A DNA stretch of 64,000 nucleotides from an uncultured delta proteobacterium (lineage in GTDB: Bacteria > Desulfobacterota > Syntrophia > Syntrophales > Smithellaceae). Positions 1 through 64,000 of this stretch are shown here, in pieces. The first letter of the stretch is position 1. Each line of letters begins with the position of its first letter. Position numbers and translations under genes: made by a program. The notes below the pieces were generated by a model. That model did no database searches, was not told the origin of the DNA, and was given only the letters and a program-made list of their open reading frames with translations. The stretch covers positions 85,900-149,899 of the forward strand of contig CAVSRI010000031.1 of assembly GCA_963730275.1 (NCBI GenBank). The letters are read 5' to 3'.

Positions 1-2
1 TC

Positions 3-164
3 ATTTTGGATGGTATTCGGGCCAAGGAAGAAAATGCCGGATTGACGCTTTATTTGAAACCGGAAGCTGCCCGGATTTTTGGGGAACTTTTTCAGACAAA
101 GGAAATATTAAAAAAACGCTTAAAGGCGCCGCGAAGATCTCCTCAGGCAGGACGAACACATTAA
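3..164 (+). CDS. 3' end of an unidentified gene entering from the left edge (partial)
   Basis: Frame 3 is open from the window edge to TAA at 162-164 (...AARIFGELFQTKEILKKRLKAPRRSPQAGRTH*). No motif recognised. Confidence 0.25.
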   Translation: MLDGIRAKEENAGLTLYLKPEAARIFGELFQTKEILKKRLKAPRRSPQAGRTH

Positions 165-198
165 TAAAGTGAAATTATAAAAGAAAGGAGTGTCATAT

Positions 199-1707
199 AT
201 GAGAACCAAGGAAGATTACATTAAAGGTCCTGGCCAAAATGAAGCGGAACATCTACTTCGACGGTAATCAGATCGACCGGACGGACGAATTGCAGATGGA
301 CTGCATCAACGCCATCGGCACCACGTATGATGAGGCAGCCAAACCGGAAAATCAGGGACTCTGTGACGGCCATCTCCCACCTCACGGGAGAGAGAATCAA
401 CCGCTACACCCACATCCATCAGAACACGGACGACCTGCACAAGAAGCAGGACATGACCCGCATGCTCTGCCAGAAAGTTGGCGGCTGCATCCAGCGCTGC
501 ATGGGCATCGACGGCACCAACGCCATTTACAATGTTTCTTATGAAGCGGACAAAGCTCAACAACGGCGCCACCCAGTATCATGAAAACTTCAAGAAGTGG
601 CTCGACCCGTTTCCAGACGGAAGATCTGATCGGCTGCCTGCGCCCAGACGGACGTGAAGGGCGACCGTATGCTGCGCCCCGCGGACCAGCCCAATCCCGG
701 TGCTTATGTTTATATCAAGGAAAGAACCAAGGACGGCATCATTGTCGAAGGTTGCAAGGTCCATATCTCCGAAGCCTCCGTGGCCGATGAAGTTCTGGTG
801 CTGCCCACCCGCGCGCTGCGTCCCGAGGATAAGGACTATGCCGTGGCTTTTGCCGTTCCCGGCGACTGGGATGGTTTGAAGCAGGTAATGACCATCCACA
901 ACTCCGTCCCCGCGAGCATTACAAGCGCGGTTTCACCCCGGGGCGCACGGACTCCTACATGATTTTTGAAAACTGTTTCGTGCCCTGGGAGACGGGTCTT
1001 CCTGGCCGGTGAATATCAGCACGGCGGCGTTTTGCGCGCTGCTCTTCGCTCTGTTCCATCGCCATTCCTATTCCGGCTGCAAGCCCGCCATCGGCGACGT
1101 GATCCTGGGCACGGCGGCATTGGCCGCGGAGGTGCAACAACATCCACAAGGAATCTCATGTCCGCGAGAAACTGGCCGAGATCATCATGACCACCGAACT
1201 GGGTTATGCCGCCGGTTACACGGCATCCGATCTGGGTAAGCCGGAAGTTTACATGCCCGGTGTTGGTTTTATGCCTTACGGCCCCGGTTCCTTTATTCCC
1301 CATTCGATCTACTGCAATGTCGGCCGTTGTCTCGCCGGCGAGGAGGTCTGGCGCGAGGCGGAGATTCTTTGCGAATCTGGCCGGCGGCGTCGTCGCGACC
1401 TTCCCCCATGAGAAGGACTTCACTAATCCGGCAACCGGCGAAGCGCTTTTGAAATACACCAAGCGCAATCCCAAAATGTCTGCTGAAGATCAGGCGCAAT
1501 TTCTGGAGATTCCTGGGCGACGCGATGTGCTCGGCCACGGGCGGTATCATCCACGTGGGCAATTACCACGGCGGCGGATCGCCCATCATGGAGCAGATCG
1601 CGATTACGACGCAGTACGATATAGAATCCCGCAAGAAGCTGGTAAAATACATCGCCGGTATGAGCGGCGGCGATCGGGAAGCACTGAGCAAGAAAGGGAG
1701 TAAATAA
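199..1707 (+). pseudogene. Decayed tandem paralogue of 4-hydroxybutyryl-CoA dehydratase/vinylacetyl-CoA isomerase (AbfD/HpaB family)
   Basis: Colinear with the intact copy at 1876..3381: same RBS plus MRTK.DYIKG start, same ...MSGGDREALSKK end. The homologous frame hops between ORFs 239-544, 327-584, 654-962, 1009-1239, 1187-1411, 1206-1703 and 1525-1707, which needs at least 8 frame changes. Confidence 0.85.
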
Positions 1708-1875
1708 ATAGGCAATGAAGAGTCCGATCTGCTCCGGCGCTTGAAACCGGAAGAGGCCCCTACCCCGGGAGGGATTATTCAAAAGAAAGATATGTTGAGA
1801 ATATCCGAGGGACTAAGAATCCCCTCGGGTGAGAAAAACGATAAATAGAAAATTAAATAAGAAAGGATTATCACT

Positions 1876-3381
1876 ATGAGAACCAAGAAAGATTACATCA
1901 AAGGTCTGTCCAAGATGAAGCGGAATATTTACTACGACGGACAACTGATCGACAGGACAGACGAACTGCAAATGGATTGCCTCAATACCATCGGTACAAC
2001 GTATGATGAGGCGGCCAAACCGGAGAATCAGGAGTTGTGCACGGCTACTTCCCATCTCACCGGAGAAAAAATCAACCGTTTCACCCACATCCACCAGAAT
2101 AAGGAAGACCTGCACAGAAAGCAGGATATGACCCGCATGCTGTGCCAGAAGGTCGGCGGTTGTATCCAGCGTTGCATGGGTATCGATGGCTCGAATGCTA
2201 TCTATAACGTCTCTTTTGAGGCGGACAAGGTGAAAAAAGGGGAGACCAATTACCATGAAAACTTCAAGAAATGGCTGACCCGTTTCCAAAAAGAAGACCT
2301 TGTCGGCTGCTGTGCTCAGACGGATGTGAAGGGCGACCGCATGTTGCGACCGGCCGACCAGCCGAATCCCGGTGCGTATGTGCGCATTAAGGAAAGAACA
2401 AAGGACGGCATAATCGTGGAAGGTTGTAAGGTTCACATTTCCGAGGCTTCCGTAGCCGACGAAGTTCTGGTACTGCCCACCCGCGCCCTGCGTCCGGAGG
2501 ACAAGGATTACGCCGTAGCTTTTGCCGTTCCGGGCGACTGGGAAGGTTTGAAGCAGGTTGTTACCATTCATAACCTTCGTCCCCGTGATCATTATAAACG
2601 CGGTTTTGTTCCGGGCGCTACCGATTCGTACATGATTTTCGACAATTGTTTTGTGCCCTGGGAAAGAGTCTTTTTGGCCGGGGAATATCAGCACGGCGGC
2701 GTATGTGCTCTCCTTTTCGCCCTGTTCCATCGCCATTCTTATTCCGGCTGCAAACCGGCCATTGGCGACGTCATCATGGGAATGGCTGCTCTAGGTGCCG
2801 AAGTGAACAACATTCATAAGCAGTCCCACGTCCGGGAAAAGCTGGCGGAGCTGATTATGACCACCGAACTTGGTTATGCCGCCGGTTACACGGCATCCGA
2901 TCTGGGTAAGCCCGAAGTCTACATTCCCGGTGTCGGTTTCATGCCTTATGGACCCGGCTCCTTCATTCCCAATTCGATTTACTGCAATGTCGGCCGTTGT
3001 CTGTCCGGTGAGGCGGTCTGGCGCGAGGCGGAGATCCTTTGCGATATCGCAGGCGGCGTTGTGGCGACATTCCCGCATGAGAAGGATTTTATGAATCCGG
3101 CAACGGGCGAGGCGCTTTTGAAATACACAAAGCGTAATCCGAATATGTCATCGGAAGATCAGGCTCAGTTCTGGAGATTCCTGGGTGATGCAATGTGTTC
3201 GGCCACGGCCGGTATCCACAACATCGGTAGCTACCACGGCGGCGGTTCGCCGATTATGGAACAGATTGCCATTACGACCCAGTATGATATTGAATCACGG
3301 AAGAAGCTGGTGAAATACATTGCCGGCATGAGCGGCGGCGACCGCGAAGCCTTAAGCAAGAAGGCCAAAGCGAAAAAGTAA
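1876..3381 (+). CDS. abfD: 4-hydroxybutyryl-CoA dehydratase / vinylacetyl-CoA delta-isomerase (HpaB/AbfD family)
   Basis: Uninterrupted 501-aa ORF with RBS aagaaagga upstream. Family-typical length and blocks (CMGIDG, FHRHSYSGCKP, GGGSPIMEQI), recognised from memory of AbfD-type proteins. Confidence 0.8.
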   Translation: MRTKKDYIKGLSKMKRNIYYDGQLIDRTDELQMDCLNTIGTTYDEAAKPENQELCTATSHLTGEKINRFTHIHQNKEDLHRKQDMTRMLCQKVGGCIQRCMGIDGSNAIYNVSFEADKVKKGETNYHENFKKWLTRFQKEDLVGCCAQTDVKGDRMLRPADQPNPGAYVRIKERTKDGIIVEGCKVHISEASVADEVLVLPTRALRPEDKDYAVAFAVPGDWEGLKQVVTIHNLRPRDHYKRGFVPGATDSYMIFDNCFVPWERVFLAGEYQHGGVCALLFALFHRHSYSGCKPAIGDVIMGMAALGAEVNNIHKQSHVREKLAELIMTTELGYAAGYTASDLGKPEVYIPGVGFMPYGPGSFIPNSIYCNVGRCLSGEAVWREAEILCDIAGGVVATFPHEKDFMNPATGEALLKYTKRNPNMSSEDQAQFWRFLGDAMCSATAGIHNIGSYHGGGSPIMEQIAITTQYDIESRKKLVKYIAGMSGGDREALSKKAKAKK

Positions 3382-3499
3382 GACTAGCAAGTAACAAAGA
3401 CAGTCAAAAATAAAATTATTTTCACCCTGCGCTTCTCCTTAAAGGGAGGCGCAGGACGGGGAATAAGTCTATATTCCATATCTTAAGGAGAATTAAACT

Positions 3500-4303
3500 A
3501 TGTTTGATTTAACGCAATTTTCATTGAAAGGTAAAATAGCCCTTGTTACCGGCGGCGGCCGAGGCATCGGTCAAGCTATAGCGTTTGGTTTTGCCAAAGC
3601 CGGGGCTAAAGTAGTTATCACCAGCCGTAAGGTGGAAGATTTAGAAGCGACAGCTAAAGAAATCAAAGCCGCTGGCGGTGAGGCGTTTCCTCTGCAATCG
3701 CACTTAGGTAAATTTGAAGACATCCAGAAAACGGTCGATACTGTGGTGGATAAATACAACAGGATTGATATCCTGGTGAACAACGCCGGCGCCAGTCCAG
3801 CGATGGGGTCGGTGCTGGAATCTGACGAGCGTCTCTGGGATACGATCATGAATCTCAATCTCAAAGGCGTTTACTTCATGAGCCAGGCCGTGGCCAAAAT
3901 CATGAAGAAACAGGGCGGTGGAAAAATAATCAACATCGCTTCTATTGACGGCTTCAATCCTGAACCGGGCGTAAGTGTCTATTCTGTTTCCAAAGCCGGC
4001 GTACGCATGATTACGAGAGCCTTTGCCATGGAACTGGCCAGAGATAACATTCAGGTCAATGCCATTGCTCCCGGCCCCATCAGCACCAAGATGATGAATT
4101 CGCACTGGGGACATCTTTCACCGGAAGAAGCAAAGAAACAGAGAGATGAAATGTGCAAAATGCTGCCGACCTGCCGCATTGGCGAACCTGATGAAATTGC
4201 CGGTGCCGCTATTTACCTGGCTTCGACTGCCTCCAGTTACACAACCGGCACAGAAATAGTCATTGATGGCGGCCTTCTGTTGGGCACGCATCTATCCACA
4301 TAA
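3500..4303 (+). CDS. Short-chain dehydrogenase/reductase (SDR)
   Basis: TGGGRGIG Rossmann motif, NNAG, catalytic S...YSVSKAG (YxxxK). RBS aaggaga upstream. Confidence 0.9.
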   Translation: MFDLTQFSLKGKIALVTGGGRGIGQAIAFGFAKAGAKVVITSRKVEDLEATAKEIKAAGGEAFPLQSHLGKFEDIQKTVDTVVDKYNRIDILVNNAGASPAMGSVLESDERLWDTIMNLNLKGVYFMSQAVAKIMKKQGGGKIINIASIDGFNPEPGVSVYSVSKAGVRMITRAFAMELARDNIQVNAIAPGPISTKMMNSHWGHLSPEEAKKQRDEMCKMLPTCRIGEPDEIAGAAIYLASTASSYTTGTEIVIDGGLLLGTHLST

Positions 4304-4430
4304 GAATAGCACCCTCTTCTCTGATTACCTAAAATATACGGCATGCCGTCGTCCGCGTGCGGGCGGCGGCAGAGACCGGTTTGCCACCATGATATATTAT
4401 ATCCGATTATTTCATCACAGGAGATAGACC

Positions 4431-6390
4431 ATGAAAACTTTACAGAATCTGCTTAAACCAATCCGTATTAAAAATTTGGAAATTTCCAATCGCGTAATCA
4501 TGCCGCCCATGGGCACCTCGCTGGGTAATGCCGACGCTACAGTCAGCGAAGCCAACATCGCCTATATCAGACGCCGGGCACAAAGCGGTGCCGGTCTGAT
4601 CATCACGGAAATTACTGCAGTTCATCCCGCGGGACATGTTTCTCCCCGCTCCCTGGGAGTTTGGGATGATAAGTTCATTCCCGGCTTCAGCAAATTGGCG
4701 CAAACCGTACACAGCCAGGGGGCTAAAATCGCCATGCAGCTTCATCATTGCGGCCGGGAAAGTTACCTGAAGCAAAAAAATAAGCAAGCCATCGGGCCTT
4801 CGGCGATACCCAGTTTTATTTTCGGCTTTCTGGGCGCGCCGCGCGAAATGACGCTCGAAGAAATTAAGGAAACCATTGTTGCATACGGCGCCGCTGCTCT
4901 TCGCGCTAAAAAGGCCGGTTTTGATGCCGTGGAACTTCACGGAGCGCACGGTTATCTCCTCATGCAGTTTCTTTCCGCTCATTCCAATCAACGCACCGAC
5001 AAATATGGCGGAGATTTCCGCGGACGCGCGCGCTTCATGATTGAATGCCTTAAAGCGGTGCGCAAAAATGTCGGCGAAGATTTTCCTGTATCTATCCGGA
5101 TTTCCGGTGAAGAATGCGTAAAAGGCGGCTACACTATTTCCGATATGCAAACAATAATTCCGGATCTGGTTGCCGCCGGTGCGGATATTATTAACGTATC
5201 TTTCGGCACGCACGGCAATCCCGAAGTAAATACCGACACGCCCAATGCCAGTGCGCCTGTGGAATACGGGCAGGGTTTTAAAGCCTATTTGGCGCGTAAA
5301 ATTAAAGAGGTGACCAATGTGCCGGTTATTTCAGTCGGACGTTATACAGACCCGTTTGTTATGGACGAAGTCATTGCCCGCGGTGACGCGGATATGATTG
5401 CCGTGGCGCGCCAGCATCTGGCCGATCCTGATTTCCTGAAAAACGCCATTGCCGGACATCCCGAATACACTTTTGAATGTCTGGCCTGCAATCAGGGATG
5501 CATCGAGCGCCTTTCAATAGAGCAATTACCTATTCGCTGTGCCATTAACCCGCAAACCGGACAGGAACTAATCTACCCGGAAAAACCAGCTAAAATCAGC
5601 CGCAAAGTATGGGTTGTTGGCGCAGGCCCCGCCGGTCTGACAGCCGCTTCCGAGGCGACACGTTTAGGACATCGTGTCACTTTATTCGAACGGGAAAAGC
5701 AGACAGGCGGAAATGTTCTCTATGCGGCAAAAGCTCCCCACAAGGAGGTTTACGCCAGATACATAAAAACACTTACGGCAAAGTGCGCAAGGCAGGGCGT
5801 CGAAATAAAAATCGGTACGGATGTCACGGAAGATATGATCGAAAAAGCGAAGCCGGATGTTGTTATTCTGGCCATTGGCGCGGATAAAACCGCCTGCCCT
5901 GCCGAAGGAATAAACAGTTCTGTCGTGTGTGATGCCTGGCAGATTCTAGATGGAGAAGTCGCCCCCAAAGATCATGTTTTAGTTATCGGCGGTGGCCTTG
6001 TGGGCATGGAGACGGCGGATTATTCTGCGCGAGAAAGGTATCAAAGACATAACCGTGGTCGAAATGCTGCCCACCTCTCCTGTTTTGCCGCAAGCCGCAC
6101 ACGGTCAAATGTTGCATCGGCGTTTGCGCGCGACAGGCATTAAATTAATGTTCAGCACAACGGTAAAACAAATCGAAAAAGGCTCTGTTATCGTCACAAA
6201 AAAAGGCGAAGATCAAAGATTAGAACCCATCCATCAGGTTATAGTTGCCATCGGCGTTACGCCCAGAAGTGAGTTGAAAGAAATGCTGGCGAAAAAAGGA
6301 ATTCGTCATTTTATTGTCGGTGATGCGTCGGCGCCCCGCCGTATTATCGAAGCGACGACGGATGGGGCTAAGGCCGCCTGGGATATATAA
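4431..6390 (+). CDS. Old-Yellow-Enzyme-type flavoprotein fused to an FAD/NAD(P)-binding domain (2,4-dienoyl-CoA reductase / enoate reductase family), split by one frameshift
   Basis: OYE TIM-barrel blocks (PPMGT, HGAHGYLLMQFLS), Cys cluster CLACNQGC, GAGPAGL Rossmann. ORFs 4431-6143 and 5992-6390 join at about 6020-6030 (...GGGLVGMETADY|LREKGIKDITVVEM...). Confidence 0.8.
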
Positions 6391-6409
6391 AAAAATATGA
6401 GGTAATCTT

Positions 6410-7273
6410 ATGGATTTACGTGAACGCTTTATTAAAACCAATGGGATAAATATGCACGTGATGGAAGCAGGGCCGCAAGATGGTCCGATGATTATGTTTC
6501 TGCATGGCTTTCCCGAATTCTGGTATGCCTGGCGCAAACAGATCGATTATTTTGCCCAAAAAGGTTTTTTGGTCGTTGCTCCTGACCAGCGCGGCTATAA
6601 TTTGAGCGACAAACCCAACGGTATTCTCTCCTATAAAATTGATGAACTGGCTAAAGATGCCGTAGGCCTTATTGACGCCTACGGACACGAAAAGATTTTT
6701 CTGGTCGGCCATGACTGGGGCGCTTCCGTTTCGTGGTGGGTAGCCCTTAAATACCCTCAGCGTATCGAGCGCTTGGTCATCATGAATGTTCCTCATCCCA
6801 AGGTTATGGCCAAAAATCTTTTTACCAATCCCCGGCAGATGCAAAGAAGTTGGTACATTTTCTATTTCCAGCTGCCGGGTGCAGTGGAAAAATTTGCCTC
6901 GGCCAATAATTATGAATGGCCCGTGCAAATCTTGGCAAAGTCGAGTAACGCGGGAGCCTTCACACCGAAAGAGCTCGAAGAATACAGAAAGGCCTTCATG
7001 CAGCCGGGAGCTTTTTCCGCCATGGTCAACTGGTACAGGGCGATGATTCAGTCACCGTCGGAGCCGCCGGCAAGCTTTAACGTAAACATGCCCATGATTT
7101 TTTTATGGGGTATGAAAGATATCGCACTGCTTCACGAAATGGCCGACGACAGTATGGTTTACTGCAATAAAGGAAAATTGACCAAGTTTCCCGAAGCAAC
7201 GCACTGGATACAGCATGAAGAAGCCGAAAAAGTCAATAAACTGATGGAAGACTTTTTCACTCAACAAAAATAA
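6410..7273 (+). CDS. Alpha/beta-fold hydrolase, epoxide-hydrolase-like
   Basis: HGFPEFWYAWR oxyanion block and GHDWGA nucleophile elbow. 287 aa. Confidence 0.85.
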   Translation: MDLRERFIKTNGINMHVMEAGPQDGPMIMFLHGFPEFWYAWRKQIDYFAQKGFLVVAPDQRGYNLSDKPNGILSYKIDELAKDAVGLIDAYGHEKIFLVGHDWGASVSWWVALKYPQRIERLVIMNVPHPKVMAKNLFTNPRQMQRSWYIFYFQLPGAVEKFASANNYEWPVQILAKSSNAGAFTPKELEEYRKAFMQPGAFSAMVNWYRAMIQSPSEPPASFNVNMPMIFLWGMKDIALLHEMADDSMVYCNKGKLTKFPEATHWIQHEEAEKVNKLMEDFFTQQK

Positions 7274-7534
7274 TTCTTGATGTTTACCCAAAATAAGAGG
7301 TAGTGCCCCTAGTATATATCCCTGGTCGGTTTCGTGATATTTACATTTTTAAATTCGTCTATGGTTCCAGGAAGACTTAGGCATAAAAAGCTCGCGTTTA
7401 TTTCAACACGAGCATAAATAGCCAGATGACAAAGGCAAATCATTTGTCAGTAAAATTCTTCAATACCTGAAGTGCTTTATAATAATTATCTAAGCACAAA
7501 AAAACAACCATAATAATTCCTGACATCAAATTTG

Positions 7535-7959
7535 TCAGGACGTAAGCATAGCATCCATAGTGATGCTGGTATTAAGTACTTTCGATACCGGACATCCCTC
7601 TTTAGCTTTTTTAGCTGCCATATTGAAAGCTTCAATGGATGCCCCGGTATTTTTGCCTTAACATCCAGATGAACGGCGGTGATAGAAAATCCCTCACCCT
7701 GTTTTTCGATGGTTACCGTTGCTGTTGTATTGATGCTTTCCGCCGTGAGTTTTGCCGCTCCCAATATTCCGGAAAGAGCCATGGAGAAACAACCCGCATG
7801 CGCTGCGGCAATCAGCTCTTCCGGATTCGTGCCAACACCATTTTGAAAACGTGTGGCAAATGAATATTGAGTATTGGATAAGACACCACTATCTGTGGTT
7901 ATTGATCCGCGGCCATCTATTATTCCGCCTTTCCATTCTGCAGAAGCTTTACGTTTCAT
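7535..7959 (-). CDS. osmC: OsmC-family peroxiredoxin, frameshifted in a C/G run
   Basis: N-terminal two-thirds matches OsmC (KGG..G.G.I...SG, ELIAAAHAGCFSMAL). After the run at 7642-7645 the conserved tail ASIEAFNMAAKKAKEGCPVSKVLNTSITMDAMLTS* continues in another frame, ending at TGA 7535-7537. Confidence 0.8.
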
Positions 7960-8400
7960 TTTTGATCTCCTTTCTAATCTTATTTTAATTTTTGGTCAGC
8001 CAGTGCCGGACAAAACTGCATACTATCTCAAATTGCCCATCTTCACTTCCAAAAAAAGCAAAGTGAAAAAAGTCAGGCTTAACTATGATAAATCAATATC
8101 ATTTTTTTCAACAGCCTCTCCAGCCCAGCGATAAAAAAACAGCTTCCTTTCTTTTTTCTGACAGATCGTCGTGCATTTGGAAGATAACACAAAATTTTTA
8201 ATAATATATTTCCTTTTTAAGTATTGTCAACAGAACAAGACTTTTCAGGAGCATCTGGCTGGCAAAAATAAAATTTCAAAAAGTTTCTTGACGTTTGATA
8301 AGTTTTGCAGGAAATACAAAAAAGTAAATTTGACCTCTGGATTTTTTATGCCGGTCTACCAGCTACATTATAACAATGAATTATAAGGAGGCAGTTAATC

Positions 8401-8940
8401 ATGTTCAGCCGCAACGCAGCCGTTTTAGTCATCGTCGACATTCAGGGCAATCTGGCCCAGTCCGTGTTCGATAAAGAAAACCTTTTCGCTAATGCCATAA
8501 AATTGATTAAGGGCTTTAAAGTTTTTAACCTGCCGATCATTGTCACCGAACAAACACCGCAAAAGTTGGGACAAACAATACCTCAGATCTCCGCAGAACT
8601 GGAAGAAATCAAGCCGATTGCCAAGGAAACTTTCAGTTGTTGGGCAGATGTCCATTTCCGCGAGAAGCTTGAAGCGTTAAGCCGCAGGCATATAGTTCTT
8701 CTGGGGATTGAAAGCCACGTTTGCGTCTATCAAACCGCTCTTGATCTTATTTCCAAAGGATACAATGTTCATCTGGTTGCCGACGTCGTATCTTCGCGCA
8801 CTAAAAATAACCGCGATATCGGTATAAACGCGATGAAAAGCGCCGGCGCGCAGCTTGCCAGCACGGAAATGGTTCTCTTTGAATTACTGCACACTGCCGC
8901 CGATCCCCAAGCTAAGGATATATTCAAAATCGTGAAATAA
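8401..8940 (+). CDS. Isochorismatase-family (cysteine) hydrolase
   Basis: VLVIVDIQ start block and catalytic GIESHVCV. RBS aaggagg upstream. Confidence 0.8.
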   Translation: MFSRNAAVLVIVDIQGNLAQSVFDKENLFANAIKLIKGFKVFNLPIIVTEQTPQKLGQTIPQISAELEEIKPIAKETFSCWADVHFREKLEALSRRHIVLLGIESHVCVYQTALDLISKGYNVHLVADVVSSRTKNNRDIGINAMKSAGAQLASTEMVLFELLHTAADPQAKDIFKIVK

Positions 8941-9187
8941 ACTGCGTAAGTTTAAACTTAAATTTGCAGTGTATGCCAGGAAGCATTTGTTTCTTCCTGT
9001 ACCCGAGCATTTAGCAATTTTGGAGGGCATGTTTTCTTTAAAACGGTATTCCTCGAAGACCTTGCAGATAAAAAATCTCACGTGCTGATGGAAAGATGGC
9101 ACCTTGGCTACAAACACGTTCAAGCCACACAACTCTCTAAATTACCGTCCTCTAGCACCAGAAACTGGAGACATTAGATTTAAGTGT

Positions 9188-9565
9188 TTAACGGTATGGA
9201 GTAACTTCGCCGTTCCGTTGAATTGTGTATAGTTGTGTATTGGGGGCTGAATACTGTGATGTAGTGCCCCGACAGGTTGCATCACCCGCAGGTACGATAT
9301 TAACTTGAGGCGATTTTACAAATTTGCCTGATAATTGGGCAAGGGTACAGGCATTTTCTAATGTCGGGTTAGCCGCCAGATAAGCCTGACATGCTGTGTA
9401 ATAACTTTTCAATTCTGCTTTAGCTTGACGGTCGTATACTCTTGTCCTGTAAATTGAGTACTCTGGAATGATGAGGATTACCCCAAGGATTATAACCATG
9501 ATAATGATCATCACTTCAACCAATGTAAAGCCTTTTTGTTCTTTCTTACGGAAAATCTTTAACAT
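9188..9565 (-). CDS. Type IV pilin / pseudopilin (prepilin-type N-terminal cleavage/methylation domain)
   Basis: Leader MLKIFRKKEQKG followed by FTLVEVMIIIMVI hydrophobic helix. Two Cys near the C-terminus. Confidence 0.8.
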   Translation of the reverse strand: MLKIFRKKEQKGFTLVEVMIIIMVIILGVILIIPEYSIYRTRVYDRQAKAELKSYYTACQAYLAANPTLENACTLAQLSGKFVKSPQVNIVPAGDATCRGTTSQYSAPNTQLYTIQRNGEVTPYR

Positions 9566-9602
9566 AATGCTCCTTCACTTTACTCATTAACTCTTGTTTC
9601 CG

Positions 9603-9618
9603 AGCAACCAACATACCA
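9603..9618 (-). promoter_or_regulatory. Candidate sigma-54 (-24/-12) promoter for the pilin gene
   Basis: Minus strand reads TGGtatgttggTTGCt with exact GG-N10-GC spacing, about 38 nt upstream of the pilin ATG. Confidence 0.5.
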
Positions 9619-9769
9619 ACTCTAATAAATATACTTCTCCCGTTAAAAATATTCAAGATTAACATTATCGTTCTTTCTGTTACTCCCTTTCCACCCGCCT
9701 AATCCTCAATTCTGACAACAGCCCGCTTCTAAACAGTAGTAGGTGCAACAAACACTTGATTGCTTATTC

Positions 9770-9786
9770 GTCCGCTTTTGGCGGAC
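9770..9786 (-). terminator. Hairpin downstream of copA
   Basis: gtccgc-ttttg-gcggac stem-loop about 30 nt after the copA stop. No strong U-tract. Confidence 0.35.
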
Positions 9787-9814
9787 TCACTGCAATGGCA
9801 AAAGGCGTTACTCC

Positions 9815-12313
9815 TTACGCTTCATCAGGCATTTGCCGGACTAACGCTCTTTGCGTTTTGCGCCGAACTCTGCGCAGGCGCAAAGAATTGCTGACAACCG
9901 AAACGGAACTCAAGGCCATCGCCGCTGCGGCAAACTCCGGATTCAGCAGGATGCCGAAGAAAGGATACAAAATACCTGCGGCAATCGGAATCCCTATAAC
10001 ATTATAAAAGAAAGCCCAGAAAAGATTCTGCTTGATCACCCGCATGGTAGCGGCAGATAGATTGATCGCCTCCGGCACGCCCATCAAATCATCACGGATC
10101 AAAGTTATATCGCCCGCTTCAATCGCTACGTCCGTTCCGGCCCCAATCGCAATACCAACATCAGCCACGGCCAGCGCCGGAGCATCGTTGATGCCGTCGC
10201 CAACCATAGCGACAACTTCGCCTTCCTTTTGCAGTTTCTTAATTTCATCCGCTTTGCTGCCCGGTAGGACTTCCGCCAGGACACGATCAATTCCTAATTG
10301 AGAGGCGACAGCCTGAGCCGTACCGGCATTATCCCCTGTGACCATCGCCACTTTCAAGCCCCGGCGCTTCAGTTCGTAAATGGCCTGTTTTGCTGAATCT
10401 TTCGGTACATCGGCAAGAGCAATAAGACCAATAGCAGTATTTTCCCTAGCAACATAAACAGCCGTTTTCCCCTCTAGTGCAAGCTTAGAGGCCGCTTCAT
10501 CCAAAACTGTAGCTGAAATGCCTTCGGTTTCCATCAACAGACGATTGCCGATGAGACATGATTTGCCTCCCAGTATGGCTTTTACTCCCATCCCGGATAA
10601 TGCCGTAAATTTATCTGCTTGAGCCACGGGGATTTGATCGTCTTGTGCTCGTTGTAAAATCGCCTGAGCCAGTGGATGCTCGGACATTTTCTCCAGCGCA
10701 GCGGCCGCAGCCAAAACTTCTTTATTACTGAAACCGCGGGCGGTAGAAACATCGGTTACCACGGGTTCGCCACGCGTCAATGTTCCTGTTTTATCGAAAA
10801 CGATCATAGAAAGCTGATGAATTTTCTCCAGAGCCTCGCCGCCTTTGATTAGGATGCCTCTTTGCGCTCCCAGGCCGGTGCCTACCATGATCGCTGTCGG
10901 CGTAGCCAGGCCCAGCGCACAAGGGCAGGCAATAATAAGCACCGAAACAAAATTGATTAAAGCACGGGAAAAATTGTTATCGGCGGGAAAGAAATACCAA
11001 ATGAGAAATGTAATAATGGCAATGACAAAAACAGTGGGAACAAAAAAAGAAGCAACTTTATCTGCCAGCCGCTGGATGGGTGCTTTGGAGCCTTGCGCCT
11101 CTTCCACCAGGCGGATGATTTGCGCCAGAGCAGTCTCTGCGCCCACACTCGTGGCGCGGAAGGTGAAACTACCGGATTTATTCATTGTGGCGGCAAAAAC
11201 CTTCTGTCCGATCTCTTTGGTCACTGGCATGCTCTCACCGGTTAACATTGATTCGTCAATAGTCGATTGGCCGGTTAGAACAATCCCATCAACAGGAATC
11301 CGCTCACCGGGTTTCACCAGAATCACGTTATCTGCCCGCACATTCTCTACAGCAACATCCAACTCTTCACCGTCTTGGATCAGATGTGCCGTTTTGGGTT
11401 TAAGCCCGATTAACTTTTTTATAGCTTGTGAGGTTTTTCCTTTTGCCCCCGCCTCCAAAAGCCGGCCTAACAAAATGAGAGTGACGATCATTGCCGCTCC
11501 GTCATAATAGACATGGGGCATTACACCGCCTTTCATGAATAAGTGGGGAAAAAAGGTTGCCGCAACGGAATAGGCATAGGCTGAAAATGCGCCTACGGCC
11601 ACCAGAGTGTTCATATCCGATGTTTTCTGCCGTGCGGCTTTGATCGCGCCGATAAAAAAACGACTGCCTACCCAGAAAACAACAGGAGCAGTCAAAACAA
11701 ACATTGCCCAGAGCATCGTCTGACGGGGGATGAAATGCAAGAAGCCAAACCAGTGTTGCATGGAGCCGAAAAAAATAATGACGCTCAATACTGCGCCGCA
11801 GGTCACTTTTAACTTCAGTTCCCGTAGCTCCCTGGCACGGGCAGCTTCCGCTGGATCGGAAAGTGTATCTTTTAGTTCGCCCAGGAATTCATAACCGTGT
11901 TCGGTTACGGCTTTTGCCAGGGCCGGCAAACTTCCCCACCTAGCGGTATGAATCACTGTAGCCCGGGATGTAGCCAGGTTAACACTGGCATCCAGCACAC
12001 CTTCAACATCTTTAAGTGCATTTTCCACCCGCCGCACACAGGCTGCGCAGGTCATTCCGCCGACGGTAATGGTGACTTTTTCTTGATCCGTTCCGGATGC
12101 ATCGACAAAAGCCTCGTAGCCCAGATCATGGACTTTATTTTGTAGTGCTTTTATATCGACAATATTTTTGTCATATTCCACCTGCGCTTTTTCCGTCGCC
12201 AAGTTTACCGTCGCTCTGAGCACGCCGGGCGTTTGGTTTAAGCCTTCCTCGATACGCCGGACACAAGCCGCGCAGGTTATACCGCGAATGTTAAGCGTTA
12301 CTTTATCCGACAA
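9815..12313 (-). CDS. copA: Copper-translocating P1B-type ATPase
   Basis: Two N-terminal HMA domains ([16 protein letters not shown]), CPC motif ([11 protein letters not shown]), [15 protein letters not shown]. Confidence 0.95.
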
Positions 12314-12503
12314 CTTCGTACCCTGCCTTTTTTATCGCCGCGGCTATTTTTTGAGGATCAACCGGTTTTACTTCCTCGTAGGTGGCCACACCGCTTTTTA
12401 AATCCACCTGAACATTTTTTATGCCTTCCAGAGCGCCGAGCGCTTTGGTTACCGCCATAACGCAATGCTGACAACTCATTCCCTTTATTTTAATACTTTT
12501 CAT
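12303..12503 (-). CDS. copZ: Copper chaperone (HMA domain)
   Basis: 66 aa with GMSCQHCV metal-binding motif. Overlaps the copA start by 11 nt. Confidence 0.9.
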
Positions 12504-12812
12504 CTTATTTCTCTCCTTAAATAATAAAATTTAGCATTCTTAATTTAAGGATATTTTGCCTACAAGCAAGATTAATAATCAATATTTTTGGCATTTTATT
12601 CACTTAAGCTTAATATTTTCTTCTTACTTGCTATTAATTTTATTCTGTATTATGGCAAAAAAAGGGGGGAAATGATTATTCGCTGCCGTGGCGTCAAAAG
12701 TAAAAAACATCTCGAATATTTTGCCGTTTCGCAGTCCATGGAATTGGCGTTTTAATTTGCTGGCGATTGTGTTTGCAGTTAATAGTTTTCTAATGATAAT
12801 TGTGGTGTCGGA

Positions 12813-13457
12813 GTGCTTAAAAAAATTGTATATGCTTACTTAATCTCTATTTTGGTCTTTCTCGTTATGACTAATCCGGTGGCTGGAGCGCAAAAAGATA
12901 TGAAGGCAAAAGTTACAGAAAACATTAATGAGGAAATCACGCTGGGTGGGGGCTGCTTTTGGTGTTTGGATGCTATTTATAGAGAAATCAGAGGGGTAGA
13001 AAAAGTTCTTTCCGGCTATTCCGGAGGTTCGGTCGCTAATCCGACTTATGAAGAAGTGTGCGCAGGATCGACAGGGCACGCGGAAGTTGTGCAAATAACC
13101 TTCAATCCCCTCATCATAACGGCGGAAAAGCTACTCCAGATATTTTTCGTCATTCATGACCCAACGACATTAAACCGTCAGGGAGCCGATGTCGGTACGC
13201 AATACCGTTCGATTATTTTCTACCGTAATCAAAAACAAAAAGATGTTATCGATAAGGTCATGGGCGAACTTAAAAAAGACAAGGTTTACAAAAATCCAAT
13301 TGTCACCGAAGTCGTTCCCTTTCAATCTTTCTATGCCGCTGAAGACTATCATCAGGATTATTACAGTCAAAATAGAGAGCATGGTTATTGCCGCGTTATC
13401 ATTAATCCTAAATTGGAAAAATTTAGGAAAACATTCCGCGATAATTTAAAAAAATAA
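12813..13457 (+). CDS. msrA: Peptide-methionine (S)-S-oxide reductase, exported form
   Basis: GGGCFWCLDAIY active-site block, YHQDYY, N-terminal signal-like hydrophobic segment. GTG start. Confidence 0.9.
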   Translation: MLKKIVYAYLISILVFLVMTNPVAGAQKDMKAKVTENINEEITLGGGCFWCLDAIYREIRGVEKVLSGYSGGSVANPTYEEVCAGSTGHAEVVQITFNPLIITAEKLLQIFFVIHDPTTLNRQGADVGTQYRSIIFYRNQKQKDVIDKVMGELKKDKVYKNPIVTEVVPFQSFYAAEDYHQDYYSQNREHGYCRVIINPKLEKFRKTFRDNLKK

Positions 13458-13497
13458 TCGTTCTTAATAAATCCGGATTTCTTTTACGGTCGAAAAC

Positions 13498-15192
13498 ATG
13501 TTCCTGCCTACTACCGCTTCTGAATTAAAAAAATTAACGTGGGATAGACTCGACATAATTCTTGTCACCGGCGACGCCTATATTGACAACCCCTATATAG
13601 GAGTTGCTGTTATCGGTCGGGTTCTGTCGCATGCCGGGTATCGCGTAGGAATTATCGCCCAGCCTGATATTAAAAGCGCTGTCGATATTAGCCGTTTGGG
13701 AGAGCCGGCATTATTCTGGGGAATCACCAGCGGCTGTATGGATTCCATGGTCGCCAATTACACGGCAACAAAGAAAAAAAGACTTGCCGATGATTTGACC
13801 GCCGGAGGGAAAAATAATCACCGTCCGGACCGCGCCGCGGTCGTTTACGCCAATCTGATTAGACAGTATTTTAAAAATACTCGGCCACTGGTTTTGGGTG
13901 GCGTCGAAGCAAGCCTGCGTCGAATCGCCCATTATGATTACTGGTCGGATGCCATCCGCCGCTCGATTTTATTTGATGCCCGCGCCGATATTCTTGTTTA
14001 TGGCATGGCCGAAAAGGCCATACTGGAGGTGGCACAAAAACTGACGAGCGGAGAAGACACGAAAAATATCCGCGGCACTTGTTATATTGATTCCACTCCT
14101 GTGCCCGGATACATTGAATTGCCGTCTTATGAAAAGGTTGTAGCCGACAAAAAAGCTTTCATCCAAATGTTTAATACATTTTACCGCAATAACGATCCAT
14201 TAACTGTGCGCGGCTTGATTCAACAGCATGGTTCCCGCTATCTCGTCCACAATCCGCCTCAACCTCATCTGACAGTTGAGGAATTGGATCAGATCTACGC
14301 TCTGGATTTCACGCGGGACGTCCACCCCTATTACAGTGCACAGGGGAAAGTCAGGGCTATGGATACAATTAAGTTTTCACTGACAACACATCGCGGTTGC
14401 TATGGCGAATGCAATTTTTGTTCAATCGGCCTGCATGAAGGAAGAACAGTAATCAGCCGCAGTGAGCAATCGATAATTAATGAAGCACGCCAAATTACCG
14501 CTCGGGCTGATTTTAGAGGATATATTCTGGATGTGGGCGGGTCAACGGCAAATATGTACGGGATCGACTGCCAGCGCAAAAAAAGCCTAGGAGCCTGTGC
14601 AGATAAACGATGCCTTAACCCGCAGGTTTGCGTGTCCCTGAAGCCGGATCACAGCCGTCAGATCAACCTTCTTAAAAATTTGCGTAAAATTAAGGGCGTA
14701 AAAAAAGTATTTGTTGCCTCCGGTATTCGCTACGATTTACTGGGGGCCGATAAAAAATATTGTGCAGGTTACATGCAAGAGCTCGTTTTTCACCACATCT
14801 CCGGCCAGTTAAAAGTGGCGCCGGAACATATTTCTCCCAGCGTCTTAAAGCTGATGGGCAAGCCACAAGCGCAGTCACTTATAAATTTCCAGCGGCTTTT
14901 TGAAAAATATTCAAAGGCTTCGGGACGCAAACAATTTCTGACATATTATTTTATCGCCGCCCATCCGGGATGCACTGAAGAAGATATGCGTGAGCTGAAA
15001 TCCTTTGCCACCAAGGAGCTGAAAATTAATCCGCAGCAGGTGCAAATATTTACGCCTCTGCCTTCCACTTATTCCAGCCTGATGTATTGGACGGAAATTG
15101 ATCCCGCAACCGGCAGGAAAATTTTTGTCGAAAAGAATATGGCGAAAAAACAGAAACAGAAAGATATTATTACGGGAAAAACGAGCAGATAA
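13498..15192 (+). CDS. ygiQ: YgiQ-family radical SAM protein (UPF0313)
   Basis: Characteristic MFLPTT start, CYGECNFCSI radical-SAM cluster motif, length about 560 aa. Confidence 0.85.
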   Translation: MFLPTTASELKKLTWDRLDIILVTGDAYIDNPYIGVAVIGRVLSHAGYRVGIIAQPDIKSAVDISRLGEPALFWGITSGCMDSMVANYTATKKKRLADDLTAGGKNNHRPDRAAVVYANLIRQYFKNTRPLVLGGVEASLRRIAHYDYWSDAIRRSILFDARADILVYGMAEKAILEVAQKLTSGEDTKNIRGTCYIDSTPVPGYIELPSYEKVVADKKAFIQMFNTFYRNNDPLTVRGLIQQHGSRYLVHNPPQPHLTVEELDQIYALDFTRDVHPYYSAQGKVRAMDTIKFSLTTHRGCYGECNFCSIGLHEGRTVISRSEQSIINEARQITARADFRGYILDVGGSTANMYGIDCQRKKSLGACADKRCLNPQVCVSLKPDHSRQINLLKNLRKIKGVKKVFVASGIRYDLLGADKKYCAGYMQELVFHHISGQLKVAPEHISPSVLKLMGKPQAQSLINFQRLFEKYSKASGRKQFLTYYFIAAHPGCTEEDMRELKSFATKELKINPQQVQIFTPLPSTYSSLMYWTEIDPATGRKIFVEKNMAKKQKQKDIITGKTSR

Positions 15193-15361
15193 TTTTAAAC
15201 TATTTCCATTCTTTAGATTACTACTTTCACCTACAAGTCCGCACATTTACAATGAGATAGAGGCCAACAATTACGGAAAGAAAAGTTGAATAATCAATTT
15301 AGAGATTTATTTACTGAATTATTGGCTCCTCGACGTATTTTAGCATATTGAAATAATTTAT

Positions 15362-17119
15362 TTGACAAATAATATCTTCTCTAACATGTATAGCTTCTTA
15401 TTATCATATGAAAGATTAATGGAGAGGCACTATCTAGCAATGTCCCCTAAACGCCATTCTAAATTGACAAAACATACTTCTCAAACGGCACAAGCTTTAG
15501 AAAAAAAGCAGAAAGCAAATAAACAAAAAAAATATTGGGCATGGATTTTGCTGACAATTATTATATTGTTTACAGCAGCTGTTCGTATCCGCCTTCTACA
15601 AATACCTCTAGAACGTGATGAAGGCGAGTTCGCCTATATGGCACAACAAATGCTCCAGGGAATACCGCCTTATTTGCTTGTGTATGCTATGAAGCTCCCT
15701 GGTATTTATGCTGCCTATGCCCTCGTGATAGCAATCTTTGGCCAAACAATCACAGGCATTCACCTTGGATTGATGTTTATAAACTCTGCCGCTATTTTTC
15801 TTTTGTTTTTGCTGACACGCCGATATTTCGACGATATTGCTGCAATAATCGCCGCAACAAGTTATGCTTTCCTCTCATTGAGTCCTTCCGTATTGGGAAC
15901 ATCAGCACATGCGACACAATTTATCGTACCTCTCGCGCTTGGCGGGACTTTACTTTTGATAAAATCTCTTGATTCCGATAAACTTGTTCTACTGTTTCTT
16001 AGTAGCTTATTGTACGGGTTAGCATTTATTATGAAACAGCATGCCATATTCTTTATCTCTTTTGCCTTTCTTTACTTCAATTTAATGACAATCAAAACAC
16101 GACCAATTAAATGGAATTTGTTAGTAATCGGAAACATCATTTTCTTCATCGGCTCTACGCTCCCCTTCTTTTTTTCTTGTATCATTCTTTATAATGTTGG
16201 CATTTTCTCCAATTTTTGGTTTTGGACTTTCACTTACGCAAGTAAATATGTATCCCAATTGCCTTTCTCTGAAGCAATACAAAATTTAACAAATATGGCA
16301 CCTAAGGTTATCGATACATGGAGTTGGATTATTGCGGGAATTGGCGTTTCTGCTGTCTTTTGGAATCAGAAAGCGAAATCAAAGTGGTTGTTTTTATGGG
16401 GATTTCCCCTTTTTTCTTTCCTCACGGTTTGTCCGGGATTCTATTTCCGCAGACATTATTTTATCACGTTGCTTCCCGCTATAGCTATGCTTGTTGGTGT
16501 AGCCACAATTGCTTCAATCCAATGGCTATCACATAGAAAGATTGCTCCTATTGTACAAATTATTCCTGTTTATATCATGATAGCGGTTCTTATAAGTCCT
16601 GTTTTCAAAAACGGAGATTTTTTTTTCAAAGATTCGCCAGTTGAAGCATGTCGATTAATGTATGGTCGCAACAATCCTTTTCCAGAATCCATAGAAATAG
16701 CAGAATATATTAAAACACATACAACGAAAGATGACCGTGTTGCAGTTATCGGGTCGGAACCCCAAATTTATTTTTATTCTAACCGAAAATCTGCAACTGG
16801 CTATATCTATATGTACGATTTAATGGAAAGTAATAATTATGCGTCTAAAATGCAACTGGACATGATCAAAGAAATTGAAACATCCCGCCCAAAGTATGCT
16901 GTATCGGTGATGTATCCCACTTCATGGTTACAAAAACCAAATTCTGATATGTCTATCTTAAAATGGTCAAATACATACTTTAAACAAAACTATATACTGA
17001 TAGGTCTTATAACTAGCATTTCTGAAGATACCTATAAAGCATATTGGGATGAGGATGCTAGAATAAATAAACCTTTATCGTCATTTAATCTATTTGTGAT
17101 GGAACGAAAGTCGAAATAG
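15362..17119 (+). CDS. Polytopic membrane protein, GT-C (ArnT/PMT, GT39/83-like) glycosyltransferase candidate
   Basis: More than 10 hydrophobic helices. Acidic loop ERDEGEFAY after the first helix, as in ArnT/PMT enzymes. Start uncertain (TTG 15362; ATG 15386, 15419 or 15440). A sampled line at 16021 is 30% GC versus 47% in ygiQ. Confidence 0.55.
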   Translation: MTNNIFSNMYSFLLSYERLMERHYLAMSPKRHSKLTKHTSQTAQALEKKQKANKQKKYWAWILLTIIILFTAAVRIRLLQIPLERDEGEFAYMAQQMLQGIPPYLLVYAMKLPGIYAAYALVIAIFGQTITGIHLGLMFINSAAIFLLFLLTRRYFDDIAAIIAATSYAFLSLSPSVLGTSAHATQFIVPLALGGTLLLIKSLDSDKLVLLFLSSLLYGLAFIMKQHAIFFISFAFLYFNLMTIKTRPIKWNLLVIGNIIFFIGSTLPFFFSCIILYNVGIFSNFWFWTFTYASKYVSQLPFSEAIQNLTNMAPKVIDTWSWIIAGIGVSAVFWNQKAKSKWLFLWGFPLFSFLTVCPGFYFRRHYFITLLPAIAMLVGVATIASIQWLSHRKIAPIVQIIPVYIMIAVLISPVFKNGDFFFKDSPVEACRLMYGRNNPFPESIEIAEYIKTHTTKDDRVAVIGSEPQIYFYSNRKSATGYIYMYDLMESNNYASKMQLDMIKEIETSRPKYAVSVMYPTSWLQKPNSDMSILKWSNTYFKQNYILIGLITSISEDTYKAYWDEDARINKPLSSFNLFVMERKSK

Positions 17120-17183
17120 CAACTGCTCCAAGGATATTCCCACAATCATTCTGGAGGCAGAACTTAGTAGCTAAAAATCACCC

Positions 17184-17343
17184 CTCAACAAGTGCAGATT
17201 TTTACGCCCTTGCCTTCCACTTATTCCGCCTTGATGTATTTTACCGGAATTGATCCATTTACCGGCAGGAAAATATTTGTGGAAAAGAATATCGCGAAAA
17301 AACAGCGGCAAAAAGATATTGTTGTGAGGAAAACAATTAAGTA
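17184..17343 (+). pseudogene. Displaced duplicate of the ygiQ 3' end
   Basis: Encodes PQQVQIFTPLPSTYSALMYFTGIDPFTGRKIFVEKNIAKKQRQKDIVVRKTIK*. 42 of 53 residues are identical by hand alignment to the resident YgiQ C-terminus (15031-15192). No upstream ygiQ sequence. Confidence 0.8.
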
Positions 17344-17620
17344 GACGAAAATAGTGTCATAGCCGGCCTCTTGGTCCGAGGTCTGTCAGGTGATTTGGCA
17401 ATCCAGTTTTTTTGTCAAGCTTCTCTTTCTTACTGAAAAAATCATCTCAACCCTTTGTATTTATATGCCGCACTTCTAATGGTAATGAATAGTATGGTCT
17501 ATACTTTCAGAAATTATTCATCGGACAAATTTAAGCTTTCCTTTACCGAGAAACTATTGTAGTCAAAAAGATAAAAATTTCTGTTAGGGCAATAGAAGAA
17601 CAATGGCAGGGCGAGGTTAA

Positions 17621-17803
17621 ATGAACGCCTGGATAATTTTAATTGTTATTCTTATCGCACTCGGTCGTCAATTCTACTTAAATGTCGATCAAATCGAAAA
17701 AAAGACAATTTTCAGAATACGGGTTTTTATTACTGAAGCAATTATTACAAGTATCGTGCTAACAATTTTATTTTACATTGTAAAATGGATACTCAACCTA
17801 TAA
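17621..17803 (+). CDS. Small two-helix membrane protein (unknown)
   Basis: 60 aa with two hydrophobic helices. Overlaps the next gene by 19 nt. RBS ggcgaggt upstream. Confidence 0.4.
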   Translation: MNAWIILIVILIALGRQFYLNVDQIEKKTIFRIRVFITEAIITSIVLTILFYIVKWILNL

Positions 17804-18582
17804 AATTAACCTATAAGAAAAGTTTAGTCGCTTTCATTGATATTTTGGGTTTTTCTGATCTTGTCAATGGAAGTAACTCTGATCCCGAAAAAAGAAAGAA
17901 AGTCGAAAAAATAGTAAATTTTGTCAAAGATATTATTTTTGTTCAGGAAAAAGTCCTTCGACCAGATGATCCATTTTATTTACAAGTATCATTTATTTCT
18001 GATAGCATAGTGATATCCACTGACGCACCAAGGTCCGTAAATGACTCGCGGTTAATCAATGTCTTAAAGTATGCGGGCAGCGTTAGTCTGAGCCTGTTGG
18101 CTATTGGCGTTCTTTGCCGTGGCTCAATAGTTATTGGCAATATTTTTCATCATCGAGAATCTAATTTTAATACAGTTGTTGGTTCTGCTCTTGTTAATGC
18201 CTACAAGTCAGAAAAATCAGTTGCTATTTATCCTCGAATTGTCATTGATGATGCAACATACAAACTTTGGGAAGAATATTTATCAAATGAACTTGATCCC
18301 GAGTTCTGGAAAGAAATGCTGAAACTTGATCAGGACGGAGAGTGGTTCATTAATATATTTCACCGTATCTTGCTTTCAGAAATTCAATTTCTTTTCCCTC
18401 ATGGGCCAGAAAGTGATGACATACTCAACCAAGCAGGCAATTGGATAATTGACGGTCTTAATAAATCAAATTCCCAAAAGTATTCCATAAAAACCAGGCG
18501 AGTTTGTGAAAAATATAATTGGCTGCTAAATCAGTATCTTCCATATGCCTCAGCCGATTTTAAAAAGCTCGTAATCAAATAA
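17785..18582 (+). CDS. Unknown protein with a class III nucleotidyl-cyclase / GGDEF-like palm signature (tentative)
   Basis: Pattern VAFIDILGFSDL ... FISDSIVIS ... CRGSIVIGNIF ... VVGSALVNAYKSEK...PRIVIDD. It mirrors the two metal-binding Asp strands and the xGxxxNxAxRxE-like helix of cyclase palm domains. Recognition by eye only. Confidence 0.45.
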   Translation: MDTQPIKLTYKKSLVAFIDILGFSDLVNGSNSDPEKRKKVEKIVNFVKDIIFVQEKVLRPDDPFYLQVSFISDSIVISTDAPRSVNDSRLINVLKYAGSVSLSLLAIGVLCRGSIVIGNIFHHRESNFNTVVGSALVNAYKSEKSVAIYPRIVIDDATYKLWEEYLSNELDPEFWKEMLKLDQDGEWFINIFHRILLSEIQFLFPHGPESDDILNQAGNWIIDGLNKSNSQKYSIKTRRVCEKYNWLLNQYLPYASADFKKLVIK

Positions 18583-18597
18583 ATATGTATGAAAAAT

Positions 18598-18617
18598 GGT
18601 TCAATAGGTCTTGAACC
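18598..18617 (+). terminator. Hairpin after the cyclase-like gene
   Basis: ggttcaa-taggtc-ttgaacc, 15 nt after the stop. Weak T tract. Confidence 0.35.
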
Positions 18618-18777
18618 CTTTCAATTGATAATCTTCACTCACTCCACCATGCAAGATCATTTGTTAGTAGGTGAACAAAATGGGCACAAAATTCGGGGGC
18701 AGTATTGAATTATAATTGCGAACTCCCATAGAGAGCAACTTACCCGGCGAATGCAGGGCGGCAATCTCTACGATGTC

Positions 18778-19122
18778 TCAGATACGGCCGTATTTATCTT
18801 CCAGCCTTTCAATATCATCTTCGCCGAAATACTCTCCGGTTTGCACTTCAATAATTACCAGATTTTCGGCAGAACAATTTTCGACGCGGTGCTTCACTTT
18901 TTTAGGAATATCCAACATACTGCCGGCGCGCAAAGAAATATTTTTATCGCCGACAATTGCTTTCCCTTTACCGGAGACGACAAACCAGTGTTCGGAGCGC
19001 AGCTTATGACGCTGCAAACTCAAAATGCCGCCCGGCGCAATAACGATTCTTTTCACTTTATGGTCCGGGGCATCGGACAATACTTCAAAATATCCCCAGG
19101 GACGTTTATTAGTTGCTTCCAT
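18778..19122 (-). CDS. Cupin-domain protein (mannose-6-phosphate isomerase type II C-terminal-like)
   Basis: RPWGYFEVL...KVKRI.I.PG..LSLQRH..RSEHW.VV.G block typical of the type II PMI cupin. Confidence 0.75.
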   Translation of the reverse strand: MEATNKRPWGYFEVLSDAPDHKVKRIVIAPGGILSLQRHKLRSEHWFVVSGKGKAIVGDKNISLRAGSMLDIPKKVKHRVENCSAENLVIIEVQTGEYFGEDDIERLEDKYGRI

Positions 19123-19204
19123 TCGGTCAACTCTTTTTTTATTTTTCGTAACATAAAATTAAATTAATGAAAAGGCCTCTTTGATGCCATTTCTAAATCA
19201 AAGA

Positions 19205-19300
19205 TGATATTGAGGCGGCTAGGCGGAGGCGACGAGGCGTATTGTACATACGTTGAGGAAGCCGACAACGACGCCAACAAAGATAGCGCTTTGATGTAGA
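19205..19300 (-). repeat. Intergenic repeat family, module A copy (inverted relative to 35623-35705)
   Basis: The reverse complement shares gtcggcttcctcaacgtatg (20 nt) and acaatacgcctcgtc (15 nt) with 35647-35690. It also carries a ccaattc...aaagcg box. Confidence 0.75.
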
Positions 19301-19433
19301 ATTGGAATAATGCTTTTATGGACTCGCTTTAACCGCCAATCTATGGTAATCATTGCTAGAACTTTAAACAGAAAGTGTTATAAATTCGTAATATACTTCA
19401 TAAGAATGAAATCCTTAATGCGGAGAAACAAAT

Positions 19434-19625
19434 ATGTCATTAAAAACTATTACCATAGGTAAAAATGTTAGTCGTCCATTATTATCTTTTTCGCTATTTC
19501 TAATATTTATTGGTTCCGTTATATCTTCCAAATTTGATTCTTGGTACGCGATAATAGGTGTTATCTTAGCAGTAGCAGGTTGCTACCTCAATCAGCTCTC
19601 GATCAAGTGGGTAACAGAAAACTAG
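19434..19625 (+). CDS. Small membrane protein (unknown)
   Basis: 63 aa, two hydrophobic helices. Weak support. Confidence 0.3.
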   Translation: MSLKTITIGKNVSRPLLSFSLFLIFIGSVISSKFDSWYAIIGVILAVAGCYLNQLSIKWVTEN

Positions 19626-19699
19626 AATGAAAAACAAACACAACTGGATTTAGCTTCCACTGGAAATCCCACCGCTGGAATCTTGCAGGAAATATTTTC

Positions 19700-20380
19700 A
19701 TGAATGTCAACTATACTTTGAAAAGAAGCAGAAAAAGAAGGAAAACAATTTCTCTGCAAATCGGCAATAACTCGGAAGTTACTATTTGCGCGCCACACTT
19801 TACACCCGCCGGTGAAATCAACCGTTTTGTCCGGGAAAAGCAAAACTGGATTCAGAGAACAATACGAAAGCAGACCTCGCTTCGTCCTAAAGAAAAAGAA
19901 TATATTACCGGCGAATTATTTTATTATTTAGGTGAATCTTTTCCTTTGGAAGTTTTCTTTGAAGAAAGTGCCCGCAGAGGGCTTGTTTTTTGGCGCGGTC
20001 GGTTTTATCTTAATTCTCCGAAGGCGGAAGTTGATGGTAAGTCTTTTTTTATTTCCTGGTATAAGAAAAAAGCCGGAGAATATTTAAGTAAACGTGTTGA
20101 ATTTTTCAGCCGTCAGTTCTCCCTTCAGCCGCGGCAGATAAAAATAACTTCAGCAGGCCAACGCTGGGGGTCATGCTCGGAAGATAACAATTTATCGTTC
20201 AGCTTCCGGCTGATTATGGCGCCGCCGGCAGTGATTGATTATGTTGTTGTGCATGAACTGATGCACATCAGGGAAAAAAGTCATTCGTCGAGATTTTGGA
20301 AATTAATAAAGGCGGTTATGCCGGAATATAAAACACATAGGCACTGGCTGAAAGAAGAGAGCCCTAAATTTATTCTTTGA
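19700..20380 (+). CDS. YgjP-like (DUF45) zinc metallohydrolase
   Basis: QRWGSCS block and HELMH zinc motif (VVHELMHIRE), then HS..FW. Confidence 0.75.
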   Translation: MNVNYTLKRSRKRRKTISLQIGNNSEVTICAPHFTPAGEINRFVREKQNWIQRTIRKQTSLRPKEKEYITGELFYYLGESFPLEVFFEESARRGLVFWRGRFYLNSPKAEVDGKSFFISWYKKKAGEYLSKRVEFFSRQFSLQPRQIKITSAGQRWGSCSEDNNLSFSFRLIMAPPAVIDYVVVHELMHIREKSHSSRFWKLIKAVMPEYKTHRHWLKEESPKFIL

Positions 20381-20413
20381 TCCGCCTTGAGAAAGGATTG
20401 AACAGTATTTTTT

Positions 20414-21271
20414 ATGGAAAAATTAGAAATAATTGATTTTCAGCATCGCGAACTTCTCCAAGACAGTTTTAAGCAATTAAATTTGCCGATTTCCGACTAC
20501 ACTTTCGCTAATATTTATCTCTTCCGCAAAATCAGTCATTATGAATTTCTGACAACGGATTGCGGCTTATTTATTTGCGGCAACAACAAACAGGGGCAGC
20601 GCTACGTAATGCCTTTAAACGATCTGCGCAGTTGCGATATGCAGATATTCGGGGACGTTTTGATTAAGCAGGGTTTTTTCTTCCCTGTACCACAAGAATG
20701 GCTCTCTTTTTTCCCCACTGATAAATTTGTCATAACCAGTAACGATAGCGAATTCGACTATATTTATCTGACCGAAAAAATGGCTTCCTTCAAGGGGAAA
20801 CAGTATACGCGTCATCGCAATCACTTAAATCAGTTTTTTTCTTCATATCGACCGCAGGCGGAATCCATTGGTATGAATAATTTGAACGACACGATGAATA
20901 TTTTACAAGAATGGCAAAACGATTCTGGATTGGCGCAGGAGAAAACAGACTTTGAACAGTGCAGCGAAGCCCTGCATAAATTTTCCGAGCTTGCTCTATG
21001 GGGAACAATATATTACATTGATAAAGAGCCCGCCGGATTTATAATCGGCGAGGCGCTGAACACGGATACCTTTTGTTTACATTTTGCCAAAGCGTCCAAG
21101 AAATACCACGGTATTTATGAATTTATGTTTAACGATACAGCTAAAAAATTGCAATCTCAATATAAATACCTCAATCTTGAAGAAGATATGGGTAATGGGA
21201 ATTTACGTCGGACAAAAAGCTCTTATGGTCCGGAAATGCTTTTAAAAAAATACTGTGTCCGCCTCCAATGA
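20414..21271 (+). CDS. DUF2156 / LysPG-synthase C-terminal-like acyltransferase-fold protein (tentative)
   Basis: SDYTFANIYLFR start block and KGKQYTRHRNHLNQF, as I recall for DUF2156 proteins. Confidence 0.55.
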   Translation: MEKLEIIDFQHRELLQDSFKQLNLPISDYTFANIYLFRKISHYEFLTTDCGLFICGNNKQGQRYVMPLNDLRSCDMQIFGDVLIKQGFFFPVPQEWLSFFPTDKFVITSNDSEFDYIYLTEKMASFKGKQYTRHRNHLNQFFSSYRPQAESIGMNNLNDTMNILQEWQNDSGLAQEKTDFEQCSEALHKFSELALWGTIYYIDKEPAGFIIGEALNTDTFCLHFAKASKKYHGIYEFMFNDTAKKLQSQYKYLNLEEDMGNGNLRRTKSSYGPEMLLKKYCVRLQ

Positions 21272-21289
21272 TATAGAGAAGATTAATCA

Positions 21290-23527
21290 ATGAACAGTCC
21301 GGTTGTTATTACAGCTTTGCGTGAAGGTGATCAGGGAATTATTCACTCCCTTGAGGGAGGCTCAGCCCTGACGAGCCGCCTGGCCGGTATGGGCATAGTC
21401 GTGAACGCCAGATTCCGCATTGCTCAGGTCAGCGGCGGCCTTATCGTAATTCAGGTGGCAGATACACGGATTGCTTTAGGCCGCGGCGAAGCGTCAAAAA
21501 TAATAGTTTATAAAATTGATTCCGCCGATGAAATCTGCCTGCCGCCCATCGAAAAGGAAATCTTTGTTGCCCTTGCCGGTCAGCCCAATGTAGGTAAATC
21601 AACGGTGTTTAATATTCTTACCGGTTTGTCCCAGCATGTTGGCAACTGGCCGGGAAAGACAGTGGAGAAGAAAGAGGGAATCCATCGCGCCGATAATGTT
21701 TTAATTCGTATCGTGGATTTACCCGGAACTTACAGTCTGACCGCGTTTTCCGAAGAGGAAAGAGTTGCCCGCGATTTTATCATCAAAGAAAAACCCGACC
21801 TTGTTGTGCTGGTGCTCAACGCTGCGGCTCTGGAGAGGAACCTTTATCTTTTATCCGAGGTTCTTCTGCTCAATCGCCCGGTAATTGTGGCTTTAAATAT
21901 GCTGGATGTCGCTTCTAACCAAGGTATCCAGATTGATACAAAAGCATTGCAGGATTCGCTGGGGATACCGATAATTCCCATGGTGGCTAAACGAAACAGC
22001 GGCATTAAAGAGCTTGTGGCGCAAATATCATCGCTCGCCTTATGTGACAATAAATTTCATCCGCAGTTACCGGAGGTCTCGCCCGACCACCAGCAAATCT
22101 ACCAGGAAATATTGGGAGCAGTCCGGCCTTATATTCAGGAACCTTACACACCCGAATGGATTGCGATAAAATTGATGGAAGGCGATCCCGAAGTATCAAC
22201 AATGGTGAAAAACAAGGCGCATAAATCCGCCTGGGAGGAGATACAGAATCTTCTCATCAAACATGAAGACGCACTGCACGCCGTTGTCAACGGCCGCTAT
22301 GACTGGATTGAGAAAATGACCAGGGCGGCTATTTCCCGCTTTAAAATGGGGCAGGTACTGTTAACCGATAGAATCGATCATATTCTGACTCGTCCGGTCT
22401 TCGGCATTCCGGTTTTGCTGGCGGTAATGGCTGCGGTTTTTTTCCTTACTTATTCTGTCGGTGTTCCCATGCAGAAATGGATGGACGGCCTGATTCACCA
22501 ATTTATTCAATTTTGTGAGCCATATACAACGGCTTTGCCTGCCTGGCTTCAGGGACTATTGCTCAACGGAGTCGTCGGGGGAGCAGGATCAGTGCTTACC
22601 TTTCTGCCGATTCTACTCATCTTTTTTGCGATCATGGCGCTTTTGGAAGACGTCGGCTATATGGCGCGCGCCGCCTTTGTTATGGATAGAATCATGCATC
22701 TGGTCGGCCTGCATGGAAAAAGCTTTATTCCGATGTGCCTGGGATTCGGGTGCAATGTGCCTGCCGTTCTGGGCGCGCGGATTATTGAGACGCGCAAAGC
22801 CAGAATGATTACTTTGCTTTTGATTCCCTTTGTTCCCTGCACGGCCAGGCTCGCTGTATTGACCCTTGTTTCTGCGGCCATCTTTGGAACTAATGCCGCT
22901 TATGTATCCTGGAGCATCCTGACACTGAACATTTTAGTTTTGGGGTTGGTGGGAACTTTAGTGAATGAGACGCTCCGGGAACAGGACGCGCCATTTATAA
23001 TGGAACTACCAATTTATCATAGTCCCGATCCCAGAACTATTATGGTGGTGGTCTGGTCCAGAACACTTTCCTTCATCCGTAAAGCGGGAACAATTATTCT
23101 TGCTGTTTCTTTGCTGGTCTGGCTTTTATCTTATTTCCCTGCCAGCGTTGTGGAAAAAAGTTTTCTAGCTTCATTAGGGAAATTTCTACAGCCGCTGGGA
23201 GTGCCGCTGGGGCTGGATTGGAAAATGATTACCGCTCTTTTAACCGGTCTTGTAGCCAAAGAGAATGTTGTGGCCACATTGGGGGTTCTTTATTCTGTAG
23301 GCGCAGAAGGTTTGGTTAATGTTCTGCCGACGGTGATGAGTCACGCCTCTGCCGCGGCCTTCCTCGTGGTAATGATGCTTTTTATTCCCTGCGCCGCAAC
23401 AGTAGCAGTTTTGCAAAAAGAAATGAACAGCAATAAATGGTTTTACTCCACTATCGTGATAACGCTGATTGTTTCCTATTTAGGCGGCATTGCAGCTTAT
23501 AATTTTGTTAGATGGCTGGCGATATAG
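21290..23527 (+). CDS. feoB: Ferrous iron transporter FeoB with N-terminal FeoA domain
   Basis: FeoA SH3-like segment (first 75 aa or so), G-domain GQPNVGKST / DLPG / NMLD, then a polytopic permease. Confidence 0.9.
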   Translation: MNSPVVITALREGDQGIIHSLEGGSALTSRLAGMGIVVNARFRIAQVSGGLIVIQVADTRIALGRGEASKIIVYKIDSADEICLPPIEKEIFVALAGQPNVGKSTVFNILTGLSQHVGNWPGKTVEKKEGIHRADNVLIRIVDLPGTYSLTAFSEEERVARDFIIKEKPDLVVLVLNAAALERNLYLLSEVLLLNRPVIVALNMLDVASNQGIQIDTKALQDSLGIPIIPMVAKRNSGIKELVAQISSLALCDNKFHPQLPEVSPDHQQIYQEILGAVRPYIQEPYTPEWIAIKLMEGDPEVSTMVKNKAHKSAWEEIQNLLIKHEDALHAVVNGRYDWIEKMTRAAISRFKMGQVLLTDRIDHILTRPVFGIPVLLAVMAAVFFLTYSVGVPMQKWMDGLIHQFIQFCEPYTTALPAWLQGLLLNGVVGGAGSVLTFLPILLIFFAIMALLEDVGYMARAAFVMDRIMHLVGLHGKSFIPMCLGFGCNVPAVLGARIIETRKARMITLLLIPFVPCTARLAVLTLVSAAIFGTNAAYVSWSILTLNILVLGLVGTLVNETLREQDAPFIMELPIYHSPDPRTIMVVVWSRTLSFIRKAGTIILAVSLLVWLLSYFPASVVEKSFLASLGKFLQPLGVPLGLDWKMITALLTGLVAKENVVATLGVLYSVGAEGLVNVLPTVMSHASAAAFLVVMMLFIPCAATVAVLQKEMNSNKWFYSTIVITLIVSYLGGIAAYNFVRWLAI

Positions 23528-23570
23528 AGTAATATCCCGCTTAATTATACCCCGCGAAGTGTTTCTGGCT

Positions 23571-24836
23571 TCATTTGTTATCTTTATCCAAAGACCGTTG
23601 TTTTCTTCTCTTCTTAAATTCACCGATAAATTCTTTGGAGGAAAGATATTTATCGGCAAAGGAAACGATGAAGGATTCTTTATATTTGGGCACAACAAGG
23701 GTGAGCGGCCACATGTGCTTTTTGATAATGTCCTCTTCAATTTCATTTAGAGAAAAGTGTTTTCTGGCATTGGCCAGGGCAATTGCAGGATGTTCAATGC
23801 CATGAAATTTTTCCCGGGAAAGATCCGGCACATCGTGATTACGCCAGTCGTAAAGGAAAAAATCATGAAGGATCGCTCCGCGCGCCGCGGAGCGGTAGTC
23901 CAGTTTTAAAAATTTGCATATACGGTAAGATAAATACGCGACTTTCTGCACGTGTTCGTAAATTGAAGAATTGTGATGAAAGTAATCTTTGAGTTTCATG
24001 AATTCTTCGTGTCCGTCTATGTCTTGAATTATTTCGTAATATTCATGTTCAAATGGCTGGCGGCCATTCATCTCTATGATGATCTTACCCTGGATGGATT
24101 TCAAAAAAGTATTAATACCGCTTTTAATTTTATTGTTGATGCTGTTATTGATATACCTGTTCAGATACGGGAATGCATTGCGGAGCCTCTGAAAAGAATC
24201 AACAATCCTTTCAATTTCCAGGTTGCTCAGGTTAAAGTATTCTGTATACAAGTAGGCAATTTTCTTTTGGAATTCCGTGATCGATACTACTGAAAACACA
24301 AAATCGATTGAATAATAGATCAGGAACGTGAACGCCGCGACTTTAATGTGTAAGATATCCAGTGTAAGTATATTGCTCAAAATTATGGGATGAATAAATG
24401 TCACGAAGGCAAGGGCGAGAATTGTCCATAATGTTGAAAAGAGCAAACATACCTTCCCCTGTAGATTAAACTTATTTTCCGAATAATCCCATAACGTCAA
24501 TTTAAATATCTTTTCGGAAAGAAACCCAACGATATATTCAATGGTGGTAAGCGTGAGGCCGAATATAATAAACCGGGGCACAAGATGCCAGGTCTGCAAA
24601 AAATATTGAAGGATGATGATAAAAAACGCGCCGATGCCGTAGAGGGGGATGAAAGGCCCGTACAAAAATCCCGCATTGACGAATTTCTTTTGGGTTAGGG
24701 AACGGTAAATAACCTCGATGATCCATCCCAGGAAGGAGTAGATCGCGAAAAGCACCACATAATAAAATATGCTTATACCGTCATCTGTCATGATGCTGAT
24801 TTTTATCATAAGTGAACGCCTTTGCAAAGGGAGCAA
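23571..24836 (-). CDS. Membrane-anchored HD-domain phosphohydrolase
   Basis: N-terminal half polytopic (YSFLGWIIEVIY-type helices). C-terminal HD signature (ILHDFFLYDW, HGIEHP, KHMWPL). Start among several in-frame Met. Confidence 0.6.
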   Translation of the reverse strand: MLPLQRRSLMIKISIMTDDGISIFYYVVLFAIYSFLGWIIEVIYRSLTQKKFVNAGFLYGPFIPLYGIGAFFIIILQYFLQTWHLVPRFIIFGLTLTTIEYIVGFLSEKIFKLTLWDYSENKFNLQGKVCLLFSTLWTILALAFVTFIHPIILSNILTLDILHIKVAAFTFLIYYSIDFVFSVVSITEFQKKIAYLYTEYFNLSNLEIERIVDSFQRLRNAFPYLNRYINNSINNKIKSGINTFLKSIQGKIIIEMNGRQPFEHEYYEIIQDIDGHEEFMKLKDYFHHNSSIYEHVQKVAYLSYRICKFLKLDYRSAARGAILHDFFLYDWRNHDVPDLSREKFHGIEHPAIALANARKHFSLNEIEEDIIKKHMWPLTLVVPKYKESFIVSFADKYLSSKEFIGEFKKRRKQRSLDKDNK

Positions 24837-24860
24837 AAGGGAAGAATCAGTTTCCAGAGC

Positions 24861-26021
24861 TTACCATGGAATTGTAGCCGTGACGACGACAGGGCGGTAA
24901 AGAAAAAGATTTTTGCGGATGAAATTGTTTTGTTGTTGGAAATTTTCGGATGAATTGCAAACGTACGTTATAACAAGATTACTCGCGCGCGCAAATTCAA
25001 TGTGTTCTTTACCGGCGTAACAAAAATTTTGATCGTCATACCGGGGGCTTTTGGGGTCAACTTCGGGAATCTTTTCTACTAGAACTTTGGGCTTCGTCCA
25101 CGGACCTTCCAGTGTATCCGCGGTTTGATACAAGAGTTGATTGCCGTTGTTTTGCGGGGATAGGTAAATAGCAATCCATTTTTTATCATCATCATGGTAC
25201 CTGACGCTTAACTCGGAGACACTGGCGGCAAGAACGATCTTAGCCTTGTCGGGCACAAGCCCTTTTTCCCATTTTCCGTCTTTGTTTAAGTATTCCATGG
25301 AATCAGCAGGATCATCCAATTTGTCGATGGGAATACGCGCCAGGATATTGCCGGAGATCTTCGCTGTTTTCTTTACAGAGATATAAAGCGGATAAAAATA
25401 GACATAATTCTGAAAAACGACGGAGGCCGGGGCAAAAGCTTCAATTCCCGGCAGTATTGCGTCTTTTAAGTCAATATAATCGACATTCCATTGAAGGGGA
25501 TCCGCCAATGTATAATTTTTGATTCGGGCAATTTTGTGTCTGATTATCTTGAAGTTTAATGGTGCTTTTAAATCCAGCATAGCTTTTACAACTAACAGAG
25601 GGACGTACAATACATTATTAATAATAAATGGGTCCTGCGGCCAGAGCCATTCGTTTTCACCGAAGGCCGACACAAATTTCCCATTTTTCTTTTTCAGATA
25701 ATAGTGAATATGGAATTGGTTATTTTCCGAACAGGTGGAGATGGCCAGTGTTGTTCCCATGACGACATCCATACCAATGCGGTCTTTCCTGCCTTTTTCG
25801 TTGGCAACAAACGTATCGCCGAAAAGCCACAAAGTACGTTCTTGATCCAGCTTGATGGAGTAGGCACCGTCACCGCCGTACCAGCCGTCTTTATCCGGGA
25901 AACTGGGCAGGCATTGGGCTGGTGAGAAAGCAGCAGAGTACTTTCCTGTCCAAACAGGTGAGCAGGCAGTAAGCCCCATGCTCAAGATTAACAGGATAAG
26001 CCATGTTATTTTTTTCGCCAT
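24861..26021 (-). CDS. Secreted lipoprotein, beta-propeller/DUF4185-like (function tentative)
   Basis: Start moved to MAKKITWLILLILSMGLTAC (lipobox LTAC), with cat at 26019-26021. WYGGDGAYS...WLFGDTF block. Confidence 0.6.
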   Translation of the reverse strand: MAKKITWLILLILSMGLTACSPVWTGKYSAAFSPAQCLPSFPDKDGWYGGDGAYSIKLDQERTLWLFGDTFVANEKGRKDRIGMDVVMGTTLAISTCSENNQFHIHYYLKKKNGKFVSAFGENEWLWPQDPFIINNVLYVPLLVVKAMLDLKAPLNFKIIRHKIARIKNYTLADPLQWNVDYIDLKDAILPGIEAFAPASVVFQNYVYFYPLYISVKKTAKISGNILARIPIDKLDDPADSMEYLNKDGKWEKGLVPDKAKIVLAASVSELSVRYHDDDKKWIAIYLSPQNNGNQLLYQTADTLEGPWTKPKVLVEKIPEVDPKSPRYDDQNFCYAGKEHIEFARASNLVITYVCNSSENFQQQNNFIRKNLFLYRPVVVTATIPW

Positions 26022-26148
26022 AATCAATACTTTATCATCATATAACGGCGTTGTGCAACCGAACGACGAATTAGGGTAAGCCGTGTTTTCCGTCGCGCAG
26101 CGGTGAGAAACATCGGCTTCACCCGTTGGTTGGGCATAAAACCATTTT

Positions 26149-26625
26149 CTATTCAAAAGCATTGGCACCATAGTAGGCCTTCACTCTTTTCGACCTGCTA
26201 AAATAGGCTAGCCATGAAATAGGGATAACTAAGCCCGCTAAAGTGCTAATCTTAAACTTGGCGATCTCTAATGAATTGGGCAACATGTTGAAGTGATTCA
26301 TCACAAGAAAAACTCCAAAACTGGCTATGACCACTACTAACCAAACGATTAATAACTTTGAAATCTGCTTGGGAACAATAGGAGCACGAGTTTTCAATAT
26401 TTTGATTATTTGAACCTGAATTAAAACCAAAATTACAGCCCAAAAGACACCTATGACAGCAGAAACAGTATCTTGGCTGCTTGTGTTTGTAATATGCATG
26501 AATGGGTTCGCTACGAGTGCGATGGAAACTAGCACTACGTCTTTGATTATTATAATTAAACTTAATATGAGACAAAACCTACAGAAACTTAACCATCCGC
26601 CAAACTCATTAAGTGGTTTACTCAC
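26149..26625 (-). CDS. Polytopic membrane protein (DUF2569-like, tentative)
   Basis: 158 aa, 4-5 helices, FGGWLSF start block. Confidence 0.5.
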   Translation of the reverse strand: MSKPLNEFGGWLSFCRFCLILSLIIIIKDVVLVSIALVANPFMHITNTSSQDTVSAVIGVFWAVILVLIQVQIIKILKTRAPIVPKQISKLLIVWLVVVIASFGVFLVMNHFNMLPNSLEIAKFKISTLAGLVIPISWLAYFSRSKRVKAYYGANAFE

Positions 26626-26738
26626 CTAATTACCTCCATTTTTTATGCCCAACAATTAATATACGAACTTCGCTTTTTTCGAATATTTTAATAACAATAT
26701 AATGCAGTAAATTATCTTATTCAAGGCAAAGGCATTTT

Positions 26739-27539
26739 TTATTTCCCCTTAAAATCCGGCGGCCGTTTTTCGATGAAGGCAGTAACGGCTTCTTTGAGAT
26801 CGTCTGAAGTCATAAGCACCATATTCTTTTGTATTGCGGAAGCCATACCGTCGTGAATATTCGCGTAACGGCTGTAATTAAGCACTTCTTTTGTACAGCG
26901 GATGGCCAGCGGCGCGTTTTGGGCAATCTCCGCCGCTAATTTTTTTGCAGCCGCCATCAGCGCGTCTTTATCCTTGTAAACGGCATTGACTAAGCCCACT
27001 TTTTCCACTTCCCGTGCGGGATATTCCGCGGCAGTATAGGCCATTTGCCGGGCAAAACCCTGTCCGACAATTAATGGCAATCTCTGGAGTACGCCCATAT
27101 CGGCGACAAAACCGATCGCCGCTTCTTTGAGACAGAAGCTCGCGTCTTCAGAGCAAAGGCGGATATCGCAGGCGGAAATTATATCCAGTCCACCGCCGAT
27201 ACAGCGGCTGTGTATGGCCGCGATTACCGGTTTGGGGCATTCTTCGATGGCGTTACAGCAATCAAATAAAGGCTGGGATCTTTCCACGGATTCAATAACA
27301 CCTTTGGCTGTTCCATTGAAACCACCAGCGGCTTCTTTCAAATCCAATCCGGCGCAAAAAATTCTCGCCTTACTTTTGAGGACAATCGCTCTTACTTCGT
27401 CCATAGTTCCCAGTTTCCTGAAAACATTTGCAATCTCGGAGGCAAATTCCAGAGACAAAGCATTCAGGCTTTCCACTCTGGCGAGAGTTACGTCCGCAAC
27501 ATGATTTTTGATTTCCAGTTCAATAAACTTATATTTCAT
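26739..27539 (-). CDS. Enoyl-CoA hydratase/isomerase (crotonase family)
   Basis: Crotonase fold blocks (FCAGLDLKE, CIGGGLD). Start set at MKYKFIELE (cat at 27537-27539, RBS aggagg). The longer ORF runs into the repeat element. Confidence 0.85.
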   Translation of the reverse strand: MKYKFIELEIKNHVADVTLARVESLNALSLEFASEIANVFRKLGTMDEVRAIVLKSKARIFCAGLDLKEAAGGFNGTAKGVIESVERSQPLFDCCNAIEECPKPVIAAIHSRCIGGGLDIISACDIRLCSEDASFCLKEAAIGFVADMGVLQRLPLIVGQGFARQMAYTAAEYPAREVEKVGLVNAVYKDKDALMAAAKKLAAEIAQNAPLAIRCTKEVLNYSRYANIHDGMASAIQKNMVLMTSDDLKEAVTAFIEKRPPDFKGK

Positions 27540-27564
27540 ACATCCTCCTTCAGGTTTTTTTATT

Positions 27565-27692
27565 TGTGAAACTCCAATTCTGAAAGCGAAGTCCGGCGTA
27601 TGCCAGACGAAGCGTATTGGAATTGGTAAGTTGAACAATCCCGCAAAGCGGAGGGTACTCCGAAGCTTGCTTTGGGGGTACCCGTGGGTTTT
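27565..27692 (+). repeat. Intergenic nested-hairpin repeat, single composite unit
   Basis: tgtgaaactc box; ccaattc(27574-27580)/gaattgg(27620-27626) stem; gtaagttgaacaat linker; atcccgc-aaa-gcggaggg hairpin; gggtac...gtaccc stem around a gctttgggg loop. Confidence 0.8.
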
Positions 27693-28098
27693 TCGTATTA
27701 ATGTGAATTTAATATTCTAAATTCGGTATTTTGTCCAATGAATATCTTATTGCCAACGGGGACCGATTGTTATGAAAAGCACTTTATATTCAAGTACCTA
27801 AGCCAAGTAGCGGTATGATTTGCCTCCGGGCAATAAAAAAGCTAACTGCCGGTCAAAATAGTTTGAATTAGAAAAATATTTTTGGTAGGGTGAAAAACAT
27901 TGGGGACGAATGATTGTTTGACCCGCGCTTCGAGAATATTTGTATGTTTTAGTAAAAACTGCTCCTGAATATTCCCGATGATGGTATCCTCCCTGTGGGA
28001 CTATTTTCTTGCGAAAATATCTATTACCCGGTGATGGATTGCCTTTTTCAGGGATTATTTTGGACAGAAATGACCATAAAACAAAACTCATAGAAAGG

Positions 28099-28989
28099 AT
28101 GGAAAAAATGAAAATCGAAGATGTAAAAAACGTATGTGTGGTTGGGGCCGGAAACATGGGCCACCAGATTTCTCTTCTTTGCGCTATTTACGGTTACAAA
28201 ACAAAGTGTTCGGATGTTATTCCGGAAATGCTCAAGAAGGCCGATAATTTTGTCAATAACTATCTTCCCGGAAGGGTAGAGAAGGGAAAAATGACGAAAG
28301 AGGTAGCTGAGGCAGCGCGCAAAAATATTTCTTTTACCGGCGATATGAAAGAGGCAGCGAAGGATGCGGATTTCGTAATCGAAGCAGCGACGGAAGTTCT
28401 TGACCTTAAAAAGAAGATATTTGCCGATCTCGACAAATTCGCGCCTGCTCACGCCATTCTGGCGACGAACAGCTCATTTATCGTGAGCTCTCGCATTGCC
28501 GATGTTACCAAGCGTCCGGATAAAGTCCTGAACATGCACTTTTTTAATCCGGCGCTGGTAATGAAGCTGGTGGAAGTAGTTAAAGGTCCCCATGTTTCTG
28601 AAGAGAGCGCCAATATTACGATGGAATTAAGCAAGAAATTGGAAAAGGTCCCGGTCTTCATTAAAAAGGAAGTGGATGGCTTCCTGCTCAACAGGATTTT
28701 CCGAGTGATTTCCAGAGAAGCCCAGTGGATGCTGGATATGGGCGTTGCTTCCGCAGAAGATATCGATAAGGCCTGTGTTTTCGGAGCAGGTCATCCGATG
28801 GGTCCCTTCCGGTTGATGGATTTAACCGGTATCGATCTTACCTACATCATGAGTATGGAGGGCTTTAGAAAATCAGGCGATTGGGCCGATTTCCCGTCTC
28901 CCAGTGTTGTAGCGCATTATGTCAAAGGTGAATACGGAGAAAAAACCGGCAAAGGATGGTATGAATATAAAAAACCGGAAAAGAAATAG
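28099..28989 (+). CDS. 3-hydroxyacyl-CoA dehydrogenase (Hbd-like)
   Basis: VVGAGNMGHQI Rossmann block plus a C-terminal dimerisation domain. Start at ATG 28099 or 28108 (RBS aaagga). The upstream extension is rejected. Confidence 0.85.
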   Translation: MEKMKIEDVKNVCVVGAGNMGHQISLLCAIYGYKTKCSDVIPEMLKKADNFVNNYLPGRVEKGKMTKEVAEAARKNISFTGDMKEAAKDADFVIEAATEVLDLKKKIFADLDKFAPAHAILATNSSFIVSSRIADVTKRPDKVLNMHFFNPALVMKLVEVVKGPHVSEESANITMELSKKLEKVPVFIKKEVDGFLLNRIFRVISREAQWMLDMGVASAEDIDKACVFGAGHPMGPFRLMDLTGIDLTYIMSMEGFRKSGDWADFPSPSVVAHYVKGEYGEKTGKGWYEYKKPEKK

Positions 28990-29153
28990 GCGGATAAAAT
29001 TTTCTATTAAGTAACGGTAATAAAGGTATTTTAAATGCTTCAGAATGAGGATGGCAAAAAGAATTTCTTATTTTGAGTAAAAATAGAAAACGCCTGTATT
29101 CGGGAAAGTTGACAATGTTTTTATGGAAAAAATAATAAATAGTGAGGTGGTAT

Positions 29154-30362
29154 ATGAGTAACAGAGAAGTTGTATTTGTTGACGGAGTGCGCACCGCATT
29201 CGGCACTCTGGGACGAACGCTAAGGAACTTTACGATGGAAGAATTAGGTGGCTTAGCTATTAAAGGACTGGTGGCAAAAACCAAAATAGCCGAGAAGGGC
29301 ACAGTAGACGCGGTTTTTTGCGGTTCGGCAATCGGCGCGACTTCCGCTCTTAACCCGGCGCGTTGGGCAACATTAGCCGGCGGACTTCCGGAGAGCACTT
29401 CGGCTTCCTATGTGGAGATGCAGTGCGGATCGGCGATTGACAGCATCAATCATGCGGCATGGAGAATTCTGGCCAACCACGCGGATATCATGATCGCCGG
29501 CGGCATGGAATCTTACAGCCAGGCATGCGCCAAATTTTCCATGGCCACAGAGCCGTATCGGATGATTCCGCCCTTCCCCATTGCACCATCCCTTTCTCCC
29601 ACCAAGGATCCGGCGACCATGAATATGGGATTGACGGCGGAGGCCCTGCAGAAGATGTACAATATATCGCGTCAGGCGCAGGATGAATTCGGTTTACGCA
29701 GTCAGGTATTGGCAAAAAAAGCCATTGATGCCGGATATTTTGTTGATGAAATTATTCCGGTCATGGTTCCGCAGGGGAAAAAGAATCCCCCTATCGAATT
29801 CAAAGTTGACGAACATCCGCGCATGACTTCCATGGAGGCGCTATCAGCCCTGCCGCCAGCCTTTACGAAGGACGGAACTGTCACTGCCGGGAACGCCTCC
29901 GGGCGCAATGACGGCGCCGCCTTTGTTTTGATGATGACCATGGAAAAAGCCAAAGCGCTGGGTTATAAACCGATGGCGAAGTGGCTTGCCGGCGGTGATT
30001 ACGGTGTCGATCCCAAAATCATGGGAATTGCTCCTGCTTATGCCGTTCCTCAGGCCATGAAGCGGGCGGGTTTGAAGCTTTCCGCTATGGACGTTCTAGA
30101 ATGTAATGAGGCCTTTGCCGTGCAGAATTTAGCGGTTATCAAAGAACTCGAAAAGCAGACCGGCGAGAAAGTGAATATAGACAAATGGAACCCCAACGGC
30201 GGAGCCATTGCCTTTGGTCATCCTAATGGTGCTTCGGGAGCCCGCATTTGCCTATTCACCATGAAAGAACTCATCCGCAAAGGCGGTAAGTACGGTGTTT
30301 TCAGCTCCTGCTGCGGCGGTGGCTTGGGTGTAGCGACGGTTATTGAAAATTTACAGAAATAG
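29154..30362 (+). CDS. Acetyl-CoA C-acetyltransferase (thiolase)
   Basis: Thiolase blocks (VDGVRTAFG, NEAFA, GHPNGASGAR, CCGGGLG). RBS gaggtgg before ATG 29154. Confidence 0.9.
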   Translation: MSNREVVFVDGVRTAFGTLGRTLRNFTMEELGGLAIKGLVAKTKIAEKGTVDAVFCGSAIGATSALNPARWATLAGGLPESTSASYVEMQCGSAIDSINHAAWRILANHADIMIAGGMESYSQACAKFSMATEPYRMIPPFPIAPSLSPTKDPATMNMGLTAEALQKMYNISRQAQDEFGLRSQVLAKKAIDAGYFVDEIIPVMVPQGKKNPPIEFKVDEHPRMTSMEALSALPPAFTKDGTVTAGNASGRNDGAAFVLMMTMEKAKALGYKPMAKWLAGGDYGVDPKIMGIAPAYAVPQAMKRAGLKLSAMDVLECNEAFAVQNLAVIKELEKQTGEKVNIDKWNPNGGAIAFGHPNGASGARICLFTMKELIRKGGKYGVFSSCCGGGLGVATVIENLQK

Positions 30363-30433
30363 AAAAGTGCAATTGAGTTATTAATTATTTTTGCGCTTAT
30401 TAAAACATAAGCGTTACAAAATGTGTGTGTTTC

Positions 30434-30470
30434 CAATATCTCCGTGGCGGTGTCCGCCACGGAGATATTG
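30434..30470. terminator. Perfect 17-bp hairpin between convergent genes
   Basis: caatatctccgtggcgg-tgt-ccgccacggagatattg, between the thiolase (+) and the response regulator (-). No U-tract. Confidence 0.5.
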
Positions 30471-30557
30471 TTATGGATTGTTAAAAATCAATGGTAACAA
30501 GCAATAGTTTAGAAACGATGGAGAAATATGGCGGAAAATAATTAAGTGTCCCCAAAA

Positions 30558-30938
30558 TTACACGTGGTTCTCCTCGCCAAGGGCTTTTCTTATTTTACCC
30601 AGCAGATATTCAGTGTCGAACGGTTTGACAATGTAATCTGCCGCACCCATCTCCAGCGCTTTCTGTCTGATCTCTGACTTAGCGACACCGGTAATAAAAA
30701 TTACAGGGGTTATGGCGGTCAAAGAGGATATTTTTAAATTCTCAAAAATATGTATGCCACTACGTACGGGCATCATGATATCTAAAAGAATTAAATCGGG
30801 TTTTTCTTTATGGGCTGCTGCTATGGCCTGCATTCCATCAAAAGCTACAATAACCTCATAGTTGTTAGCCTTCAGTATAGAAGTAAGAAAGGATACGGTG
30901 TCTTGATCATCATCGGCAATCAGTATTTTTTTTGGCAT
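30558..30938 (-). CDS. Single-domain response regulator (CheY-like receiver)
   Basis: ADDD acidic pocket, phospho-acceptor LLDIMMP, T and KPF positions present. Confidence 0.9.
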   Translation of the reverse strand: MPKKILIADDDQDTVSFLTSILKANNYEVIVAFDGMQAIAAAHKEKPDLILLDIMMPVRSGIHIFENLKISSLTAITPVIFITGVAKSEIRQKALEMGAADYIVKPFDTEYLLGKIRKALGEENHV

Positions 30939-31493
30939 AATTCGTTGTTCCTCCCTACTTCAATAGCGTGATACGTCTGCCAAAGGTAAAAAAACATGTT
31001 CTGAATAATAGTTATTAAAGGTAGCCTTTGAGATTGGGATGGTTTGCCGCAGCTCTGGCAGCTTGGAGATGTTCTAGTGTTTATGGCTTAGGTCATAGAT
31101 AAATTTTCCTGCGAGGGCTTACTTTAAAAACTTAATCTTTTATTATTAATATTATACCAAAATAAAAACTCACGTCAACATAAGAAAAAATAATTGTAAG
31201 AAGCACGTAAAATGTCTGGTGGAAAAGTCATCAGCAGGTGATGGCAGATGAAACTGGAAGGGTAGCGTTTCCTGACAATTTTTCAGGAAAAGCTTCAAAG
31301 AATCGCTGGCAGTCTGGGCGTTGTAGAAGATGATGGTTGTAGTCCGCTGGGGTGAGAAGTGGCTTAAAAATTCAACGGTATATGAAAAAGGCGTGGGCTT
31401 CTTTTGTAACTCTTAAGGATTATTACTTAATTCATTCGGCAGTCATACCGTCTATCCGGTAAATTACTTGTCATACAAGAAAGCTGTAATAGC

Positions 31494-32342
31494 CTAAAAT
31501 GAAAGCAGAACTCCTACATTAACGCCATACTCATTGGCTGTGCTCGACGGCTCATAAAAACCATATACGTTTACATCACTTGCTCCAAATGAACGGTATT
31601 CGTACCAGGGTGTTACTGAAATTCCAATGTCATTGGTAAATTTGTAAGTCACAGGAATTTCCGCGTAGAAGCCAATTCGGTTGCCTAAAGTGAAACCCAT
31701 GTCGGGATAGCCGAAAGGTATTTTTGAAAAATAAGCGGTCGCTGTGCCGTAAACCATGAAATTAGCTGTGACGGAAGCGGCCATATTTAATTTTTCAGTT
31801 ATATTGTAATCGGCTTTGATTCCCACGGGAATGTAGTGCCATCGATAATCTTCTTCATAAGTGAAAGTGTTGAACTCTGCAAGGTAATTAGGATCACCTC
31901 GCCACCAGTACTGGTAACCGTAGCCCAGATAAGGAATTAACAGGAAGTTTTTAGCTATGGGTATGGCGTAGCCAATATTTGCTTCAAATTTGAACATCCT
32001 GGCGGATTCATTCGTAAACTTTAACGGCGTACCGGACGGCTGACTTGCTCCATCATAGGTTATATCAGCAGCCGCATAGCTTAAAAATATTTTTGCATAT
32101 ATTGAGGACTTCTTTTTAAAAGTATAATCTAAATATACGCCCGGCAGCCATCCGTATTCCGTACTTTTGGCGGGCATGACCAAATCTTCTTTATAATCAA
32201 AATAAAAATAAGTCAGGCCCAACTTAATAGCTGATGGATTTTCAACGGGCACCGCGTTTTCCGCCATGGTCGGGGCACTGCAAAAAATGAAAAGTGCTAT
32301 CACTAAATTAAAAATGAAAAGCGGTTTAAATATTTTTGCCAT
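31494..32342 (-). CDS. Outer-membrane beta-barrel protein
   Basis: Signal peptide ending TMA-EN, alternating aromatic/aliphatic strands, C-terminal ...VLLSF. Confidence 0.7.
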   Translation of the reverse strand: MAKIFKPLFIFNLVIALFIFCSAPTMAENAVPVENPSAIKLGLTYFYFDYKEDLVMPAKSTEYGWLPGVYLDYTFKKKSSIYAKIFLSYAAADITYDGASQPSGTPLKFTNESARMFKFEANIGYAIPIAKNFLLIPYLGYGYQYWWRGDPNYLAEFNTFTYEEDYRWHYIPVGIKADYNITEKLNMAASVTANFMVYGTATAYFSKIPFGYPDMGFTLGNRIGFYAEIPVTYKFTNDIGISVTPWYEYRSFGASDVNVYGFYEPSSTANEYGVNVGVLLSF

Positions 32343-32447
32343 AATATTTCCTCCCTTTTTATTTTTACCATCTGGTGGAGATATTTTACTTTTAGGTAAC
32401 CTTGCATATTAAAAAACATAAAACCTTAGGTGCGGCAAATTATTTCC

Positions 32448-33098
32448 TCATGATTTTTTATAGAGAGAATTTTTGACAATGTATTGACGGACTTTATCCG
32501 GCGTAAGATATCTTATGGATTTGTCTGCTTTGATCATCTCTTTCATTCGGGATGAAGAAATGTCCAGAAAGCTCACATGACGGAAATATATGGTGTGACC
32601 GGTCGGTCCTTTAAATCCGTCAATTTTTTCATCGTAAGTAAATCGTGCGGCAAAGTCTTTCGGCAGGATACCGTCCAATTTCATATTTTCATATCCGGGA
32701 CGTGTCATCACAGCGAAGTTGCACAACAGCAGAAGTTTTTCCCAATCTTTCCAGGTAGTAATCGCCTGAAAAGCATCCTGCCCGACGATGAAGTATAGTT
32801 CCAAATCCTCCATGTATTTGTTGAGAATATATTCCACTGTTTCCACGGAATAAGATTTGCCGGCGCGTAAATTTTCCACGTCGGAAAAAGAGAAATTAAC
32901 GTTGCCTTCAATGGCCAGACGAATCATTTGCTCGCGATGGTAAAAAGAGGTGATTTCGGCTTCCAGCTTATGCGGAGGCCGCGATGACGGGATAAAAATG
33001 ATGCGGTTTAAATTAAAGATTTCCAGCATTTCTTCCGCGCCCCTTAAATGTCCGAAATGAATCGGATCAAATGTTCCCCCCAAAAGTCCCCATTTCAT
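32448..33098 (-). CDS. nadD: Nicotinate-nucleotide adenylyltransferase
   Basis: [15 protein letters not shown] motif. 4-nt overlap with proA. Confidence 0.9.
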
Positions 33099-34351
33099 GT
33101 TCGCACCTGTCCGTTGCCGTAAATTATAAATTTTGTTGTTGTCAATTCTTCCAGCCCCATTGGCCCGAAGGCATGAAGCTTTGTCGTGGAGATGCCGATT
33201 TCCGCGCCTAATCCCAGCTCAAAGCCATCACTGAACCGCGTGGAGGCATTGACCAGCACGGTGGAAGAATTGACCTCGTTTAAAAAGCGTTGAGAATTGT
33301 TATAGTCGTTCGTTATTATTGATTCCGTATGAAGAGAGCCGTATTTTTCGATGTGAGCTATGGCTTCGTCAATACTATCCACGACCCTCACAGCCAGAAT
33401 TAAATCGAGATATTCGGCAAACCAGTCATCTTCAGTCGCGGCTTCAATATTTTTTAAGATCGATCTGGTTCTTTCGCATCCCCTCAAGACAACGCCGGCT
33501 TTCTGCAATTTAGAGGCTACCTGTGGCAAAAACTTACGGGCAATGTCTTTGTGTACCAGTAAAGTTTCCACGGCATTGCAAACACCCGGACGTTGAACTT
33601 TGGCGTTGAAACAAATATTGACGGCCATATCCTCGTCGGCCTGCGCGTCAACAAAGATATGACAGACCCCCTTGTAGTGCTTGATTACGGGTATTTTAGA
33701 TTGAGCAACCACGGCGCGAATCAATTCTTCCCCGCCGCGAGGAATAATCAAATCAATGTATTCATCCAATTGCAGCATTGCTGAGACAGCTTCACGGTCA
33801 GTCAGGGGAATTACTTGAATTGCATTTTCCGGCAGGGAACTTTGTCGCAAAACTCGTTGCAGGATGGAGGCGATAGCCAGGTTGGAATTAATTGCTTCGG
33901 AACCGCCCCGTAAAATTATCGCATTTCCCGACTTAAGGCAAAGGGCAGAGGCATCAACCGTAACATTGGGGCGCGATTCGTAAATGATGCCGATAACTCC
34001 TAAAGGAATACGCATCCTGCCTACCAAAAGACCGTTGGGGCGGCGCCACATAGAAGTTACCTTGCCCACAGGATCGGGCAATGCGGCCACTTCTTTTAGT
34101 CCTTGCGCCATTGATTCAATTGTGGCTTTTTCCAGAGTGAGACGGTCAATCATGGCCGGGGAAAGTCCTGATTGCTTAGCTTGGAAAATATCCTTGGCGT
34201 TTTCCGCCAGAAGAAAATCACGATTGCGGTCAAGTTCAACTGCCATTTGCAAGAGGGCATTATTTTTGGCTGCCGACGTTACATGGGAAATATTTCGCGC
34301 CGAAAGTCGCGCGTTTTGGGCGATTTGTTTTATTGAATTTTTTATATCCAT
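33095..34351 (-). CDS. proA: Glutamate-5-semialdehyde dehydrogenase
   Basis: ALDH-fold ProA blocks ([30 protein letters not shown]). Confidence 0.9.
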
Positions 34352-34541
34352 GAAGTATCCTGATAGTTAACGAAACAAATTACTTGCATTTTTTCCAATT
34401 ATTGATAAAAGCCGCCTCATTTAATGAGATTTGAGTAACTTTTTAAACGTGATATAAGCAATTTACCAATAATCAATAATTGTCTTAATTTACAGGACAA
34501 TAATTTTTGTGTCAAGACCTTTGCCGGGGTAGAAAATAAAT

Positions 34542-35608
34542 ATGAACAGGATAAGAATTAAAGCTGGCAGGCGCGTTTACAAAATTATCAAAGATGGCGG
34601 TTTTGATTTAAATTCCGTTTCGACATATTATGGAGCGGCGGTAGGGCCGAGATGGTTAATTGCCAGCGGCTTTGATTTAACTCTCTTGAAAGGCGGGTTT
34701 TTAGGCCGTTCCAGAGCTGTTAATTTGGTTGGCTCCTCTGCCGGAGCGTGGCGTTTCGCTGCCTGGTTACAACCGGAAACTTTACAATGTTACCAAAAAC
34801 TTTTAAATGCCTATATAAATACAAGATATTCCCGAAAAGATAATCCTTCCAGTGTGTTGGAGAAATTTACCGGCCTCGTTAATGAATATCTGGAAGACGA
34901 TGCGTTGCCTTTTGCTTTAGCGAATAAAAGATATCGTTTAGCCATAATTACTGCCCGGTCACGCGGCCTTGTTCTTCAGAAATTCGATGGTTACAAAAAT
35001 TGGGGTTAGCATCTTGTTATTTATTAAATTGCTTCAGCCGTAATAATATTTATCGTTTTGCGGAGAGGGTTGTGTTTTATAATTGCTCCATGCCGCCGTC
35101 CTTTTGTTTACAGCCGCAGTTCCGCGGCCGCTACGTAAGAATCAATGAAATCAATTTCAAGTACGCGATTATGGCCTCGGGAGCCATTCCTCTTGTTGTT
35201 GCCGGTGTGCGTAACATTTATGGCGCTCCGCGCGGCATTTACCGTGATGGCGGGCTCATTGATTATCATCTTACACACCAGTTTGCCGCTAAAGAAAACG
35301 AAACAGTTCTTTTCTTTCATCATCAGGAACGGATCATTCCGGGTTGGTTAGATAAAAGGTGGGTGCGTCGTATGCCTGATGAGGAAACATTAAGCAATGT
35401 CTTGATGGTCTTTCCCACGCAAAGTTTTGTGGAAAAACTTCCGGATGGAAAAATTCCCGAGCGCGCTGATTTTCTCACCTACCTTGATGATCAGGAAACA
35501 AGAATTAAAAATTGGCACAAAGCCGTGGAATTGTCTGCCCCGCTGGGTAATGATTTTATAGAACTGGTGGAAAGCGGCAGGCTCAAGGATGTAGTGGAAA
35601 AACTGTAA
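34542..35608 (+). CDS. Patatin-like phospholipase, split by one frameshift
   Basis: GSSAGAW (GxSxG) nucleophile and DGGLIDY catalytic Asp. ORFs 34542-35009 and 35000-35608 overlap at the A5/G4 runs around 34995-35006. Confidence 0.7.
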
Positions 35609-35622
35609 TACCACTCCGCTTT

Positions 35623-35863
35623 CTTTGGCTAACTTTGCTGGCAGTGTCGTCGGCTTCCTCAACGTATGCACACAATACGCCTCGTCTCCTCCTCCTTGCC
35701 GCCGCGTTATTGTTGAAACTCCAATTCCGAAAGCGAAGCGCGGCGGAATTGTAAGTTGTAATGAGACTCAAATTTCAGAAACGCAGTGACCTGAAATTTG
35801 CAAGTCGAATTATGCCGCTTGGAAGTGGTGAACAATCCCGCGAAGCGGAGGGTATTACCCGTG
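35623..35863 (+). repeat. Intergenic repeat family: module A plus nested-hairpin units
   Basis: 35623-35705 matches the reverse complement of 19205-19290. Then come gttgaaactcc, aattcc/ggaatt around an exact GCGAAGC, taatgagactc, the hairpin aaatttcag-aaacgcagtgac-ctgaaattt (35770-35799), gcaagtcgaattat, and atcccgc-gaa-gcggaggg. Confidence 0.85.
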
Positions 35864-35932
35864 ATTCTTTGAAAGCAAAATGGTATAAGATTGTTGCCAG
35901 ACCCTATTAAAACTTTGATTTGATGAGTTAAA

Positions 35933-36860
35933 GTGGAACTAGAAGATAAAGTTTCCAGACTGAAAGAAATATTCAAAGATTGTGTGCTTTGTCCCCGCCA
36001 GTGTCATGTCAACCGCACTAAAGGAGAACTAGGCTATTGCCGCTTACCGGCACGGATAGTTATGGATTGTGCGCTGGCGCATCACGGCGAAGAACCGCCG
36101 CTATCCGGCAAAAATGGTGCGGGCACAATTTTTTTCTCTTCCTGTAATTTAGGTTGTATCTACTGCCAAAATTATCAAATATCTCACAATGCCTGCGGCA
36201 AAGAGCTTACTGTAAGGCAATTGGCTGATATAATACTGGATCTGCAAAGACGCCAATGCCACAATATCGAACCGGTGACACCGACACCGCAAACACCGCT
36301 GATTATGGAAGCCCTGCTTTTAGCCCGCACGCAAGGATTACAAATTCCCTTTGTTTATAATTGCGGCGGCTACAAGAATCCGGAAATTATCAAATTGCTC
36401 GCCGGCATGGTGGAGATTTATTTACCGGATTTTAAATATGGCCTGGAAGAAGATGCTGTTGAATTATCTGCGGCGCCGGGCTATCCGCGTTTTGCTCTGG
36501 ATTCTTTAAAAGAAATGGTGCGCCAGGTAGGCGATGATTTGAAGATGGGGATATAATGTAGCGAAGAAAGGCGTGATTGTCCGTCATCTGGTATTGCCGG
36601 GGAAAATTGAAAATTCTAAGGAAGTTTTTAGATTAATTAAAGAAGAAATATCTTTGAACGTGCCGATCAGTTTAATGTCGCAATACACGCCGATGCCCAA
36701 AGTCCGTCACCATCCGTTTTTAGGACGGAGAATCAACAAAGACGAATATAAGCAAGTTTTGGATTATGCCTTGAAATTGGGCTTTAAAAATCTTTTTATC
36801 CAGGAAGTAAACGAATACAAGATGACGCCTGATTTTGACCGCGAAAATCCTTTCGATTAA
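35933..36860 (+). CDS. Radical SAM protein, PflX-like (COG1313-type), split by one frameshift
   Basis: CVLCPRQC, HHGEEPPLSG..GAGTIFFSSCNLGCIYCQN cluster motif, and VRHLVLPG downstream. ORFs 35933-36556 and 36573-36860 join across G-run 36547-36550. Confidence 0.75.
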
Positions 36861-36908
36861 TTGTAACGAAAAAATCAGCCGGAGTAAACGATCGGCTGGA
36901 TTGCATTG

Positions 36909-37415
36909 TTAGCCTAAGAAACATCTATATTCGATTTCTACGACTTTTCCATTGGATATACGGAATCGTATTCCTTCTGTGTCATCGTGAACATCGAGCC
37001 AGTCACCTTTTTTGCATGCCTTGGAATTAAAGCGTTTTTCGATACTTTCTGCTGTATCACCAACGTGAAAATTTGAAATAGTTGTCCATGAAGGACTTGT
37101 TATGTTAACTTTTGTAATTTGATAGTGGTCATTATCGCCTTTAATCGTCGATATTCCGATTCGAAGTCCCTCATAAATAAGTTCCCTGTATTCATAATCA
37201 TAACTTGAACCTGTTATCCGCTCGCTTTTAAGCTGACCTATTGAACGCAAGTCTTTCAGCGATTTCGGTAGGCGTAATGCAGTGGGTCCACTGTAGCAAG
37301 CTATACCTTCTATCCATCCGCAATCAGCAAACGTAATAGAACTGATCATAAATAATGAAATGAATATAAATAAAACATACATCAAATAGTTTCTTCGTAC
37401 AGTTGATGATTTCAT
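36909..37415 (-). CDS. Secreted protein of unknown function
   Basis: 168 aa with an N-terminal signal-like helix, in an AT-rich patch. No motif recognised. Confidence 0.5.
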   Translation of the reverse strand: MKSSTVRRNYLMYVLFIFISLFMISSITFADCGWIEGIACYSGPTALRLPKSLKDLRSIGQLKSERITGSSYDYEYRELIYEGLRIGISTIKGDNDHYQITKVNITSPSWTTISNFHVGDTAESIEKRFNSKACKKGDWLDVHDDTEGIRFRISNGKVVEIEYRCFLG

Positions 37416-37545
37416 ATTAATAATTTCTCCTTATTGTGGGCTAACAATTAATATACTTACTTGGTATTTTCCGATTTTCAGTGCAATTTTACTTTATTTT
37501 GTAAAAAATGAAAAGAGAGGATTGTATAGTGCTTGACTAGTATTT

Positions 37546-38298
37546 CTACGGCATATCAAAAACGCTTACTCCGGCCGGCGGTTGAAATTGAAACATTTTA
37601 TCCGTAAGTCCGTTGTTGATGAATATATTGGAAAATTTTACCGAGGTGGAATTACCCAAGACATCATCGAAGCTAACTTGCAATATATAAAATTTGCTTT
37701 TATCCACGGTGATTTGAATGGGATTGAGAATAGTATTTTTTCCCAGAGGGGTTAACAGCAATAAATAATTTCCATTGTTGTCCAAAGCTTTAGGTTCGGC
37801 ATAGGTGATGGAAAAATCATCCTTTAATTTTCCTAAACCGGATAGAAATCTGATTAACGCTTTAGACTGAAAAACATTGTCCGCTTTTTGCCGATAGGCC
37901 GCCTTTTCCTGCGGAAGGTAAAGCCATGCCGTACGTTGATTAATTACCAGTTTTTTTGCCTTGGGTTTTGTATAATCCCAGAGCATATTCTTCGGATTCT
38001 TGAAAAAAACGCTGCCCTCTTCAATTTCTGTCTTTTTTATCGATTTGATGGTTATTTCCTGAAGAAAATTAGCCTTAAAATCTTCCGTTTTCTCGTAAGT
38101 GTGCTGTAATTTTTGGACGACATCGTCGATGGGAGGAAGTTCTTCGGCCAGTACAATGCCGGGCAAAAAAATTATTAAAAACAGGAGAGCAATTGGCCAA
38201 AAACGAGCTGTAATTGCTGTAACTATTTCATTTGCCTTAAGAAAATTTTCGCTTATTTTTTTATAAAAAAAATCAAAAAAAGAGGTCATAAGTGGCAC
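37546..38298 (-). CDS. lolA: LolA-like outer-membrane lipoprotein carrier protein
   Basis: Signal/anchor helix, then a LolA-type block (DF.A.F.Q.......E...G.....P...W.Y..P). Confidence 0.65.
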   Translation of the reverse strand: MPLMTSFFDFFYKKISENFLKANEIVTAITARFWPIALLFLIIFLPGIVLAEELPPIDDVVQKLQHTYEKTEDFKANFLQEITIKSIKKTEIEEGSVFFKNPKNMLWDYTKPKAKKLVINQRTAWLYLPQEKAAYRQKADNVFQSKALIRFLSGLGKLKDDFSITYAEPKALDNNGNYLLLLTPLGKNTILNPIQITVDKSKFYILQVSFDDVLGNSTSVKFSNIFINNGLTDKMFQFQPPAGVSVFDMP

Positions 38299-38562
38299 AT
38301 TTTTTTCTAGTGAGTTTATATCTGCCTTTTTTGGTTCCTTATAAGTGGCGATGATAACAGGGTATATTTTAAAGGCCTTGATTTTATTTAATATTTATCT
38401 TGCTCAAACCTTAGGCAATTTGGTGTAGAATCGCGCCAAATACGGATTGGCGGCAATTATCAACAGTGATATCAACAGCCTTTTCCACAGATTTGTGGAA
38501 TACAAATCCAAGTGCTTGTATCCAAGGGGAAAAATCTACAGTCATCATTTTTTGGTATGCCG

Positions 38563-39639
38563 CTAGCCATGAATCTGGATGCGCCAGCCAAATTCATCTT
38601 CCTTCAATCCATATTGGATTTGCAGGATTTCATTGTATAATTTTTCGGCCAAAGGACCTGTTTTTCCACCGTTTATCAGATGTTCTTTTCCGCGGAAATA
38701 GATTTGACCGACCGGTGAAACAATAGCCGCCGTTCCCGAGGCAAAAACTTCTTTGAGCGTGCCCTTTTGGGAAGCGGCGATGATTTCATCTATCGCGAGC
38801 GGGCGTTCCGCAACCTTTACTCCAAAATGACGAGCCAGTTGAATGACAGAATGGCGAGTGACACCCGGTAGAATTGTTCCGGTAAGCGCGGGAGTAATCA
38901 GTTCATCGCCAATCAGGAAGAAAATGTTGCTTGTTCCGACTTCTTCCACGTACTTCTTTTCCCTGGCATCAAGCCACAGAACTTGGGTATAGCCCATATT
39001 TGTGGCAATGCGGCTGGCGTAGAGACTCGCGGCATAGTTGCCTGCGGCCTTGGTAAAGCCTGTACCGCCCGGAGCCGCCCGCACATATTTTTCGGAAACG
39101 AAAATCTTTGTCGGCGAAAACCCTTGTGGATAGTAAGCTCCCACCGGTCCGACCACAATGAAAAACAGATATTCATTGGCCGGATGAACTCCGAGTGCCG
39201 GTTCGGTGGCAATCATGGTCGGGCGGATGTATAAAGATGTGCCGGCTCCGCGAGGAATCCAGTCTTTCTCCAAAACAACGAGTTTTTTCAGGGCATCAAG
39301 GAAGATGGCTTCATCGATTGAAGGCATGCAAAGCCTCTCCGCGGATGAGTTCATTCTTTTGATGTTTTCTGTGGGGCGGAAAAGAAAAATTGCCCCGTCC
39401 TTGCCGCGATAAGCTTTCAATCCTTCAAATATTTCCTGTGCATAGTGAAGGCACATTGCTGTGGGATCGAGTTTCAGCGGCCGGTATGGTTCTATCACGG
39501 CGTCATGCCACCCTTTCCCTTCTTTATATTTCATGTTAAAAAAGTGATCGGTAAAGATTTGGCCGAAACCGAGTTTTGATTCATCCTTTGGTTTAGCTTT
39601 CCTCTTTTTTGGGCTCGCCTTAATAACCTTAATTTTCAT
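38563..39639 (-). CDS. ilvE: Branched-chain amino acid aminotransferase
   Basis: 358 aa class IV aminotransferase blocks (YAQEIFEGLKAY, GTGFTKAAGNY, GVTR). Confidence 0.9.
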   Translation of the reverse strand: MKIKVIKASPKKRKAKPKDESKLGFGQIFTDHFFNMKYKEGKGWHDAVIEPYRPLKLDPTAMCLHYAQEIFEGLKAYRGKDGAIFLFRPTENIKRMNSSAERLCMPSIDEAIFLDALKKLVVLEKDWIPRGAGTSLYIRPTMIATEPALGVHPANEYLFFIVVGPVGAYYPQGFSPTKIFVSEKYVRAAPGGTGFTKAAGNYAASLYASRIATNMGYTQVLWLDAREKKYVEEVGTSNIFFLIGDELITPALTGTILPGVTRHSVIQLARHFGVKVAERPLAIDEIIAASQKGTLKEVFASGTAAIVSPVGQIYFRGKEHLINGGKTGPLAEKLYNEILQIQYGLKEDEFGWRIQIHG

Positions 39640-39731
39640 ACATGCCTCTTAATAGAGCTGCCTTTACAATAGTGTTTCTCAGGCTGCTCTCCAATAAAAT
39701 TAATATAGTGCAGCAATTCTTTTACATATCA

Positions 39732-40612
39732 TTAAATTAAATTACGATCAAGGGAGCGATATTGAATTGCTTCGGCTACATGAGCTGATTCAATGCCTTC
39801 CTTGTTTTCTAGATCGGCGATGGTACGGGAAACTTTCAATATCCGGTTTACCGCCCGGGCGCTTAATCCCAGTTTTTCAATGGCCATTTCGATGAGCTTA
39901 TGCGAATTTTCATCTATGGGGCAAAAATTCCTTATTTGCCTTTCCGTCATGCGGGCATTACAAAGAATATTTTTAGTACCGAACCGCTTTTTTTGCAATT
40001 CCCGCGCATAGTTTACACGACCTTTAATTGTCGAGGAGGATTCCCCCAATTCTTTGTCGGAAAGGGCCCGATATTTGACCGAAGGCACTTCGATATGCAA
40101 ATCTATTCGATCCAATAACGGCCCTGATATTTTGGCTTGATACTGCCGAATTTGCTGCGCGCTGCAGCGGCAGGTGCGAATACGATCGCCAAAATAACCA
40201 CAAGGACAGGGATTCATGGCGGCAACGAGCATAAATTTTGCAGGGAAAGATGCTGTTATCGAAGAACGAGTAATTGTTATAGCGCCTTCCTCCAATGGTT
40301 GACGGATAGCTTCCAGTGCGTTTTTTTTGAACTCAGGTAATTCATCCAAAAAAAGAACTCCCAGATGAGCAAGGCTTATTTCACCCGGCCGGGGTATTTG
40401 ACCGCCTCCAACCAAACCGACATCAGATATTGTGTGATGCGGCGAACGAAAGGGACGTACAGCAACTAAATATCCGTCTTTATTCAATGAACCGGAAACG
40501 GGAAAAACTTTGGTTACTTCAATCGCCTCTTCGAAAGAAATGTCGGGCAAAATCGTGGGCAGCCTTTTTGCCAGCATACTTTTACCGGAGCCCGGGGGGC
40601 CGATCATCAGCA
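39732..40612 (-). pseudogene. comM: comM (YifB/Mg-chelatase-like ATPase) 3' part, separated from its 5' part by an inserted element
   Basis: Begins abruptly at (L)[16 protein letters not shown] (Walker A) and continues to the normal C-terminus. The 5' part lies at 49536-50189. Confidence 0.9.
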
Positions 40613-40622
40613 TATTATATAG
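40601..40622. other. Left att junction (comM/element)
   Basis: cgatcatcAGcatattatatag; the element arm catattatat starts at 40611. Confidence 0.7.
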
Positions 40623-40751
40623 TATTTAATTTAATAATTTCCTTATAGCTTCGTACATTAATATCAATCAAAATTAATATATTGCGTAGCCTGAATGAAA
40701 TACTTGTTTTCTTTAAACCACTGTATAAAAAATATAATATTGAGGTACAAA

Positions 40752-41177
40752 ATGCAAGTCCTAATCATAAATAAAGATGGTATAAAAAATATAAATTTAA
40801 ACAGAAGAAAAACCATCCATGAACGATGTCTCGATTGTAGCGCTTGGATTCCTAAAGAGGTTACAGACTGTACTCTTACGCAGTGTTCATTGCATCCTTA
40901 CCGCTTGGGGAAAGGAAAACAAGATGCAGCAGAAAGGCAAAAAGCTATCCGAGCATATTGTTTATTGTGCATGAATGGGCAGATAGGAGAAGTGACAAAA
41001 TGTCCTTCTATAAATTGTTCTTTGTTCGCATACCGCAAAGGTGGATTAGAGAGAGCAATAACATCACCTTCTTTTGAGAAAATAGGCAATACAGAGGGAT
41101 CATTTTCAATAAACGTGGGTGCAATGAATAGAGCCAAAGGGGAAAATCAGTCGTGTATAAAAACAATGCCTATATGA
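40752..41177 (+). CDS. Tandem Cys-motif (zinc-ribbon-like) protein, unknown function
   Basis: Two copies of C-x2-C-x9-10-C-x4-C-x-L-x2-YR-x-G (CLDCSAW...CTLTQCSLHPYRLG and CLLCMNG...CPSINCSLFAYRKG). RBS gaggt before ATG 40752. Confidence 0.55.
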   Translation: MQVLIINKDGIKNINLNRRKTIHERCLDCSAWIPKEVTDCTLTQCSLHPYRLGKGKQDAAERQKAIRAYCLLCMNGQIGEVTKCPSINCSLFAYRKGGLERAITSPSFEKIGNTEGSFSINVGAMNRAKGENQSCIKTMPI

Positions 41178-41545
41178 CTTTGGGGAGATTGAAATAGCGG
41201 AAAAACCAGGTAATGTCTTATAAACATTTATTCCTTCTATAGAGATAATCAATATTGCTGATGTAAAAGACCCGGCAGAGCTTTCTGATCAAGAAGCTTT
41301 AGATATAAAAGAAAGCATTGAATTTGGCTGATTTATAAAAAAAATTTATTTATTAATAAGAACAACAGCTTGTCTTACTTTTTAAAGAAAAAACATAAAA
41401 AATATTCACAGAAATAAACTTTTGCTCGGTATTTTTTCGTTAATGTATATTGAAAGGGGATTTTTTATGAACAACAAGTATTCAAAACTTATTAATAAGA
41501 ATAAAGGCTGGCCGGCAGACTTAACGACCATAATAGTGTTTTTTT

Positions 41546-42184
41546 ATGAATGAAGAATCCGGAAATAATTTGTTCAAAGGCTTACTGAAAAGAAGAATTA
41601 AAAAAGATTCTTTACCTTTGGAACAAAGATATGAAACTCATAAAGCTGAAGTTCTAGCTAACCGAAGTCCTTCTTATCAATTACCACACAAGAAGCAAGT
41701 TGGAAAAGGAAAAGGAACTTTTATAGAGCGAGATTTGTTTGAGTCAGATGCATTCTTAGCGTTGAGAGGGGTTGCTCCGCAAATGCTGATTTACCTTTTG
41801 GGAAAACGTTTTTTTAAAAAAACCCGTCGAGGGAAGTTTTGCGAAAACCAGAACGAATTAACTCTAAGTTACGCCGAACTAAAAAAACTCGGTGTTACTC
41901 AACCAAGAGCAACGCGTGGTTTTGATGAGCTGCTTGCCAAAGGATTTATTGAATTAAAGCATCAAGGCGGCGCTTATCAAAAAGATCAGAGTGTTTATGC
42001 TTTATCCAATCAATGGCTACTCTGGAAAAAGGGAGCTGTGTTTTCCAAGCGGCCAACTGTTTCCAAAAAGGGCTTTCAAGGCGGTCAAAAAACCAAAACA
42101 ACATACGAAAACCTTGCCCATGCACACATACGAAAACGTTCCTCAATAGACAACTTTAGAGCAACGAAAGCGTTGGCAGGATAA
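41546..42184 (+). CDS. Basic protein of unknown function, possible winged-helix DNA binder
   Basis: 212 aa. The segment LSYAELKKLGVTQPRATRGFDELLAKGFIE resembles an HTH/wHTH. No family recognised. Confidence 0.5.
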   Translation: MNEESGNNLFKGLLKRRIKKDSLPLEQRYETHKAEVLANRSPSYQLPHKKQVGKGKGTFIERDLFESDAFLALRGVAPQMLIYLLGKRFFKKTRRGKFCENQNELTLSYAELKKLGVTQPRATRGFDELLAKGFIELKHQGGAYQKDQSVYALSNQWLLWKKGAVFSKRPTVSKKGFQGGQKTKTTYENLAHAHIRKRSSIDNFRATKALAG

Positions 42185-42379
42185 TTAGATATAATTGAGT
42201 ATAATATCAAGTGCTTATAATGGAAAATTGGGCGAAGTAAAAATCAAAATTTAAAGCAACGATTCCGTATGCGTTTACATGATTACCATATCATAGAAGC
42301 TTGGTTTTGCTTCTTGATCTTGGTTGAATATCAGTTGAATAGCATGGAGTAAAGAAATGAAAGTTACATGGAGTGAAAA

Positions 42380-42832
42380 ATGATTACTGCTAAAACAGGA
42401 AAAAAACAGCGTGGGAAGCCTTTCTCGAAGGGGAAAAGTGGTAATCCAGCCGGACGTCCACAAGGGAGCAGGAACAAAGCTACCTTGGCTGCTTTGAACT
42501 TATTGGAAGGCGAAGCTGAGAAGTTGACACGTAAGGCTGTTAGCCTTGCCTTAAAAGGCGATACTACAGCATTGAAACTATGTATTAGCCGTCTTATTCC
42601 TCCGTGCCACGAACGGCCTTTGGAGATGAACTTGCCGGCAATTTTGAATGCTGAGGATTTGCCAAAATTAACCGCTGCTTTACTTGAAGCAGTTGGCCAA
42701 GGAAAAATAACACCCAGCGAAGCTTCGACTCTTTCCACGCTAGTCACAGCCCATGCTAGAAGTCTTGAGATGATGGATTTTGAGAAGCGCTTGGCCGCTC
42801 TGGAAGCTATTAAGGACAAGGGAGGAAATTAA
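42380..42832 (+). CDS. DUF5681-type protein (phage/plasmid-associated)
   Basis: F.KG.SGNPAGRP.GSRNK motif near the N-terminus. RBS ggagtg. Confidence 0.6.
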   Translation: MITAKTGKKQRGKPFSKGKSGNPAGRPQGSRNKATLAALNLLEGEAEKLTRKAVSLALKGDTTALKLCISRLIPPCHERPLEMNLPAILNAEDLPKLTAALLEAVGQGKITPSEASTLSTLVTAHARSLEMMDFEKRLAALEAIKDKGGN

Positions 42833-42836
42833 GACA

Positions 42837-43109
42837 ATGAATAAGAATACAAAAAAACGATTAACCGAACTGGAAAGCCAGAAAGTAATAGAGTCACAGT
42901 CACTTTTTCTAATTATGGATTTCGGTGGCAAAGATGAAGATGCAAAAGTAAATGTTTACTCGCGCCATTCAATGGGAAATGACAGCCCTAAAGTAAGACA
43001 GCAGCCTGATGAAGATGCTGACAAGTTTTTTGAGCGAGCCAAAAAAGAGCTTTATGGTGAGGACGCAGAAAAACCTGGCGTCAAACTTATGATCGGTTGG
43101 TGTGAATAG
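42837..43109 (+). CDS. Small acidic protein, unknown
   Basis: ATG 42837 preceded by RBS ggagga. 90 aa. Confidence 0.45.
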   Translation: MNKNTKKRLTELESQKVIESQSLFLIMDFGGKDEDAKVNVYSRHSMGNDSPKVRQQPDEDADKFFERAKKELYGEDAEKPGVKLMIGWCE

Positions 43110-43524
43110 CGAAACGTTCAAATCAAAAGATTTTGGTTTACCCAATTACTACCGTTTTTTTGTTCCTTTTGATGAGCTCAATACGGAATTCAACAGACAG
43201 GTTTCCAGCCAGAGCTTTTTGAAGTCCAGAAACAAAGGCCAAATTGGGGGTAGGAACTGCGTTTATTTATACCGTCTTTTGCCAAAAAAGCTCATATAGA
43301 GGCAGTTTTTTCAGTCGATTCCCTGTTATTAAAAAAGCCCTTATGGCGAAAAAATGCAAAAAATCGTTTTAATCGGGCAAAATAGATTAATATATTAATA
43401 ATTACAATATGTTATGCATTTTCAGGCATGACTAAATATTAATAACAATTAATAACAAATTATAATATATTATAATATAACAAAATATAATAATAAAAAG
43501 TCCACATTAAACTGAATTGATTAA

Positions 43525-43752
43525 CGCAAGGATGCTTACGGTGAACTTGGCGAATATCAGCGTGCCATTGAGGACTATAACGAGGCCATACGCCTGAAAC
43601 CGGATTATGCTGTGCCCTACAACAACCGAGGGAATGCTTATTTAAAGCAGGACAACAAAAACCTTGGCTGCCCTGATGTGCAAAAGGTGTGGGCATTGGG
43701 AAACTGTAAAGCGTTAAAACGGGTAAAAGGTAAGGATGACTGCCTTGATTGA
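43525..43752 (+). pseudogene. 5'-truncated TPR-repeat gene fragment
   Basis: Open frame without a start: ...GEYQRAIEDYNEAIRLKPDYAVPYNNRGNAYLKQ... (canonical TPR), ending GC.D..K...LGNC...*. It begins right after an AT-only low-complexity tract. Confidence 0.65.
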
Positions 43753-43821
43753 GATTTGTCTTGTAAGAAAGGATAGCCCAATTTATTTACTTCTGCATAT
43801 TAATTGTTGGAGGACATAATT

Positions 43822-44460
43822 ATGGCAAAACAAACGGTCAAAGAATTTAAAGAAGAACTGTATAAACTTTTCGATCAACGTGTCTACTGGCTCGTCAACT
43901 CAATTGGAGGGAAGAAGCTTGGTAAGCCACCAAAATTCACTAGCAAAACGGTCTCAAAAACTATAGCAAACTTGCAGAAAATTGCATTAAAAAGTATCAC
44001 TGACACACTCGCAAAAAAAGAATTTGGTAAGCTTGCTGAAAAGAGGAAACAATGGCATTTAAAGAATAAGGGCTGGGGAATAGAAAAAAAGAAACAGAAC
44101 TTTGAAGTTTGGTACACCAAGAATATCCCATATCGAAATTGCATTTATATTTTTTGGAGCAGTAAAAATGGGAAACATACATGTCTTTATGTTGGAAAAA
44201 CAGAAAGAGGAAAAGGTAGACCACAAAATCATTTTGATAAACGCTGGTTTGGTTCAGTCACAAGAATTGATATATATTCTGTGCCATCTGCTTCTCAAGT
44301 GATGAAACTGGAGTGTTTAGCAATACATCGGTTCAATCCGAAAGTGAATAAAAACAAAGCGCCAGAAAAAAAATGGTACAAAAAATGTCCCGTTTGCGAG
44401 GTGCTCTCACTTATAAATGGCGAACTCAGAAGCATCTTTTCATTAAAAAAGAAAAGATAG
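43822..44460 (+). CDS. GIY-YIG nuclease-domain protein with basic N-terminal extension
   Basis: CIYIFW...CLYVGKT...R...H....W...E..AI..F.P..N spacing of the GIY-YIG core. C-terminal CPVC. RBS ggagga before ATG 43822. Confidence 0.6.
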   Translation: MAKQTVKEFKEELYKLFDQRVYWLVNSIGGKKLGKPPKFTSKTVSKTIANLQKIALKSITDTLAKKEFGKLAEKRKQWHLKNKGWGIEKKKQNFEVWYTKNIPYRNCIYIFWSSKNGKHTCLYVGKTERGKGRPQNHFDKRWFGSVTRIDIYSVPSASQVMKLECLAIHRFNPKVNKNKAPEKKWYKKCPVCEVLSLINGELRSIFSLKKKR

Positions 44461-44592
44461 AGTATCCGACAAACGGTTCACAAGAAGTAGTGCATTGACG
44501 GATACGTTTCAAAAAGTTATTCTGTACTCTATTGAGTAAGAACATCAAAGGTCAACTTAAATCTGATTTAACTACTAATCGGACACCTGCTT

Positions 44593-45174
44593 ATGATTAC
44601 GGATAGAGTTTCCATTATTATTGGCGATAAAAAGTCGCACTATAGTGCGATAAATAAAGCAGTCAGAATTATAAAAGATACATATAATGGTGAATTTAAT
44701 GTCAACGACCTAACGTCTCTTGATTCATTCTCACCTGAGGAAAAAGAACATCTAAGAAATATATTTTCTTATAATATTACTGGAGTAATTGCTTGGGAAC
44801 ACAGCTTCTATTTTCAAGAAGGTATTTGGAAGTACGAAGAATCAGGTTATAATTATGAAAAAGCAATGCGGGATATATTGCAGCTGCTGAATACCAGCAC
44901 GACTTCGATCGGCGAAAAAGTCTACACTAATGATTATCGGCTCATAGAGAACCTCTGGCGTGGCTGGAATAATTTATGGGACGATGAAGTAGAAGAAGTC
45001 CAGGGAAAGAATCGTCTATATGAAGTAAATCCTGATGCTATAGAGTTTATATCTCATAATCTTAAAAGTAGAATCGGTGACTTTTGTATTTTTAATTTTG
45101 AATTTGTTAAAACCTTCATGGAATCATTAAGCGATTATCACGCAAAGCGAGTTTATGATTGTATAATGAAATGA
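44593..45174 (+). CDS. Hypothetical protein (193 aa)
   Basis: Clean ORF, Trp/acidic-rich. No motif recognised. Confidence 0.5.
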   Translation: MITDRVSIIIGDKKSHYSAINKAVRIIKDTYNGEFNVNDLTSLDSFSPEEKEHLRNIFSYNITGVIAWEHSFYFQEGIWKYEESGYNYEKAMRDILQLLNTSTTSIGEKVYTNDYRLIENLWRGWNNLWDDEVEEVQGKNRLYEVNPDAIEFISHNLKSRIGDFCIFNFEFVKTFMESLSDYHAKRVYDCIMK

Positions 45175-45250
45175 AAGAATCACGGTCATAATTCTTGATA
45201 ACAAATCCATCCTGGTCTGTGTGATAATGACTTTTATTGGATAGGATAAA

Positions 45251-45667
45251 TTGTTCTTAGATATTTTATCTTTTTATGTTATTTTATTCGCAGTGAAAAC
45301 ATATAAACCAACCCAAATATTGATTGCGGCTGAGAAGGAAGAAAGTATTGGTACTGCACTTGCCGAGGCCTTAATGAGTGCCGGGTTTAATGCAACAATT
45401 GTTGATAAGTCTGACAGTCTGTTTTATGAATTGAGAGGAGGATCTTATTCTGTTCTTATTCTCACAAACAATACTCTATCACCCGAAGAAATTATTCAGA
45501 TGACCATCCAGATTAGATACTTTCACAAAAACATCAAAATTATTGTACTGTCGGGCTGGGTCGATGATGGATTCCCCGAAAGACTCATGAAGCTTGGTGC
45601 TTCTAAATTCTTTGCGTTACCAGTCAATTTAGAAGAACTAACAAAATACATTCAGAATATAATATAA
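45251..45667 (+). CDS. Degenerate receiver (pseudo-REC) domain protein
   Basis: CheY-like alternation (ILIAAEKEE ... VLILTNN ... IIVLSGW ... ASKFFALPV), but the acidic pocket, the phospho-acceptor Asp and the conserved Lys are replaced. Start uncertain (TTG). Confidence 0.45.
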   Translation: MFLDILSFYVILFAVKTYKPTQILIAAEKEESIGTALAEALMSAGFNATIVDKSDSLFYELRGGSYSVLILTNNTLSPEEIIQMTIQIRYFHKNIKIIVLSGWVDDGFPERLMKLGASKFFALPVNLEELTKYIQNII

Positions 45668-45773
45668 GAAATGGGGAAGTTCGCAATAATTATCTAAAAA
45701 AATAGAAAGGCTGAAACATTTTCGCTGAGAATCACTTTGTCCTTTTAATCAGACATTAATTTTTACGTCTATG

Positions 45774-45872
45774 AGGAAGTTGCCGATAAAAAAGTTCCAT
45801 TAAAAATTTCAAGATCGCTATCCGCTGGAACCATTACCTATAGCAAGTTCTGTCTAATTAATATTAACTTTT
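45774..45872 (+). repeat. Direct repeat copy A flanking the membrane-protein gene
   Basis: Hand alignment with 46728-46824 gives 16 differences in about 98 positions. Ends in ctaattaatattaac, which contains the 10-nt palindrome ttaatattaa. Confidence 0.8.
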
Positions 45873-45978
45873 ATTAAAAACTGAATATACAACGCATTAT
45901 TTCGTTGCTTTCACCTACAAGTCCTCAGTTTTTGATAACGTATAGAATTGAGGATTACCACTCGAAAGAGAGTAATAA

Positions 45979-46701
45979 TTAAACTAAATAGTTTAAAAAA
46001 TATGCAAAGATGGAATACAATAAAATACTTGAAAATATTGAACACCACAACAGAACAGCAGTAAGAGCAAATTTACTTCCTGCCCATTTTTCAAACATTT
46101 TTTTATCCTTAAAAGTAATATAAAGGTAAATAACGGTATTAATTAGTATCGTTATTAATCCCCCCACAAAAAACATTTTTACAGTTTTAAAAAAACGACA
46201 ACCGAGAGCGCCAAGAAATGGTATTATAAAGAGTGCGAATGTTAGCAGTATGTCTTTTCTTTTAACTTTCATTCTAAATTTTTCAGAAAGAAGTAATGTT
46301 TCACCCCCCAGATTTTTTATTTTCAAATTCTTTTCTTCAATAATTATAACAAATACTATAATACCTAGTATCATAAAGGTCGTAAAAAAGTCAGCTATTG
46401 AATTTCCCAATTTGTCAATAGCTAAACAGTATACCCCGGAATAAGTTTTATATGGTGAAAAACCATGTATCCCTCCATTAAATATTTCACTTATATTTTT
46501 ATGAATTAGCTCTGCATATTTTTGAGCAAGAATAAAATTCAAGATACTATTAAACAAAGGTATTATCGCTACTAGTAAAACGAAAATGACGTAGAGAGGC
46601 TTCATTTTTGATGAACTAATATTTTTCATGTAAATAACAATAGATTGATATAAAATAATTGTCAATGAAATGTTGATTACCACTTGAAAGGAAGTAAGCA
46701 A
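45979..46701 (-). CDS. Polytopic membrane protein, unknown
   Basis: 240 aa, 6-7 hydrophobic helices, very AT-rich. Lies exactly between the two direct repeats. Confidence 0.55.
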   Translation of the reverse strand: MLTSFQVVINISLTIILYQSIVIYMKNISSSKMKPLYVIFVLLVAIIPLFNSILNFILAQKYAELIHKNISEIFNGGIHGFSPYKTYSGVYCLAIDKLGNSIADFFTTFMILGIIVFVIIIEEKNLKIKNLGGETLLLSEKFRMKVKRKDILLTFALFIIPFLGALGCRFFKTVKMFFVGGLITILINTVIYLYITFKDKKMFEKWAGSKFALTAVLLWCSIFSSILLYSIFAYFLNYLV

Positions 46702-46727
46702 ACCAAAATTGCCGGATGCTTGACTTC

Positions 46728-46824
46728 AGGAAGTTGTCAATAAAAAGTTCTCTTAACAATTTCAAAATCGCCACCCGCTGGAATCGTTGCCTATATTAAG
46801 TTCCTTCTAATTAATATTAACTTT
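46728..46824 (+). repeat. Direct repeat copy B
   Basis: See copy A. It is followed by a second gttaatattaac core at about 46833-46845. Confidence 0.8.
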
Positions 46825-46978
46825 ATGTTATTAGTTAATATTAACAAATCATCATTTAACCTAATAATTTTAATAATTTATAATAAATTCGCAAGTTTGG
46901 AAAAATATTTATTTAATTTTTACTCTAAGTATTATATAATAATCATAAATATACTTAATATTGGAAAAGGTAACGTAT

Positions 46979-47599
46979 ATGGCAATAACTATCAGCAAAA
47001 AACAAAGCAATCCCAACCATCCGGCAAAAGGTTCATCTACGATTGTTGAACCGATCAGGAATGAGAGTGATATTAAGGCCATCAGAAAACTACTTTCTGA
47101 CAATACCCGCAATCACCTGCTCTTTGTCATGGGGATTAATAATGGCTTACGGGTTGGAGATTTACTGAAACTAAAGATTAAAGATGTAAAGCATATGAAA
47201 CCCGGCGACAGTATCAATATCAAGGAAGGGAAAACAGGCAAGCAAAATATCCTGGTCATAAATAAGACCGTTCATAAGGTACTGACGCAATATCTGACGG
47301 AGGAACAGCATTCAGATGATGAATATCTCTTCAAGAGCAAAAAAGGAGATCATCCATTAACGGTTCAGGCCGTCAACGCCTATATCAAGAATTGGACTTC
47401 TACGATAAATCTCAGAGGCAACTATGGGGCTCATTCTTTGAGAAAGACGTGGGGGTATATTCAACGGACAAATTATGGTGTTGGTTTTGAAGTGATCTGC
47501 AAGAGATTCAATCATCAGAGTCCTGCTGTTACCATGCGGTATCTCGGTATTACCGATAAGGAAGTCCAAAACATTCTGACGAATAACGAAATTGGATGA
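46979..47599 (+). CDS. Minimal tyrosine recombinase (catalytic domain only)
   Basis: GLRVGDL (Arg I), HSLRKT (His-x-x-Arg), NHQSPAVTMRYL (catalytic Tyr). About 205 aa with no N-terminal core-binding domain. An alternative TTG start is at 46961. Confidence 0.75.
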   Translation: MAITISKKQSNPNHPAKGSSTIVEPIRNESDIKAIRKLLSDNTRNHLLFVMGINNGLRVGDLLKLKIKDVKHMKPGDSINIKEGKTGKQNILVINKTVHKVLTQYLTEEQHSDDEYLFKSKKGDHPLTVQAVNAYIKNWTSTINLRGNYGAHSLRKTWGYIQRTNYGVGFEVICKRFNHQSPAVTMRYLGITDKEVQNILTNNEIG

Positions 47600-47661
47600 A
47601 AAATATTTTTTTCAAAATTGCTTAAAGTAGGTTATAATATATATGAAAGGAGGAGAAATAC

Positions 47662-49531
47662 GTGCGTCCCAAGGCATATTCTTATATTCGCTTTAGCACT
47701 CCAGAACAGTGCAAAGGTGATTCCTTACGCCGTCAGACCGAGTTTTCAGAGCACTACGCAGCAGCACATGGGTTTGTGTTAGACAATAGTTTGAGACTTC
47801 AAGACCTAGGAGTAAGTGCTTATTCCGGTGAGCATCGAAGCGAAAAAGGTGCGCTTGGACAATTCTTGAAGTTGGTAGAAGCGGGGAAGATCGAAAAAGG
47901 ATCGGTATTGTTGGTTGAAAACTTCGATCGCCTGTCAAGACAGGAAATCACTATAGCACTGCAACAGTTTCTTGATATTATCAACAGAGGCATAAAAATA
48001 GTGACTCTGATTGATAACCGGGAATACACAGAGGAAACCGTCGACGCCAATGTTGGAGAACTCATTGTTTCCTTGACGATCATGTCCCGCGCTCATGAGG
48101 AATCTGCTACTAAATCTAGACGCTTAACGAAGGCCTGGGAAGGAAAACGCAAACAAGCAAGCACGATGAAGCTTACTGCGCGCTGTCCGGCATGGCTTAA
48201 ACTCAACAAGGCTAAAACTCAATTCGACATCATTGAAGACCGCGAAAAAACTATTTGTCACATATTCAATATGAAGCTTGCTGGGAAGGGCGCTATAACG
48301 ATTGTTAAAGAATTGAACAGCACGCCGGGAATTTGGAAGCCGGGAAACTCAAACAAAAGAAAACACGGTGAAGGCTGGAGGGAGAGTTATGTTAAAAAAA
48401 TTCTTCAGAGCCGATCAGTTATCGGCGAATTTCAGCCACATCGATTATTGAAAGGAAAGCGGGAACCAATCGGAGAGTCAATTCCTGATTATTTCCCGGC
48501 AGTGATTGATAAAGATGTATTCTATCGGGTTCAAGAACAATTCCGACAAAATAATCATAAGGGCGGCAGAACCGGCAAGATTAGTAATCTGTTCAGTTAT
48601 ATTGCAAAGTGCGGTTACTGCGGTAGTTCTATGGCTTTTATTAATAAAGGGCCTGCACCGAAGGGAGGGCAATATCTAGTTTGTGACCGGGCCAGAAGGA
48701 AAGAGTATCGATTGTTGCAGCTTCTCCATCAGATATGATGAGTTTGAACATTTAATTCTGACGCATTGCAAAGGCCTTCGACCAAAAGACATTTTAACCG
48801 AGAATGACAACACGGCCATAACCATTTTGAAAGGTGAGCTAGATGGCAAAGAAGGTGAATTAAACTCTATCACCACAGAGATTGAAAATATTGCAGATAG
48901 TGTTTCCACGACCCCAGACAAGAGAGTCCGCGTAATGCTGGAAAAACGGATGGCGGAAAAGTTTGACAAACGAGATTCTTTGAAGCAACAAATGAATCAC
49001 ATAAAACAGCAAATTGACACTTTATCCCGATCTTTTGAAGACACACAATTAACGTTGGACTCATTGAAGGAATTGCTGGCTTTTCTAAATATCGCTGAAA
49101 CAAAGAAGTTGGTAGACGCGCGGCTCAAGCTGCGAAATGAGATCCGCAAGCTAATCAGCAGGATTGATGTTTACCCCGTAGGTCACGTACATTATACGAT
49201 TGAAACCGCTAAACAAGCATTGAAGGATATGTTAATGGTTATTTCAGAAGACGAAGACCCTAAAGGCTATGCGTGGCTAAAGGAAATTTTACGACGACGA
49301 GTTGAAAGCCCTAAGGATTTTCGTTATTTCAGTATCGAGTTTATATCTGGCAGTATACGAACTATTCATCCAGAGAGAAAATTGCCACTTGGAATGGATT
49401 TTGATAAAGAAGAAAAGGTTCTACGAATTTGGAATGAAATGCAAAATGGAAAAATAATTTGTGAAGAATTTTTAGACGACGGTTATCATAAAAGAGAGGT
49501 TGAAAGATCGGATCATTTAAATAGGATATAA
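47662..49531 (+). CDS. Large serine recombinase, split by one frameshift
   Basis: Resolvase domain with YIRFSTPEQ catalytic Ser, recombinase domain, zinc ribbon CGYCG...YLVC...CC, long coiled-coil tail. ORFs 47662-48738 and 48683-49531 overlap. The stop codon lies inside the right att arm. Confidence 0.85.
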
Positions 49532-49546
49532 TATGAGCACATTGTG
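49525..49546. other. Right att junction (element/comM)
   Basis: gatataatatgAGcacattgtgg; the element arm atataatatg occupies 49526-49535. Confidence 0.7.
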
Positions 49547-50189
49547 GCCTCCCGGCCGCCGCAATTTCCAACGCTCTCAAAGCTTGCTTCTGTCCTTTAA
49601 TTTCATTAAAATCGACTTCATATTGACGTGTTTTCTGAAAAATTTTACTTACGTCCAAAGAAAGCGGCTCAATATTGTTTCGTCCGTTAAAAAATTCCAC
49701 AACATCCGGCAATGTTTTGACCGGGAAAACATTGATTCCTTCTACCATAGCTGCTTCTGCAGCATTTTCTTCCGGAACGAAAACCGACTTGATGCCTATT
49801 TCTTTTGCTTTAAAGGCAGCGGTTAGCACGCCGCTTACTCCTTTAATACTGCCGTCCAGCGACAATTCTCCGATGAAAAAACAATCATGCAAAGCAGTTT
49901 CTTTAATCAATTCTTCCGCGGCCAAAATACCTACAGCGATGGGAAGATCAAACCCAGTTCCTTCTTTTTTAATGTCAGCTGGAGCTAAATTTACGATTAC
50001 ATGACTGCGGGGAAAACGGTAACCGGAGTTCTTTATGGCGGCTTTAATTCGATCCCTGCTTTCTTTGACCGAGGCATCGGGCAGTCCAACAGTGGCAAAT
50101 TGAGGCAACCCCTGGGATATGTCTACTTCCACGGACACAGGGTATGATTCCATACCGATAACGCTCATGCTAAATACTTTAACGAACAC
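49536..50189 (-). pseudogene. comM: comM 5' part
   Basis: MFVKVFS...Lon-protease-like N-domain...KQALRALEIAAAG, then GGHNV in a shifted frame (1-nt discrepancy in C-run 49551-49553). The ORF then reads on into the element. Confidence 0.9.
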
Positions 50190-50360
50190 TAATATTCTCC
50201 AGCTTCAATTTTGTCAAAAATACTAGCGAATCGCGATATTTATATCAAGTTTTTTAATTTAATAAAAAATGTTAGACTTTCTTGACTCATTAATTACCCT
50301 ATGTTAGAGTTCGCCAAAATCAATTAGTTCAATAATTAATTCCTGAGTTCATTAATTGCC

Positions 50361-50867
50361 ATGCGAAAATTATCCCATGTAAATAGAAAAGGGCAAGTCC
50401 AAATGGTGGATATCACAGCTAAGGCCCAGACGCTTCGCCAAGCGAAAGCTGCGGGAATTGTCCAGATGGATATCCGGACTTTGGAATTAATTGAAAAAGG
50501 TCAAATTGCTAAAGGAAATGTTTTAACAACGGCAAAGATTGCGGGCATTATGGCGGCAAAAAAAACTGGAGAACTTATCCCTCTTTGTCATCCGCTGGAG
50601 GTGACCGCGATAGAAGTAAATTTAGAAATTGACCGCAATAAATCTCAAATCATTATTCAATCGGAAGTAAAAAATATGGGCAGAACAGGCGTGGAAATGG
50701 AAGCTCTCACCGCGGTGAGTATAGCAGCCCTGACTATTTACGATATGTGCAAGGCGGTCGATAAGAAAATAATTATAGGAAATATCATACTTCTGGAAAA
50801 AAGTGGCGGTAAAAGCGGCACTTTTATCAGAAAGAAAAATAACGCCATTCAAGAAAATCTTATTTAA
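50361..50867 (+). CDS. moaC: Cyclic pyranopterin monophosphate synthase
   Basis: LSHVN..G...MVD...K, IPLCHPL and GVEMEALTA blocks. Confidence 0.9.
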   Translation: MRKLSHVNRKGQVQMVDITAKAQTLRQAKAAGIVQMDIRTLELIEKGQIAKGNVLTTAKIAGIMAAKKTGELIPLCHPLEVTAIEVNLEIDRNKSQIIIQSEVKNMGRTGVEMEALTAVSIAALTIYDMCKAVDKKIIIGNIILLEKSGGKSGTFIRKKNNAIQENLI

Positions 50868-50907
50868 GAATGGATTAACTAATAAAATTATGTTGGGCAA
50901 ATAATAA

Positions 50908-51423
50908 ATGGAACAAAATATTTTCAAAGCTAGGCGGGCCTTTCTTATACCGTTAACGGCAATAATTGTCCTTCTGTTTCTGTTGCTGTTTATCAGTTTA
51001 TTCAAAGGACAAATGTGGGAAAGAATAGTTCTGGCGTGTTTTTTTATCAGTTCTTTATTGATCGGCATTGAGACAGCAAGGAGAGAAATTGTCGTAACCG
51101 AAGAAGGCTTGCAATTAAAAAAGTTTTTCCGGGTTAAAAATTTTTTTTGGCGGGAAATCACCCATTTGGGAATTGTTGAACTGCGGCATAAAGCCTATTT
51201 TTTATTAACAACGACCAAAGGTTTTTATTTTTTTTCCAATATATTGGGAAACCACTCTTTACTTGTTCGTTCTCTTGCGGATAAGCTGGGAGCAGAAAAG
51301 GTGGAAATAGAAGTAAAAAATTATTTAAATCATCCTGTTGAGCGGCTTTCTTTGATTGTTATGAGTTGGATTGCGGTATTGATCATTATTGCTGTTATAA
51401 TTTTAAAATTTTCGCCAGCTTAA
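50908..51423 (+). CDS. Membrane protein, unknown (possible bacterial PH-like domain between helices)
   Basis: 171 aa, two N-terminal and one C-terminal hydrophobic helices. Confidence 0.5.
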   Translation: MEQNIFKARRAFLIPLTAIIVLLFLLLFISLFKGQMWERIVLACFFISSLLIGIETARREIVVTEEGLQLKKFFRVKNFFWREITHLGIVELRHKAYFLLTTTKGFYFFSNILGNHSLLVRSLADKLGAEKVEIEVKNYLNHPVERLSLIVMSWIAVLIIIAVIILKFSPA

Positions 51424-51501
51424 ATTTAAAAAGAGCATATTGAGAAACACACGTTTTTAATTCCTGATTAAATCTTGTCCGGAAGGGGGGACTTCAAAAA
51501 A

Positions 51502-51806
51502 ATGCGGTCGAAAAAACAAAAGAGTTCAAAGGTAGTGATGAATGTTAAAGAAACCCCTTACGCGGTTGTTGAGGAAATAATGGAAAAAAAGCTGGAAGAC
51601 CTTGCTACTGTTTTATCGGCTTCCGGTGGTCGCAAAAGTAAGCTTTACGAAGAAGTTATGTCGATGGTGGAAAAAGGCTTGTTTAAAATTGCTTTGCGCC
51701 GTTCAAACTACGTGAAAAGTACGGCGGCCGTTTTTTGGGAATTAGCCGCAACACGTTTACCGATAAAATGGTCAAATTAGGTATCAACTGTGAAAAGAAT
51801 AAATAA
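51502..51806 (+). CDS. Fis-type HTH DNA-binding protein, frameshifted in a T run
   Basis: After T-run 51731-51736 the canonical tail AAVF|LGISRNTFTDKMVKLGINCEKNK* continues in another frame, to TAA 51804-51806. Confidence 0.65.
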
Positions 51807-51823
51807 GTACTATAAAAACATCT

Positions 51824-53092
51824 ATGACTAGAGCTATTAAAAAAAATCTAAACTTACCTGAAAAGGTAACTTATCTCTTAAAGAAAGGGGTTCGGATGAC
51901 GGCCCCTTTTTCTGTGGAAATCGGCAAGGAAGTAAATCCGGAGAGAATTGACGGTTCTTTAATAATCTACGGGGCGGCAAGGATTTGCGGAGAAAATACG
52001 TCAATTGCTCAAGATGTGCAATTGGGATATGAAGCGCCTGTTAATTTGATTAACTGCCAGTTGGGAGAGGCGGTGCAGCTTAGGGGAGGGTACTTTGCCG
52101 ATTCGGTTTTTTTGGATAAGGTGACAATGGGCAGCAATGCTCAGGTCCGCTCCGGTTGCCTTTTGGAAGAAGAATCCGGCGGAAATCACACTGTCGGTTT
52201 AAAGCAGACAATCCTGTTTCCTTTCGTGACTCTGGGCAGTCTGATCAATTTTTGTGATTGCCTGATGGCGGGCGGCACAAGTCGGAAAAATCATAGTGAA
52301 GTCGGAAGTTCATATATTCATTTCAATTACACTCCCCAACAGGACAAGGCAACCCCTTCTTTAATAGGAGATGTTCCGCGAGGTGTAATGTTGCGGGAAG
52401 ATCCGATATTCCTGGGCGGTCAGGGCGGAATTGTCGGGCCGTTGAAAATAGCGTATGGCACAGTCATTCCGGCAGGTGTTATTTGCCGGCCGAATTTTAA
52501 GGGAAATGGAATACTTTGGTCATCTCCGGCTTCATCTGAAAAGAAGAAAAAAATTACTATCGGTACTTATGGCGATATTCGCCGCAAAGTTAATAATAAC
52601 ATAATCTATGTGGCCAATTTACTTGCGCTGAGACAATGGTACAAATACGTCCGCCGGGAGTTCTTCATCAAAGAGAAATATGGTGAAGATATTTATACTG
52701 GTGCCTGCAATGTTTTAGATGAAGCTGTTGCTGAAAGAATAAAGCAGATGAATGTGTTTGCTCAGCATCTGGAGAATTCCACTGCCGCCGATTCAAAGAA
52801 AATGAAGGCAGGCGCATCAGACAGTGTGAAGCGCACTCAAAAGCTTTTTTTGCAAAACTGGCCGCAGATGGCCGAATATCTTTGCGGCAATAATGAAGAT
52901 AATATTTCTCTCAAGATAAAAGAAAAATTTATAAAAATAATACAAAACCAGTCAGATCAAGGCATCTCCTATCTGGAGGCGATCCAGGCACTACGGCCAG
53001 CGCAAGTACAAGAAGGTCAGGATTGGTTGAACAAGATTGTTGAAGATATTACCATAGGATGCCTGAAAAAGTTTAACGCTCCGCGGCAATAG
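51824..53092 (+). CDS. Left-handed beta-helix (hexapeptide-repeat) protein, GlmU C-terminal-like (tentative)
   Basis: Repeated short [LIV]-G-x4 turns through residues 60-240. Adjacent to the GlmS-like gene. Confidence 0.55.
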   Translation: MTRAIKKNLNLPEKVTYLLKKGVRMTAPFSVEIGKEVNPERIDGSLIIYGAARICGENTSIAQDVQLGYEAPVNLINCQLGEAVQLRGGYFADSVFLDKVTMGSNAQVRSGCLLEEESGGNHTVGLKQTILFPFVTLGSLINFCDCLMAGGTSRKNHSEVGSSYIHFNYTPQQDKATPSLIGDVPRGVMLREDPIFLGGQGGIVGPLKIAYGTVIPAGVICRPNFKGNGILWSSPASSEKKKKITIGTYGDIRRKVNNNIIYVANLLALRQWYKYVRREFFIKEKYGEDIYTGACNVLDEAVAERIKQMNVFAQHLENSTAADSKKMKAGASDSVKRTQKLFLQNWPQMAEYLCGNNEDNISLKIKEKFIKIIQNQSDQGISYLEAIQALRPAQVQEGQDWLNKIVEDITIGCLKKFNAPRQ

Positions 53093-53100
53093 GGGAAATA

Positions 53101-56100
53101 ATGTTTGTAATAAAAATGTTCGGAGCATTTAAAGATTTACACCGTTTTTTTGCGGCTTGCCGGATATTCATCGGAGAAAAACCATCTGCTGTTCCTTCTC
53201 CATCAATAATATTTTTCCCGCTTCTGCCATCTCAGCTCAACTGCGGTTTTGCCGGTCTGATGACTCTTAAGCTCCCCCAAAAAGACGCCGGTCTGACTGC
53301 TGATCTGATGCTTACTCAGTTGTGGGAAAAGATTAAGAGGTCCGGTTTGCAGAAGGTTCTGGCCGGAGAAGTAGCCACCGCTTCCTGCTTAGGTGGTCTG
53401 GAAACGATCAACTCTGTGGAAAAGGCTTCACTGGAACTCAAACAGGAAAACGCCCAGGAAATTCTTTTTTTTGATGAGGCGAGAGCCCAAAAGCTTTTTG
53501 TATTAGTTGGCGAGATGAATTCATTTTTAGCCGCTCAGGAAAAGCTACTGGAAGAAAACGCGATCAAATTTACTTCCACTGATCTGGAAATCATCAACAG
53601 CCGAATCATCCTGATCAAGGATATTGTGTGGATTCTGGGAAAAGATATTCTGTCCAATTTTGAAAAAGATTATCGAGCTTGCCGGCGCGAAAAAAGCATC
53701 GGCAATCAATGCCGCAGCTTTTAAAAAATACCGCAAGATTAATTTATTGCTCAATGCCCTGGATCGTTTGGAGGTGCGCGGCAGGGATTCGGCAGGCCTA
53801 CAAATTGTCTTTGTTTCGGGTGAGGAAAGGGCAATAAATGTTTTAACGGCTAAACTTAAGGAAAAAGGTTTATACGAAGACTATTTGATGAGATCAGAGG
53901 AGAAAGATCTTGTCAATGGCTCCATTCTGGTTGTGTCGGATATTGCTGGCACCGCTAAAAGAACGAGTGTGACTTTTACCTATAAAACATTTTCCATTGT
54001 CGGCGAACTGGGGCGCAATGTCGGTGATCTTCGGGAGACGATTAAAAATGACAAAATCCTCCAGAGTTTTGCCGCGCTGGATACGGTCTATGAAACCGCG
54101 CTTACTCATACGCGCTGGGCTTCGGTAGGCTCCATTACGGAAGAAAATTGTCATCCCATAAATAATTATAAAATTGATCAGAAAAATCCGGTCTTTCCTT
54201 TTTATCCTAAGTCCGTGGCGCATATTAATGTTGTTTTAAACGGCGATATCGATAATTACCAGGTTCTGCGAGCCGGGCTTCCGGCGGAAATGATCGCTCC
54301 GGAACTTACAACCGATACAAAAATTATTCCTCTACAAATTGAAAAAAACCTAAAGGCAGGTAAAAATCTCAGCGAATCGTTTCGCCTGGCCGTAAATGAT
54401 TTTGAAGGGTCGCATGCGATCGCCATGACTTCTGATCTGGAACCGGGTAAAATGTTTTTAGCGCTCAAAGGCAGCGGTCAGTCCATTTACATCGGGGTCG
54501 CCTCTGATCAATACATGTTTTCATCCGAACTTTACGGATTGGTGGAAGTAATGCCCCATTTTATCAAAATGAATGGTGAAGCAGCTGCCAATGGTGAAAG
54601 CAAGGCAGCGGGGCAGATATTTATTCTGGATCAGGTATCCATCGGGGGCCTTGCGGGTGCAAAGAGTTACTATTATGATGGTACCAAAATTAATCTAAAG
54701 GATAGTGATTTGCAGAAGGCGGAAATTACGACACGTGATATTGATCGCGGCGATAATCCCCATTTCTTTCTCAAGGAAATTTCCGAATCCGCTGTTTCGA
54801 TTAAAAGAACCCTGCGCGGTAAGTACCGTCTGGCCGTAAAGGAAAATTCTCTGCCACAGGTTGTTTTTAATTTAGGTGAAGATATTGTACCTGCCGCTGT
54901 TCGTTCAAGACTTCAAAACGGCACGATCAAAAATATAATAGTTATCGGTCATGGAACGGCGGCTGTCGCCGGTGCGGCAGTGGCTGACGCCATGGAGCGG
55001 TTTTTAAAAAACAGGAATATTAATATAATGTGCAAAGTGGCTTCTGAGCTGAGCGGATTTCTTTTAAAAGATGATTTATCCGATTCCCTAATAATCCCCA
55101 TTACCCAGTCCGGTACAACAACGGATACCAATCGCGCCGTAGCTATGGCCAAAGAGCGCGGCGCTTTTATTCTTTCCATCGTCAATCGCCGGCAATCGGA
55201 TATCACCGCTAAATCGCACGGAGTATTTTACACCAGCGACGGGCGTGATATTGAGATGTCGGTCGCTTCCACCAAAGCCTTTTATTCGCAAATTATTGCC
55301 GGCCATGTTCTGGCCCTCTTCTTTGCCCAGCTTTTAGGTGCCCGCAAGGATGATTATATTGCGGCGGAATTGCGCAATCTGGAAGGCGCGCCGCAGATGA
55401 TGGGAAGGGTTTTTGCCCGGAGGGATCAAATTGCCACTTCAGTGAAAAAAGCTCCCGCGAAAAAATTCTGGGCGATAGTGGGGAGCGGTCCCAACAAAGC
55501 GGCGGCCGATGAAATTCGGATCAAACTGAGCGAGCTATGTTACAAAACCATTTCCTCCGATATTGTGGAAAACAAAAAGCACATTGATTTATCGGCGGAG
55601 CCTTTAATTCTGGTTTGTGCCGCTGGCAGTCCCGGTGCGGTCGCAGAGGATATCGCCAAGGATGTAGCGATATTTAAAGCGCACAAGGCCGCGGTTATTG
55701 TTTTTGCCGATGAAGGCGATGACCGTTTCGATAAGATTGCCGATGCTGTAATTTCCCTGCCGGTGGCAGCTATGCCGCTGCCGGTGATTCTCAATACCAT
55801 GGCGGGACATTTATGGGGCTATTATGCCGCCTGTGCCATCGACGAAGAAGCGCGAATTTTTAGGGAATTTAGAAACGATCTTAATCTGGCCATGGCCCGT
55901 CAGGTCAAAATGAATTATTCTCTTTACGAAAGGATCGCGGATGCTCAGTTCCGTCGCCTGGTTAATGAGTTTTATCAGAATTTCAATCATCATCGTAATG
56001 ATGGAGCGTTCAATTTGCTAGGCGTCCGGACGATTTCGGATATAGTACTTTTGGCGAAATACTCCGCGGGGAAATTGCCGCTGGAAGATTTCCACCATGA

Positions 56101-56830
56101 ATTTAAGACTGATGAAGATTTTGCTTCACCGCTTGATCTTTTGGATGTTACCCTGGGCCGGGCGATTGATGAATTGACCAGACCCATAGACGCGATACGC
56201 CATCAGGCAAAAACTGTAACAGTAGGCACAAGCCGTAAGGAAAAGGAGCTCAAGGGAATTATTTTCGATCTTCTGGAAGAACTGAAATTTGCCGCCAAAG
56301 ATCTGACCTACAGAAACGTCATGACCATAAGCAGAATTCAGCCAGCTATTTCCGCTGTGCGGGGATACACAGTTTATGCTATTAATAATCTCGATGATCG
56401 GGGCAATCCCGCTGAAGGCTCGATCATTAAGATCCGCAAAAAAGGCGGGGTAGCCAAAAACATGAAATCGCGCGCGGAATCTTCCGTTATGCTCATGGGC
56501 ACAAAAAGGACTATTGTCAGTACGGGGCATGCTTATATCGGGAAGGGCAAGGCGGACGGAGCGGCGATCGTTATCTTGCCTGTTTTGGGAGAAAATGAAT
56601 TTGTCAGCAATCTTGTTTTGCTCCATGTGGACTATAATGAACTGCTACCCGTAGGCAAAAAGAAGGAAGTTTTGGGCTACCGTTACAATGATATCCGCAA
56701 TCTGGTCAATGAATACAACATTGTCTGGGATGACAATTATTTGGAAAAAATTCCACTTATTGACTTGTTCAGCGAGCCGGTGGAAAATATTGCCGGACGT
56801 ATTAAGCGATGTACTCTTATAGGGGATTGA
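53101..56830 (+). CDS. Atypical, roughly 1240-aa class II glutamine amidotransferase plus SIS-domain protein (GlmS-like), split by one frameshift
   Basis: LNCGFAGLM nucleophile region, RGRDSAG, HTRWASVG, SIS blocks (ITQSGTTTDT, SVASTKAF). ORFs 53101-53724 and 53624-56830 join at A-run 53663-53667 (...LSNFEK|IIELAGAKK...). Confidence 0.75.
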
Positions 56831-56899
56831 AATTTGTCGGCGAACTTGCGGGGGAGACCGTGTGAGACTCTGCAATCATGAATTTATATTAAATATTGA

Positions 56900-58516
<1,617 letters not shown>

Positions 58517-58713
58517 ACACCATGCTAGGTTTTATATGCACAAATTATATTAGGATAAGCTTGATTTTTTTGTTGCCAATGCTGTATTGTGCGGTCTAAC
58601 TTGCGATAGGATAAAAATAAATTGCCGGATTTTTGTGGCTGTAGTAACCGAAGTAGTAAGTACTGGTGAACGGCAACGATTCTGCAAAAAAAATATTAAT
58701 TGAGGAGTATGAT

Positions 58714-60578
58714 ATGGCATTAAATCCGTTAGTTGATTCGCGAGATGTTAGATTTGTTTTATTCGAGGTATTGCAGGCAGACAAACTCAGTAAGTACGAT
58801 AAATTTTCCGGCTTTGATAAAGATACATACGAGGCCACACTGGAGCTGGCGGAGCAGCTGGCCGTGGAGCAGGTTTATCCTGCTAATGCCGAAGCCGATA
58901 AAACAGGCGCAAAGTATGATCCCGCGACAAAGTCGGTTACTATTCCCGAGGGATACAAGTCGGCAATGAAGCTTTATAAGGAGTCCGGTTTTTCCGGCTT
59001 AGGGAACGATCCGGAATGGGGGGAGTAGGGATGCCTGAGGTCATTTGTCGCTCCATTATGGATTATTTTTCCGCCGCCGCTGTTGCTTTTCTCACTTATG
59101 ATACGCTGAAAGGAGGAGCTTCCCGGCTTATCGAAAATTTCGGCTCCGATGAACTGAAGAAAACATATATGGAGAAGATGGTATCCGGCCAGTGGGGTGG
59201 CACAATGTGTCTTACCGAAGCCGGCGCCGGTTCCGATGTTGGAGCTTTGAAGACCAGAGCAGTTAAGCAAAAAGACGGAACTTATCTTCTGACCGGACAG
59301 AAAATATTCATCACCGCCGGCGATAACGATATGTACGAAAACATCATTCATCCCGTACTCGCCAGAATTGAAGGCGATCCTCCCGGAACGCCGGGCATAT
59401 CGATATTCATTGTGCCCAAATATCATGTGAAGCCGGATGGAAGCCTGGGCGAACGCAACGACATTATAACTAGTGGTATTGAACACAAAATGGGAATCAA
59501 AGGGTCTGCTACCTGTTCTTTGAGTCTGGGCGATAACGAGAAGTGTGTAGGTTACCTTTTAGGCGCAGAGCGACAAGGCATGAAAATCATGTTCCAGATG
59601 ATGAATGAAGCACGCCTTGATGTGGCCAATCAGGCATCGGGCGCATCGAGTGCCGCTTATATGCACGCGGTGACCTACGCGAAAAACAGACTGCAAGGAA
59701 CCGATCCCACGAAAAAAGGAGATACGGCGTATGCGCCGATTGTAAAACATCCGGATGTGAAAAGAATGTTGATATGGATGAAAGCGCAGGTGGAGGCGAT
59801 GAGAATGCTTACTTTGCTGGCCGCTTATTCGGCCGATATCAGCCGCGTGGAAAAAGGTGAGGCGGCGAAAGAAGCACAGGCGCTTTTGGATTTTCTTATT
59901 CCGCTCTGCAAAGCAGGCAATACCGATCTGGCGTGGCTTATTACGTCCGAAGCCATGCAAGTCTATGGTGGCTACGGATACTGCTCGGAATATCCCGTCG
60001 AACAGTTTGCCCGCGATTGTAAAATTCTGGCCATCTATGAGGGCACAAACGGCATCCAATCGATGGATCTGACCATGAGAAAACTGCTGATGAATCCGGA
60101 AATGTATAACTACAATGTTTTTAAAAAAAGAATTCAGGAAACTATAACTAAAACTAAGGGCGTTGTCGACGAAAAATATGTAGCCGCTGTTCGTGACGGC
60201 GTGGAAAAAATGGACGCGACCGTAAAGAAACTTGCCGAACTCAGGGATCAAAAAAAGATGCTGGATATTCTGGCAATTGCCACTCCCCTGCAGAATGCCA
60301 TGAGAATGTTGGCGCACGCCTGGATGCATTTGTGGTCTTTAACAGTTACAGTTCCGAAACTAAAGGCGATTGCCGGAGACATATCCGGCGAAAAAGTCGT
60401 AAAAATTGTCAATGATAATTCGGAAGCAGCATACTATTATGGGAGAATATTATCGGCCCGCTATTATCTGGGCGCCGAATTCAAACATTATTGCGGCTAT
60501 CTGGATTATATAACTTCGGGAGAACAGGCGGTAGTGGAAGCTTTTGAAGATGTATTTACCGGCGCGTTGCCGCAATAA
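58714..60578 (+). CDS. Long acyl-CoA dehydrogenase (about 620 aa with N- and C-terminal extension domains), split by one frameshift
   Basis: RBS gaggag before ATG 58714. ACAD blocks (CLTEAGAGSD, YGGYGY, IYEGTNGIQ). ORFs 58666-59028 and 59016-60578 join at G-run 59018-59023. Confidence 0.85.
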
Positions 60579-60609
60579 AAAATTTATCAGAAAATATTCG
60601 ACAAAAACC

Positions 60610-60637
60610 CCCGGGAGTTTTCCTCTCGGGTTTTTTT
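60610..60637. terminator. Bidirectional rho-independent terminator
   Basis: cccgggag-ttttc-ctctcggg followed by a T7 run, with an A run on the other side. Lies between convergent genes. Confidence 0.7.
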
Positions 60638-60646
60638 GTTTTTCCC

Positions 60647-61072
60647 TTACTTTTCCAGAAAAGGCAGGGGCTTATCCAGGCGATAAACAAGCGCCTGGCA
60701 GGACGCAACTAATTTATTTTTATCATCCGTGACGGTGATGTTATAGACAGCCGTTTTCGTTGTTCTGTTTATTTCTTTTGCTTCGGCGATCATTTTTGAA
60801 TTTTTTCCCGGCGAGGCAAGATAATTTACATTCATGCTTAAAGCCACTGCCATTGTGCCGTGGGAGTTCGCGGCTACTTCAAAGGCTTCGTCGATCAACG
60901 AAAAGACCGCGCCGCCGTGAGCCATGCCGAACATGTTTTCCAAACCTTTAGAAAAATCCATTTCCACCTTGGCATATCCTTCCTGAACTTCAATCAATTT
61001 CAGGTCCAATTTCCTGGCGAAGGGTTCATCCTCCAGTTGTTTGAATATGGCCTGTCTTATTTTTTCATTCAT
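60647..61072 (-). CDS. PaaI-family hotdog thioesterase
   Basis: GMAHGGAVFSLIDEAF block. 141 aa. Confidence 0.8.
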   Translation of the reverse strand: MNEKIRQAIFKQLEDEPFARKLDLKLIEVQEGYAKVEMDFSKGLENMFGMAHGGAVFSLIDEAFEVAANSHGTMAVALSMNVNYLASPGKNSKMIAEAKEINRTTKTAVYNITVTDDKNKLVASCQALVYRLDKPLPFLEK

Positions 61073-61149
61073 GATGATCTCCGAAACGAAATGGAATATG
61101 AAGAACCTATACCTACCTGATCTTTGGCATTCATGTCAAAAAAGAAAAA

Positions 61150-61180
61150 GTGTCTGACAGAAGTAAGCCAGACACTTTTT
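61150..61180. terminator. Terminator after serA
   Basis: gtgtctg-acagaagtaagc-cagacac flanked by A/T runs on both sides. Confidence 0.6.
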
Positions 61181-61210
61181 CTATAATTGTAGAATGCGTC
61201 TTAGTGATGA

Positions 61211-62371
61211 TTAAAGCACTCTGACAGCCACGACGCCATCGATTGATTGAATTTTTTTGACCAAACTTTCGCTGATATCACCTTCCATGTCGATAATGTT
61301 GTAGGCTAAGTTTCCTTTGCTCTTGTTGATCATGTCCGCTATGTTGAGCTTGTTGTCGGCCAGCAGGTGCGTGATCTTCTCGATCATGCCCGGTGTGTTC
61401 TGGTTGGAGATGGTGATCCTCTTCTTGCCCGACCTGTCGAGGAGACACTCGGGGAAATTAACCGAGTTCTTGATGTTCCCGTTCTCTAGGAAGTCCATAA
61501 GCTGCATGGCAGCCATGATGGCGCAGTTTTCCTCGGATTCCTCGGTGGAGGCGCCCAAGTGCGGGATGGCGATGACTTTGTCTGTCTTGATGACCTCTTC
61601 ATCCGGGAAGTCGGTTACATAGCAGCTCACGATGCCGTCGGCAATGGCTTTCTTCAGTGATGCAGTGTCCACAAGCCCTCCTCTGGCGAAGTTGAGGAGC
61701 ACGACGCCCTTCTTCATGATCGCGAACTTGCCGGCGTTGATGAAACCCTTGGTGTCCTTGTTCTGGGGGATGTGCAGCGAGATGTAATGGGACTCTGCCA
61801 AGAGCCGATCCAGGCTCGGGGCCTTCCTGATGGTGTGGGACAGCTTCCAGGCCGCCTCGATGGACAGGAACGGATCGCATCCCATGACTTCCATGCCCAG
61901 GGATTCGGCGGTGTTAGCCACCATGGTGCCGATGGCGCCCAGACCCACGACACCCAGAGTCTTGCCCTGGATCTCGGTGCCGACAAACTTTGATTTTCCC
62001 TTCTCGATCAGGTCTGATACCTTGTCGCCTTCGCCCACAAGCCCCTTGGCCCAGGCAAGGCCGTCGGCAACGTGGCGTGCCGCCAGTATCATGCCTAAAA
62101 TGACTAATTCTTTCACGCCGTTTGCGTTTGCCCCCGGGGTATTAAAAACAACGATGCCTTTCTCTGAACATTTGTCAACGGGAATATTGTTGACGCCTGC
62201 GCCGGCGCGGGCGATTGCTTTCACACTTGACGGCAGCGCCATATCTTTCATTTCCTTGCTTCTTACCAGGATACCGTCGGGATCGGGAATATCAGCACGA
62301 TATTCGTACTTTTCCGTAAAAAGGCTGAGCCCTTTTTTCGAGATTTTGTTTAACAGATCAATCCGATACAT
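61211..62371 (-). CDS. serA: D-3-phosphoglycerate dehydrogenase with C-terminal ACT domain
   Basis: GLGAIG Rossmann block, 2-hydroxyacid dehydrogenase catalytic blocks, ACT tail. Start at MYRIDLLNK (cat at 62369-62371, RBS caggagg). Confidence 0.9.
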   Translation of the reverse strand: MYRIDLLNKISKKGLSLFTEKYEYRADIPDPDGILVRSKEMKDMALPSSVKAIARAGAGVNNIPVDKCSEKGIVVFNTPGANANGVKELVILGMILAARHVADGLAWAKGLVGEGDKVSDLIEKGKSKFVGTEIQGKTLGVVGLGAIGTMVANTAESLGMEVMGCDPFLSIEAAWKLSHTIRKAPSLDRLLAESHYISLHIPQNKDTKGFINAGKFAIMKKGVVLLNFARGGLVDTASLKKAIADGIVSCYVTDFPDEEVIKTDKVIAIPHLGASTEESEENCAIMAAMQLMDFLENGNIKNSVNFPECLLDRSGKKRITISNQNTPGMIEKITHLLADNKLNIADMINKSKGNLAYNIIDMEGDISESLVKKIQSIDGVVAVRVL

Positions 62372-62404
62372 AAAATGCCTCCTGTTCCTTTCCATACTTT
62401 TTTA

Positions 62405-62990
62405 TTGTGAGACTAAAATTTCAACAACGAGGTGTATTGAAATTTGAAAGTCGAACAATCCCGCATAGCGGAGGATATGAACCACAAAACTCGCTTTGGG
62501 GTTCATAGCTGTGATTAGAGAGTATTCTGATAATATCGAATACTTACTTTACGCTGCTATGGTCCAAAACAAATTGTCCTTATGGTTTTTTAATAAGAAC
62601 TTCCGTTTTGTGGGCTGAAGTATAAAGTGGGCATTCTTGCGTGTCAAGGAAATCTTAATGAGACTCTAATTTTAAAAGTGAAGCGCATTGAAATTAGTAA
62701 GTCGAATTATCCCAGGAGCGTAGCGACGTGGGATAATGAACACATTTATATATCTAAAAGCTATGCGATGTTCGAAGCGTAAGGCGAACTATACCAGGCG
62801 CGTAGCGCCGTGGTAGAACAAGCATAGCGAAGTTTGAAGAGTTAGTCGAACTATCCAATAGTCCATGGCTATTGGAAATTAATGAAACTCAAATATTACA
62901 AACGTAGTGCAGTAATATTTGTTAGTTGAATTATCCCGCCGCAGGCGGAGGATATCGCAGATATCCGTGGTATCCCAGGAGCGAATAACC
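62405..62990 (+). repeat. 0.6-kb array of nested-hairpin repeat units (REP/BIME-like)
   Basis: Five units. Each has a tgaRactc box, a 9-10-bp hairpin with a 12-nt loop, a linker g[tac][at]agt[ct]gaa[ct][at]at, and a second hairpin with a GNA/GCGTAGC-type centre. Coordinates are in the findings. Confidence 0.85.
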
Positions 62991-63022
62991 TAAAGGTCAC
63001 TATAGGCGACGATGGATGTGGA

Positions 63023-63055
63023 CAAAAAAATAAAAGGGTTCCCTCACGGGAGCCC
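63023..63055 (-). terminator. Rho-independent terminator downstream of the tRNA-Lys fragment
   Basis: Minus strand: gggctccc-gtga-gggaaccc followed by ttttattttttt. Confidence 0.75.
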
Positions 63056-63062
63056 TTGATTC

Positions 63063-63107
63063 TGGTGGGCCGTGCGGGGATTGAACCCGCGGCCAACGGA
63101 TTAAAAG
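63063..63107 (-). pseudogene. tRNA-Lys(UUU) 3' fragment (anticodon loop to CCA), an att-site remnant
   Basis: Minus strand: cttttaa-tccgt-tggcc-gcggg-ttcaatc-cccgc-acggccc-a-cca. The expected 5' anticodon stem (acgga), D arm and 5' acceptor strand (gggccgt) are absent. Confidence 0.8.
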
Positions 63108-63162
63108 TCGATAATTTTAAAAAGGCGATTTCCCATCAATTTTAATATCTTATATGTCGATA

Positions 63163-63237
63163 GGTTACAAAGGGCAAGTTGGTTATCGTTGGGTTACGTT
63201 AGCTTATTTTCGGTTAAGATGGTTACAATTTAGTTAC
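63163..63237 (+). repeat. Six GGTTAY/AGTTAC direct iterons (candidate integrase/Xis arm-type sites)
   Basis: Copies start at 63163, 63181, 63192, 63212, 63221 and 63232. Spacings are 18, 11, 20, 9 and 11 nt. Confidence 0.6.
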
Positions 63238-63358
63238 ACTTTGTTTGGGAAAAGTTAGCTTTTTATTTTATCGATTTCACCTTGTTCAGCAGTTATCATT
63301 CATCAAAACTGAGTATTACGGATGGAAAGAGAGTAATGACTGAAATAACCAGCCCGCT

Positions 63359-63958
63359 TTAGAGGCTCCGGTTGATTGATTTGTTGGTCATGTGTACGCC
63401 TCGGAAATAAAGAAGATCGAGATGAATTCGTGAAATATTTTTTCGATCAGCGACGATGTGTGCAAATTCTTGAAAAGAATTGCTGTCTTCTGGTTTTAAA
63501 CCTATGACCGTTCCCCATCTCGGTAATACTTCCGAACCTCTTTCAAGCATAAGTCCCTTTGCAACATGGCTATCTAGTGGAACTTCAAGCCACGGTTCCA
63601 GTTTTTCGAGACCATAGTGATCACAGATGAAGCGATTATATAAACAATTCCGGAGAAATATATTTAAAAACTTCCTAGAGCTACCCCAGTGTTGAGCCTT
63701 TTGGGGCAGACAATCCTTTAGTGCTTTTGTGGCCAATTCAAGGTTTATACGGAAGGATGATTCACTTCTAGCTTTGATCGCTTGCAGATCGAACTCTTGA
63801 AGAAATAATCTTGCAACTTGTATTGTTCCTGTAGGTCCCATCCCACGAGCTGTAGATGGCCCAATTGAAGTACTTCCTATTCTTTTTTGTAGTAGCGCTA
63901 TAAATTCTTTGTTCATTGGTGCACCAAAACAATAAATTGTTAACATACGGCTTAGCAT
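63359..63958 (-). CDS. Hypothetical protein (199 aa)
   Basis: Clean ORF inside the putative element. No motif recognised. Confidence 0.5.
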   Translation of the reverse strand: MLSRMLTIYCFGAPMNKEFIALLQKRIGSTSIGPSTARGMGPTGTIQVARLFLQEFDLQAIKARSESSFRINLELATKALKDCLPQKAQHWGSSRKFLNIFLRNCLYNRFICDHYGLEKLEPWLEVPLDSHVAKGLMLERGSEVLPRWGTVIGLKPEDSNSFQEFAHIVADRKNISRIHLDLLYFRGVHMTNKSINRSL

Positions 63959-64000
63959 GAGCTAGCTTTATCGACGATCCGCTGCTTTTATCCAGAATAT

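Follow-up and report, generated by a model that had tools for sequence, protein, structure and literature searches.

An inserted element of approximately 8.9 kb (positions 40613–49535, + strand) splits the comM gene of an uncultured Smithellaceae syntroph within the 64,000-nucleotide stretch of DNA that we analyzed (hereafter, the window), and we assign a probability of roughly 0.9 to the reading that this insert is an integrated mobile element, whose large serine recombinase (LSR) recombined a near-palindromic attP site on a circular form with an attB site in comM. Directly supported in this reading are the scarless junctions, the empty site of the relatives, the identity of the LSR, and the targeting of one and the same codon throughout the LSR clade. 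The G+C content of the element was 0.26–0.45, lower than the 0.35–0.51 of the flanks.

The comM gene, located on the minus strand, is interrupted at 40609–40612 and 49536–49539, these two tetranucleotides both being AGCA. The left junction reads cgatcatcAGCAtattatatag (40601–40622) and the right junction gatataatatgAGCAcattgtggcc (49525–49549); all the strings and coordinates quoted in the first-pass annotation proved correct when we re-read them from the sequence. When joined, the inner halves gave ATATAATATG-AG-CATATTATAT, the perfect palindrome of 10+2+10 nt that had been noticed at the outset, whose arms a repeat search extended to 19 nt at 89% (40611–40629 and 49517–49535); and the stop codon of the LSR (TAA, 49529–49531) does lie inside the arm ATATAATATG (49526–49535), as had likewise been pointed out. 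A run of 10 paired bases was obtained with AG as the center and with none of the other centers compared. Since random pairs of positions in the 64-kb window attained at least 10 complementary bases at a rate of only 3.5e-6—and, with the two positions kept as far apart as in the element, no more than 2 of 55,013 offsets did so—the probability that this palindrome arose by chance is low.

We accordingly delimited an attL (40590–40631, no strand), composed of a B-type arm from comM, the core AG at 40609–40610, and the P'-type arm CATATTATATAGTATTTAA; along with an attR (49515–49558, no strand), composed of the P-type arm TTAAATAGGATATAATATG, which includes the LSR stop codon, the core AG at 49536–49537, and a B'-type arm beginning with CACATTGTGGCC. 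The reconstructed attP contains TTAAATAGGATATAATATG-AG-CATATTATATAGTATTTAA, whereas attB corresponds to the comM codons for GGHNV-L-MIG, directly ahead of the Walker A motif, so that the crossover dinucleotide AG of the + strand is CT in the gene, the first two bases of Leu211. As is characteristic of the sites of serine integrases, which are about 40–50 bp long and imperfectly dyad-symmetric, attP has a dyad around a 2-bp core, and AGCA is common to attP and attB; the position of the core was the same in 41 LSR relatives. The dinucleotides TG, GC, and CA within AGCA (TGCT on the comM strand) were considered as alternative crossovers and rejected, since the center of symmetry falls on AG only and since the related elements L012 and L019 have only the AG dinucleotide position in common. 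The assignment of AG as the crossover of an LSR element is thus backed by the empty sites, the independent junctions, the survey of relatives, and the domains, residues, and fold of the recombinase, all of which are described below.

The two parts of comM flank the element on the minus strand. The 3' fragment (39732–40608, within the ORF 39732–40613) extends from the Walker A motif onward, at residues about 212–509 of the rebuilt protein; a tblastn search with the ComM of the related contig L004 spanned residues 215–509, and the fragment aligned without gaps, at 98% nucleotide identity, with the intact comM of the contig L002. The 5' fragment (49536–50189) encodes the ChlI/Lon-like domain up to GGHNV. 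Joining the outer halves gave GGCCACAATGTGCTGATGATCGG, which sequence translates as GHNVLMIG and is identical to that found in five contigs of related Smithellaceae, where comM is uninterrupted (92–98% nucleotide identity); the empty site accordingly exists, as the first-pass annotation had anticipated. This empty attB was found at 98% identity in L002 and at 92% in L003–L006, and the insert is missing from all of these loci, where the MoaC–comM–ilvE synteny is kept and the intact ComM homologues are 96–98% identical. The further claim that the junctions rebuild an intact comM held for the sequence of the joint, but not for the gene as deposited, which is frameshifted: the window reads CCC at 49549–49551, with one extra C, where five of the five relatives read CC, at 10–13 nt from the core; and in the deposited assembly the 5' piece is out of frame with the GHNV codons. 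Once repaired, ComM has 509 amino acids and matches ChlI, Mg_chelatase, and Mg_chelatase_C, the Pfam Mg_chelatase match being continuous (positions 1–205/207) across the joint.

The recombinase gene (47662–49531, +) encodes approximately 622 amino acids after removal of an extra G at 48697–48698, where the deposited sequence is divided into the ORFs 47662–48738 and 48683–49531. The protein matched the Pfam families Resolvase (E = 3e-15), Recombinase (E = 1e-12), and Zn_ribbon_recom (E = 9e-6), and could be aligned from end to end with intact homologues (56–85% identity), which read CDRARRKSIDCC across the break. Among 15 homologues, the catalytic residues R10, S12, D89, R90, and R93 as well as the zinc-ribbon cysteines C317, C320, C341, and C352 were invariant. 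A coiled coil is predicted at residues 383–478, in agreement with the long helices at 383–417 and 421–478 of a structure model (mean pLDDT 70.8) that in Foldseek retrieved the serine integrase bound to attLsym (9y66) and the integrases of Bxb1 (9iu2), PhiC31 (9rah), and A118 (4kis) with E-values of 3e-15 to 1e-5 and a probability of 1.00, the TM-scores being low, as expected from a flexible multidomain model. At its C-terminus, the same model has an additional alpha/beta domain of about 140 amino acids (residues about 482–615). Against the PDB, a profile of the LSR reached only the C-terminal domain of the A118 integrase (E = 8e-4), and a phmmer search with the single sequence gave no match. 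Domains, catalytic residues, and fold together thus confirmed the initial identification of the enzyme as a large serine recombinase.

To place this locus among its relatives, we surveyed 80 LSR loci from several phyla. In 41 of them the LSR adjoins a comM split at codons 207–215, with the junction at no more than 500 nt from one or the other end of the LSR gene in 36 of these 41; and such comM-splitting relatives occurred in Deltaproteobacteria, Bacillota, Bacteroidota, and Alpha-, Beta-, and Gammaproteobacteria, the same architecture being present in dozens of genomes, complete chromosomes among them. Their core dinucleotides were CT in 29 instances, TT in 5, and AT in 4, and their P arms were conserved as TTAA(A)-N5-6-TAYAAYATN-core-NATRTTRTA-N5-6-TTTAA.

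Besides the LSR, the element encodes, on the + strand, a Cys-rich protein of 160 amino acids (40695–41177) and a 212-amino-acid protein (41546–42184), both without a family match, the latter being identical in the Logan contigs L174 and L175; a DUF5681 protein of 150 amino acids (42380–42832; PF18932, E = 1.9e-12), which also matched PHROGs families of unknown function; a weakly GIY-YIG-like protein of 218 amino acids (43804–44460), whose Pfam match (E = 6e-4) is under the curated cut-off and which also matched a PHROG endonuclease family (E = 6e-4); a 193-amino-acid protein without a credible family match (44593–45174); and a receiver-domain-like protein of 138 amino acids (45251–45667), with a Response_reg match (E = 2e-6) just under the cut-off and weak NCBIfam matches. 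A predicted membrane protein of 240 amino acids (45979–46701, −) lies between 100-nt direct repeats (45789–45888 and 46742–46841). Directly upstream of the LSR is a small tyrosine recombinase of 212 amino acids (46961–47599, +) consisting of the catalytic domain only (Phage_integrase, E = 7e-21; phrog_216 integrase, E = 6e-47), which pairing with the LSR is kept in L007, L009, and L010. The 100-nt repeats were considered as a possible site for this enzyme, a notion that gained no support, as they are not conserved in those three loci. Among the element's ORFs, searches of Pfam, PHROGs, NCBIfam, and PADLOC identified neither replication or transfer genes nor a candidate directionality factor; Pfam, NCBIfam, and PHROGs gave no relaxase or T4SS families, five ORFs being without a family match; and the PADLOC scan gave no defense systems in the cargo. 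PHROGs returned no capsid, terminase, portal, or tail genes, its matches being limited to families of integrases, of unknown function, and, weakly, of endonucleases; a temperate phage was therefore rejected, 8.9 kb being in addition too small for a tailed phage. A satellite-like lifestyle of the element is conceivable.

Independent copies of the junctions were found. The contig L174, from the independent Logan assembly, is 100% identical to the window over 40320–44564 and carries attL; the sister copy L176, with 97.4% identity over 43640–49551, carries the same attR; and in L090, from the JGI metagenomes, the identical P arm and AG core adjoin another allele of comM. At its left end, L176 contains an odd inverted piece of comM. 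The LSR of this sister copy (P0241, 98% amino-acid identity) reads AGAAGAAAG where the window reads AGAAGGAAAG, with its frame uninterrupted; and among the protein look-ups, this cluster member was the only one informative on the frameshifts, the exact proteins of the window (MoaC, the 171-amino-acid neighbor, the aldehyde dehydrogenase, both LSR ORFs, and the tyrosine recombinase) not being on record. The circular attP junction, which the first-pass annotation had written out from the inner halves, was found neither in the JGI metagenome scan nor in either of two viral-contig scans: the exact attP 24-mer gave 0 matches in the viral contigs, and the P arm plus core gave in the JGI metagenomes one real attR—that of L090—along with three chance matches. 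A degenerate form of the palindrome, ATATAATATGNNCATATTATAT, matched three times in the viral contigs with no LSR nearby, which matches we attribute to chance. That the element may have been recently mobile, as initially proposed, we infer solely from the empty site of the 98%-identical relative.

Those frameshifts and the missing circle are what would be expected if the element were instead a dead, fixed remnant, immobile, with an LSR pseudogene and a decaying comM, a possibility that we regard as unlikely though deserving of some weight. Both changes—the +1 in the LSR at 48698 and the +1 in comM at 49549–49551—are, however, one-nucleotide differences in run length (GG for G, CCC for CC), and the window contains at least six such frame breaks relative to the L004 orthologues within 28 kb, so that consensus indel errors, and thus an assembly error in the LSR, are likely; moreover, L176 reads through the LSR site, and the remainder of the LSR is stop-free and 85% conserved with intact homologues. 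Since the LSR and the rebuilt comM are both frameshifted, the deposited copy itself could nevertheless be inactive. That same abundance of indels in a metagenome-assembled contig, together with the odd inverted piece in L176, might suggest that comM appears split only because of a chimera created in assembly or binning, but to this we concede virtually no chance, in view of the attL of L174, identical over 4.2 kb, the attR of both L176 and L090, and the recurrence of the architecture in complete chromosomes.

The integration might alternatively be ascribed to the small tyrosine recombinase, whose catalytic domain looks intact and whose gene is near the end of the element and accompanies the LSR in three other loci. 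We consider this very improbable: such an enzyme is present in only 6 of the 80 LSR relatives, versus the same comM junction in 41; the protein is without an N-terminal DNA-binding domain; and attP is overlapped by the LSR gene and not by that of the tyrosine recombinase. Furthermore, whereas tyrosine-integrase sites typically have an overlap of 6–8 bp plus arm sites, the site here is a symmetric palindrome with only 2–4 nt in common with attB. The inverted repeats at the termini and the AGCA present at both ends, but single in the empty sites, would in turn also suit a transposon generating a 4-bp target-site duplication, which notion we find scarcely credible: no DDE or Tn7-type transposase was detected with Pfam, PHROGs, or NCBIfam; the sequence shared by the junctions is 2 nt (AT) in L012 and 6 nt in L019, and thus not a duplication of fixed length; and a single codon is targeted across phyla with an LSR always at the element's end.

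With integration by the LSR as the preferred reading, the known biochemistry of these enzymes suggests that LSR dimers would bind attP and attB and then synapse, whereupon staggered 2-nt cuts, a 180-degree rotation, and religation would complete the insertion. LSRs catalyze the attP × attB reaction without host factors, while excision requires a directionality factor, as would also be the case here. The insertion cuts ComM short 7 codons past the core and parts the ATPase half from its promoter, and the function of ComM is therefore most likely abolished. SPbeta is known to switch spsM, and a Listeria prophage comK; a comparable reversible switch of comM, with scarless excision restoring ComM and with the tyrosine recombinase, conserved and perhaps co-regulated, or an unknown small ORF controlling directionality or cargo exchange, appears to us quite improbable, but if real would define a module of two recombinases that has no described precedent among LSR elements.

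The integrases of A118/LI, Bxb1, PhiC31, and SPbeta (SprA) have the same domain order as the present LSR—a resolvase N-terminal domain, a recombinase domain, and a zinc ribbon with an inserted coiled coil—and likewise use short att sites with a 2-bp core and insert scarlessly within a gene, A118 in comK and SPbeta in spsM. The present enzyme differs from these in its very low sequence similarity and in its extra C-terminal domain. With respect to the target, Durrant et al. (2022; PMC10083194) found the Mg-chelatase/comM gene to be a significantly enriched LSR target, hit by 12.4% of those predicted to be site-specific, and our 80-locus survey repeats that pattern; the comM/yifB elements of their catalog likewise have the LSR at the end, a short attP beside it, and an attB in a Mg_chelatase-domain gene, whereas here the host is an uncultured Smithellaceae syntroph and the LSR subclade is paired with a small tyrosine recombinase. 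Croucher et al. (2016; PMC4774983) described mobile elements with a conserved integrase that occupy orthologous positions of comM in Aggregatibacter, Acinetobacter, Mannheimia, Francisella, and Pseudomonas, the rationale there offered being that disruption of competence shields the element from curing by transformation; going by their description, those elements and the present one have in common that they insert site-specifically in comM, at an orthologous position whose conservation is imperfect. The AbaR/AbGRI islands of Acinetobacter occupy the same gene, in the Mg-chelatase domain region, by means of Tn7-like TniA/B/C-type transposition proteins (PMC11472951); the mechanism is indeed different, as the first-pass annotation had held, no TnsA/B/C-like (TniA/B/C) domains being found in any ORF of our element with Pfam, NCBIfam, or PHROGs.

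The comM-targeting LSR integrases are thus already a well-documented class (PMC10083194; PMC4774983), and the degree of interest initially attached to the locus was overstated: since the literature already covers the phenomenon as well as the rationale proposed for it, the blocking of transformation-mediated curing, no new question is opened. The locus nonetheless extends the disruption of comM by LSR elements to uncultured syntrophic Smithellaceae, underlines how strongly one comM codon is targeted across phyla, and provides attP and attB sites that are cleanly defined, for an LSR very far in sequence from every structurally characterized integrase. Because the relatives add natural attB variants—CT, TT, and AT cores along with many comM alleles—the enzyme is a reasonable candidate for an orthogonal-integrase toolbox. 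The viral relatives of the LSR, at most 42% identical and with no comM in their flanks, were uninformative; and the closest annotated phage serine recombinases, those of the Burkholderia phages JC1, Bcep22, and Bcep176 (31–34% identity over ~82% of the protein), are distant relatives belonging to phages of 45–64 kb, as against the 8.9 kb of the present element.

The element splits minus-strand comM between two junctions that read in the window exactly as the first-pass annotation had reported them: on the + strand, the left junction (attL; AGCA at 40609-40612) is ccgatcatcAGCAtattatatag and the right junction (attR; AGCA at 49536-49539) is ggatataatatgAGCAcattgtggcc. The outer halves, when joined, give a reconstructed attB that contains CCGATCATCAGCACATTGTGGCC, and the inner halves give ATATAATATG-AG-CATATTATAT, within a reconstructed attP that contains GGATATAATATGAGCATATTATATAG. 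When all possible centers were compared, AG was the sole one giving a perfect 10-nt run on each side, and a repeat search carried the terminal inverted repeat to 19 nt at 89% (40611-40629 vs 49517-49535), the TAA stop codon of the large serine recombinase (LSR) gene (49529-49531) falling within the right arm. The chance origin of such a palindrome has a low probability: at least 10 complementary bases are found at a frequency of 3.5e-6 for random position pairs in the window and, at the element's own spacing, at 2 of 55,013 offsets, namely the att site and 5591/14505, the second being an unrelated coincidence. The comM half-site CACATTGTGGCC and the P arm CATATTATATCC, read by eye, are alike at 8 of 12 positions. 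At attL in the comM sense (40596-40625), the P' arm gives TATAAT and then an in-frame ATG at codon 210, so that the comM 3' fragment opens ATG CTG ATG ATC; an ATG at that codon, present in many relatives too, probably arises incidentally from the CAT/ATG palindrome, and expression of the ComM ATPase half is conceivable.

In the ORF listing, the comM 3' ORF occupies 39732-40613 and the 5' piece extends from 50189 as far as the right junction, both on the minus strand. The first-pass annotation had held that rejoining these pieces restores an intact comM, a claim that does not stand for the window sequence as assembled, in which the outer halves do not form one reading frame: upon translation, the 5' piece ends ...ALEIAAAG in one frame and the continuation lies in the next, because of one extra base in a C run at 49549-49551 (CCC vs CC, + strand), 10-13 nt off the core, where the window reads GCCGGGAGG and all five aligned related contigs read GCCGGAGG. 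With that base removed, comM encodes a 509-aa protein matching the Pfam families ChlI, Mg_chelatase, and Mg_chelatase_C, positions 1-205 of the 207 of the Mg_chelatase profile being matched in a single stretch that spans the joint; and a search with this repaired protein returned intact proteins at 96-98% identity, named as the YifB-family Mg-chelatase-like ATPase of Smithellaceae. The gene order MoaC, comM, branched-chain aminotransferase, LolA-like is kept in the related contigs L002-L006, whose comM is uninterrupted, and L002 matches the window flanks at 98% nucleotide identity, gap-free on the left side. The empty site that the same annotation had proposed to look for is present in L003-L006, which across the joint read GGCCACAATGTGCTGATGATCGGCCCCCC, the very sequence formed when the outer halves of the window are joined, so that the insertion left no scar. 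AGCA is the sole sequence common to both junctions and occurs in a single copy in the empty sites.

The recombinase gene is likewise broken by one extra base, the overlapping ORFs 47662-48738 and 48683-49531 being a single LSR gene whose merged product aligns end to end with intact homologues at 56-85% identity. Across the break those homologues read CDRARRKSIDCC; and the LSR of the sister element on the ENA contig L176 (P0241, 98% amino-acid identity) has AGAAGAAAG, vs AGAAGGAAAG in the window at 48698. The protein carries the Pfam domains Resolvase, Recombinase, and Zn_ribbon_recom, and residues R10, S12, D89, R90, and R93 together with four zinc-ribbon cysteines are invariant in the homologue alignment. 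Its AlphaFold2 model (mean pLDDT 70.8) has a resolvase fold, a long E helix, and the recombinase domain, as well as a zinc ribbon bearing a coiled coil of two helices (383-478) and an additional alpha/beta domain at the C terminus. The best Foldseek match was a serine integrase bound to attLsym (9y66), followed by the Bxb1, PhiC31, and A118 integrases (E = 3e-15 to 1e-5 across the matches), from all of which the window LSR is very distant in sequence: phmmer gave no match in the PDB, and the LSR profile reached only the A118 C-terminal domain (E = 8e-4).

We considered whether the two frameshifts might be biological. Measured against the orthologues in L004, at least six single-base frame breaks lie in about 28 kb of the window, near 34970, 36550, 48698, 49550 (49549-49551), 51735, and 53666, a pattern suggestive of consensus indel errors in the assembly; those in the LSR and comM genes are both run-length differences and are probably not biological. 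L176 has indels of its own elsewhere in the LSR, and its contig name suggests a long-read assembly. The activity of the window's copy depends on these two 1-nt frameshifts of doubtful reality. The genes split by the breaks include a radical-SAM, a 355-aa, an HTH_8, and a 1242-aa glutamine-amidotransferase/SIS gene. The junctions, for their part, recur in other assemblies. The Logan contig L174 (run ERR11594402) covers attL, its identity to window 40320-44564 being 100%; L176 matches 43640-49551 at 97.4% and has the same attR at its end, ...GGATATAATATGAGCACATTGTGGCCTC; and in the JGI metagenome contig L090, whose LSR is 84% identical in nucleotides, the identical P arm and AG are joined to a different comM allele, ...GATATTATGCCCTCC. 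On these assembled sequences, we judge the junctions to be real and not chimeras. At the left end of L176 (1-700; ERZ25039519 contig_61924), the comM 3' fragment has its initial 272 nt in inverted orientation with respect to the element, preceded by GAGGCC, giving an attB-like GAGGCCATAATATGCTGATGATCGG; comM then stops at the T-run of Walker B and gives way to 137 nt of novel sequence, and a 348-aa ORF stands in place of window 41045-43110. This odd end could reflect either a true rearrangement or a fold-back artefact of the assembly.

A survey of one genome per species gave 80 loci encoding LSR relatives at 33-82% identity, in hosts that include Deltaproteobacteria, Bacillota, Bacteroidota, Betaproteobacteria, Alphaproteobacteria (Mesorhizobium, Bradyrhizobium, Afipia), and Gammaproteobacteria (Stenotrophomonas). 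In 41 of them comM was broken at codons 207-215, and in 36 of those 41 no more than 500 nt separated the junction from one end of the LSR gene. With every junction anchored on the comM codons, the switch from comM to element fell at the first two bases of codon 211 in GGHNV-L-MIG. The core dinucleotide there tracks the host codon (CT at 29 loci, TT at five, AT at four) and, where both junctions were available, constituted the only shared sequence (L012) or its center (L019). Since the clade core CT in the comM sense is AG on the window's + strand, the AG crossover proposed from the window alone is supported. The element-side arms follow the clade-wide consensus TTAA(A)-N5-6-TAYAAYATN-core-NATRTTRTA-N5-6-TTTAA. 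Three architectures occur: the LSR 3' end adjoins the comM N-fragment on the opposite strand (the window and eight loci) or the C-fragment on the same strand (five loci), or else the LSR 5' end adjoins comM, either the C-fragment on the opposite strand (21 loci, mostly Alphaproteobacteria) or the N-fragment on the same strand (two loci).

In L008, L012, L019, and L071 codon 211 of the host encodes Ile, so that the core is AT, a palindrome. A palindromic core in an LSR site should abolish orientation control; both element orientations occur among these four loci, and elements of the clade may flip orientation by way of such a core. A further LSR subgroup at 38-43% identity (L031 8445-9875, L062 8495-9892, L074 8537-9949, L076 9744-9887) has its 5' end beside a comM that starts at about residue 23, suggesting a second, different target position in that gene. 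In L007, the closest relative in the genome collection (LSR 82% identity), an IS21-like transposase ORF (11965-13680), so read from its N-terminal sequence, lies 3' of the LSR in place of an att site and comM; this copy appears disrupted or relocated.

We would place at roughly 0.9 the probability that a well-defined LSR element occupies comM here, its attB and attP being backed by the empty sites and the 41 related insertions; the anatomy first drawn from the sequence is correct and now has comparative evidence behind it. The LSR gene overlaps a symmetric attP-type arm, integration in attB leaves no scar, and the same codon is used clade-wide. By what is known of LSR biochemistry, LSR dimers would bind attP and attB and synapse via their coiled coils, both strands would be cut around the central dinucleotide to leave 2-nt overhangs, and a 180-degree rotation followed by religation would yield attL and attR. 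For excision a directionality factor would be required, and none was recognised among the element ORFs. The ComM N-fragment stops seven codons past the core, where the TTTAA motif supplies a TAA, and the ATPase half, as read from the sequence, is severed from its promoter, so that ComM is most likely inactive. In the published view, elements disrupt competence genes to escape removal by transformation (PMC4774983; PMC10083194 supplement). Among LSR targets, a gene carrying the annotation magnesium chelatase/ATP-dependent protease is significantly enriched (Durrant et al., 2022, PMC10083194), and mobile elements with related integrases occupy the orthologous comM position in several genera (Croucher et al., 2016, PMC4774983), so that the window element belongs to a known kind. 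Another small mobile element lies at a different position in V. cholerae comM and lowers transformability (Stutzmann and Blokesch, 2020); AbaR islands use Tn7-like machinery (PMC11472951).

Little of the cargo can be annotated. Recognisable products include a DUF5681 protein, a protein weakly similar to GIY-YIG, one resembling a receiver domain, and a membrane protein; for several other ORFs Pfam, PHROGs, and NCBIfam gave no family match, a PADLOC scan found no defence systems, and the element showed neither phage structural genes nor a relaxase or transposase. The sister copy L176 aside, what relatives have in common with the element is limited to the recombinase module. A compact tyrosine recombinase (46961-47599; 212 aa, catalytic domain only) sits immediately upstream of the LSR. 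The pair is kept, without the window cargo, in the closest relatives (tyrosine recombinase at L007 9326-9943, L009 9317-9904, and L010 9224-9811; 77-89% amino-acid identity), and it recurs distantly in L024, L029, and L032. The 42-nt stretches upstream of the two recombinase genes (46900-46941 vs 47598-47639) are 74% alike. Two 100-nt direct repeats, 79% identical (45789-45888 and 46742-46841), flank the sole minus-strand gene, that of the membrane protein (45979-46701), a short way upstream of the tyrosine recombinase. The repeats are present in L176 and absent from L007, L009, and L010; the arrangement could have arisen by local duplication or could form a cassette-like unit.
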